In this document: positions 1 to 34,597 of the stretch, piece by piece
Numbering within the stretch: the stretch's first letter is position 1
How the letters are laid out: every line of letters begins with the position of its first letter
NCBI GenBank assembly: GCA_964653185.1
Contig: CAZZDX010000002.1
Span: forward strand, 1 to 34,597
Source of the DNA: an uncultured Bacteroidales bacterium
Lineage (GTDB): Bacteria; Bacteroidota; Bacteroidia; Bacteroidales; CAZZDX01
Length of the DNA stretch: 34,597 nt
Reading direction: 5' to 3'
Notes under the pieces: generated by a model
What the model saw: the letters and a program-made list of their open reading frames with translations, nothing else
Databases searched by the model: none
What the model was told of the DNA's origin: nothing
Program-made: the position numbers and the translations under genes

Positions 1-5
1 TGCAG

Positions 6-317
6 TTTACACTTTTTTGAAACTCTGAAAGAGTTTAATTTTAAATACCACAGGTGTAACCTGTGGTATTTAACTAATCATATTAATATCAATCCTGAAA
101 GGATTGAATAGAAAAATAATTATTATGTTAGTTTTATTCAATCAGGCAACCGCCTGATTGTAACATGACTTATTATTTCTTTAACTCCGCATTTCACCCC
201 GTAGGTCATATGACCAACGGGGTAAATACGGAGTTATTAATATTTTTCCCCTTTGGGGGAATTCAGTAATCAAAAAAAGTGTAAACCCCGTAGGTAGTAT
301 TACCAACGGGGTAAACT
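6..317. repeat. Cluster of at least seven different REP-like palindromic hairpins bracketed by a 14-nt inverted repeat
   Basis: Stems read directly: 20-36 (aaactc/gagttt, loop tgaaa); 43-71 (12-bp stem aaataccacagg/cctgtggtattt); 89-107 (tcaatcc/ggattga, same tgaaa loop); 139-160 (caatcaggc/gcctgattg). Also 182-236 (outer taactccgcattt/aaatacggagtta enclosing ccccgtaggtcat/atgaccaacgggg); 246-261 (ttcccc/ggggaa); 286-311 (ccccgtaggta/taccaacgggg). tttacacttttttg at 6-19 is the reverse complement of 271-285, apart from one extra a in the 271-285 copy. Confidence 0.75.
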
Positions 318-356
318 ACTTTTATACGGTTTTGAAAAATGCCACTTTGGTTTCAT

Positions 357-683
357 CTAAAATTCTTTTCCGAAAAAATTTGATATATCAAAATATATAT
401 TTCTCTCAATGCCGTCTGCGGTTTTAAAGGTCAAAATGTCATAGGGTTTTTTCTTATACTCATTCAGTGACTGCATTATCATTTTATATCCGGGATAGTT
501 TTCAGTTAACCATTCATACTCAGCCATAATTGATTTTACAATTATGGCTTTTTCATAGGATGATCCATCTCGCTGCACTATTTCTTTTATTTTTGAGTTA
601 GATTCATCACTTGATACATTTTTTGTAGAGGAACATGCCACTAAAAATGAAATACATAATAGAAATAATGCAATTTTTTTCAT
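357..683 (-). CDS. Small lipoprotein of unknown function
   Basis: 108-aa ORF with ATG at 683-681. The N-terminus MKKIALFLLCISFLVAC has a signal peptide plus lipobox Cys. No catalytic motif recognised. Confidence 0.7.
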   Translation of the reverse strand: MKKIALFLLCISFLVACSSTKNVSSDESNSKIKEIVQRDGSSYEKAIIVKSIMAEYEWLTENYPGYKMIMQSLNEYKKKPYDILTFKTADGIERNIYFDISNFFGKEF

Positions 684-881
684 CTTTTTTATTTTACTAT
701 ATGTTTTGTTATTATTTGGTTTATATTGTCAAATTTTTTATAAAAATTTATCAGAGTTTATAAATCAATAGTTTTAGTTTTTTTTAAAAATGTTGTAAAT
801 CAATGCATTACAAACTTCGTTCAAGAAGTATAATTTTAATATTTTTTGTATATTTAGTTACGAATAAATTTTATGTAATTT

Positions 882-2129
882 TTAATATGATTCTTTGCCA
901 AATCTAACTTTAATTCCTTTTTTCATCATTTTTTTCCCATCTTTGGATGCTTGTAAGCTTTTGTAATATATAACATCTCCAATTTTTTCAGCATTAGCGA
1001 TTCTGTCTTCTTCAGGCAAGAAATATGCTTCCATTGTATCAAAATCTCTGCTTGTTCCGTCGCTTTCATATTTGAATGTAATATTAGTTCCATTTTCCAA
1101 TACTTTAAAAGCATTGTCAGTCCAGTTAAAATTAGCTATTCCGAGGTCAGGGTTAATACGAATATGAGCAGAAAGAGTAATACCTTTTATCCTACTTTCT
1201 TCAAGTTCTTTTGCACATTGAATAAATGTTTCAGCACTTAATGCATTTCCAAGATTGATTTCATAAATAGGTGAAGTCATATCATCCCGCAGATATTCAT
1301 TTATAATATTTAGTATCATTCTAAACTGCATTGTATTTTGAGCAGAAAGCAGCATAGATATTTTGATATTAATATTTGGTATATCCCTGCCAAAATAACA
1401 GACAGCTACAATTGTGCTCCAGCTTGGGTTTAGGAAGAAGTTTGCACCAGTAGTCATTGCTGCACGTGTTATTCCATCAAGATAAACAAGATGATTATCA
1501 TTTCCTACTTCAATACCACCAAAATTACCAAAAAATGTTCCCTGATTTTTTAATACCAACTGTGATAAATCATTATCCAAAGAAATTCTTTCAAAATTTT
1601 TGCCGGTAATTTTTTCTATTCTTTTAAATCTATGTTCGGGGCAAGGTATTCCTATTAGGTTTGTACTACAAAATTTTGAAGCTTTCATAATGTTTTCAGC
1701 CATTGCAAGAGTTGCCATCAAGTTGCCATTATAAACATAATCTTCGGTAAGTGCAACAACAGATATCATTTCGCAAGGAATAAATACCGGCTCATCAGTA
1801 TTAGCACTTTTAGCAATTTTTTTCATACAATGATATATAACTCTTGCACCCTGAAAGCCGGATACCTGACTTGTAGCTGTTCCAAAATTATCATTATATG
1901 AAATATTATTTTCTTTTTCAAAATCACTAACTTTTGGGAATTGTTTTACTAATTTTTCAGCGTGTTCAATCATTTTGCTATATTCTTGTTTAGGGGCAAG
2001 AATTTTTTTGCGTGTTTCAAAGTTACGCATTTTTTCAATAGTTTTGACAATTTCTTTTGCTCCGCCATAAGATTCCTTTAATAAATCAATGGCTTTTATA
2101 TCTTTATCAGATAATAATTTGAATTTCAT
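882..2129 (-). CDS. Hypothetical protein (415 aa), no assignable family
   Basis: Long uninterrupted ORF with ATG at 2129-2127, preceded by AGGAG (rc of 2137-2141) with a 7-nt spacer. I could recognise no P-loop, cofactor or metal-binding signature. The nested 62-aa ORF 926..1114 is ignored. Confidence 0.7.
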   Translation of the reverse strand: MKFKLLSDKDIKAIDLLKESYGGAKEIVKTIEKMRNFETRKKILAPKQEYSKMIEHAEKLVKQFPKVSDFEKENNISYNDNFGTATSQVSGFQGARVIYHCMKKIAKSANTDEPVFIPCEMISVVALTEDYVYNGNLMATLAMAENIMKASKFCSTNLIGIPCPEHRFKRIEKITGKNFERISLDNDLSQLVLKNQGTFFGNFGGIEVGNDNHLVYLDGITRAAMTTGANFFLNPSWSTIVAVCYFGRDIPNINIKISMLLSAQNTMQFRMILNIINEYLRDDMTSPIYEINLGNALSAETFIQCAKELEESRIKGITLSAHIRINPDLGIANFNWTDNAFKVLENGTNITFKYESDGTSRDFDTMEAYFLPEEDRIANAEKIGDVIYYKSLQASKDGKKMMKKGIKVRFGKESY

Positions 2130-2293
2130 AATTTTTCTCCTTTTATTTTTAATTTTTAACAGATAAATTTATTTATAATAATTTTATATGGTTTTTGTAA
2201 AAAAACTTTATATTACATCAATGTTCGATAAGTATTCCGACTTGTCGGAATAACTCATTTATTTATAAATATTTAGCAAATATATAAAAAAAA

Positions 2294-2529
2294 ATAATTT
2301 CAAAATTTGTAACTGTTCAGTTTATCAGAAATATTTACCCGGTTGATATATTATCTACGAGATTAATCAGGCATTCGTCAGTAGCCGAACTTGACTGCCT
2401 GACCTGACTGGTAGTAGAGAAACAAAAACTTGTTCGGCTACTGACGAATTTTGTGTCTCTACATTTTCCGATAAATACAGTTGAAAATTCCGATAAAAGT
2501 CGGAAAATGTTCCATTGACGAAATATCAG
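2294..2529. repeat. Direct repeat copy A (about 190-bp unit plus an extra insertion), left of the RAYT remnant
   Basis: 2294-2366 matches 3103-3175 with 4 mismatches by eye. 2451-2529 matches 3212-3290 with 2 mismatches. The unit begins with tttgtaactgttca, which resembles the MITE terminus at 15245-15262. Confidence 0.8.
2367..2449. repeat. tcaggc...gcctga REP-like element (long form) inserted in repeat copy A, with an inverted partial second copy
   Basis: tcaggcattcgtcagtagccgaacttgactgcctga (2367-2402) is nearly identical to 32486-32521. attcgtcagtagccgaac (2373-2390) is the exact reverse complement of gttcggctactgacgaat (2432-2449). This segment is absent from copy B. Confidence 0.7.
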
Positions 2530-2661
2530 AACTCCTAACCCTAAACTTGAATATTAACAAGTTAGAAGTTTTTGTTCGTGAAGTAGATTTGTCGTACTTT
2601 TCTGTTTTTAATTCGTAATCATGTCGTTTGACGATATTTTATCGGCTAATTTTAATTACCT

Positions 2662-2689
2662 CCCGACAGGTCGCGTAGCACCTGTTGGG
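2662..2689 (+). repeat. REP hairpin (type II), left member of the inverted pair flanking RAYT remnant 1
   Basis: cccgacaggtcgcgtagcacctgttggg is the exact reverse complement of 3052-3079. Internally, arm cccgacagg pairs with cctgttggg with one G:T wobble. Confidence 0.85.
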
Positions 2690-2703
2690 TATATATTAAA
2701 ACG

Positions 2704-3048
2704 CTATTCTGTTTCAAGTTCTATCTGTTTTAAATGGCAGTATATAAAGTTTTGCAAATCCCCGAACAAATTAATTATTTCTTTTCTTGGAATTAAGGTT
2801 TGTTGTAACCCAACCAATGCCTGATAGGATGAATATTTCCAATCATCGCATTTATTGGAGAATCCGGCTTTCACTGGATTCTGATGAATATAACAAATTA
2901 ATTTTCTCAAATATTCCATGTCGTCAATTTCTTTTCTCCTGAAAGTTCGTTTGAACAAAGTACCGGTTCGGTTTTTTCAAAAGTTATAATGCTTTGTGTA
3001 GGTATTGAAAAAAATAGAAAAAATTTGGCTCAACGCTTTATCTATTTC
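2704..3048 (-). pseudogene. IS200-like / REP-associated tyrosine transposase (RAYT) remnant, C-terminal half only, with an in-frame stop
   Basis: The minus-strand frame reads ...ALSQIFSIFFNTYTKHYNF*KNRTGTLFKRTFRRKEIDDMEYLRKLICYIHQNPVKAGFSNKCDDWKYSSYQ... The YIHxNPVKAG and W-YSSY motifs are typical of the Y1 (PF01797-type) transposase C-terminus. There is an in-frame TGA at 2979-2977. The HUH-containing N-terminal half is absent and the frame runs into the REP at 3052. Confidence 0.7.
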
Positions 3049-3051
3049 CAA

Positions 3052-3079
3052 CCCAACAGGTGCTACGCGACCTGTCGGG
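3052..3079 (-). repeat. REP hairpin (type II), right member of the inverted pair
   Basis: cccaacaggtgctacgcgacctgtcggg is the reverse complement of 2662-2689, 28/28. Confidence 0.85.
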
Positions 3080-3102
3080 TGGTTGGGTCAGTGAAAAAAA
3101 AA

Positions 3103-3290
3103 TTAATTTCAAAATTTGTAACTGTTCAGTTTATCAGAAATATTTACCTAGTTGATATATTATTTACGAGGTTAATAATTTGTTGCTGGTAGTAGTAAGA
3201 GACACAAAATTTTGTGTCTCTACATTTTTCGATAAATACAGTTGAAAATTCCGATAAAAGTCGGAAAATGTTCCATTGACGAAATATTAG
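3103..3290. repeat. Direct repeat copy B, right of the RAYT remnant
   Basis: Matches copy A (see 2294-2529). The centre carries an intact 12-bp palindrome agagacacaaaa/ttttgtgtctct (3199-3222) that is disrupted in copy A. Confidence 0.8.
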
Positions 3291-3314
3291 GGTCTATGTT
3301 AAATGTCAGTGATT

Positions 3315-5477
3315 TTATTTATTGTTTTTTCTTGATTCTATCAGGATATTAAGCATTTTAATTCCACATTCAGATATTACAGTTCCTGGTCCAAAGATAG
3401 CTATTACTCCTGCGTCATATAGGAATTGATAGTCCTGTGGAGGGATAACTCCGCCAGCAACTACCATAATATCATCTCTTCCTGATTTTTTAAGTTCTTT
3501 AATAACTTGTGGTATTAATGTCTTATGTCCTGCTGCCAAACTTGATATTCCGAGTATATGAACGTCATTTTCAACAGCTTGTTGTGCTGCTTCTTTTGGC
3601 GTTTGAAACAGAGGTCCAATATCTACATCAAAGCCCATATCAGCATGTGCTGTTGCAACAACTTTTGCTCCTCTGTCATGACCATCTTGTCCCATTTTAG
3701 CAATCATTATTCTTGGTCTGCGTCCTTCTAATTTTTCAAATTCGTCGGCTAATTTTCTGGCTTTTGCAAAGCCCTTATCATTTGATATTTCCATAGAGTA
3801 AATTCCTGATATTGAACGTATACTAGCTTTATATCTACCGAATATTTTTTCGCAAGCTAATGATATTTCTCCTAATGTAGCACGTTTACGAGCTGCATCA
3901 ACAGAAAGTTCTAATAAATTACCTTTTCCTGTTTTACATGCATGAGTGATATTTTCCAAAGCTTTCTGAACTTGAGCATTATTACGTTCTTGTTTTAGTT
4001 TTTTTAGTCGTGTCAGTTGTGCTTCACGCACAGCAGTGTTATCTACTTCAAGGATGTCAATAGGAGCTTCTTTTTTAAGTTTATATTTATTGATTCCTAC
4101 AATAGTTTCTTTCCCGGAGTCAATACGGGCTTGTTTTCGTGCTGATGCCTCTTCTATACGCATTTTTGGTATGCCTGTTTCAATAGCTTTAGCCATACCG
4201 CCGAGTTTTTCAATTTCTTCAATTAATTTCCATGCTTTATGAGCAATTTCATTAGTTAAAAATTCAATATAATAAGAGCCGGCCCAAGGGTCAACGGATT
4301 TACATATATTGGTTTCTTTTTGCAGATATATCTGTGTATTACGTGCTATTCTTGCCGAAAAGTCAGTTGGTAAGGCAATAGCTTCGTCCAAAGCATTAGT
4401 ATGAAGTGATTGAGTATGACCAAGGACTGCTGACATAGCTTCAATGCATGTTCTGGCAATGTTATTATAAGGATCTTGTGCTGTCAAGCTCCATCCTGAA
4501 GTTTGGCAATGTGTTCTCAGGGATAATGATTTTGGATTTTTAGGGTTAAACTGCTTAACAATTTTAGCCCATAACATTCTTGCTGCCCGTAATTTGGCTA
4601 TTTCCATAAAATGGTTCATTCCTATGCCCCAAAAGAATGATATTCTTGGTGCAAAAGCATCAATATTTATTCCTGCTTTAATTCCTGTGCGCAGATAATC
4701 TAATCCGTCAGCTAAGGTATAAGCCAGTTCAATATCAGCAGTTGCTCCTGCTTCCTGTATATGATATCCGCTAATGCTTATAGAGTTAAATTTGGGCATT
4801 TTTTTAGAAGTAAATTCAAAAATGTCAGTAATAATTTTCATTGAAGGTAATGGTGGATATATATATGTGTTGCGGACCATAAATTCTTTTAAAATATCAT
4901 TTTGAATAGTGCCAATCAGTTTTTCTACAGGAACGCCTTGTTCTTCAGCTGCAACAATATAAAAAGCCATAATAGGCAATACAGCACCGTTCATAGTCAT
5001 TGACACAGACATTTTATCAAGTGGTATCTGGTCAAACAGTATTTTCATATCTAATATAGAGTCAATAGCTACGCCTGCTTTTCCTATATCACCGATAACG
5101 CGTTCATTGTCAGAGTCATAGCCGCGGTGTGTTGCCAGGTCAAAAGCAACAGATAAGCCCTTTTGTCCTGCTGCCAGGTTTCTTCTGTAAAAGGCATTTG
5201 ATTCTTCAGCAGTAGAAAATCCTGCATATTGACGTATGGTCCAGGGTTTTATAACATACATTGTTGAGTAAGGTCCTCGTAAAAAAGGAGCAATGCCAGC
5301 AGCATAGTTCAGATGTTCCATTTCTTTTAAATCAGAAGCACCATAAACAGGTTTGACATTAATTTGTTCAGATGTCATCCATTGTTTTTTATTTCCGATT
5401 TTTTTCTCCCATTCGTTAAAAGGAACAGATTCTTTCAGATTAAGTTTATAATCTATATTTTTAAAATTTGGTCGCAT
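3315..5477 (-). CDS. scpA: Methylmalonyl-CoA mutase, single chain with catalytic TIM-barrel and C-terminal B12-binding domain
   Basis: 720 aa. Contains the FLRGPY and RQYAGF motifs, ISISGYH, and the C-terminal cobalamin-binding DxHxxG ([13 protein letters not shown]) with GGVIP. Confidence 0.95.
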
Positions 5478-5500
5478 ATTATATTAGAGTATTAAATTTT

Positions 5501-5586
5501 ATCAGGCATTCGTTCCGATAAATGTCCCGATAAATGCGGGATTTACAACGAAATTTGCAGTCAGTAGCCGAACTTGACCGCCTGAT
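5501..5586. repeat. tcaggc...gcctga REP-like element carrying a nested insertion
   Basis: atcaggcattcgt (5501-5513) and tcagtagccgaacttgaccgcctgat (5561-5586) are the two halves of the 2367-2402 / 32486-32521 element. They are split by about 47 nt containing ccgataaat twice, a word also found in repeat copies A and B. Confidence 0.65.
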
Positions 5587-5656
5587 TATGTATTTATTTA
5601 TGGTATAATATAGTAAACATTTTTGACAAATATACGAGTTACAAAAATTTTAATTA

Positions 5657-5689
5657 CAAAAAAACCTGTTTGACTTAACAAACAGGTTT
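5657..5689 (-). terminator. Rho-independent terminator after rplI
   Basis: 11-bp stem aaacctgtttg / caaacaggttt (5662-5672 / 5679-5689) with a 6-nt loop. On the minus strand it is followed by a run of 7 T (rc of a5658-a5664). It lies about 35 nt after the rplI stop. Confidence 0.75.
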
Positions 5690-5724
5690 ATCAAACAGTT
5701 TAGATATATAATTTTGTATAAATT

Positions 5725-6174
5725 TTATTCGGCAACAACTTCAAAAGATAGATCAACAGTTATATCTTTATATAAATCAATTTTTGCAGTATAAGTGCCT
5801 AATTTTTTAATATTTTCAGAGTCCAAAGCAATTTTTTTTCTGTCAATTTCTATATCACATTGTTTTTTAATAGCTTCAGAAATCTGGATATTATTAACAG
5901 AGCCAAAGATTTTGCCGGAAGTTCCAACTTTAGCGCCTATTTTAATAGAAACATCTTTAAGTGTTTGGACAACAGTTTGGGCTTGTTTTTCTATTTTTTC
6001 TTCTTTAAAAGCTTTTTGTTTTAAATCTTCTTTAAGAATTTTTTTATTGGTCTCTGTTGCTAAAGTAGCTATTTTTTTTGGTATAAGATAATTTCTACCA
6101 TAGCCATTTTTTACATTAACAACATCATTTTTATATCCTAAATTACGGATATTTTTTTTTAAAATCACTTCCAT
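5725..6174 (-). CDS. rplI: 50S ribosomal protein L9
   Basis: 149 aa. N-terminus MEVILKKNIRNLGYKNDVVNVKNGYGRNYLIPKKIA is typical of L9. AGGAG (rc of 6183-6187) lies 8 nt upstream of the ATG. Confidence 0.95.
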   Translation of the reverse strand: MEVILKKNIRNLGYKNDVVNVKNGYGRNYLIPKKIATLATETNKKILKEDLKQKAFKEEKIEKQAQTVVQTLKDVSIKIGAKVGTSGKIFGSVNNIQISEAIKKQCDIEIDRKKIALDSENIKKLGTYTAKIDLYKDITVDLSFEVVAE

Positions 6175-6185
6175 TATATTTTCTC

Positions 6186-6458
6186 CTATTTTAATAAATC
6201 TCCAACATAAGGTAAAATAGCCAAATGTCTGGCTCTCTTAACAGCAACCGAGACCTTTCTTTGATATTTTAATGATGTCCCGGTAATCCTTCTTGGTAAA
6301 ATTTTGCCTTGTTCATTTAAAAATTTCATAAGAAAATCAGCATTTTTATAATCTATATATTTTATACCACTTTTCTTAAAACGACAATATTTTTTCTTTT
6401 TAACATCAACTAAAACCGGTGTTAAATATCTTACATCATCTTGTGAATTTTGTGTCAT
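6186..6458 (-). CDS. rpsR: 30S ribosomal protein S18
   Basis: 90 aa. Contains IDYKN...LPRRITG...RHLAILPY, and sits in the rpsF-rpsR-rplI order. Confidence 0.95.
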
Positions 6459-6470
6459 TTTATTTTATAA

Positions 6471-6860
6471 TTATTTAATTGTTTTTAAAACTTTTTTATC
6501 ATCTTTCGTCAGGCGATTGCCTGATTCTCTATCTTTCTCCTTACGTGTCTTTTCAGCAAAAGCAATAGAATGTTTATCCATTTTAATTGTAAGAAAACGT
6601 AATATCTTTTCATCTCTTTTAAATTCAGATTCTAATTCTGAAATAGTATCGCCTTTAGCTTCAAATTCAATAAGATAATAAAAACCTGTTGCCTTTTTTT
6701 TGATTGGATAAGCTAACTTACGCAATCCCCAACTGTCTGTATAAATAATTTTAGAATCTTTTTCTTTTAGAATCTTTTTAAACTTATCTGCTGTTTCTTT
6801 CATCTGTTTTTCAGACAAAACCGGAGTCATAACGAAAACGGCCTCATAGTGATTTAGCAT
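6471..6860 (-). CDS. rpsF: 30S ribosomal protein S6, with a lengthened basic C-terminal tail
   Basis: 129 aa. It starts MLNHYEAVFV... and contains RFLT. The tail includes a tcaggc/gcctga palindrome (6509-6524). Confidence 0.92.
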   Translation of the reverse strand: MLNHYEAVFVMTPVLSEKQMKETADKFKKILKEKDSKIIYTDSWGLRKLAYPIKKKATGFYYLIEFEAKGDTISELESEFKRDEKILRFLTIKMDKHSIAFAEKTRKEKDRESGNRLTKDDKKVLKTIK

Positions 6861-6911
6861 TATTCTGTATTTTGAAATTTGTTAATATTTTAATTTTTAA
6901 AAATAAAAATG

Positions 6912-6942
6912 CAAAGATAAAAATTTTATTCTAATTTACAAA
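6912..6942 (-). promoter_or_regulatory. Candidate Bacteroidetes sigma-A promoter for rpsF-rpsR-rplI
   Basis: The minus strand reads TTTG (6942-6939), then a 19-nt spacer, then TATCTTTG (6919-6912). This is an exact fit to the -33 TTTG / -7 TAnnTTTG consensus. The -7 box ends about 51 nt upstream of the rpsF ATG. Confidence 0.5.
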
Positions 6943-7093
6943 AAAAATTATTTAATCATTTTTTTTATTTTTATTGTTGTCTGTTCATAAAGTCGCCGAT
7001 AAACCGTTAAAATGGTTATTTTATATTATTAAATATCATTAATATTTTTTTTATTCGTTAAACGCTGACAGGTTTACTCAACTTTTATTTCAT

Positions 7094-7140
7094 AACTCAT
7101 AATTCATAATTCCTTTTACTTTTGCATTTTGCATTTAAAT
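7094..7140. repeat. Short heptamer array using the same words as the dcw arrays
   Basis: aactcat aattcat aattcct ... tttgcat tttgcat. The first words are identical to 27345-27365. Confidence 0.6.
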
Positions 7141-7144
7141 AATA

Positions 7145-7771
7145 TTATTCAGTATATAAATATTTTATATTTAGTTTGTCAATTCTTTTAAACATTTCAT
7201 AAGTTTTATTTGAATCATTTTTTCTAACCAAAAAAGTTATTTTACAATCCAGTTCAAACTTATGTGATAATTGTTTTATCTTATTGTCTTTAATGACTTT
7301 CATAACATCATTCATAGCTGCATAGTCATAGCTTATTTCATAAACATCACTTACTATTTTTGTAATTATTTCTGCATTATCAAGAGCATTTTTACTGGCA
7401 GTTCTAAATGCATTAATCAAACCCGGAATGCCTAATTTTATTCCACCGAAATAACGAACAACGACAATTAAAATATTAGTTAAATCCTTGGAACGTATTT
7501 GTCCGAATATTTGTTTACCTGCTGTGCCTGATGGTTCGCCTCCATCACTAATACGATATATTGATTTGTAAAAACCCAACTGGTAAGCAAAACAAAGATG
7601 CCTTGCATCATGATGTTTATTTTGTAAATTATCTAAATATTTTTTTACTTCTTTTTCTTTTTTTACAGGAATAGCATAAGAAATAAATCTGCTTCCCCGT
7701 GCTTTAAACAATCCTTCAGAAATCACATTAATTGTTTTATATCTATCATCAAACATTTTAAAATATATCAA
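7145..7771 (-). CDS. yigZ: YigZ / IMPACT (UPF0029) family protein
   Basis: 208 aa. Contains GSRFI, HDARHLCFAY, DGGEPSGTAG and VVVRYFGGIKLG. The true start may be the Met at codon 6. Confidence 0.85.
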   Translation of the reverse strand: MIYFKMFDDRYKTINVISEGLFKARGSRFISYAIPVKKEKEVKKYLDNLQNKHHDARHLCFAYQLGFYKSIYRISDGGEPSGTAGKQIFGQIRSKDLTNILIVVVRYFGGIKLGIPGLINAFRTASKNALDNAEIITKIVSDVYEISYDYAAMNDVMKVIKDNKIKQLSHKFELDCKITFLVRKNDSNKTYEMFKRIDKLNIKYLYTE

Positions 7772-7848
7772 TATTTATGCAAAAACAAAAATACCATTTT
7801 ATGTTTAAAAAAATCAGTAAATAAATAATTTTATAAGAAATTTCTCAT

Positions 7849-7856
7849 TATCTTTG
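7849..7856 (+). promoter_or_regulatory. Possible -7 box (TATCTTTG) for the CCG-domain gene
   Basis: TATCTTTG ends 18 nt before the ATG at 7874. There is no clean TTTG at -33. Confidence 0.3.
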
Positions 7857-7873
7857 TTTTTATTTAAATTATT

Positions 7874-8593
7874 ATGACAATAGACCTTTTTATTCCATGT
7901 TTTATTGACCAGTTTTCGCCTGAGACAGCTATAAATACAGTTAAGATTTTAGAAAAATTAAATATAAAAGTAAATTATAATATTGAACGTACCTGTTGTG
8001 GACAATTGGCTTTTAATAGTGGGTTTTGGGATGATGCAAAAAAAATAGGAGAAAAGTTTATAAAGAATTTTTCAAACAACAGATATGTTGTTTCTCCATC
8101 TGCTTCTTGTGTGGCAATGGTAAAAAATTATTATACTGAACTATTTCATAATACTGCTTTACATAATGAATCTAAACAGTTGCAAGCTAATATATATGAA
8201 CTAACTGATTTTTTGGTAAACGTGTTAGATGTAGTTGATTTAGGTGCCAGTTTTAATGGAATAGTTACATATCACGATCCTTGTATAGCTACGAAAGAAT
8301 ATGGAATAAAAAATGAAGCCCGTGAATTATTAAAGCAAGTCAAAGGTCTTGAACTTCGCGAAATGAAAGAAAGCAACTCATGTTGTGGCTTTGAAAATGT
8401 ATTCTCTCTTAAATATGAACCAATATCTGTTGCTCTTGCTGAACAAAAAGTACAAAATGCTATTGATACAGGTGCTAATTATATTACTTCAACAGAACCA
8501 TTACATCTTATGCATTTAAATTCATATATAAAAAAACATAACACTAACATAAAAACTATTAATATAGCTGATATTATATCTTCAGGATTGTAA
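7874..8593 (+). CDS. (Fe-S)-binding CCG-domain protein (LutA/GlpC-like)
   Basis: 239 aa with two cysteine-rich CCG repeats (FIPCF...TCCGQ...ASC; HDPC...SCCGF). In the second repeat, where I would expect the last Cys, the sequence reads EPLHLMH. Confidence 0.8.
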   Translation: MTIDLFIPCFIDQFSPETAINTVKILEKLNIKVNYNIERTCCGQLAFNSGFWDDAKKIGEKFIKNFSNNRYVVSPSASCVAMVKNYYTELFHNTALHNESKQLQANIYELTDFLVNVLDVVDLGASFNGIVTYHDPCIATKEYGIKNEARELLKQVKGLELREMKESNSCCGFENVFSLKYEPISVALAEQKVQNAIDTGANYITSTEPLHLMHLNSYIKKHNTNIKTINIADIISSGL

Positions 8594-8671
8594 TATCAAA
8601 CTGTTTTGAACTTATCAGGATAATTTACTGATAATTATTGATAATATACAAAAACACTTACAAAATTAGAA

Positions 8672-9829
8672 TTAAAAAGGGTTAACATATATTTTCACAT
8701 CTTGAGCAGTAATATTTTTATCACATAAGATAGCCAATCGTTCAATAACATTTCTTAGTTCGCGTATATTTCCTCTCCATTGTGTTTTTTTTAATTCTTC
8801 TATTGCTTTATCAGTAAAAGTCATCACAGGTTTCCCTTGATTTTCGCATGTTTCAGTAATAAAATATTTTACCAATAAAGGAATATCTTCTATTCGTTGG
8901 TTAAGCGTAGGTACATTTATTAGTATTACGCTAAGGCGATGATAAAGGTCTTCTCTAAAATTATTTTTTTTAATTTCCTGTTCAATATTTTTATTTGTTG
9001 CGGCAATAACTCTAACATCAACAGAAATTTCTTTTTCTCCTCCAACACGCATTATTTTATTTTCCTGTAAAGTTCTTAATACCTTTGCCTGAGCAGATAA
9101 GCTCATATCTCCTATTTCATCAAGGAATAAAGTTCCTCCGTTTGCCTGTTCAAAGTTACCTTTTCTTTGTCTTATAGCTGAAGTGAAAGAACCTTTTTCG
9201 TGTCCAAACAGTTCACTTTCAATAAGTTCTGAAGGTATAGCGGCACAATTTACTTCAACAAAAGGATTTTTGGCTCTTTTACTTTTTTCATGTATCCAGT
9301 GAGCAACAAGTTCTTTACCTGTTCCATTATCACCTGCAATTAATACACGAGCATCAGTAGGAGCAACTCTGTCAATCAGTTTTTTGACGCGTATAATTTC
9401 CGGTGATTCTCCAATCATTTCGTATTTTCTGCTTACCTTTTTCTTTAGAATTTTTGTTTGTGTGATAAGCGATGATTTATCTATTGCATTTCGTATAGTT
9501 ATTAATAAACGGTTTAGGTCTAATGGCTTAGAAATAAAATCATAAGCTCCTTTTTTTATTGATTCAACAGCTGTATCTATTGTCCCGTGTCCTGATATCA
9601 TAACAACGGGCGTATCAGTGATTTTCATTATTTTTTCAAGCACTTCAATACCATCCATTCCTGGCATTTTAATATCACATAATATAATATCGTAATCTTT
9701 GCTATTTACAAGTTTTATTCCTGTTATACCATCGTTGGCTTCATCAACTTCATATTTTTCATATTCTAAAATATCTATAAGTGTGTTACAGATACTTTTA
9801 TCATCATCAATTACTAATATTTTTGCCAT
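8672..9829 (-). CDS. Sigma-54-dependent response regulator (REC + AAA+), no C-terminal HTH domain
   Basis: 385 aa. REC domain (VIDDD...LCDIKMPGMDG), Walker A GDNGTGKE, GAFTGA-loop variant GSFTSA, Walker B LFLDEIGDM, RVIAATN, and WRGNIRELRN. The protein ends about 25 aa after sensor II. Confidence 0.9.
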   Translation of the reverse strand: MAKILVIDDDKSICNTLIDILEYEKYEVDEANDGITGIKLVNSKDYDIILCDIKMPGMDGIEVLEKIMKITDTPVVMISGHGTIDTAVESIKKGAYDFISKPLDLNRLLITIRNAIDKSSLITQTKILKKKVSRKYEMIGESPEIIRVKKLIDRVAPTDARVLIAGDNGTGKELVAHWIHEKSKRAKNPFVEVNCAAIPSELIESELFGHEKGSFTSAIRQRKGNFEQANGGTLFLDEIGDMSLSAQAKVLRTLQENKIMRVGGEKEISVDVRVIAATNKNIEQEIKKNNFREDLYHRLSVILINVPTLNQRIEDIPLLVKYFITETCENQGKPVMTFTDKAIEELKKTQWRGNIRELRNVIERLAILCDKNITAQDVKIYVNPF

Positions 9830-9872
9830 AATAAAAATTGTTAATATTATTTAAAATAGGGTATTGCTAATT

Positions 9873-10020
9873 AAAAATTGAAATAATTGAAATAATTGCA
9901 AAGATTTTTTTAAAAGTCCTTATCCATAATTTTTCCAATTATTTCAATTATTTAATCTTTTCAACAAAGTATTAATATATCAGTTCATCTATTATTCAGA
10001 AATAATTTATCTATACTTAA
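9873..10020. repeat. Composite VNTR element, family X, copy 1
   Basis: Layout is [attgaaata-type 9-mers] - aaagatttttttaaaagtccttatccataat - [ttccaatta/tttcaatta 9-mers] - cttttcaacaaagtattaatatatcagttcatctattattcagaaataatttatctatactta. Its order is colinear with 23946-24103 and partly with 26572-26646. Confidence 0.7.
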
Positions 10021-10039
10021 TTAGTGATAACAAAAATAG

Positions 10040-11356
10040 TTATAATACTTTAATGAGTTTTTCAAGTTCAATTCCTCTTGATGCTTTAATCAATATTGAA
10101 GCAGATGATATAGGATTTTTTTCTAACCATTTAAAAGCAACATCAACATCAGAAAATTTTTTATAATTATTGCTGTCAACAGATGAGAATATTTTGCCAA
10201 TTAGTATGATTTTATTAAATTTTTGTTTTTCTAACAATTTCAAAATTTTTTTATGTTCTTTAATGCTTTGGTTCCCAAGTTCAAGCATATCACCAATTAT
10301 TACAATTTTATTTTCAATTTTTAGCTGTTTAAAATTTTTTATAGCAGCTTTCATACTTGTCGGATTAGCATTATATGCATCTAAAATGATTTTATTTTTT
10401 GCGGTTTCAATAAATTGTGAGCGATTACTTACTGGCTTGTATTTTTCAATAGCATTTTTAATATTTTTGGGTGGGACATCAAAATAACTTCCTATTGCTA
10501 TTGCTGCTATTATATTCTCAAGATTATATTCACCTATAAGTTGTGATTGTATTACAGTATGGCTTTTATTTTTTATTGTATTATTTTTTAAGTTCCATTT
10601 TATTTTTACATAAGGATTATTTTCTAATACTTTCCCATAGCAATATGCATTTGTTTTTGTTCCATAAGTTATTTTTTTTATCTTTTCTGACAATTTTACA
10701 ATTGCCTTACTGTTGATATTAACAAAAGCAATTCCATTATTTTTTTTAATATAATTAAAGAGTTCATTTTTTGCATTTATAATTCCTTTAATATTTTTAA
10801 AACCTTCTAAATGAGCGGTTCCTATATTTGTTATAATACCAAAATCAGGTTGTGATATTTCGCATAGTTTTTTGATTTCTCCTATATGATTGGCTCCCAT
10901 TTCAATGACAGCAATTTCCGTATCCGGAGTTATAGATAGCACTGACAGAGGCACTCCAATATGATTATTAAAATTTTTAAAACTAGCAATAGTTCTATAT
11001 TTTTTACTTAAAATAATATTAATCAGTTCTTTTGTGCTGGTTTTACCATTAGTTCCTGTTATTCCTATTACTTTTGTTTTTAGTTGTTTTCTGTGATGCT
11101 TTGCCAGTTCCTGTAAAGTTTTTATAACATTATCAACTAATATATATTGTTTGTTTTTATAGTATTTTTTTTCATCAATTATTGCAAAAGCAGCTCCTTT
11201 TTTTAATGCAACACTTGCAAATTTATTGCCATTAAAATTTTCTCCTTTAATACTAAAAAATAATGAATTTTTTTGGATTTTACGGGTATCTATACAGATT
11301 GTAGGATATTTTGTATATATATTATATAACAAATTTATATTTGTTTGCATTGTCAT
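10040..11356 (-). CDS. murF: UDP-N-acetylmuramoyl-tripeptide--D-alanyl-D-alanine ligase
   Basis: 438 aa Mur ligase with P-loop GITGTNGKTSTKE and DAYNANP. It is located next to gldJ rather than in the dcw cluster. Confidence 0.9.
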   Translation of the reverse strand: MTMQTNINLLYNIYTKYPTICIDTRKIQKNSLFFSIKGENFNGNKFASVALKKGAAFAIIDEKKYYKNKQYILVDNVIKTLQELAKHHRKQLKTKVIGITGTNGKTSTKELINIILSKKYRTIASFKNFNNHIGVPLSVLSITPDTEIAVIEMGANHIGEIKKLCEISQPDFGIITNIGTAHLEGFKNIKGIINAKNELFNYIKKNNGIAFVNINSKAIVKLSEKIKKITYGTKTNAYCYGKVLENNPYVKIKWNLKNNTIKNKSHTVIQSQLIGEYNLENIIAAIAIGSYFDVPPKNIKNAIEKYKPVSNRSQFIETAKNKIILDAYNANPTSMKAAIKNFKQLKIENKIVIIGDMLELGNQSIKEHKKILKLLEKQKFNKIILIGKIFSSVDSNNYKKFSDVDVAFKWLEKNPISSASILIKASRGIELEKLIKVL

Positions 11357-11500
11357 ACCTTGATTAGTAAGATTTTGAAGTATTTTTTGAATAGTTTTTT
11401 TGGTAAAGATAAATAAAATTAAGATATTACTAAATGATAGTTTTATAATATCAGAATAACTGACCTCTGAGGATTTTAATTTGATACTAATCTTATTAAT

Positions 11501-11526
11501 TTCTATCAGGCAATTGCCTGATGGAA
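11501..11526. repeat. tcaggc/gcctga palindrome (short form)
   Basis: ttctatcaggcaa / ttgcctgatggaa is a 13-bp-arm palindrome with one mismatch. It belongs to the same family as 139-160. Confidence 0.7.
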
Positions 11527-11586
11527 ATTATTTTGGATTTTATTATGGTATTAGATATCATTACTTCTGAATATCTATTATTTAGA

Positions 11587-11623
11587 TAAAAAAAAGCCCC
11601 ATTTTCTATTAAAAAAATGGGGC
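11587..11623 (-). terminator. Rho-independent terminator after gldJ
   Basis: Stem gccccatttt / aaaatggggc (11596-11605 / 11614-11623). On the minus strand it is followed by a T-run (rc of a11587-a11595). It lies about 20 nt after the gldJ stop. Confidence 0.7.
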
Positions 11624-11644
11624 TAAAATTAATTTTAGTTGAAA

Positions 11645-13111
11645 TTAATAAATACTAACAGGGCTTCCTACTCTTGTCATAGCACATCTAAAACCAATAT
11701 CATCAGTTGACTGATTTTCATCAAGGAATCTTTTTGTTCCAGGGGACATCCAATATGCTCTATCTTTCCATGAGCCACCTTTATATATTTTGGTTTTGTC
11801 AGATATCATTGAATTTGTTCCATATTCATACATAAGTTTCTCTGGTTCTTGCTGCTTAGATTCATCATCATAATATATACTTGAAGAATAATCACCATCA
11901 AGAAAATTTATGTTATCAGCTTTTCTGTAATTTCTTCTGTTAATACTTTCTTCAACGGTAACATCTCTCATAATGATTCTTCCTAAACTATCTTTTTCTT
12001 CAATTACTCCTTCGTCGTCTCTAAGCTGTGTTTTATATACATTTCCTCTAAAAGATCTAAAATCAGACATATCTTCAATGGATAAAGGTCTATAAACATC
12101 CATTACCCATTCACTTACATTTCCTGCCATATTATACAATCCATAATCATTAGGCCAGAAGTCAAAGACAGGAGCTGGTATATCAGCGCCATCATTCAAG
12201 TTACCTGAAACGCCCATATTATCTCCGCGACCTCTTTTGAAGTTTGCAACAAAATCGCCAAGATTATTTTTAGCATCAGTTCTTAATATATGTCCATTCC
12301 AAGGATATATTCTTCTTTCTATAACACGTTCATAGAGTGTATTTCCTATTAATCCCAATGCTGCAAATTCCCATTCGGCTTCTGTTGGTAAACGATATTT
12401 TGGTAATAAAATACCATCTTCCATTTTTACTTTACGAGTTCCTGCTCCTTCAGGATTTAAATCAATAAGGTCATTTCTAACCAAACCTTCATATTGTCCT
12501 GACAGATATGTTTGTGTATTAAAATTTTCTTCATTTGCCTGATGAGGGTCTATTTTTAAGATTCCTTCACGAATCAGTATATATTCATTAACTCTATCTG
12601 TTCTCCATGAGCAATAGTCATTTGCCTGTATCCAGCTAACACCTACTACAGGGTAATCACGATAAGCAGGATGACGTAGATAAAGTTCGACCAAAGGTTC
12701 ATTATATGCTAATTTGTTACGCCATACCAGTGTGTCAGGCAAAGCTTTTTTATATACTTCCGGATAATCAACAGCAAAGACCCTTCTTATCCAGTATAGA
12801 TATTCTAAATAGTCCAGATTACGAATTTCTGACTGGTCCATATAAAAAGAAGATACTGTTACTCTATGAGGGATATTATTCCAATCAAACATAACATCCT
12901 GTTCTGTTCTTCCCATGATAAAAGTGCCTCCTTCTACAAAAATAAGTCCAGGTCCTGTTTCTTGTTCTTCATAACCAATAACTTCAAAGCCACCATTTTT
13001 GGGATTATTATATTCCCATCCTGTTGTCATAGATTGCTCTTTTCTACAGGAAGAAATTAATATAGCTACTACTATTAAAGCAAATTTTGAGATAATCTTA
13101 TAATGTTTCAT
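11645..13111 (-). CDS. gldJ: Gliding-motility/T9SS lipoprotein GldJ (SUMF1/FGE-like fold)
   Basis: 488 aa. Lipoprotein signal (ILISSC) and FGE-sulfatase-like segments (FVEGGTFIMG, HRVTVSSFYMDQSEIRN, GVSWIQANDYC, YRLPTEAEWEFAA, GNVSEWV, GGSW, GFRC). Neighbours are a porP/sprF-family gene and murF. Confidence 0.8.
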   Translation of the reverse strand: MKHYKIISKFALIVVAILISSCRKEQSMTTGWEYNNPKNGGFEVIGYEEQETGPGLIFVEGGTFIMGRTEQDVMFDWNNIPHRVTVSSFYMDQSEIRNLDYLEYLYWIRRVFAVDYPEVYKKALPDTLVWRNKLAYNEPLVELYLRHPAYRDYPVVGVSWIQANDYCSWRTDRVNEYILIREGILKIDPHQANEENFNTQTYLSGQYEGLVRNDLIDLNPEGAGTRKVKMEDGILLPKYRLPTEAEWEFAALGLIGNTLYERVIERRIYPWNGHILRTDAKNNLGDFVANFKRGRGDNMGVSGNLNDGADIPAPVFDFWPNDYGLYNMAGNVSEWVMDVYRPLSIEDMSDFRSFRGNVYKTQLRDDEGVIEEKDSLGRIIMRDVTVEESINRRNYRKADNINFLDGDYSSSIYYDDESKQQEPEKLMYEYGTNSMISDKTKIYKGGSWKDRAYWMSPGTKRFLDENQSTDDIGFRCAMTRVGSPVSIY

Positions 13112-13150
13112 AATTATTTATATTTAATTTTATACATCTATTTATATAAA

Positions 13151-14146
13151 CTAAAAAGAAGGACAGTTTATTGCTCTGATTCTTTTTGATTTTGCTTTAC
13201 ATGCAAATTGCAATGCAAGAGATACTTCGTGTGATCCTCCTGATGCATTACTTAATTTTGATACGGTTATATCATAACTATATCCAAACTTGATAACATC
13301 TGTTTGAACGCCAACTAATAATATTAAAGCATCGGCATTTGTATTTATATTTTGTCTAAACCAGATACCCCCTATTATAGGAAATTTATTAAAATATAAT
13401 CCGTAATTAAATTCCTGAAAATCTTGTTGTTGCATAAATAGTATATTAGGAGATATTGTTGGATCTTCAGGGCTTCTTCTTCTTTTTCTTTTGTGTCCAA
13501 CGTCAATTATTCCTCCTGCATGGACAGTAATTTTCATAGGTAATTTACTTGGGGTTACAAATCCTATACGTGGTTCTGTAAGATGGTGTACAGCAAATCC
13601 GCCAAAAAAATTTTCGCTATAAACTAATAAGCCGGATGCGAAATCAGTACTCGTTCTTGTTAAATCGCCTTGGGCTGGTCGTGCTTCATCTGTATTTTTA
13701 ACAAATCCATATTTAGCATCTATCATATCACCGAATGTAAGTTTATCCCAGTCAAGTTTATTCTGAAAATAAGACGCCTGAAATCCTGCTTTAATAGAAA
13801 TATGACGATTTACCTGCAATGTATAAGCATATAAAATGCTTACATTATTAGTTATAATAGTTCCTTCGCCTGCTCTATCAGTAAAAAATGATACTCCTAC
13901 ACCTCCTGATAAGGCATCTACATGTTGGTCATATCCTGCACTATAAGTGCTATATGTTCCTGTAATACTAGGCCATTGACTTCTATAATTCATTATTAAA
14001 CGAGGACATATAGCAGTGCCTGTAAAAGCAGGATTTAGATATAAAGGATTTGCATAGAACTGCGAAAAATGCGGATCCTGTGAGAATAACCCATTATTTA
14101 ATAATAAAATAAAAAATAATATTATTGAAAATCGTCTATAAATCAT
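13151..14146 (-). CDS. Type IX secretion system membrane protein, PorP/SprF family
   Basis: 331 aa with a signal peptide followed by the family signature QDPHFSQFYANPLYLNPAFTG. The remainder has beta-barrel-like alternating sequence. Confidence 0.85.
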   Translation of the reverse strand: MIYRRFSIILFFILLLNNGLFSQDPHFSQFYANPLYLNPAFTGTAICPRLIMNYRSQWPSITGTYSTYSAGYDQHVDALSGGVGVSFFTDRAGEGTIITNNVSILYAYTLQVNRHISIKAGFQASYFQNKLDWDKLTFGDMIDAKYGFVKNTDEARPAQGDLTRTSTDFASGLLVYSENFFGGFAVHHLTEPRIGFVTPSKLPMKITVHAGGIIDVGHKRKRRRSPEDPTISPNILFMQQQDFQEFNYGLYFNKFPIIGGIWFRQNINTNADALILLVGVQTDVIKFGYSYDITVSKLSNASGGSHEVSLALQFACKAKSKRIRAINCPSF

Positions 14147-14506
14147 ATATTTAGTAATAAATAAAAATTATACTTATAAAAATACAATATTACAAATATT
14201 TTTTTTAAAATTTCAACTATTTCTTTGTTATTAATTAAAATATTAATACATTATTTTTTTGTATCAGTTATTTCTTTTATACTTCAAAGCATAAAAGAAT
14301 GTTACAATAAAAGAAATAAAAGAAATAAAAATTAATTTTAAATTAATGATGGCAAATGTAATAATAAATTTTTATTATTACATAATTTAATATAAATATT
14401 ATTTTAAGTGGACTTCTATTAATTATTCTTATATTTTTTTAAATTTATCTTATTTATATAGATAATACAAAAAATGTATGTATGTTTGTTTAAAATTATT
14501 TTGGTT

Positions 14507-14977
14507 ATGAAAAAAATTGCAGTATTTCCAGGATCTTTCGACCCGATAACAAAAGGACATGAGTCAATAATAAAAAGAGGTATTCCTCTTTTTGATAAAA
14601 TAATAATTGCTGTTGGAGAGAATGTAGAGAAAAAATATCTTTTTACATCTGAACAGCGTGTAAAATGGATAAAAGAAGTATTTGCAAATAATCTTTCAGT
14701 AAATGTTAAGAGTTTTAAGGGTTTAACTGTTGATTTCTGTAAAAAAGTTAATGCTAACTATATTTTGAGAGGATTGCGTACATCTGCTGATTTTGAATTT
14801 GAACGAAGTATAGGACAGATTAATAAAAAATTGGCACCGGAAATAGAGACAATATTCCTGCTTACCGATCCGGAATATACATCTTTAAACTCATCAATTG
14901 TTAGAGATATATTTTTAAATGGCGGCAATGTTAAAGAGTTTATACCTGATGGAATAAATTTGAAAATAAAAAAATAA
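14507..14977 (+). CDS. coaD: Phosphopantetheine adenylyltransferase
   Basis: MKKIAVFPGSFDPITKGH (nucleotidyltransferase T/HxGH motif) and RGLR. I prefer the ATG at 14507 over the ORF-track start at 14474. Confidence 0.93.
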   Translation: MKKIAVFPGSFDPITKGHESIIKRGIPLFDKIIIAVGENVEKKYLFTSEQRVKWIKEVFANNLSVNVKSFKGLTVDFCKKVNANYILRGLRTSADFEFERSIGQINKKLAPEIETIFLLTDPEYTSLNSSIVRDIFLNGGNVKEFIPDGINLKIKK

Positions 14978-14995
14978 ATGGTTAAAACATATAGT

Positions 14996-15262
14996 TTTTT
15001 GTAAGCGTTCACAGTTTAGAATTTCATAACTATTAATTGACCTAATTTCTAATTGACCTAATTGTCCTAAAAAATGACCAATACCCAATGCAAAATGGCT
15101 AAAATAATGACCAATGCCCCAATTTAGACATTGGAAATTAGGACTTGTTTAGGACAATTAGGTCAATTAGAAATTTATATTATAGGCAACAATGTTGGTA
15201 AAGTTTTTTTCTTAAGCGCCTAAATCTAATTATAAAAAATAGAGTGTGAACAGTTACAATTT
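14996..15262. mobile_element. MITE-like non-autonomous element (about 265 bp) with terminal and long internal inverted repeats
   Basis: Termini are gtaagcgttcaca (15001-15013) and tgtgaacagttac (15245-15257), 11/13 complementary. A perfect 27-nt internal inverted repeat pairs aatttctaattgacctaattgtcctaa (15044-15070) with 15149-15175. The left 57 nt recur at 34541-34597 with 3 mismatches. No ORF. Confidence 0.65.
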
Positions 15263-15306
15263 TTTTAATCAAGCAATTGTCTGATTAATTATTACCTAAA
15301 ATTAAT

Positions 15307-16743
15307 ATGAACAAATTTTTTTTAATTTTTATTACATTTTTATTATTGAGCATATTTTCTTTTGCACAACACACTACTACTATAAAAGGAATTGCTCATG
15401 GTACAGAAGGAAAAACAATAAGTGTATTATCTTATTCTAATCAAATAACATATTTAGAAAAAGAAATTGCTCGCTCTACAATTGATTCGAATGGAAAATT
15501 CCTGTTAAAAATAAATACTGATGATACAATATTTGTGTATTTAGACATTGATTTCTATAAAGCAGCCCTTTATATTGAGCCAAACAAATTGTATAATATA
15601 GATATAAGAGCTGCTGATTATGATATTATTTATAAAATTAATCCTTTTTTGGCTGATTTAAAACTTGATATAAATATTGTAAAGACCAATGATACAGAAC
15701 TAAATACATTAATATCAGAATTTGATACTTTATATAACGATTTTATCATAAACAATATCAATATTTTACTATATAGAAATCAAAATAATAAGACAAAAAT
15801 TGATTCATTTAATGTTAAAGTTAAAAGCATTTTTAAAGGGATAGAAAATAAATATTTTAATTCTTATGTAAGATATAAAATTGCATCATTAGAGCAAATT
15901 ACTCAAGTTATGGGCAGAGAATCTTTGTTTAAAAAATATTTCTCTAATCAGCCCGTGCTTTATAATAATGTTGAGTATATGAATTTTTTTAATCGATTTT
16001 TTAAAAAATATATTACTGATGTATCAAAATCAATAAACAAAACAGACCTTGATAAAACAATAAATCAGGAAGCTGATTATTTTGCATTATTAGATACTCT
16101 TGGTAAAGATACTTTACTGATAAATGAGGTGATAAGAGAAATGGCAATGTTAAAATGCCTGAATGAGATACTTTATTCACGGAATTTTGATAAAAAAAAT
16201 ATATTAAAAATTTTAAAAGATATTTCTGTTAAAAGTAAATTTAGTCAGCATAAAACTATTGCTAAAGATATAATTACAGATTTTACAAAATTTGCAAGAG
16301 GCACAAAAGCTCCTGACTTTAAACTTATAAATCAAAATAATAAAGAAATATCATTAAGTGATTTTAAAGGAAAATTTGTTTATTTATGCTTTTGGCGAAC
16401 TGGTTGCATCTCTTGTCTTGACGAGATGGAGCTTATTAAAAAATTTAATGAAAAATATGGAGACAAGATTGAATTTATTAGTATATCTGCTGATAAAGAA
16501 TATATGACAATGTATAATTATGTAAAAGATAAAGGATATGACTGGAATATTTTGTATTTTGAAAAAAAATGGGATATGCTCAAAAGTTATGGCGTAAAAG
16601 CATTCCCTTTGTTTGTGTTAATAGATAAAAATGGAGATATTCTTAAATATGCCATTGATAAGCCAAGCCAAAATATTGAAGGTCTTTTTATACAATTGAC
16701 TCAACAACCTATAAAAAAACATCATAAAATAGGAGTTAAATAG
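15307..16743 (+). CDS. Secreted TlpA/ResA-like thiol-disulfide oxidoreductase with a long N-terminal domain of unknown function
   Basis: 478 aa with a signal peptide. The C-terminal thioredoxin fold carries APDFKL...GKFVYLCFWRTGCISC (CxxC)...AFPLFVLIDKNG. Confidence 0.75.
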   Translation: MNKFFLIFITFLLLSIFSFAQHTTTIKGIAHGTEGKTISVLSYSNQITYLEKEIARSTIDSNGKFLLKINTDDTIFVYLDIDFYKAALYIEPNKLYNIDIRAADYDIIYKINPFLADLKLDINIVKTNDTELNTLISEFDTLYNDFIINNINILLYRNQNNKTKIDSFNVKVKSIFKGIENKYFNSYVRYKIASLEQITQVMGRESLFKKYFSNQPVLYNNVEYMNFFNRFFKKYITDVSKSINKTDLDKTINQEADYFALLDTLGKDTLLINEVIREMAMLKCLNEILYSRNFDKKNILKILKDISVKSKFSQHKTIAKDIITDFTKFARGTKAPDFKLINQNNKEISLSDFKGKFVYLCFWRTGCISCLDEMELIKKFNEKYGDKIEFISISADKEYMTMYNYVKDKGYDWNILYFEKKWDMLKSYGVKAFPLFVLIDKNGDILKYAIDKPSQNIEGLFIQLTQQPIKKHHKIGVK

Positions 16744-16790
16744 TCATTAATAGTCATTGATTGCCATTAATTGTCATTAGATAGTCAATA
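16741..16790. repeat. 10-bp tandem repeat (about 5 units) between convergent genes
   Basis: Units are tagtcattaa tagtcattga ttgccattaa ttgtcattag atagtcaata. Two inverted aatgac words follow at 16798-16825. Confidence 0.7.
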
Positions 16791-16827
16791 ATAACTAAAT
16801 GACAGCAAAGCCAAATGACTACAAATA

Positions 16828-17946
16828 TTACGGCTCTACTGAGCTTGCCGAAGTGCAAAATATAACAACGGAAAGTATAACTCCGGGACCTTTATCAGAC
16901 CTGTTTTTTAAGAATGCATCCCATCCCTGAGCTGTTAAATTATGCTGAGAGCCGTCTTTTGCAATTAAATTGTAACCGGAATTTTTATCAATAATATTGC
17001 CAATAACTGATATATCAGCGACGTCTTTAACTTTTTCAAAATCAGATTGAGCAATAGTGAAGAGCAATTCATAATCTTCGCCTCCGCTAAGTGCACATAC
17101 AATCGGGTCAATATTAAAATCCATTGCCACTTTATATGTCATAGCATTGATAGGGATTTTATCTTCATATAAATTACATCCAACATCAGATTGAGTGCAT
17201 ATATGAAGTATTTCAGAAGCCAGTCCGTCTGAAATGTCAATCATAGAATTGGGTTGGACATTTAGATTTTTTAAAATTTTATAAATATCTGTCCTTGGTT
17301 CCGGTTTTAATTGTCTTTGTAAAATATATTTATAATCTTCTAAATCCGGTTGCATATCAGGATTTGCTTTAAATACCTGTTTTTCTCTTCTTAACATCTG
17401 TAAACCCATATAAGCGCCGCCCAAATCGCCTGTAACACAAATCAAATCATGATTTTTGGCTGTATTTCTATATGTTATCTCTTTTTCATTGGCTTCACCA
17501 ATAGCAGTTCCACTTATAAAAAGTCCTGATACACTTGAGCTTGTATCTCCTCCTATTAAATCAACATTATAATTTTTACAGGCAAGTAATATTCCTGAAT
17601 ATATTTCTTCTATATCTTGTAATGAGAACCTGTTTGAGACAGCAATAGCAATGATAATCTGCTTTGGCACAGCATTCATTGCTGCAATATCTGAAAAGTT
17701 TACAACAGCGGCTTTATATCCAAGATGTTTTAAAGGCACATAAGTAAGGTCAAAATGAATTCCTTCAATTAATAAATCAGTTGTAACAATGGTTTTTTTA
17801 TTTTTATAATCAATTACAGCAGCATCATCTCCAACACCTTTGACAGAGCTTTTATTTTTTAATTTTATATTTTTGGTAATATGATTTATTAAGCCAAACT
17901 CTCCTAAAGAACTTATTTCTGTCCGTTTATTTTTTTTTTCAAACAT
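16828..17946 (-). CDS. thiL: Thiamine-monophosphate kinase
   Basis: Contains LGEFGLINHI, VGDDAAVI, LIEGIHFD and DISDGLASE. The probable start is the Met at 17946 (MFEKKNKRTEISSLGEF), whereas the ORF track starts at 17970. An unusual tail of about 25 aa follows GWDAF. Confidence 0.9.
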   Translation of the reverse strand: MFEKKNKRTEISSLGEFGLINHITKNIKLKNKSSVKGVGDDAAVIDYKNKKTIVTTDLLIEGIHFDLTYVPLKHLGYKAAVVNFSDIAAMNAVPKQIIIAIAVSNRFSLQDIEEIYSGILLACKNYNVDLIGGDTSSSVSGLFISGTAIGEANEKEITYRNTAKNHDLICVTGDLGGAYMGLQMLRREKQVFKANPDMQPDLEDYKYILQRQLKPEPRTDIYKILKNLNVQPNSMIDISDGLASEILHICTQSDVGCNLYEDKIPINAMTYKVAMDFNIDPIVCALSGGEDYELLFTIAQSDFEKVKDVADISVIGNIIDKNSGYNLIAKDGSQHNLTAQGWDAFLKNRSDKGPGVILSVVIFCTSASSVEP

Positions 17947-18024
17947 ATTGCAAACATACATAAAAACCATAAATATATTATATCAATGGTTTAAAATTTT
18001 TTGATTGGACACAGACAGTATAAA

Positions 18025-18054
18025 AGTAGCAGTAGCAGTGGCAGTGGCAGTAAT
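18025..18054. repeat. Hexamer tandem repeat
   Basis: Units are agtagc agtagc agtggc agtggc agtaat. It is not inside any ORF of 60 aa or more. Confidence 0.6.
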
Positions 18055-18155
18055 TCTACTTATGCGAACTAAAAATTGGTTGGACTTAACAAATTCTTAT
18101 ACTTTCAATTTCAGGTTTGTGTATTTAATACTAATTTATGTTCAGTATTAATCCG

Positions 18156-18183
18156 CCGCTACCGCACGATTGTATCGTGTGGT
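18156..18183 (+). repeat. REP hairpin (type III), left member of the inverted pair flanking RAYT remnant 2
   Basis: ccgctaccgcacgattgtatcgtgtggt is the exact reverse complement of 18431-18458. Arm accgcacgat pairs with atcgtgtggt with one G:T wobble and loop tgt. Confidence 0.85.
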
Positions 18184-18191
18184 ATTTATTT

Positions 18192-18365
18192 TTATTTAAT
18201 AACAATAACATTATCTAACATTCCTTTTTCTTTTTGGCAATAATGTAAACTATCAATTATTATGTCTTTATATTCGTTTCTTGTAAATACATCTAACCAT
18301 TCAACTACTGCAAAACTAACAAAATAAACTCCTTCTGGATTATGAAATTTGTAATTACTACTCAT
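18192..18365 (-). pseudogene. IS200-like / RAYT tyrosine transposase remnant, N-terminal 57 codons only
   Basis: My own translation (the ORF is below the track cutoff): MSSNYKFHNPEGVYFVSFAVVEWLDVFTRNEYKDIIIDSLHYCQKEKGMLDNVIVIK*. It matches the usual N-terminus of Bacteroidetes Y1 transposases (YF.TF.VV.W.DVFTR..YK.III.SL.YCQ..KG) but stops before the HUH motif. Confidence 0.65.
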
Positions 18366-18430
18366 AAGTCAAATGTAATAAAAGTTATTGTTTTTATTAA
18401 CGAACATTAAATTATTATTTCTGTTTATAA

Positions 18431-18458
18431 ACCACACGATACAATCGTGCGGTAGCGG
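18431..18458 (-). repeat. REP hairpin (type III), right member of the inverted pair
   Basis: accacacgatacaatcgtgcggtagcgg is the reverse complement of 18156-18183, 28/28. Confidence 0.85.
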
Positions 18459-18505
18459 GTTTTGGAAATAGAATTAATTATTAACCAACCAAATAGCAAC
18501 TGTTA

Positions 18506-20065
18506 TTAATCAACATTATCGTGCAAAAAGGAATTATTTGGTTTAATTTCAGGATTTTCATCTTTATCTTTACCGAGAGTATAATCAGACATCTCAGATT
18601 CGGATGAAGGAGTAACATCGGGCAAATCAACATTTCGTCTGATATAGGCGGGTTCTTTTTCAAGTTTGGAAACGCCTTCGGGGCTTTTAAATGTGATACT
18701 CAAACCCTTTAATTTTTTAATTCTTTCTTTTCTTTCCTGTTCTGATTTTTCATTTTGCTCTGTATTAGCCGGCTTAATATTATTTGTAATATGCTGTGAT
18801 TGAGAGTCCTCTTGTGTTTTAGGGTCTTCCTGTGTTTTAGAATCTTTTAAATAAGGAGTAGAATTATCTTTGGTCTTTGTCAGGTGGCTGGCTGATGGTT
18901 CATTAATATTTTTATCATCTTCTAATACATGTTTTTTAATATCTTGTTTTAATTCAATATCATATTTTTTTTCTGTATTTTCAATTTTCGGGAATGCTAT
19001 TGAAAGGTTTTTTATATTTTTATTTTCAATAACATTTTCATCAAGAGTATGAATAATTTTTGGAGGAGCTTTTGCATCGGCTCTGTTAAAGCCGGTAGCT
19101 ATAAGAGTGATACTAATTTTATTTCCAATAGATTCATCATAACCGTTACCCCATATAATATCTGCGGTAGAGCCAGCTTCATACTGAATATAATCAGTTA
19201 TTTCGCCTACTTCATCCATAGATATTTCATCAGTGCCGGAGATAATATATAATAGCATATTTTTTGCTCCTTTAATATTATTATCATTTAGCAAAGGAGA
19301 AGTAATAGCCATCTGAATAGCGTCCATTGCTCTGTTTTCGCCTTCAGCAATGCCGATACCCATAATAGCCACGCCACTATCTTTCATAACAGTATTAACA
19401 TCTTCAAAGTCCACATTAACATTACCTGTAACAGTTATAATTTCGGCAATACCTTTGGCAGCAGTATTAAGGACATCATCGGCTTTAGCAAAAGCTTCTC
19501 TAAGTTTAAGATTTCCACAAATATCTCTTAATTTATCATTAGATATTAAAAGAAGAGTATCTACATTTTCTCTTAATTCTCTGATACCATCTTCGGCTTG
19601 TTGCATTCTTTTTCTTCCTTCAAAAGAAAAAGGGAGTGTAACAATACCTACTGTTAATATTCCCATTTCTTTAGCAATTTTAGCTATTACAGGGGCTCCG
19701 CCAGTGCCGGTTCCTCCGCCCATTCCAGCAGTAACAAAAAGCATTTTCGTATTTTTTTCAAGTATTTTTGTTATTTCATCAATACTTTCAATGGTAGCTT
19801 GTTTACCAATTTCAGGTTTGGAGCCAGATCCTCTTCCTTCTGTCAAAGAAGTTCCTAATTGTAATTTATTAGATACGGGGCTCATTTCAAGGGCTTGAGT
19901 ATCAGTATTACAAAGAACAAAGTCAACGCCTTTTATTCCCTGATTATACATATAAGTAACAGCATTGCCGCCACCACCACCGACACCTATCACTTTAATA
20001 ATAGATGATTTGTTTTTGGGAGAATCAAATTTAATCATATTAGATATAGTATTTTTATTTTCCAT
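18506..20065 (-). CDS. ftsZ: Cell division protein FtsZ
   Basis: 519 aa. Contains GVGGGGGNAV and the tubulin signature GGGTGTGGAPVIA. A long low-complexity linker precedes the C-terminal FLHDNVD peptide. Confidence 0.97.
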   Translation of the reverse strand: MENKNTISNMIKFDSPKNKSSIIKVIGVGGGGGNAVTYMYNQGIKGVDFVLCNTDTQALEMSPVSNKLQLGTSLTEGRGSGSKPEIGKQATIESIDEITKILEKNTKMLFVTAGMGGGTGTGGAPVIAKIAKEMGILTVGIVTLPFSFEGRKRMQQAEDGIRELRENVDTLLLISNDKLRDICGNLKLREAFAKADDVLNTAAKGIAEIITVTGNVNVDFEDVNTVMKDSGVAIMGIGIAEGENRAMDAIQMAITSPLLNDNNIKGAKNMLLYIISGTDEISMDEVGEITDYIQYEAGSTADIIWGNGYDESIGNKISITLIATGFNRADAKAPPKIIHTLDENVIENKNIKNLSIAFPKIENTEKKYDIELKQDIKKHVLEDDKNINEPSASHLTKTKDNSTPYLKDSKTQEDPKTQEDSQSQHITNNIKPANTEQNEKSEQERKERIKKLKGLSITFKSPEGVSKLEKEPAYIRRNVDLPDVTPSSESEMSDYTLGKDKDENPEIKPNNSFLHDNVD

Positions 20066-20198
20066 AAAATTATTTTTTTAATAAATAGAATATACAAATT
20101 TTTAAAAATTTTATTAACATTATTTTCTTGCAAATTGTTAATTAAAAAATGTTTGCAAAAATTTCCGTATCATATATTATACGCCTAATGCAGACGAA

Positions 20199-20337
20199 AT
20201 TTTAAAGTTTTTATTTTACAATTTTCAATTTTCAGTTTTTAATTTACAATTTAACGTTCCGAGTTCCGAGTTCAAAGTTCAAAGTTCAAAATTCATAATC
20301 TGTAATCCGTAATCTATAATTTTCAAGTATCCAGTTT
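20199..20337. repeat. Register-locked heptamer mosaic array (about 20 units), ftsA-ftsZ spacer
   Basis: Plus-strand units in one register: attttaa agttttt attttac aattttc aattttc agttttt aatttac aatttaa cgttccg agttccg agttcaa x3 aattcat aatctgt aatccgt aatctat aattttc aagtatc. Confidence 0.85.
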
Positions 20338-21600
20338 TTAATTCACATCATCGTCAAACCATTTTTTAATTATTTCTATTACTCCTCCTGATTTATTTTT
20401 TTTACGACCTGGCTTATTCAAATTTTTTTTTTGTTCTTCTATATAATCAAAACCTTTAATGATAAGTCCTATTCCTGTTGAGAACATTGGATTTATAACT
20501 TTTTCCGGCACATTATTAGCTAAGTGTTCGCTTGGATATCCTATACGGGTATCCATACCTGTAACAAATTCGGTTAGTTGAGCAATATGTTTTAGTTGTG
20601 CTCCGCCTCCTGTTAATACTATTCCTGCGATAAGTTTTTTTTCATATCCTGAATTTTTTATTTCATAATATATACATTCTATAATTTCTTCTGCCCTTGC
20701 CTGTATAATGTTTGAAAGATTTTTAAGAGATATTTCTTTTGGTGTGCGTCCTCTTAAACCTGGTATTGATACGATTTCCTCATCACTATTTTCTTTTGCC
20801 AGGGCAGAGCCAAATTTAATTTTCAATGCTTCTGCCTGAGTTTTGATAATGGAACATCCTTCTTTAATATCTTCAGTAATTACATTACCGCCAAAAGGTA
20901 TAACAGCAGTATGACGTATTATTCCATCCTGAAATATTGCTACATCTGTTGTTCCGCCGCCTATATCAACAAGGACAACACCTGCATCTTTTTCTTCTTT
21001 GCTTAGCACGGCTTCTGCGGAAGCAATAGGTTCAAGTATCATCCCTGTCATTTCTAATCCTGCTCTTTTGATACATCTTTCAATATTTTTTGCTGCGGCA
21101 ACTTTTCCAACGATTATATGAAAATTTGCCTCCAAACTAATTCCTGCCATACCTATAATACCTGTAGGGTCGCCTGTAAATTGTTGTTTATCAACAATAT
21201 ATTCCTGAGGTATTACATCAATTATTTTTTCTCCGGGCTGCATAACCAACTTAAACATATTTTCTCTTAAACTAGTAATATCCTGCTGGGAAATTTCATC
21301 ATCAAGAGTATCTCTTATAATACCTCCACGATGTTGTAAGCTCTTTATATGTTGACCGGCAATACCAACATATACTTCTCCAATACTTACTTCTGCTTCT
21401 TGTTCTACATCTGAAATAACTCTTTTTATTGAGTCAACGGTTTTTTCAATATTAGAGACCACGCCTCGTATAACTCCTACAGATTCTGTTTTGGATAATC
21501 CGAGAATTTCTATCTTACCATATTGATTTTTTTCTCCTACTATGGCAGCTATTTTTGTTGTGCCAATGTCAAGGCTGACTATAATTTCCGATTTTTTCAT
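20338..21600 (-). CDS. ftsA: Cell division protein FtsA
   Basis: 420 aa actin-fold protein with LDIGTTKIAAIVGE and VDIGGGTTDVAIF. Confidence 0.95.
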   Translation of the reverse strand: MKKSEIIVSLDIGTTKIAAIVGEKNQYGKIEILGLSKTESVGVIRGVVSNIEKTVDSIKRVISDVEQEAEVSIGEVYVGIAGQHIKSLQHRGGIIRDTLDDEISQQDITSLRENMFKLVMQPGEKIIDVIPQEYIVDKQQFTGDPTGIIGMAGISLEANFHIIVGKVAAAKNIERCIKRAGLEMTGMILEPIASAEAVLSKEEKDAGVVLVDIGGGTTDVAIFQDGIIRHTAVIPFGGNVITEDIKEGCSIIKTQAEALKIKFGSALAKENSDEEIVSIPGLRGRTPKEISLKNLSNIIQARAEEIIECIYYEIKNSGYEKKLIAGIVLTGGGAQLKHIAQLTEFVTGMDTRIGYPSEHLANNVPEKVINPMFSTGIGLIIKGFDYIEEQKKNLNKPGRKKNKSGGVIEIIKKWFDDDVN

Positions 21601-21605
21601 TATAT

Positions 21606-22397
21606 TTAAATTTTAGAACAGATTACCTGATTTTTATATTTCAAATTTATAGATTTATATTTATTGCGAGATATATTATTAAACTCTTGTTTATAAAAGG
21701 CAAAAAGATTTTCAAATTTTTCTTTCATATTGTCAATATCTCCAAAAATTACTATATGATTGCCAATATAAGGTATAAGTTCAATATCGCTTGATTTATT
21801 AATATATATCTGAGATATTTGTGCTTTCCAGAATTCAGATGAACGTGTATATTTTGCCAAAGAATAAAGTTTGTATATATCAGATTGCTTAATCAAAGTG
21901 CTATCTTTTTTATTATAACATTTTTTATCTGACAAAGACGTATAATATTGTTCTTTTATGTTTCCACTTGCTATAACAACTCTTGCCGTATATTTATTAT
22001 TTAATGGCATTTTGTGTCCGTAATTATCAATATAAAAACTTTCGCCTCTGTTATTTATAATTCTTATTATTGGTTTTCGTTGTGTAACATCAATTTTTAC
22101 TGTGCCATTAATATTTGAATAGGCATCTGCCTTATCTATATATGGATTTTGGCTAATTTTTTTTTCAATTTGTTTAATATTTATATCAGATAAATATTTA
22201 TTTATTATATTTCCCCGCGTTTGATAAATTAGTGATTTTATATCCTTTTCTGTAACAAATTTAGCATTTTGTGAATCAATATATATACTAATTTTTTTAC
22301 ACTTTATATTACTATGTTCTTTACAAACAAACGCCAACAGAACAAATAAAGCTATTGTAAGTATTGACCATAGTAATATGTTAATTATTTTTTTCAT
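21606..22397 (-). CDS. ftsQ: Cell division protein FtsQ
   Basis: 263 aa with a single N-terminal TM helix (ILLWSILTIALFVLLAFV). It sits between murC and ftsA, 5 nt before the ftsA start. Confidence 0.8.
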   Translation of the reverse strand: MKKIINILLWSILTIALFVLLAFVCKEHSNIKCKKISIYIDSQNAKFVTEKDIKSLIYQTRGNIINKYLSDINIKQIEKKISQNPYIDKADAYSNINGTVKIDVTQRKPIIRIINNRGESFYIDNYGHKMPLNNKYTARVVIASGNIKEQYYTSLSDKKCYNKKDSTLIKQSDIYKLYSLAKYTRSSEFWKAQISQIYINKSSDIELIPYIGNHIVIFGDIDNMKEKFENLFAFYKQEFNNISRNKYKSINLKYKNQVICSKI

Positions 22398-22411
22398 TAA
22401 TATATTTTAAC

Positions 22412-22547
22412 AAGACAAAGGCACAAAGTTCAATCGTTTGTCGTTTGTCGTTTTAAGTTTCAAGTCCCAAGTTCAAAGTTCAAAACTCACATTTCAACAA
22501 GTTCAATGTAAATAATTCATAATTCATAATTTTTTAGCATCCAGTTT
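22412..22547. repeat. Heptamer mosaic array, murC-ftsQ spacer
   Basis: Reads caaaggcacaaagttcaa tcgtttg tcgtttg tcgtttt aagtttc aagtccc aagttca aagttca ... aattcat aattcat. It shares 21-nt and 14-nt blocks with 28692-28754. Confidence 0.8.
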
Positions 22548-23927
22548 CTAATTAATTTTCAATTTATTTATCAACAATTGTTTAATAGGTTCTACAAATT
22601 GGTCAATATCACCGGCACCAAGAGTTAATAATACTTCAATATTTTGTTTACTTAGTTTATTTAAGAGTTTTGTTTTTTTACAAATACATTTATTTTTAAT
22701 TTTAATTTTATCAAGGAGCATTTTGGAGTTAATTCCCGTAATAGGCAATTCGCGTGCAGGATATATTTCTAAAAGAATAAGTTGGTCAAGCATATTTAAG
22801 TTTTTTACGAATTCATCAGCAAAGTCGTGTGTTCTTGAATAAAGATGAGGTTGAAATACGGCTGTAATTTTTTTATTCGGGTATAATTTTTTAACAGCCA
22901 TGATGCAAGCTTTTAGTTCTGCGGGATGGTGTGCATAATCGTCAATATAAACAATTTTTTCAGTATTTATTATAAAGTCAAATCGCCTTTCAACGCCGGT
23001 ATAAGATTCAAGGGCTTTTTTAATTTTTATTTTGTCTAAACCCATTGATAATGCTACTGCTGAGGCGGCTACTGCATTTTCTATGTTGTGTTTTCCCTGT
23101 ATTTTAAAATTTATATTTTTAATAATATCATTATTCCAATTTAAGTCAAAAATATTTTTGTCCGCATGAAGAGAATTGCTCATTCTAATATTTGATGCCC
23201 AAAAGTCGCTTTTAGTATTGCATGAATAAGTAATTTTTTTTACATTTAGTTTATCAGATATATTAAGATTTTTGTTTATAATAAGTTTCCCTTTGTTTTT
23301 AATTTGTTTAGCAAACAGCAAAAAAGATTGCTGCATACATTTTTTTGAGCCGTATATATCAAGATGGTCAGGGTCCATATAAGTTATAACAGCAATATCA
23401 GGATGTAGTGCAAGGAAAGATTTATCATATTCATCAGCTTCAACAACAATAACATCGCTATTTTGGGATAGAACAAGATTAGAATTGTAATTTTTGGTTA
23501 TTCCTCCTATAAATGCTGTTACTTTAATGTTACATTGTTTTAAGATATGTGCTATTAGTGCTGTGATGCTTGTTTTTCCGTGTGTGCCTGCTACTGCGAC
23601 AGTAAACATTTTTTGAGTAAGTATTCCTAATACTTCGGAGCGTTTTTTTATGTTATATTTATTTTTCAAAAAATATTTATATTCTTTATTCGTTTTAGGT
23701 ATTGCCGGAGTATAAATGACAATATCAATATTTTCGGGTAATAAGTTTATATTCTCTTTAAAGTGAACAGGTATTTTTTCTTTTATAAGTTGCTGAGTTA
23801 AAATAGTATTTGTTTTATCATAGCCCATAACATCAACATTTTTTGCTTTAAAATATCTTGCTAAGGCGCTCATTCCTATGCCACCTATTCCCAGAAAATA
23901 AATTCTATGTAAGTTGTTTATATTCAA
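22548..23927 (-). CDS. murC: UDP-N-acetylmuramate--L-alanine ligase
   Basis: 459 aa. Contains YFLGIGGIGMSALA, the P-loop VAGTHGKTS, and DDYAHHP. The only possible start is TTG at 23927-23925, because a stop lies 3 codons upstream and no ATG precedes the GIGG motif. Confidence 0.93.
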   Translation of the reverse strand: MNINNLHRIYFLGIGGIGMSALARYFKAKNVDVMGYDKTNTILTQQLIKEKIPVHFKENINLLPENIDIVIYTPAIPKTNKEYKYFLKNKYNIKKRSEVLGILTQKMFTVAVAGTHGKTSITALIAHILKQCNIKVTAFIGGITKNYNSNLVLSQNSDVIVVEADEYDKSFLALHPDIAVITYMDPDHLDIYGSKKCMQQSFLLFAKQIKNKGKLIINKNLNISDKLNVKKITYSCNTKSDFWASNIRMSNSLHADKNIFDLNWNNDIIKNINFKIQGKHNIENAVAASAVALSMGLDKIKIKKALESYTGVERRFDFIINTEKIVYIDDYAHHPAELKACIMAVKKLYPNKKITAVFQPHLYSRTHDFADEFVKNLNMLDQLILLEIYPARELPITGINSKMLLDKIKIKNKCICKKTKLLNKLSKQNIEVLLTLGAGDIDQFVEPIKQLLINKLKIN

Positions 23928-23945
23928 TCTATATTATGTTCATTA

Positions 23946-24103
23946 ATAATTGTAATGATTGTAAAGATTTTTTTAAAGTCCTTATCCATAATCTTTCCAA
24001 TCTTTTCAATCTTTCCAATCTTTTCAATCTTTTCAATCTTTTCAACAAAGTGTTAATATCTCAGTTCATATATCATTATTCATAAATGATTTATCTATAC
24101 TTA
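23946..24103. repeat. Composite VNTR element, family X, copy 2 (six 9-mers), overlapping the murG 3' end
   Basis: attgtaatg attgtaaag - atttttttaaagtccttatccataat - ctttccaat/cttttcaat x6 (23993-24046) - aaagtgttaatatctcagttcatatatcattattcataaatgatttatctatactta. It is colinear with 9873-10020. Confidence 0.8.
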
Positions 24104-25217
24104 TGTACATGCTATTTACCATATTTATTATTTCTTCAGCTATTAAGTCAGCAGAATTTTTAAAAGCCATTTTTGAAATATTATTTTCCAGTTCTGTTTG
24201 TTGTCTTTGATTATTTAACAAGTCAAGGACTGTTTCCTTTAATTTTTCTTTTGCCTGATTATCTTTAATTATAATAGCTGCATTTTTATTTACCAGAGCC
24301 ATGGCATTTTTTGTTTGATGGTCTTCTGCTACATTAGGCGAAGGAATAAGTATAGCTGGTTTACCCAATGCACATAGTTCTGATACAGCAATTGCTCCTG
24401 CTCTTGACACAATAATATCAGCACAGGCATAAGCATAATCCATTTTTGTAATAAAGTCATAAACTTTTATAATGTTATCATCAATATTTTGAGCAGCTTG
24501 TTTTGCAAGAGCAAAATAAGATTTTCCTGTTTGCCATAATATTTGGATATTATTATGAACAAAAGGTCTTAAATTTTTATGAATACTTTCATTAATTGTT
24601 TTAGCGCCTAAGCTTCCACCAATTACGAGCAATGTTTTTTTGTGTTTTGACAACTTAAAATATTCAAGGGCTTTTTCTTTTTTATGTTCAAAGTTTGAGA
24701 ATTCCTGTCTGATAGGATTTCCTGTAAGAATAATTTTTGATTTTGGAAAAAATTTATCCATATTATCATAAGCAACACATATTTTATTTACATGTTTGGC
24801 AAGTAATTTATTTGTGATACCCGGAAAAGAATTTTGTTCCTGTATAAGTGTTGGTATTTTTTTGTTTGTAGCAATTTTAAGTATAGGACCGCTGGCATAG
24901 CCTCCTGTTCCGACGACAGCATCCGGTTTAAAATTTTTTATTATTTTTTTGGCTTTAATCATACTTAATATCACTTTAAAAGGGAAAGACAGATTTTTTA
25001 ATGATAATCGTCTTTGTAATCCACTAATCCACAGACCTTTAATATTATATCCGGCAGCAGGCACTTTATCCATTTCCATTTTATTTTTTGCACCTACAAA
25101 AAGTATTTCAATATTATCAATCTTTTTTTTTAGAGCATTTGCTATAGCAATGGCAGGGAATATATGACCTCCTGAGCCACCTCCACTAATGATTATTTTA
25201 AATTTATTTTGTTTCAT
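24066..25217 (-). CDS. murG: Undecaprenyldiphospho-muramoylpentapeptide beta-N-acetylglucosaminyltransferase
   Basis: 383 aa. N-terminal G-loop ISGGGSGGHIFPAIAIA, plus LVIGGSLGA and SRAGA. About the last 12 codons lie in the family-X repeat. Confidence 0.93.
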   Translation of the reverse strand: MKQNKFKIIISGGGSGGHIFPAIAIANALKKKIDNIEILFVGAKNKMEMDKVPAAGYNIKGLWISGLQRRLSLKNLSFPFKVILSMIKAKKIIKNFKPDAVVGTGGYASGPILKIATNKKIPTLIQEQNSFPGITNKLLAKHVNKICVAYDNMDKFFPKSKIILTGNPIRQEFSNFEHKKEKALEYFKLSKHKKTLLVIGGSLGAKTINESIHKNLRPFVHNNIQILWQTGKSYFALAKQAAQNIDDNIIKVYDFITKMDYAYACADIIVSRAGAIAVSELCALGKPAILIPSPNVAEDHQTKNAMALVNKNAAIIIKDNQAKEKLKETVLDLLNNQRQQTELENNISKMAFKNSADLIAEEIINMVNSMYISIDKSFMNNDI

Positions 25218-25272
25218 CAGTTTATATTTTTGTAACTATCTCGCTTTCAGTTACTTCGGGCTTTTGGCTTTT

Positions 25273-25363
25273 AGTTTCTATTTTCCAATTTCCAGTTTCC
25301 AGCTCCAAGTTTCAAGTTCCAAGTTCAAGGTTCAAGGTTCATAATCCGTAATTCATAATTTAA
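25273..25363. repeat. Heptamer mosaic array (13 units), ftsW-murG spacer
   Basis: Units: agtttct attttcc aatttcc agtttcc agctcca agtttca agttcca agttcaa ggttcaa ggttcat aatccgt aattcat aatttaa. Confidence 0.8.
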
Positions 25364-25406
25364 TAACTATCTTTGTTCATAAAAACTTCATCAGTAACAG
25401 CTGGGT

Positions 25407-26537
25407 TTAATTTTTTTCAGTTTCTTTACTAACGCTTAGAACTATACCAACAGTAATGCTCATAAACAATATTGAAGTTCCGCCCATACTTACAAAAGGC
25501 AATGTTTGTCCTGTAACAGGCAATATATTAACAGCTACAGCCATATTTATAAAAGCTTGGAATACTAAACTAAAGCAGCATCCTATTGTTAAAAATGAGC
25601 CAAAATATCTTGGAATTTTTGTTGCTATTTTTATTCCTCTAAAAAGCAAAATAAGATACATTAATATTAATACAATTCCGCCAGTAAGTCCATATTCTTC
25701 AATTATTATAGCAAAGATAAAGTCAGAATAAGAATGTGGTAAGAAATTTCTTTGAGTACTTTTTCCCGGAGATTTACCAAGCAATCCGCCTGTGGCAATA
25801 GCTATTTTTGCTTGTTCTACTTGATAATCTTCTTTTTCATTTTTATCTCTAAAATTTTCTACACGAGTTTCCCATGTCTTTAAACGTCCTTGTTTTCCTT
25901 CAGATAAATTATTTAATATCACTATAAATAAAAAAAATGATACAGCACCAATAGTTAATAAAGATAATATATATTTAATATTAATTCTTCCAATAAACAT
26001 AATTATAATGCAGGTAACAAACAGGACAGCAGATGTTGAAAAATTTGCAGGCAGTATTAATCCACATATAATTAATATAGGAAGCATTATTGTTAAAAAG
26101 GCAGATTTAAAATTTATAATTTGTCCTTGTTTTTTAGATATTACTCTTGACAGATACATTATAAGAGCAAGTTTAGCAAAATCTGATGTCTGAAAACTAA
26201 TATTAACACCTGGTAAAGTTAACCAACGGCTTGCATCATTAAGATTAGTTCCAATAGCAAAGGTTAATATAAGAAGAGGTATAGCTATAATAAGTGCTAC
26301 TTGTGATATTCGTGAATAATAAGTATATTTAATCAGATGGGCTAAATAGATAAAAACAAATCCTAATAATATAATAATAAGTTGTCTGATGAGATAAAAC
26401 TCTGTATTTCCTCCCTGTTTTTTATATGCTAAAGAGCCGGTAGAGGTATATACTGCTAATATAGAAAAGACAGACAATATGATTACTACTGTCCATATAA
26501 CTTTATCGCCTCTTAATTTATTTAATATATTTAGCAT
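25407..26537 (-). CDS. ftsW: SEDS-family peptidoglycan polymerase FtsW
   Basis: 376 aa polytopic membrane protein with LPHSYSDFIFA and LPFVSMGGTSIL motifs. It occupies the dcw position between murD and murG. Confidence 0.9.
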   Translation of the reverse strand: MLNILNKLRGDKVIWTVVIILSVFSILAVYTSTGSLAYKKQGGNTEFYLIRQLIIILLGFVFIYLAHLIKYTYYSRISQVALIIAIPLLILTFAIGTNLNDASRWLTLPGVNISFQTSDFAKLALIMYLSRVISKKQGQIINFKSAFLTIMLPILIICGLILPANFSTSAVLFVTCIIIMFIGRINIKYILSLLTIGAVSFFLFIVILNNLSEGKQGRLKTWETRVENFRDKNEKEDYQVEQAKIAIATGGLLGKSPGKSTQRNFLPHSYSDFIFAIIIEEYGLTGGIVLILMYLILLFRGIKIATKIPRYFGSFLTIGCCFSLVFQAFINMAVAVNILPVTGQTLPFVSMGGTSILFMSITVGIVLSVSKETEKN

Positions 26538-26571
26538 TCTGAATTTATTTATAAAATATTACTCTTTAGAT

Positions 26572-26646
26572 ATTGTAATAATTGTAATGATTAAAAAAAT
26601 TATTTTTTTACAAGTCCTTCTATCCATAAATCTTTTCAATCTTTTT
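26572..26646. repeat. Family X element, copy 3 (short)
   Basis: attgtaata attgtaatg ... tttttttacaagtccttctatccataaatcttttcaatc. It has the same order of blocks as copies 1 and 2. Confidence 0.6.
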
Positions 26647-27195
26647 TTACAGATTTCTAACTACTTGTTTAAATTGTCGTCCACGGTCTTCATAATCTTT
26701 AAATAAATTAAAACTTGCACATGCAGGTGATAGCAGAACTACATCTCCTGATTTTCCAAGATAATAAGCAAAGCTGACAACTTCAGCCATTGATTTTGTA
26801 TTAGCTATAAATTTTATTTTATCAGCAAAAGCATTATGTAATTTTCTGTTATCAATTCCAATACAAACTATTGCTTTCACTTTTTCTTTTACAACATCTT
26901 TGAGCATAAAATAATCAGTATTTTTATCTTGTCCGCCAGCAATCCATATTACGGGTTTTGTCATATTTTTAAGAGCAAACCATGTTGAGTTTATATTTGT
27001 TGATTTTGAATCATTCACAAACTCAATGCCATGAACATTTGTAATAAATTCCAGTTTATGTTCAATATTTTTAAAATCAGAAAGACATTCTTTAATAATT
27101 TGTTTTCTGATATTAAATATTTTAGAAGGTATTGCTTCTGCCATATTTCTATTTATATTCTGTTTTCCTTGCAATGCTAAACTTTCTATTGACAT
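26647..27195 (-). CDS. murD: MurD C-terminal domain only (5'-truncated murD; possible pseudogene or split gene)
   Basis: The 182-aa ORF aligns by eye to the last ~40% of UDP-N-acetylmuramoylalanine--D-glutamate ligase: ...EHKLEF...NDSKSTNINST...IAGGQDKNTDY...LLSPACASFNLFKDYEDRGRQF. It has no P-loop and no N-terminal Rossmann-like domain. A stop lies 4 codons upstream of the ATG, and the remaining 200 bp up to mraY is heptamer repeat. Confidence 0.85.
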   Translation of the reverse strand: MSIESLALQGKQNINRNMAEAIPSKIFNIRKQIIKECLSDFKNIEHKLEFITNVHGIEFVNDSKSTNINSTWFALKNMTKPVIWIAGGQDKNTDYFMLKDVVKEKVKAIVCIGIDNRKLHNAFADKIKFIANTKSMAEVVSFAYYLGKSGDVVLLSPACASFNLFKDYEDRGRQFKQVVRNL

Positions 27196-27225
27196 TATTT
27201 TTAATTAATTTTAATTTCCATTTAT

Positions 27226-27393
27226 AGTTCCAAGTTCCAAGTTTCAAGTTCCAAGTTTCAAGTTCCAAGTTTTAAGTTTCAAGTTCAAAGTTTCAAGTTC
27301 AAAGCACACAACTCACAACTCACAACTCACAACTCACAACTCACAACTCATAATTCATAATTCATAATTTCAAGTTCCAAGTTTCTAATAATT
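27226..27393. repeat. Register-locked heptamer mosaic array (24 units), mraY-murD spacer
   Basis: 11 units of agtt[c/t][c/t/a]a type, then agcacac, aactcac x5, aactcat, aattcat x2, aatttca, agttcca, agtttct, aataatt. All are in one 7-bp register. Confidence 0.9.
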
Positions 27394-27396
27394 TTC

Positions 27397-28653
27397 TTAT
27401 CTGATTTTCAATGTTATAATAGTTAAGACAGCGAGAAATATTCCAATAATCATAAATCTATTTACTATTTTAGGTTCCGGGCATCCTTTTTTTTGATAAT
27501 GATGATGTAAAGGAGCCATGAGATAGAATCTTTTTCCTTGTCCATTTTTTTTCTTGGTATATTTAAAATAGCTCACTTGAATTATTACAGACAAGCTTTC
27601 TATAAGAAAGGTTCCGCATAGCACAGGCAATAATAGTTCTTTGCGTATCATTATTGCAAATACAGCTATGATACCGCCTATAGCCAAACTTCCTGTATCT
27701 CCCATAAACACCTGAGCCGGATAAGAATTATACCACATAAAGCCGATACATGCTCCTACAAAAGCACTGACAAATACAGTTAGTTCTCCTATATTAGGTA
27801 TATACATTATATTAAGATAATCAGCAAATACAAGATTGCCTGATACCCAAGCCAGTATTCCTAATGTGGCACCGATAATAGCAGAAGAGCTAGTGGCTAA
27901 TCCGTCCAAGCCGTCAGTAAGATTAACACTGTTTGATACAGCACATACTATTAATATAACTATAGGTATAAATATTAGCCATGTAAACCTTTTATAATCA
28001 TTACCGAGCCATGATAACAGGACAGAATAATCAAATTCATTATTTTTAATAAAAGGTATAGTTGTTTTTACTGATTTTACCGGCTCTTTAAATAATGCTT
28101 TAAAAGATTTATCATTATTATTTATGTTTTTTTTTGTCTGTTCCTGATAAGTAATTTTTGATTCAATATGTTTTTCTTTAATGACGATTGAATCATTAAA
28201 ATACATAGTTATACCTATTATTAATCCAAGTCCTATTTGCCCTAATATTTTAAATTTAGCTGCCAAGCCCTTTTTATCTTTTTTAAATACTTTAATATAG
28301 TCGTCAATGAACCCAACTATTCCAAGCCAAACAGTTGAGATAATTATTAAAATTATATATATATTATCCAGTTTTGTAAAAAGCAAAGCAGGTATTAAAA
28401 TAGCTCCGAGTATAATTAGTCCACCCATTGTAGGAGTGCCTTGTTTTTCTTTTTGTCCTTCTAGTCCTAAATCCCTGACAGTTTCTCCTACTTGTTTTCT
28501 TTTTAAGAAATTAATTAATTTTTTTCCGAATAAAATTGTAATAACTAATGAAGTTATAACAGAGAGAGCGGCACGGAATGATATATATTGAAACATTCCT
28601 GCACCCGGGAAGTTAAGTTCCGTGTCTAAATAATTAAATAAGTAATAGAACAT
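27397..28653 (-). CDS. mraY: Phospho-N-acetylmuramoyl-pentapeptide-transferase
   Basis: 418 aa polytopic membrane protein with [21 protein letters not shown] and APLHHHY. Confidence 0.95.
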
Positions 28654-28656
28654 ATT

Positions 28657-28783
28657 AATTATGAATTATGAATTATGAATTATAAAGTTTCAAGTTCAAT
28701 CGTTTGTCGTTTATCGTTTCAAGTTTCAAGTTTCAAAGTCCAAAGGCACAAAGTACAAAGTTCAATATTCAAAATTTGTAATT
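28657..28783. repeat. Heptamer mosaic array (18 units), murE-mraY spacer
   Basis: aattatg x3 aattata aagtttc aagttca atcgttt gtcgttt atcgttt caagttt x2 caaagtc caaaggc acaaagt x2 tcaatat tcaaaat ttgtaat. The first block is the inverse of the cataatt words elsewhere. Confidence 0.85.
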
Positions 28784-30292
28784 TCAATCAATCCCTTTAA
28801 CATATTTTTTTAAGGAGGAATTTTTTTTGTCTTTATTATTTAACAAAATATCTTTTAAAATTTGTTTATCATCAAAAGGATATTTAACACCATTTATTTC
28901 CTGATATTTTTCGTGTCCTTTTCCTGCTATTAAGATAATATCTCCTGATTGTGCCAATGCGCAAGCTGTTTTAATTGCCTGTTTCCTGTTAATAATAGAT
29001 ATTACCTTATTATTGTTTGGATTATCTTTTATTCCTTTTTCCATATCATTAATGATATTCTCAGGGTTTTCAGAGCGTGGATTATCAGAAGTAAGTATAA
29101 GTTTATCACTTTTTTCATACGCTATTTCAGCCATTACCGGGCGTTTTGTTTTATCTCTATCTCCTCCTGCTCCTACAACAGATATGATTTGTGTATTTTT
29201 ATTTTTAATTTCACAAATAGTGTTTAAAACATTTTTTAAGGCATCCGGAGTATGAGCATAATCAACAATTGCAATAATATTATCTGGAGTTTTTATAAAA
29301 TCAAATCTACCTTCAACATGATTAAGGTTACTAATAGCTGTTAAGACATCAAGTTTGTCTTTGCCAAGGATAATGGCAGTTGCATAAATTGCCAGTAAGT
29401 TGTAAGCATTAAATTTTCCGACTAATTTGCACCATATATCATTTCCATCAATATTCAGATGTAAGCCGGAAAATTGGTTTTCAATAATTTTAGTTTTAAA
29501 ATCTGCGATATGTGTTAAGCTATAAGTATATTTTTTTGCTTTTGTATTTTGCAATATTATATTTCCATTTTTATCATCTATGTTTGTCAGGGCAAAAGTT
29601 AATTTTGGAAGATTATCAAAGAACATTTTTTTGGTTTTCAGATAATTATGAAATGTTTTATGAAAGTCAAGATGGTCGTGAGTAATATTTGTAAAAATTG
29701 CTCCAGTAAAATTAAGTCCTGCAATTCTGTTTTGAGCAATAGAATGTGAGCTTATTTCCATAAAGCAATAAGAACAATTATTAGTTACCATCTCTTTTAG
29801 CAAAGAGTTTAATTGTAAAGCATCAGGAGTAGTTAAAGTTGATTTTATCTCTTTATCATTGATTTTGTTGTTTATTGTTGAAATCAATCCTGCATTATAA
29901 CCGAGTGAGCGAAACAAATTGTATAATAAAGTTGCTATTGTTGTTTTTCCATTTGTGCCGGTAATGCCAATTAATTTTATTTTGTATGAAGGATTATCAT
30001 AAAAATTTGATGCTATATACGCAAGTGCCAAACTTGTATTTTTAACTTTAACATAAGTTATATCATTTTTCAGATTTTCAGGTAAATTTTCACATACAAT
30101 AGCAATGGCACCATTTTTAATTGCCTGACTAATAAAATTATGTCCGTCTGTTTTTGTTCCTTTAACAGCAATGAACAGTGCTTTGTTAGCAATTTTTCTT
30201 GAATCAAAATTTACAGAACTAATTTTAATATTTGTTGGTCCTGTAATTTTGACTGTTTTAATATTGCCAAGTATGTTTTTTAGTAATTTCAA
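28784..30292 (-). CDS. murE: UDP-N-acetylmuramoyl-L-alanyl-D-glutamate--2,6-diaminopimelate ligase
   Basis: 502 aa. P-loop GITGTNGKTT, and a DNPR motif (TSDNPRSE) indicating meso-DAP specificity. Translation must start at TTG 30292-30290, because a stop lies 5 codons upstream and there is no ATG. Confidence 0.93.
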   Translation of the reverse strand: MKLLKNILGNIKTVKITGPTNIKISSVNFDSRKIANKALFIAVKGTKTDGHNFISQAIKNGAIAIVCENLPENLKNDITYVKVKNTSLALAYIASNFYDNPSYKIKLIGITGTNGKTTIATLLYNLFRSLGYNAGLISTINNKINDKEIKSTLTTPDALQLNSLLKEMVTNNCSYCFMEISSHSIAQNRIAGLNFTGAIFTNITHDHLDFHKTFHNYLKTKKMFFDNLPKLTFALTNIDDKNGNIILQNTKAKKYTYSLTHIADFKTKIIENQFSGLHLNIDGNDIWCKLVGKFNAYNLLAIYATAIILGKDKLDVLTAISNLNHVEGRFDFIKTPDNIIAIVDYAHTPDALKNVLNTICEIKNKNTQIISVVGAGGDRDKTKRPVMAEIAYEKSDKLILTSDNPRSENPENIINDMEKGIKDNPNNNKVISIINRKQAIKTACALAQSGDIILIAGKGHEKYQEINGVKYPFDDKQILKDILLNNKDKKNSSLKKYVKGID

Positions 30293-30358
30293 CTTGTTTA
30301 TAAATTAATTTTTATCTGTATTTCTAATATTTGTGTATATTAAATTTTGTTTAAATTT

Positions 30359-32467
30359 TCAAGACAGATACAGAACAATTTTTTCATTTTTAATAATTTT
30401 AGTTCCATATTTTATTGATTGTTTTTTTACAGTTCCTTTTCCGTTTATTTTAACAGACAATCCCTGATTTTCCAATATATAAACAGCATCTTTCAGTTTC
30501 ATTCCCCTAACATCAGGCACTATGTTATAATCAATAATTTTTTTATAAAATTTCGTCAGGCAAAGGTCTGATGAATTATTTTTTTCTATAATCCATTCGG
30601 AATTAATATCAGGAATATCAGGAGATAATCCAAGGGTTTTGTAAATAATATTAAAATCATTGTTGTTACCAACTTTAGCAATATATGGAGATATTTTATC
30701 AGAATTATTAATAGGTTGTTTATGTGTACATAATGTTGCATATACTTTTTCAGCTATTTTTTTAAATACAGGAGCAGCTACAATACTTCCATAATATTCA
30801 TTTTGAGTAGGATTATTTATAACTACAATGCATGAATATTTTGGATTATCAGCAGGGAAATATCCCACAAATGATGCCTGATATAATTTATTGGTTTTAT
30901 ATTTATATCCATATTCTTTATTAAGAAGCTGTGTAGTTCCTGTTTTTCCTGCTATTTTGAAGCTATCATTTTTGATATTTTTTGCTGTGCCATTTTGCAC
31001 AACACCTTCAAGCATTTTTTTAACTTTTGTAATAGTTTTTTTTGAACATATCGAAGGATTAATTATTTGTGGACAATAGGATTTGATAATTTTGCCATGA
31101 TATTGAACTGACTTAACGAATCTAGGTTTTACCATTTTTCCATCATTAGCAACAGCATTATAGAATGTAAGTATTTGCAAAGGTGTTAATCTAACTTCAT
31201 AACCTATTGACATTTGTGGTAAAGTAACGCCTGACCATAAAGAATCTGACAGTGATTTTATAAGAGGAGAACCTTCGCCTGATATTTCAGTTCCTGTTTT
31301 TTTGTTTAGGTTCATTTTACAAAGAGCATCAACAAATTTTTGTTCTTTTTTATAATAATATTTAGTAATAATTTTTGATATTCCAATATTTGAAGATACT
31401 TCAAATGCCATTTTTACTGTAATCTTACCATATCCGCCATATTTATCATCTTTCATTTTATGGTCATAATAATAAAAGAGTCCTTCTCCTGTTTCAACAC
31501 TATCTGTTAGATTAACATAGCCATCTTCAATAGCAGTAATTAAAGAAGCCAACTTAAATGTTGAGCCAGGTTCAGTACTTTCGCCTATAGCATAATTATA
31601 TGATTCATGATACTCGCCTTCATTATTTTTTTTCAAATTTGCTATTGCCTTAATATCTCCTGTTTTTATTTCCATCAGGACTGCTGTTCCGTGGTCGGCA
31701 TCATATTTTTTTAATTGTGATAGCAAAGCATTTTCAGTTATATCTTGTATGTTTATATTAATAGTTGTAAATATATCTTTCCCATTTTCCGGTTCTATTT
31801 GATTTTCATCATTAATGGGTATCCATACTCCTCCGGATATTTTTCGTTCTAAATTTTTTCCATTAACACCTTTCAGTATCTTGCTATAAGCTCCTTCTAA
31901 TCCTACATGATATCCCGGTCTGTCATAACCAATTGTTCTTGAAGCTAACATTTTAAAAGGCATTTTTCGTTTGTCTTTTTTAATAACAATCATTCCACCT
32001 CTATATCTCCCAAGTTTAAGTATTGGAAAAGATCTCATTTCTTTTAGCTGGTCATAAGTTATATCTCTTTTTATTAAAAAATATTTATTATCTTGTTTTC
32101 TGGCATTTATAAGAGCATTTCTATACTGTGTTTTAGTTTTATCTTTAAAAAGTGTTGACAAGCAACAAGATAAAGAATTAATTTGTTTATAAAAAACTTT
32201 ATCTTCAATATTTGATATTAAGTCAATTCTTACATCAAAAAAAGGCAAAGAAGTAGCAAGTAGATTTCCATCATCAGAATATATATTTCCTCTGTTAGCT
32301 TTAATATCAAAATATTTTAAAGTTGAATTTTTTGATTTATTTATCCATTGTTCACCTTCAACAAACTGTATTTTAATAACTTTTCCTATTATCACAAAAG
32401 CAAATAATAGCACACACAGGTATATTAAATAAATTCTCCATAATATGTCTTTTTTAATATCTTTCAT
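30359..32467 (-). CDS. ftsI: Penicillin-binding protein 3-type transpeptidase FtsI with C-terminal PASTA domain
   Basis: 702 aa with an N-terminal TM anchor. Transpeptidase motifs are SxxK (GSTFKL), SxN (SSN) and KTGT (GKTGTTQ). The C-terminus has a PASTA-like VPDVRGMKLKDAVYILENQG. Confidence 0.93.
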   Translation of the reverse strand: MKDIKKDILWRIYLIYLCVLLFAFVIIGKVIKIQFVEGEQWINKSKNSTLKYFDIKANRGNIYSDDGNLLATSLPFFDVRIDLISNIEDKVFYKQINSLSCCLSTLFKDKTKTQYRNALINARKQDNKYFLIKRDITYDQLKEMRSFPILKLGRYRGGMIVIKKDKRKMPFKMLASRTIGYDRPGYHVGLEGAYSKILKGVNGKNLERKISGGVWIPINDENQIEPENGKDIFTTININIQDITENALLSQLKKYDADHGTAVLMEIKTGDIKAIANLKKNNEGEYHESYNYAIGESTEPGSTFKLASLITAIEDGYVNLTDSVETGEGLFYYYDHKMKDDKYGGYGKITVKMAFEVSSNIGISKIITKYYYKKEQKFVDALCKMNLNKKTGTEISGEGSPLIKSLSDSLWSGVTLPQMSIGYEVRLTPLQILTFYNAVANDGKMVKPRFVKSVQYHGKIIKSYCPQIINPSICSKKTITKVKKMLEGVVQNGTAKNIKNDSFKIAGKTGTTQLLNKEYGYKYKTNKLYQASFVGYFPADNPKYSCIVVINNPTQNEYYGSIVAAPVFKKIAEKVYATLCTHKQPINNSDKISPYIAKVGNNNDFNIIYKTLGLSPDIPDINSEWIIEKNNSSDLCLTKFYKKIIDYNIVPDVRGMKLKDAVYILENQGLSVKINGKGTVKKQSIKYGTKIIKNEKIVLYLS

Positions 32468-32485
32468 TATGTTTATACCGTTGGA

Positions 32486-32521
32486 TCAGGCATTCGTCAG
32501 TAGCCGAACATGATTGCCTGA
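32486..32521. repeat. tcaggc...gcctga REP-like element (long form) in the ftsL-ftsI spacer
   Basis: tcaggcattcgtcagtagccgaacatgattgcctga matches 2367-2402 except for 2 positions. The 7-bp terminal arms are tcaggca / tgcctga. Confidence 0.7.
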
Positions 32522-32558
32522 CGGCATTTATATTTTCGTAATTAGTTCATTATTAATT

Positions 32559-32607
32559 GATTACGGATTACAAATTTTGAATTTCAAGTATTTTAAGCAT
32601 TTTGAAT
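32559..32607. repeat. Weak heptamer array in inverted orientation
   Basis: gattacg gattaca aattttg aatttca agtattt taagcat tttgaat. The stretch gattacggattaca is the reverse complement of tgtaatccgtaatc at 20301-20314. Confidence 0.5.
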
Positions 32608-32609
32608 TA

Positions 32610-32978
32610 TTAATTATTATGTAAAAAAATTTTAATAGGAGGAAGTTTTGGCTCCTTTAAATCAATTCCTTTCTGTTCAAGTTGTTTTATTATTTCTGAT
32701 TGTTTACTTTTGAACATCAGGTTTGATTTTGTAGTTATATATTCATATCTTAATTCTTTAAGTTGGTTTTTAACTGTATAAGTATTTCGTATTGTTTTTT
32801 CTGCATAATATGTATTTCCTATATATAGTATAGCGAGAAAAGTCAAATAAAAAATGAATGGCAAGAATTCTATAACATTTTTTTGTAATAAGATATTTCC
32901 GCCAAGCAACATTTGAAAAATTTTTTTCAATCCTGTTTTTTTTTCTTTCCTTACTGTATTATTTATATTATCTGTCAT
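32610..32978 (-). CDS. ftsL: FtsL-like cell division protein (Bacteroidetes type)
   Basis: 122 aa with a single TM helix (FLPFIFYLTFLAILYI) followed by a coiled-coil-like segment. It lies between rsmH and ftsI. Confidence 0.65.
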   Translation of the reverse strand: MTDNINNTVRKEKKTGLKKIFQMLLGGNILLQKNVIEFLPFIFYLTFLAILYIGNTYYAEKTIRNTYTVKNQLKELRYEYITTKSNLMFKSKQSEIIKQLEQKGIDLKEPKLPPIKIFLHNN

Positions 32979-32984
32979 TATTTA

Positions 32985-33881
32985 TTAAATTTTTTCTGCT
33001 ATCCTTAATTTTGCACTTTTGCATCTGCTATTGTCAAATATTTCGTCTTGTTTTGGGACAATAGGTTTTTTATTTATTTTTTTAAATGGTATTAAAGAAT
33101 TTCCAAAGAAATCTTTTTTAATTATACCTTCAAAATTTCCTGATTTAATAAAATTTTTTACTAATCTATCTTCTAATGAATGGTATGAAATGACAACTAA
33201 TCTTCCATGAGTGTTTAGCACATCAGTTGTTTGCAATAACATTTCTTTTAAGGCGTTTAATTCGTCATTTACTTCTATTCTTAATGCCTGAAATACCTTG
33301 GCATAATATTTATTCTCTTTTCCTTTTTTAACACAAGAAGCGATTATTATTTTAAGTTGACTTGTTGTCTTTATATATTTTTTGTTTCTATTATTTATAA
33401 TATTTTTTGCAAGATTTGAGGCATTTTTGATTTCTCCAAATTCAAAAAATATTGTCTTTAGCTTTTCATAAGTGTACTCATTAACAATTTTCATTGCTGT
33501 AAGTTTTTTATCTTTATCCATTCTCATATCAAGGTCTCCATCAAATCTTGTAGAGAAACCTCTTTCGGGAGTATCAAATTGATATGAAGAAACGCCTAAA
33601 TCTGCTATTATACCATCAACAGGAACAGCTTTATAAAACTTTAAAAAATTTTTTATATATTTAAAATTTTGTTTTAATAATATAAATCTACTATCACCAA
33701 TTTTATTTTTTATAGCATCTTGATCCTGGTCAAAAGCAATAAGTTTGCCCGTGGTTAATTTCTTAAGTATTTCTTTAGAATGTCCTCCTCCTCCAAATGT
33801 AGTATCTACATAAGTTCCATCAGGTTTAATTGCCAAACCCTCTATGCTTTCTTCTAATAATACCGGTTTATGATACATCAT
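32985..33881 (-). CDS. rsmH: 16S rRNA (cytosine1402-N4)-methyltransferase
   Basis: Contains YHKPVLLEES, DTTFGGGGHS and DLGVSSYQFD. I prefer the Met at 33881 (MMYHKPVLL), 1 nt after the mraZ stop; the ORF track starts at 33908. Confidence 0.93.
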   Translation of the reverse strand: MMYHKPVLLEESIEGLAIKPDGTYVDTTFGGGGHSKEILKKLTTGKLIAFDQDQDAIKNKIGDSRFILLKQNFKYIKNFLKFYKAVPVDGIIADLGVSSYQFDTPERGFSTRFDGDLDMRMDKDKKLTAMKIVNEYTYEKLKTIFFEFGEIKNASNLAKNIINNRNKKYIKTTSQLKIIIASCVKKGKENKYYAKVFQALRIEVNDELNALKEMLLQTTDVLNTHGRLVVISYHSLEDRLVKNFIKSGNFEGIIKKDFFGNSLIPFKKINKKPIVPKQDEIFDNSRCKSAKLRIAEKI

Positions 33882-33882
33882 T

Positions 33883-34347
33883 TTATATATCAGAATTATT
33901 TTTATCACCCATAACTTCTTCGGCTAATGCACCAAAATCAACAGATTCATCAAAGACAGTTTTCTCATATTTATCTTTATCCCATATTTCAATTCTATTG
34001 ACAGCAGAAGACAAAACAATGTTCTTTTTAATCTCACTAAATTTTATAAGGTCTTTTGGTATTAATAATCTTCCGTTTATATCCAACTCCACTATTCTTA
34101 CTCCTGCCATAAATATTCTTATAAAGTCATTATTTTTTTTAATAAATCGGTTTAGTTTATTTATTTTTACAATCTCTTTGCTCCACTCTGCCATTGGATA
34201 TAATTCCAGACATTTATTAAATACACTTTTTTTGATAACAAATCCATTGTTGATAACTGCTGATAATTGTTTTTTTAGAGTAGCAGGAAACATCAATCTA
34301 GACTTTGTATCTGCCTTACATTCATATACTCCGATGATATTTATCAT
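33883..34347 (-). CDS. mraZ: Transcriptional regulator MraZ
   Basis: 154 aa. It has two MraZ/SpoVT-AbrB-type repeats with DxxxR motifs (DTKSRLMFP, DINGRLLIP) and is the first gene of the dcw cluster. Confidence 0.93.
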   Translation of the reverse strand: MINIIGVYECKADTKSRLMFPATLKKQLSAVINNGFVIKKSVFNKCLELYPMAEWSKEIVKINKLNRFIKKNNDFIRIFMAGVRIVELDINGRLLIPKDLIKFSEIKKNIVLSSAVNRIEIWDKDKYEKTVFDESVDFGALAEEVMGDKNNSDI

Positions 34348-34387
34348 TATTTTATAATTTAAAAGCGTAAATATATAAAAACTTTTC

Positions 34388-34414
34388 CCACTTTATACCA
34401 CTTTATACCACTTT
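34388..34414 (-). promoter_or_regulatory. Putative MraZ operator: three AAAGTGG direct repeats at 10-bp spacing
   Basis: The minus strand reads AAAGTGGTATAAAGTGGTATAAAGTGGGAA (plus-strand ccacttt at 34388-34394, 34398-34404 and 34408-34414). The proximal box ends about 40 nt upstream of the mraZ ATG. Confidence 0.6.
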
Positions 34415-34536
34415 TTTTTAAATTGTTAATAACTTTTTTTTGCTCAAAAGTGTAATTGCTTAATATACAGACGATTATATAATAAATAAAAATATCTGAT
34501 TTAGAATATATTTTTTTGTTAGATAAGGAAATTGAA

Positions 34537-34597
34537 ATTTTTGTAACCGTTCACAGTTTAAAATTTCATAACTGTTAATTGACCTAATTTCTAATTG
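34537..34597. mobile_element. Left end of a second copy of the MITE-like element (cut by the window edge)
   Basis: ttgtaaccgttcacagtttaaaatttcataactgttaattgacctaatttctaattg versus 14999-15055 gives 54/57 identical by eye. Confidence 0.6.

Follow-up and report, generated by a model that had tools for sequence, protein, structure and literature searches.

Heptanucleotide repeats represent the most abundant class of long simple sequence repeats (LSSRs) in most of the prokaryotic genomes surveyed by Mrazek et al. (2007), as cited in PMC4679880; according to the same citation, these repeats are non-coding and longer than expected by chance, and polymerase slippage was proposed as their origin. In heterocystous cyanobacteria, the so-called STRRs are tandem 7-bp intergenic units, found also between genes of a single operon, with several arrays in a genome that draw on a common set of words; effects on the stability of transcripts or on translational coupling have been suggested for them (PMC2670836). 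Between close strains of Cyanothece, indels occur in steps of 7 nt, and several Bacteroidetes, Gramella, Aequorivita and Elizabethkingia among them, have intergenic regions filled by mixed heptamer arrays that their close relatives lack (PMC4679880). In the assemblages described by MacGregor in 2015 from Bacteroidetes (including Flexibacter and Paludibacter), Cyanobacteria and Beggiatoaceae, among them the TAACTGA repeats, several heptamer words are mixed in intergenic regions, the sense orientation contains stop codons, and close relatives that share the gene order have spacers that are short and free of repeats (PMC4679880). Finally, in phase-variable contingency loci such as the Haemophilus influenzae hmw1A promoter (see PMC8262952), the number of 7-nt units varies between strains.

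In a window of 34,597 nucleotides from an uncultured Bacteroidales bacterium (i.e., the whole stretch of DNA analyzed here), period-7 arrays of 110 - 180 bp each were found in five spacers of the dcw cluster of essential cell-wall and cell-division genes, whose gene assignments in an earlier note on this DNA are correct. The host is Bacteroidales-like, with FtsL_2 and PorP/SprF families present and Bacteroidales MAGs as relatives. All heptamer arrays are located between annotated genes, and those described here are on the minus strand. The ftsA/ftsZ array (20198..20337; approx. 20 units in one register) begins right after the ftsA stop codon and ends 132 nt before the ftsZ start, with the words TAGATTA, CGGATTA, TGAACTT, GGAACTC and AAAATTG in mRNA sense. 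The murC/ftsQ array (22412..22547) consists of (ATTATGA)2, (TTGAACT)n and (AAACGAC)3, and ends 14 nt before the ftsQ start. The ftsW/murG array (25255..25365; approx. 16 units in one register) contains the words ATGAATT, ACGGATT, GAACCTT, GAACTTG, AAACTGG and AAGCCAA and ends 37 nt before the murG start. The longest array, between mraY and the short murD gene (mraY/murD-C; 27219..27396), has approx. 24 units in one register, arranged as (ACTTGRA)2 (ATTATGA)3 (GTTGTGA)6 (ACTTKRA)12, and ends 23 nt before the start of murD. In the murE/mraY array (28654..28783; approx. 18 units), (AATTCAT)3-4 forms the last block, in which the ATGAATT word of other arrays appears as its reverse complement; this last block lacks AUG and directly adjoins the mraY start codon. 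The other four arrays, which end 14 - 132 nt 5' of the start codon, adjoin the upstream stop codon. Overall, the words are of the xTGAAYT type, and several blocks show TTTG at 7-nt intervals. Vocabulary is shared among arrays: the murC/ftsQ and murE/mraY arrays have in common an 84-nt stretch with 71% identity, in register (family D7), while the longest exact string common to two arrays is 22 nt. The outlying copies of array words reported previously are also present, i.e., 3.4 units of ATTATGA/GTTATGA (sense), which lie beyond the dcw cluster between yigZ and rpsF (7089..7112; family D9), and, between ftsL and ftsI, the pair of units GTAATCC GTAATCA (32559..32572), whose orientation is opposite to that of the array word ACGGATT (pair I17).

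The heptamer arrays were borne out statistically in all five spacers. Lag-7 match fractions ranged from 0.52 to 0.74, as compared to approx. 0.3 in shuffled sequences, with z-scores of 6.4, 6.6, 7.0, 12.2 and 10.7, and for each spacer none of 1000 dinucleotide-preserving shuffles reached the observed value. The signal is specific to lag 7: in 56-nt windows across the whole window, matches above 70% were found only for lag 7, its multiple 14, and one array of 9-mers. Tandem Repeats Finder (TRF) identified the same blocks, with period-7 rows in all five spacers. The earlier note's statement that the register never slips holds for the ftsA/ftsZ, ftsW/murG and mraY/murD arrays, but not for murC/ftsQ, which shows a shift of 2 - 3 nt in mid-array, or for murE/mraY, which drifts by 1 nt at least once. 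Similarly, the claim that arrays fill almost every spacer was too broad, as only 5 of the 12 dcw junctions carry them; the long murG/murC and murD/ftsW spacers hold a different element built of 9-mers, and the ftsL/ftsI spacer holds a 38-nt palindromic dispersed repeat.

Contrary to the view that no described element class has this organization, the arrays belong to a known class, i.e., heptanucleotide simple sequence repeats. They are tandem head-to-tail arrays with a unit of 7 nt, within the 5 - 11 nt that define LSSRs; they are longer than composition would produce by chance (z = 6.4 - 12.2); their unit, which is not a multiple of three, is confined to non-coding sites; and whole-unit instability, although not seen within the window population, was found in a sister species (an indel of 3 × 7 nt as well as length differences). 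They differ from the LSSRs of Mrazek et al. in being compound and imperfect, with many variant units rather than pure repeats, and in being concentrated in a single essential operon. Cyanobacterial STRRs are built of words of the STRR1-3 type. The arrays resemble STRRs as intergenic 7-bp tandem repeats in which many arrays share words; however, the words differ, being of the xTGAAYT type here, and the host is Bacteroidales-like and not a cyanobacterium, so that STRRs proper were rejected as a classification. In addition, four of the five arrays are direct-only and unstructured, whereas STRRs often fold into hairpins through inverted arrays. The MacGregor assemblages match in their intergenic position, mixed words, sense stop codons, repeat-free short spacers in close relatives, association with contig breaks and phylum. 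We nevertheless rejected membership in the TAACTGA family, as this unit was not seen when the window arrays were read by eye (one isolated TAACTGA unit occurs in the ftsA/ftsZ array of the sister species, locus L206), and only the murE/mraY array adjoins a start codon, the others ending 14, 23, 37 and 132 nt upstream; the Beggiatoaceae repeats, by comparison, have 2 - 6 copies and adjoin start codons, whereas the window arrays have 16 - 24 units and four of the five lie beside the upstream stop. Contingency loci share the variable unit number (here, a 21-nt indel 5' of the sister species' ftsZ), but their repeats are pure and sit in the promoter or the reading frame of a surface or host-interaction gene, whose expression they switch, while the window arrays are mosaic and lie between housekeeping genes.

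As arrays of this kind often interrupt contigs (loci L082, L083 and L085 begin within one, and array-associated contig breaks in Elizabethkingia were also remarked on by MacGregor; PMC4679880), we considered whether they are artefacts of short-read metagenome assembly. The dcw locus is identical and gap-free in five assemblies, which may sample one population, and orthologous arrays are present in a different species that was assembled from other samples. Moreover, the longest exact string common to two arrays is far below read length and assembly k, so that the mosaic makes long k-mers unique. An artefact origin is thus extremely unlikely.

Comparison with relatives placed the arrays in an evolutionary context. 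A sister species, whose MraY is 92% identical, has arrays from the same family of words at four of the five orthologous junctions; flanks are 95 - 100% identical, while unit content differs, and junction lengths in the sister species and the window are 105 and 130, 95 and 201, 62 and 150, and 238 and 272 nt, respectively. Specifically, the mraY/murD junction of the sister species measures 95 nt between nearly identical flanks, its murC/ftsQ junction just 62 nt, its ftsA/ftsZ array is composed of other units, and its murE/mraY array lacks the AAACGAY and AATTCAT blocks. No array was found at ftsW/murG, where an unrelated 191-nt spacer is present instead. Among three assemblies of the sister species, a 21-nt (3-unit) indel occurs inside the ftsA/ftsZ array. 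In addition, two window arrays separated by 6.2 kb contain a 27-nt block, AAACGAYAAACGACAAACGATTGAACTT, that neither of the corresponding sister arrays has, indicating that sequence is copied from array to array. Both the anatomy and the contrast with tight junctions described previously are sound: a 76%-identical relative has junctions of 0 - 36 nt without arrays, in 80 Bacteroidota relatives the median lengths at the corresponding junctions are 4, -8, -1 and 86 nt, and most of these 80 loci have tight junctions without arrays. Total array length is 556 bp in the window as compared to 187 bp in the next highest locus.

We propose, with a probability of roughly 0.7, that the arrays are fast-evolving, slippage-born and recombining heptanucleotide simple sequence DNA, i.e., STRR-like compound microsatellites that are tolerated between dcw genes. 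Replication slippage, rather than a fixed function, is the most likely source of array growth, and the earlier suggestion of slippage-prone DNA is favored by the 21-nt strain polymorphism and by sister differences in unit number between conserved flanks. A short seed in a once-tight junction may have grown and shrunk by one 7-nt unit per slippage step, and variant units could have arisen by point mutation and then been amplified locally by further slippage; mutation with local slippage would yield a block-by-block mosaic in which the register is kept without selection for phase. Ectopic recombination, gene conversion or template switching would exchange blocks between arrays separated by a few kb and would account for the vocabulary that they share. 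Transcription of the arrays within the dcw mRNA is most likely; slippage, co-transcription and any effect of the arrays on expression are inferred. The net effect would be a loss of tight coupling between neighboring genes, with no fixed sequence-specific role. Against this reading, unit number was constant across the five window-organism assemblies, which may sample one population. Furthermore, this genome has five arrays in one operon as compared to two in approx. 32 kb of other sequence (a second array type, with the word (AACAATC)n, lies outside the dcw cluster); five arrays in one operon are not predicted by pure neutrality, and local copying or a tolerant context must therefore be invoked.

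Several features suggest that the arrays are tolerated rather than required. Initiation in Bacteroidetes relies on low structure, A at position -3 and depletion of AUG (PMC6847099); the ribosomes of Bacteroidota work without Shine-Dalgarno pairing, and an A-rich, AUG-poor and weakly structured region near the start is what initiation requires. In the 40 nt 5' of the start codons of the five array-flanked genes, the A fraction is 0.28 - 0.55 with 0 - 1 AUG; the proximal leader is intact (A-rich and AUG-poor) at four of the five junctions, and at the fifth the block abutting mraY is AUG-free. In the sense orientation, the arrays contain 2 - 6 stop codons per frame in all three frames. Scans of the minus strand detected no terminators in the dcw spacers, and the arrays add neither a terminator nor a promoter box.

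The same features could be read as selection at the RNA level, as the five arrays all face the same way with respect to transcription and yield C-poor transcripts. The mRNA-sense strand has 8 - 14% C across arrays and G exceeds C in four of the five, in agreement with the earlier description of G-poor plus-strand units. Under such a reading, unstructured, stop-rich, C-poor untranslated tracts, or platforms with multiple sites for an RNA-binding protein, would have been selected and could set relative dcw expression; the tracts might allow a clean end to translation of the upstream gene, escape Rho loading and provide landing sites for non-Shine-Dalgarno ribosomes, or the platforms could bind a protein specific for single-stranded RNA that covers approx. 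7 nt, e.g., a cold-shock-domain protein. In Bacillus subtilis, CspB occupies heptamer repeats at one protein molecule per unit, regulators that bind repeats have been suggested for the TAACTGA repeats (PMC4679880), and heptamer repeats changed reporter expression in Nostoc (bioRxiv 10.1101/2022.06.06.494920). The inverted, AUG-free block beside the mraY start fits AUG depletion near Bacteroidetes starts (PMC6847099), and persistence of the spacers in two species across an essential operon makes some benefit possible. Four arrays, as had been claimed of all, showed no significant RNA structure (folding z between +1.6 and -0.8), but the largest is predicted to form a long imperfect hairpin, in which (GUUGUGA)n pairs with (ACUUGRA)n via G-U pairs (MFE -33.4 kcal/mol, z = -3.3). 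Moreover, words, unit numbers and, at one junction, even presence vary between sister species, unit number varies between strains, relatives manage without arrays, and in other Bacteroidota the dcw-spacer arrays follow no rule, being rich in either C or G. An RNA-level role thus appears unlikely, and the proposed unstructured initiation spacer is at best permissive, as four arrays end 14 - 132 nt before the start codon and the sister arrays are shorter, with none at ftsW/murG. A more specific version, to which we assign a decidedly low probability, is a platform of variable length that binds one cold-shock-domain or RRM protein per unit and protects long untranslated operon spacers from Rho and RNases in a bacterium without Shine-Dalgarno pairing, so that changes in unit number would act as a heritable rheostat; if true, the 21-nt polymorphism just 5' of the sister species' ftsZ would tune the stoichiometry of division proteins.

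A role at the DNA level, i.e., phased sites for a regulator or nucleoid protein or internal promoters for ftsZ, ftsQ, murG, murD and mraY, is very improbable. The housekeeping promoter of Bacteroidota has a -7 box, TAnnTTTG, and a -33 TTTG approx. 19 - 21 nt upstream. Despite the TTTG periodicity, a regular-expression scan of the minus strand found the -7 box in no array or dcw spacer, and none beside the arrays; the same scan gave positive examples at 6919, 5634 and 2284, with complete -33/-7 boxes where expected, upstream of rpsF (6919) and a mutase gene (5634). The suggestion of TTTG-rich internal promoters is therefore not supported. Sigma-70-type matches were marginally in excess (131 vs. 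106 ± 11 in shuffled sequence), under a model that is not applicable to Bacteroidota. Phased binding would find a parallel in the heptad TTTTGAT repeats reported as regulator sites in the Vibrio cholerae ctxAB (cholera toxin) promoter (bioRxiv 10.1101/2021.05.14.444153), and three units, at 21 bp, would span approx. two helical turns. However, words vary by block and by species, leaving no constant recognition sequence, and this, together with the changing unit numbers, disfavors a phased protein-binding array.

The 84-nt stretch shared in register by two arrays, and a similar motif of approx. 20 nt, AAAATTA(A/T)TTAGAAACT(T)GGA, with which three arrays open at or just after the stop codon, might indicate diversified copies of a small non-autonomous mobile element inserted at several junctions; the genome also contains other dispersed repeats (families D4, D5, D8 and D10). 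Yet the arrays lack terminal inverted repeats, target-site duplications and a constant length, the motif at the boundary shares the heptamer register of the array that it opens, and the sister differences are internal gains and losses of units between fixed flanks rather than presence or absence of a whole element, all of which leaves this origin very little probability. REP/BIME or MITE-type elements were likewise rejected, as four arrays have no significant fold and terminal inverted repeats are lacking; palindromic or inverted structure is present in other elements of the window (families D8 and I1).

The function, if any, of bacterial heptamer arrays has been a question since the description of STRRs, and this locus offers a clean comparative case for it: orthologous arrays can be aligned via their flanks, whole-unit polymorphism occurs between strains, and there is evidence for copying of blocks between arrays. 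On a practical level, heptamer arrays interrupt contigs assembled from short reads and can lead gene callers astray. In two sister species, an essential and normally tight operon has been pulled apart by heptamer arrays. A dcw operon of Bacteroidota thus tolerates untranslated spacers of 100 - 270 nt, which is consistent with Shine-Dalgarno-independent initiation.

Lag-7 z-scores, shuffled sequences and TRF agreed in identifying a specific and real 7-nt period in five dcw spacers (ftsA/ftsZ, murC/ftsQ, ftsW/murG, mraY/murD and murE/mraY). Lag-7 identity in these spacers was 0.52 to 0.74, as compared to approx. 0.3 expected (z = 6.4 to 12.2; observed value reached in 0 of 1000 dinucleotide shuffles), and TRF recovered the same period-7 blocks. 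Across all 34.6 kb, identity above 70% in 56-nt windows was found only at lag 7, at its multiple 14 and in one 9-mer array. When the arrays were laid out as rows of seven in mRNA sense, a single register was kept in ftsA/ftsZ (20 units), ftsW/murG (approx. 16 units) and mraY/murD (approx. 24 units); the claim of the earlier note that the register never slips holds for these three and is otherwise too strong, since murC/ftsQ goes out of phase by 2-3 nt and murE/mraY by 1 nt. The unit follows a loose consensus, approx. xTGAAYT (variants TTGAACT, TGGAACT, TGAAACT, ATGAATT, GTGAGTT and ACGGATT), and the transcript strand of the arrays contains 8-14% C and 2-6 stop codons per frame, in every frame.

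The arrays lie in a complete dcw cluster on the minus strand (mraZ, rsmH, ftsL, ftsI, murE, mraY, short murD, ftsW, murG, murC, ftsQ, ftsA, ftsZ) of a window with a G+C content of 28.8%. They occupy 5 of the 12 dcw junctions rather than almost every spacer, as had been stated; a 9-mer hairpin element was found in two other long spacers and a 38-nt palindrome in that of ftsL/ftsI. The arrays start 0-40 nt past the upstream stop codon and, mraY excepted, end 14-132 nt ahead of the start codon. The host is an uncultured Bacteroidales-like lineage, as the FtsL_2 and PorP/SprF families are present and its relatives are named Bacteroidales MAGs. Searches of the entire window against Rfam (gathering thresholds) and for tRNAs gave no match.

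An assembly artefact or collapse is an unlikely source of the arrays. Five assemblies (ENA, JGI, Logan) aligned with the window, arrays included, over lengths of 2.3-19.2 kb; mismatches numbered 0-3, and there were no gaps. As these assemblies may stem from one project, they demonstrate reproducibility, not independent populations. Moreover, the longest exact string common to any two arrays is 22 nt; read-length k-mers would therefore be unique in the mosaic, which makes collapse unlikely.

Among 80 Bacteroidota dcw loci, median junction lengths were 4 nt (murE/mraY), -8 nt (ftsW/murG), -1 nt (murC/ftsQ) and 86 nt (ftsA/ftsZ). Using the same detector, a period-7 array of any kind was found in only 9 of these loci, with array totals of at most 187 bp as compared to 556 bp in the window, and the array words of other Bacteroidota dcw loci differ (GGGATAC, CATAATT, CAGTTCG, GAAATCT, GAAAGGT and others). 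In a GTDB genome scan, FtsW identity to the nearest species-level genomes was only 60-69%, and no relative exceeded 69%. At dcw junctions of the closest GTDB relatives (L001 2169-2338 and 4125-4263; L003 6240-6479), other heptamer-derived repeats were found, namely hairpin-forming inverted GCAGGAG and GGTATAA arrays and, between ftsI and murE, a repeat with a period of 21 nt (3 x 7).

A sister species was found solely by protein search with MraY as query (92% identity; no match between 88% and 77%). Its contigs (L206-L210) carry the same word family at murE/mraY, mraY/murD, murC/ftsQ and ftsA/ftsZ. In pairwise alignments of window and sister, the flanks were 95-100% identical and the interiors differed by blocks of units, with lengths of 130 vs 105, 201 vs 95, 150 vs 62 and 272 vs 238 nt, respectively. 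The ftsW/murG spacers are of similar length (189 and 191 nt) and unrelated in sequence. Among three assemblies of the sister species, a 21-nt insertion (GAACATT GAACTTT GAACATA) is polymorphic inside the ftsA/ftsZ array, i.e., exactly three units were gained or lost. A more distant relative (L211, GCA_021158345.1; 76% MraY identity) has dcw junctions of 0-36 nt, in which heptamer arrays are absent; its MurG and MurC form one 816-aa fusion protein (13767-16217).

Two arrays of the window, murC/ftsQ and murE/mraY, share the string AAACGAYAAACGACAAACGATTGAACTT, which their orthologs in the sister species lack; the same two window arrays also align in register over 84 nt (repeat family D7). Judged from these matches, a single origin followed by copying between arrays would be the simplest account. 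Outside the window, approx. 13.5 kb of additional sequence of this organism contained one more array, built of a different heptamer. This is a 125-nt (AACAATC)n tract (L216 5722-5846), and it abuts the start codon of a gene for aldehyde:ferredoxin oxidoreductase.

Overall, these data fit compound heptanucleotide microsatellites. Such arrays would lengthen and shorten in whole units, probably by slippage, and would diversify through mutation followed by local re-amplification of variant units, and blocks may be exchanged between nearby arrays. As slippage is unit-wise, selection would not be needed to preserve the register.

The Bacteroidota -7 box has the consensus TAnnTTTG and is paired with a -33 element. 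Complete -33/-7 pairs occur at 2284 and upstream of both rpsF (6919) and a mutase gene (5634), which makes the motif informative for this genome. Its absence from the coding strand of every array and dcw spacer speaks against the proposal that the arrays act as internal promoters. A sigma-70 promoter scan, which gave matches barely above shuffled expectation with a model unsuited to Bacteroidota, was set aside. Terminators were not found in any spacer on the minus strand.

RNA folds of four arrays were no better than those of shuffled sequences (z = +1.6, -0.8, -0.4 and -0.6); RNA of the mraY/murD array folded into a long G-U hairpin of ambiguous register (z = -3.3). The last 40 nt ahead of the five array-flanked start codons contain 28-55% A and 0-1 AUG. 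Translation initiation in Bacteroidetes reportedly depends on weak structure, an A at -3 and a local scarcity of AUG (PMC6847099). A single array block reaches a start codon, that of mraY, and its inverted orientation is free of AUG; this one case is suggestive of a fit with such a dependence. The shared orientation of the arrays, their C-poor transcripts and their concentration in one operon would be compatible with an RNA-level role, which we regard as improbable; local copying could also account for that concentration. Persistence of the microsatellites in an essential operon, which we infer to be co-transcribed, would be best explained by tolerance of presumably neutral sequence, as the arrays bring no promoter box and no terminator, have stops in all frames and leave the proximal leader intact at 4 of 5 junctions.

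Other repeats were also observed. A 9-mer family has three minus-strand copies (9873-9996, 23944-24060 and 26576-26650), downstream of murF, murG and the short murD, in which inverted arrays of GAAAAGATT or GAAATAATT and their complements surround a loop of approx. 20 nt. The loop, TATGGATAAGGACTT(T)TAAAAA, is nearly invariant between copies, and the arms differ in sequence with complementarity kept; the fold of the murF copy has z = -4.3. A reading of the loop as a small peptide (21-22 aa ORF) was dropped in favor of a hairpin with complementary arms. In the sister species, the murG/murC spacer holds a PF05635 gene (23S rRNA intervening-sequence protein family, 129 aa; L206 14941-15330, also L207-L209) with 9-mer repeats on both sides; in the window organism, a gene of this family sits just upstream of mraZ (L214 3530-3892). 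A 38-nt dispersed palindrome, ATCAGGCATTCGTCAGTAGCCGAAC.TGA.TGCCTGAC, occurs at 2366-2403, 5549-5586 and 32485-32522, one copy taking up some of the ftsL/ftsI spacer. Two copies of a 60-nt repeat (95% identity) lie at 14996-15055, in the 14978-15306 spacer, and at 34538-34597, upstream of mraZ; the former overlaps a 47-nt inverted repeat of 9-mers (15044-15090 / 15129-15175; TAATTGACC), which resembles a small mobile element. Upstream of mraZ, sister strains differ by a 49-nt indel of similar AATT-rich words. Two duplicated segments of approx. 80 nt each (2286-2529 and 3095-3290; 760-810 nt apart, 94-98% identical) flank a 33-nt inverted repeat pair (2658-2690 / 3051-3083).

The murD gene (26647-27195, minus strand) encodes only 182 aa, which match the C-terminal domain (263-440 of the 441 positions in the MurD model) and lack the ATP-binding part. 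A short murD is likewise found between mraY and ftsW in the sister species (L206) and in at least ten other Bacteroidota genomes (L001, L003, L010, L012, L016, L019, L022, L023, L026 and L027), and the short form is also present in complete genomes (e.g., OY820914.1); in other relatives, L004 and L211 among them, murD is full-length (approx. 450 aa). The N-terminal half was not found within 10 kb on either side. Replacement of the N-terminal 270 residues by the longest array, or by an assembly collapse, was rejected, as the short murD recurs in at least ten array-free loci; the heptamer array is not the cause of the truncation. In a search for a stand-alone N-terminal part (query: N-terminal 271 residues of the full-length L004 MurD), the 120 matches listed were essentially all full-length MurD, the few shorter ones being labelled partial or on short contigs. 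For murC, the start taken by gene callers (ATG at 23873, 441 aa) leaves out YFLGIGGIG, a conserved nucleotide-binding motif that is regained with a start at TTG 23927 (459 aa); the murG/murC spacer is thus 138 nt, not 192.

A metagenome scan with (AACTTKR)x2.7 matched at least 120 contigs of 32% to 70% G+C, and the word family is therefore not peculiar to the window lineage. Among the matches listed, the arrays were often inverted pairs adjoining start codons; array orientation showed no clear bias, being co-directional with neighboring genes in 25 cases and antisense in 18 (120 contigs), counts that depend on a crude ORF caller with unreliable gene calls. GGAACTT and GAACTTT arrays (L086, L089, L109, L154, L177 and others, in contigs of up to 70% G+C) are typically inverted pairs forming a long hairpin, whose sense arm runs up to a start codon, or stops just short of one, and terminates in GAACTAT(G); the mraY/murD array of the window likewise ends in GGAACTAT.

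The view of the earlier note that the arrays belong to no described class of element is not supported. Cyanobacterial STRRs are tandem 7-bp intergenic repeats with suggested roles in transcript stability and translational coupling (PMC2670836). Mrazek and colleagues, as cited in PMC4679880, described heptanucleotides as the class of long simple sequence repeat that prevails in most genomes, with polymerase slippage as the proposed origin. Assemblages of TAACTGA and of mixed heptamers were reported by MacGregor from Beggiatoaceae, Cyanobacteria and five Bacteroidetes and described as missing from close relatives and as having indels in 7-nt steps (PMC4679880). The window arrays resemble STRRs in their tandem 7-bp intergenic units; they fall outside the strict STRR and TAACTGA families because host and words differ. 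Literature searches with exact array strings matched only unrelated papers. Minor overstatements aside, the original observation is real and was well described, and the value of this locus lies in the comparison of sister species and strains, which catches the arrays while they are changing.

Follow-up and report, generated by a model that had tools for sequence, protein, structure and literature searches.

Throughout a whole environmental clade of uncultured bacteria, the catalytic two-thirds of MurD are gone from the conserved dcw locus, while the third domain of the enzyme is retained as a stand-alone protein under full purifying selection. MurD, a single chain of three domains, is an essential enzyme and serves as an antibiotic target in essentially all peptidoglycan-making bacteria. 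Our literature search found no description of a clade-wide, stand-alone MurD domain 3 without the catalytic MurD domains at the dcw locus. The case described here was met in a contig of an uncultured Bacteroidales bacterium (CAZZDX010000002.1, assembly GCA_964653185.1), of which a stretch of 34,597 nucleotides was analyzed; this whole stretch is called the window below.

The window carries on its minus strand, at 18.5–34.4 kb, a dcw cluster of the standard Bacteroidota type, in the order mraZ, rsmH, ftsL, ftsI, murE, mraY, a 182-aa ORF, ftsW, murG, murC, ftsQ, ftsA, and ftsZ. The 182-aa ORF (26647–27195, minus strand, including a stop codon at 26647..26649), referred to here as MurD-C, lies between mraY and ftsW, the usual dcw place of murD. 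Directly upstream is an intact mraY (27397–28653, minus strand; Pfam Glycos_transf_4 and MraY_sig1), and the downstream neighbor is an intact ftsW (25407–26537, minus strand; Pfam FTSW_RODA_SPOVE, E = 6e-78). Between the stop of mraY and the start of ftsW there are 859 bp in total, far short of a complete murD, which takes up about 1.34 kb; a first, sequence-only reading of the window had put this gap at about 750 bp, a figure that covers the ORF and its upstream spacer but not the whole distance, and its point that the room is too small for murD still stands. By profile scores, murC, murE, murF (10040–11356, outside the dcw cluster block), mraY, murG, ftsW, and ftsI are all intact, as the same reading had stated for the remaining peptidoglycan-pathway genes. 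It had also assigned a repeat-derived tail to murG (24066–25217, in the minus-strand cluster); the gene stops at 24066 and the 9-mer array (23990–24045) follows downstream in the spacer, although MurG is indeed some 10–15 aa longer here, at 383 aa vs 367–374 aa in relatives.

The identification of the 182-aa ORF as the C-terminal part of MurD, already made from the letters of the DNA, is upheld by a family model, a domain profile, and structure alignment alike. NCBIfam TIGR01087 (murD) matches residues 3–180 of the ORF to model positions 263–440 of 441 (E = 3.6e-53), and this C-terminal stretch is all that aligns to the full-length model; the score of 181.2 bits is under the curated full-length cutoff of 211.95 bits. 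Mur_ligase_C (PF02875) is the only Pfam domain in the ORF (E = 1.3e-8; 36.1 bits vs a cutoff of 28.4), the comparison with solved structures aligns the ORF best to MurD residues ~257–443, and tblastn with eight complete Bacteroidota MurD proteins aligns their residues ~265–447 at the ORF. The reported lack of the N-terminal domain and of the P-loop ATPase domain is equally clear at this locus: Pfam finds no MurD_N, MurD-like_N, or Mur_ligase N-terminal domain in the ORF, Mur_ligase_M and a GxxGK[ST] P-loop are absent from it, and the same tblastn detects no MurD domain 1–2 in the 34.6 kb window, the N-terminal 265 residues matching only the paralogs murC, murE, and murF. With stops in every frame, the 201-bp upstream spacer leaves no room for an N-terminal domain, and the in-frame stop four codons before the ATG, noted earlier, can be read directly.

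Residues 1–45 of the protein (27061..27195, minus strand) align to E. coli MurD 256–300 and correspond to the end of MurD domain 2, its final strand and helices; they carry the LALQGK(H)N..N motif, which in the window reads GKQNINR. Residues 46–182 (26650..27060, minus strand) make up a complete MurD domain 3—that is, the D-glutamate-binding C-terminal domain covered by Pfam Mur_ligase_C—with the motifs HKLE, NDSKSTN, GGQDK, and LLSPACASF..F..YEDRG. In an AlphaFold2 model, residues 46–182 are confident (pLDDT 84–96) and residues 1–45 are poor (43–60), and the latter are thus predicted not to fold confidently alone; the best 33 Foldseek matches of the model are all MurD structures, and the predicted fold of domain 3 is MurD-like.

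Relatives with the same truncation and the same gene order were found. Seven diverged lineages, counting that of the window, have mraY, a gap of 45–201 bp, a 180–183-aa Mur_ligase_C ORF, and ftsW, the gap being 83 bp in P0027, 49 bp in P0011, 79 bp in L089 (P0003), 52 bp in L090 (P0015), 45 bp in L094 (P0107), and 58 bp in the three assemblies L096–L098 (P0012). All of them fall in one clade of the C-domain tree, which comprises ~24 clusters, all 180–183 aa long, without any full-length member. Their MurD-C proteins are only 59–78% identical, and a truncation common to so deep a clade rules out the recent event that had been among the explanations offered at first. The window MraY is 66–72% identical to MraY at other truncated-clade loci. 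An independent tree of concatenated MraY and FtsW again makes the five loci with DNA monophyletic, with L010 as sister, followed by L014 and L013; the MurD of L010 groups with proteins that NCBI names Lentimicrobium sp. On these trees, the truncated clade is a group of uncultured Bacteroidales that is sister to Lentimicrobium-like genomes. As to the lifestyle of the organism, a methylmalonyl-CoA mutase gene in the window (3315–5477) and an aldehyde:ferredoxin oxidoreductase gene about 4 kb past its left end (L219, 5849–7615) suggest that it is anaerobic.

A far larger truncated family was considered and rejected. Among the best 120 matches in a protein search with the 182-aa ORF, almost all are 180–183 aa long and they are of mixed origin; judged by tree and loci, most of the 182-aa matches are fragments of complete genes, the breaks being due to contig ends, to frameshifts in homopolymers, or to long-read assemblies with many errors. 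Many are almost the same as the complete murD of GTDB genomes and represent fragment calls, and those of L005 and L093 were called from error-ridden long-read assemblies. Such look-alike ORFs all start at the same Met because this residue is conserved inside Bacteroidota MurD. Across GTDB representative genomes, 79 of the 80 relatives listed (48–62% identity) stay open for 260 codons or more upstream of this Met, and the 80th sits at a contig edge; no member of the truncated clade is among these 80, which says nothing on the clade's presence in GTDB. The frameshifted murD genes of two other Bacteroidota species (L006/L008 and L091/L092) yield the same 182-aa C-terminal ORF, called from the same conserved Met, but their N-terminal 243–267 codons are present just upstream and one base restores the frame, whereas the window lineage has physically lost the N-terminal part; these frameshifted loci fall outside the truncated clade. 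The one-base frameshift lies at a T5 run in L006 (9900–10000) and L008 (1040–1165) and at an A10 run in L091 (2920–2935) and L092 (1012–1027), in each case reproduced in two independent assemblies, and could be real (e.g., with slippage at the A10 run rescuing the frame) or reflect a systematic error of sequencing.

Remnants of the lost codons are still legible in the spacers of the clade. In the window, the 33 nt before the ATG (27196..27228, minus strand) read T I N G N stop N stop L K I in the frame of the ORF and match the I-N-I-N-x-x-x-F-x-M stretch that is conserved in complete MurD of Bacteroidota. One frame of the L089 spacer reads MKRIVVLGAF-stop-KIKIVININQTPFTM-HIHELALQGK, in which the first ~9 murD codons are joined to the codons before the conserved Met, and L090 retains the TAATG in which the mraY stop and the former murD start overlap. 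Although they belong to different subclades, L090 and L096 have in common a remnant of 22 nt, TAATACTAAATATTAACTAAAT, TAA stop included (ILNIN-stop-I); the remnant of L094 reads NGN-stop-stop-FKITTM, and its NGN-stop recurs in the window. By these remnants, the truncation is an internal deletion of murD codons ~10–250 that is older than the clade's radiation, and no rearrangement.

The spacer between mraY and the ORF in the window (27196–27396, minus strand) is 201 bp long and consists mostly of heptamer repeats. Its tandem-heptamer part (27229..27396, minus strand) is built from the coding-strand units ACTTGRA, ATTATGA, and GTTGTGA; TRF reports three abutting arrays, AGTTCCA x11.3 (27226–27304), CACAACT x6.3 (27307–27350), and TCATAAT x3.1 (27348–27369), totaling ~144 bp, with two to three further units beyond them, so that the count of 24 heptamers given in the sequence-only reading is a fair one. 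The description of the upstream ~200 bp as pure repeat is right for the greater part, but fails for the last 33 nt before the ATG, which are the decayed murD codons. The idea that the array sits in place of the missing 5' part of murD has to be given up: relatives with the same deletion have spacers of 45–83 bp that contain no repeat arrays, and similar arrays occur in five other dcw spacers of the window. Altogether six dcw spacers are enlarged, to 66–272 bp, whereas in the relatives L089, L090, L094, and L096 the same genes overlap or nearly abut; those at 20066–20337, 22398–22547, 23928–24065, 25218–25406, 27196–27396, and 28654–28783 measure 130–272 bp. The enlarged spacers are mosaics of ATTATGA, ACTTGRA, GTTGTGA, AAACGAC, and the 9-mer GAAAAGATT, always in the coding-strand orientation. 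The heptamer array is a lineage-specific spacer expansion that is separate from the ancestral deletion.

Several further observations concern the repeats themselves. The spacers between MurD-C and ftsW (26538–26646) and between murG and murC (23928–24065) contain a common sequence of ~60 nt, GAAAAGATT..ATGGATA.AAGGACTT..TAAAAAAAT...TTACAATCATTACAATTATTA, which points to a dispersed intergenic element more than to slippage at each site independently. A metagenome scan with the heptamer pattern ACTTGRAACTTGRAACTTG returned at least 120 stretches, and the 80 that were examined come from unrelated organisms with a GC content of 32–70%; none of these 80 is like the window, and none has murD. Because such arrays occur in many unrelated organisms, (ACTTGRA)n is not a marker of this genome. 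It often forms a closely spaced inverted pair with copies 25–270 bp apart (L099, L102, L131, L137, L139, L156, and L176), which suggests hairpin-forming repeat elements in these other organisms. Between thiL and ftsZ, the window holds a 33-nt inverted repeat, 94% complementary (18156–18458), around a 57-aa ORF (18192–18365, minus strand; protein MSSNYKFHNPEGVYFVSFAVVEWLDVFTR...). This ORF resembles the N-terminus of an IS200/RAYT-type Y1 transposase but has no Pfam match; the whole could be what is left of a transposase, or a miniature element. An Rfam search of the window gave no match.

Two trivial explanations of the truncation have to be weighed, namely that it is an error of assembly and that it is a gene in decay. 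A short-read assembler could have collapsed or jumped the heptamers and dropped ~0.8 kb of murD, a misassembly that the sequence-only reading had raised; tandem repeats do lie at the junction, and one contig (L002, Logan SRR8437275) breaks inside the array, being identical over the part that it covers. However, the exact 182-aa protein is found on 10 contigs, the four of these that were compared are 100% identical to the window, and L001, L003, and L004, which stem from the JGI samples 3300028276, 3300005645, and 3300028169, agree with it at 100% identity over the whole mraY-to-ORF junction, down to each repeat unit. The junction is thus the same in four contigs that come from three or more independent samples, and across pipelines, the array of ~144 bp is short enough for read pairs to span, decayed murD codons border the deletion, and diverged relatives that are free of repeats carry the same truncation, all of which leaves an artefact next to no chance. 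A pseudogene decaying after a recent deletion, with the function of MurD lost or replaced, could account for the decayed codons and the stops in frame that precede the ATG, yet in each of the seven lineages examined the ORF is undisrupted, open at 180–183 codons there and in ~24 clusters, its domain-3 motifs are conserved, and its rate of change is like that of intact MurD and of essential neighbors. Among the five loci, MurD-C is 59–78% identical, as against 64–70% for MurE, 51–76% for FtsW, and 58–63% for MurG; the ratio of MurD-C to MraY identity is 0.90, vs 0.95 ± 0.07 for the same region of complete MurD (461 pairs at matched divergence); and dN/dS is 0.08–0.20, with saturated dS. Judged by these values, MurD-C is under purifying selection about as strong as that on complete MurD and therefore appears to be a functional stand-alone protein and no debris, and decay after a recent deletion is very improbable.

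Outside the deleted part, a complete MurD resembles the window ORF in its position in the mraY–ftsW locus and in sequence and predicted fold over residues ~256–437; its residues 1–255, which comprise domain 1 and the portion of domain 2 with the P-loop, have no counterpart in the ORF. Conservation at individual sites was compared between 24 members of the truncated clade and 79 complete MurD proteins. Positions are given in E. coli MurD numbering, checked with an E. coli MurD sequence that reproduces all published landmark residues and the solved-structure offsets. N271, R302, and D317 contact ADP in MurD, and T321, K348, S415, L416, and F422 contact D-Glu, according to PMC9780078, which cites Bertrand et al. 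(1999). In the clade, the equivalents of D317, K319, T321, and S415 are kept in 100% of members, K348 in 96%, and R302 and F422 in 92% each. The equivalents of H267 and N271, conserved in 100% of the 79 complete proteins, are kept in only 46% of the 24 clade members; the Met next to N271 and the G-N after K348, invariant in complete MurD, are relaxed as well, and N268 is kept in 88% of the clade. The window protein itself has the equivalents of D317 and K319 (nucleotide), T321, K348, and S415 (D-Glu), and N268, with Y in place of F422, and it carries the changes H267Q, N271R, and R302K. Residues 3–45, the remnant of domain 2, are no less conserved than in the complete enzyme, with a mean pairwise identity of 0.60 in the clade vs 0.54 in complete MurD.

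The missing MurD domains 1–2 were sought beyond the window as well. No Mur ligase was found in ~10 kb beyond the window's left end, and no MurD domain 1–2 in the 12–20 kb flanks of L094 and L096. Against a set of 5.8 billion proteins, neither a profile of 30 N-terminal halves nor the N-terminal half of the closest complete relative brought up a family consisting of domains 1–2 only among the best 120 matches; nor was there one among the best 150 matches of a 296-aa fragment with the N and M domains against 1.84 billion representatives. The short N-half matches were all fragments of complete genes, at contig ends or frameshifts, and one of them ends in translated Nextera adapter. Because these protein searches list only the best 120–150 matches, the missing partner is weak evidence. 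In the literature, our search met no report of a truncated or split murD or of a two-polypeptide Mur ligase.

In the ancestor of the clade, an internal deletion in murD thus took away the UDP-MurNAc-L-Ala-binding domain 1 together with most of domain 2, the P-loop ATPase. What is left of the frame restarts at the Met conserved in Bacteroidota MurD and encodes ~45 residues of domain 2 and the whole of domain 3, and the resulting 180–183-aa protein has been kept between mraY and ftsW throughout the clade's radiation. The product of MurD should still be required because MurC, MurE, MurF, MraY, and MurG are intact, and the loss of MurD would indeed be surprising, as had been remarked from the outset. 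We propose that the fragment would most likely still serve the D-glutamate-adding step, with domain 3 acting in trans as the D-Glu-binding lid of a module that binds the nucleotide and the UDP-sugar and has its gene elsewhere. This module could be a separate MurD domain 1–2 gene, in line with the split gene that the sequence-only reading had named, or another Mur ligase. In its most parsimonious form, to which we give even odds, domain 3 would close over an active site to which a module with its own complete domain 2 contributes, in trans, the parts that bind ATP and the UDP-sugar. This form is favored because the domain-3 residues that contact D-Glu and nucleotide are conserved (92–100%) while H267 and N271, two positions carried over from the lost domain 2, vary, which is what would be expected if the partner brought its own complete ATP site. 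A partner ending before residue 256 should have left N271 conserved, which counts against a trans-acting domain 3, and with a partner that contains the whole of domain 2 the conservation of residues 3–45 needs another reason, such as docking. Also against it are the R302K and N271R changes of the window protein, the lack of any partner in the window, in the flanks, or among the best-listed protein matches, and the fact that no Mur ligase acting as two polypeptides turned up in the literature search.

Two other functional readings have to be considered. A complete second murD, either a paralog or horizontally acquired, may carry out the ligation elsewhere in the genome, leaving the dcw domain 3 to another job, for example the sensing or handing over of D-Glu or of the UDP-MurNAc-dipeptide, or the scaffolding of the MraY/FtsW/MurG machinery. 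Such neofunctionalization would agree with the relaxed adenine-pocket residues H267 and N271, with the R302K change of the window protein, a hint that ATP chemistry may no longer involve it, and with the absence of a domain 1–2-only ORF family among the best-listed matches; Mur-ligase folds are, moreover, kept in non-ligase roles, and the model matches a subunit of the plastid-encoded RNA polymerase (8qma_O and 8r6s_Q). It is the main rival, but we consider it rather unlikely: the nucleotide-contacting D317, K319, and R302 are 92–100% kept, which is unexpected for a pure D-Glu binder or scaffold; a redundant fragment beside a complete paralog usually decays, whereas this one changes at a rate equal to that of catalytic MurD; and no second murD is seen in the window, in the flanks, or among the best-listed protein matches. 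Alternatively, the genome may hold no MurD domain 1–2 at all, and domain 3 may dock in trans on the UDP-sugar/ATP module of another Mur ligase, or on an unrelated enzyme, which we regard as a distant prospect. Among the Mur ligases, MurC would be the obvious candidate because its N-terminal half is the window's closest paralog match to the MurD N-terminal half; across 89 invariant columns of MurC, none is changed in two or more clade members.

Fission of a Mur ligase is not known to have been described. The known fusions (MurE-MurF NF008896, MurC-Ddl NF011171, and MurF-Alr NF008897), which give partial profile matches here, are likewise rearrangements of Mur genes or domains, but they join complete enzymes, whereas in the window a single enzyme is reduced to one domain. 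Two weak Foldseek matches of the model provide precedents for the functional readings. MurT-GatD (6h5e) has a Mur-ligase fold that works only with a partner subunit, and the plastid PAP11/MurE-like protein, a PEP subunit (8qma_O), has a Mur-ligase fold in a non-ligase, structural role. Both are only 11–12% identical and keep more than domain 3, and they are no relatives of the truncated protein.

The finding also bears on how peptidoglycan synthesis is reconstructed from the genomes of the clade. In NCBI records from MAGs of Bacteroidales and Bacteroidota, the stand-alone MurD domain 3 is named "cyanophycin synthetase" or "hypothetical protein" (clade proteins NTW31753.1, HPS46460.1, HQH18717.1, HQI46997.1, HOT89601.1, and MFA4851962.1), and JGI names it a full MurD ligase; both kinds of name are misleading for pathway reconstruction, and pathway-completeness tools would score the genomes of the clade as lacking murD. 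Should domain 3 in fact dock on the module of another enzyme, one catalytic core would serve two steps by means of exchangeable specificity domains, and the clade would possess the first Mur ligase with separable subunits, a new variant of a pathway that is regarded as invariant.
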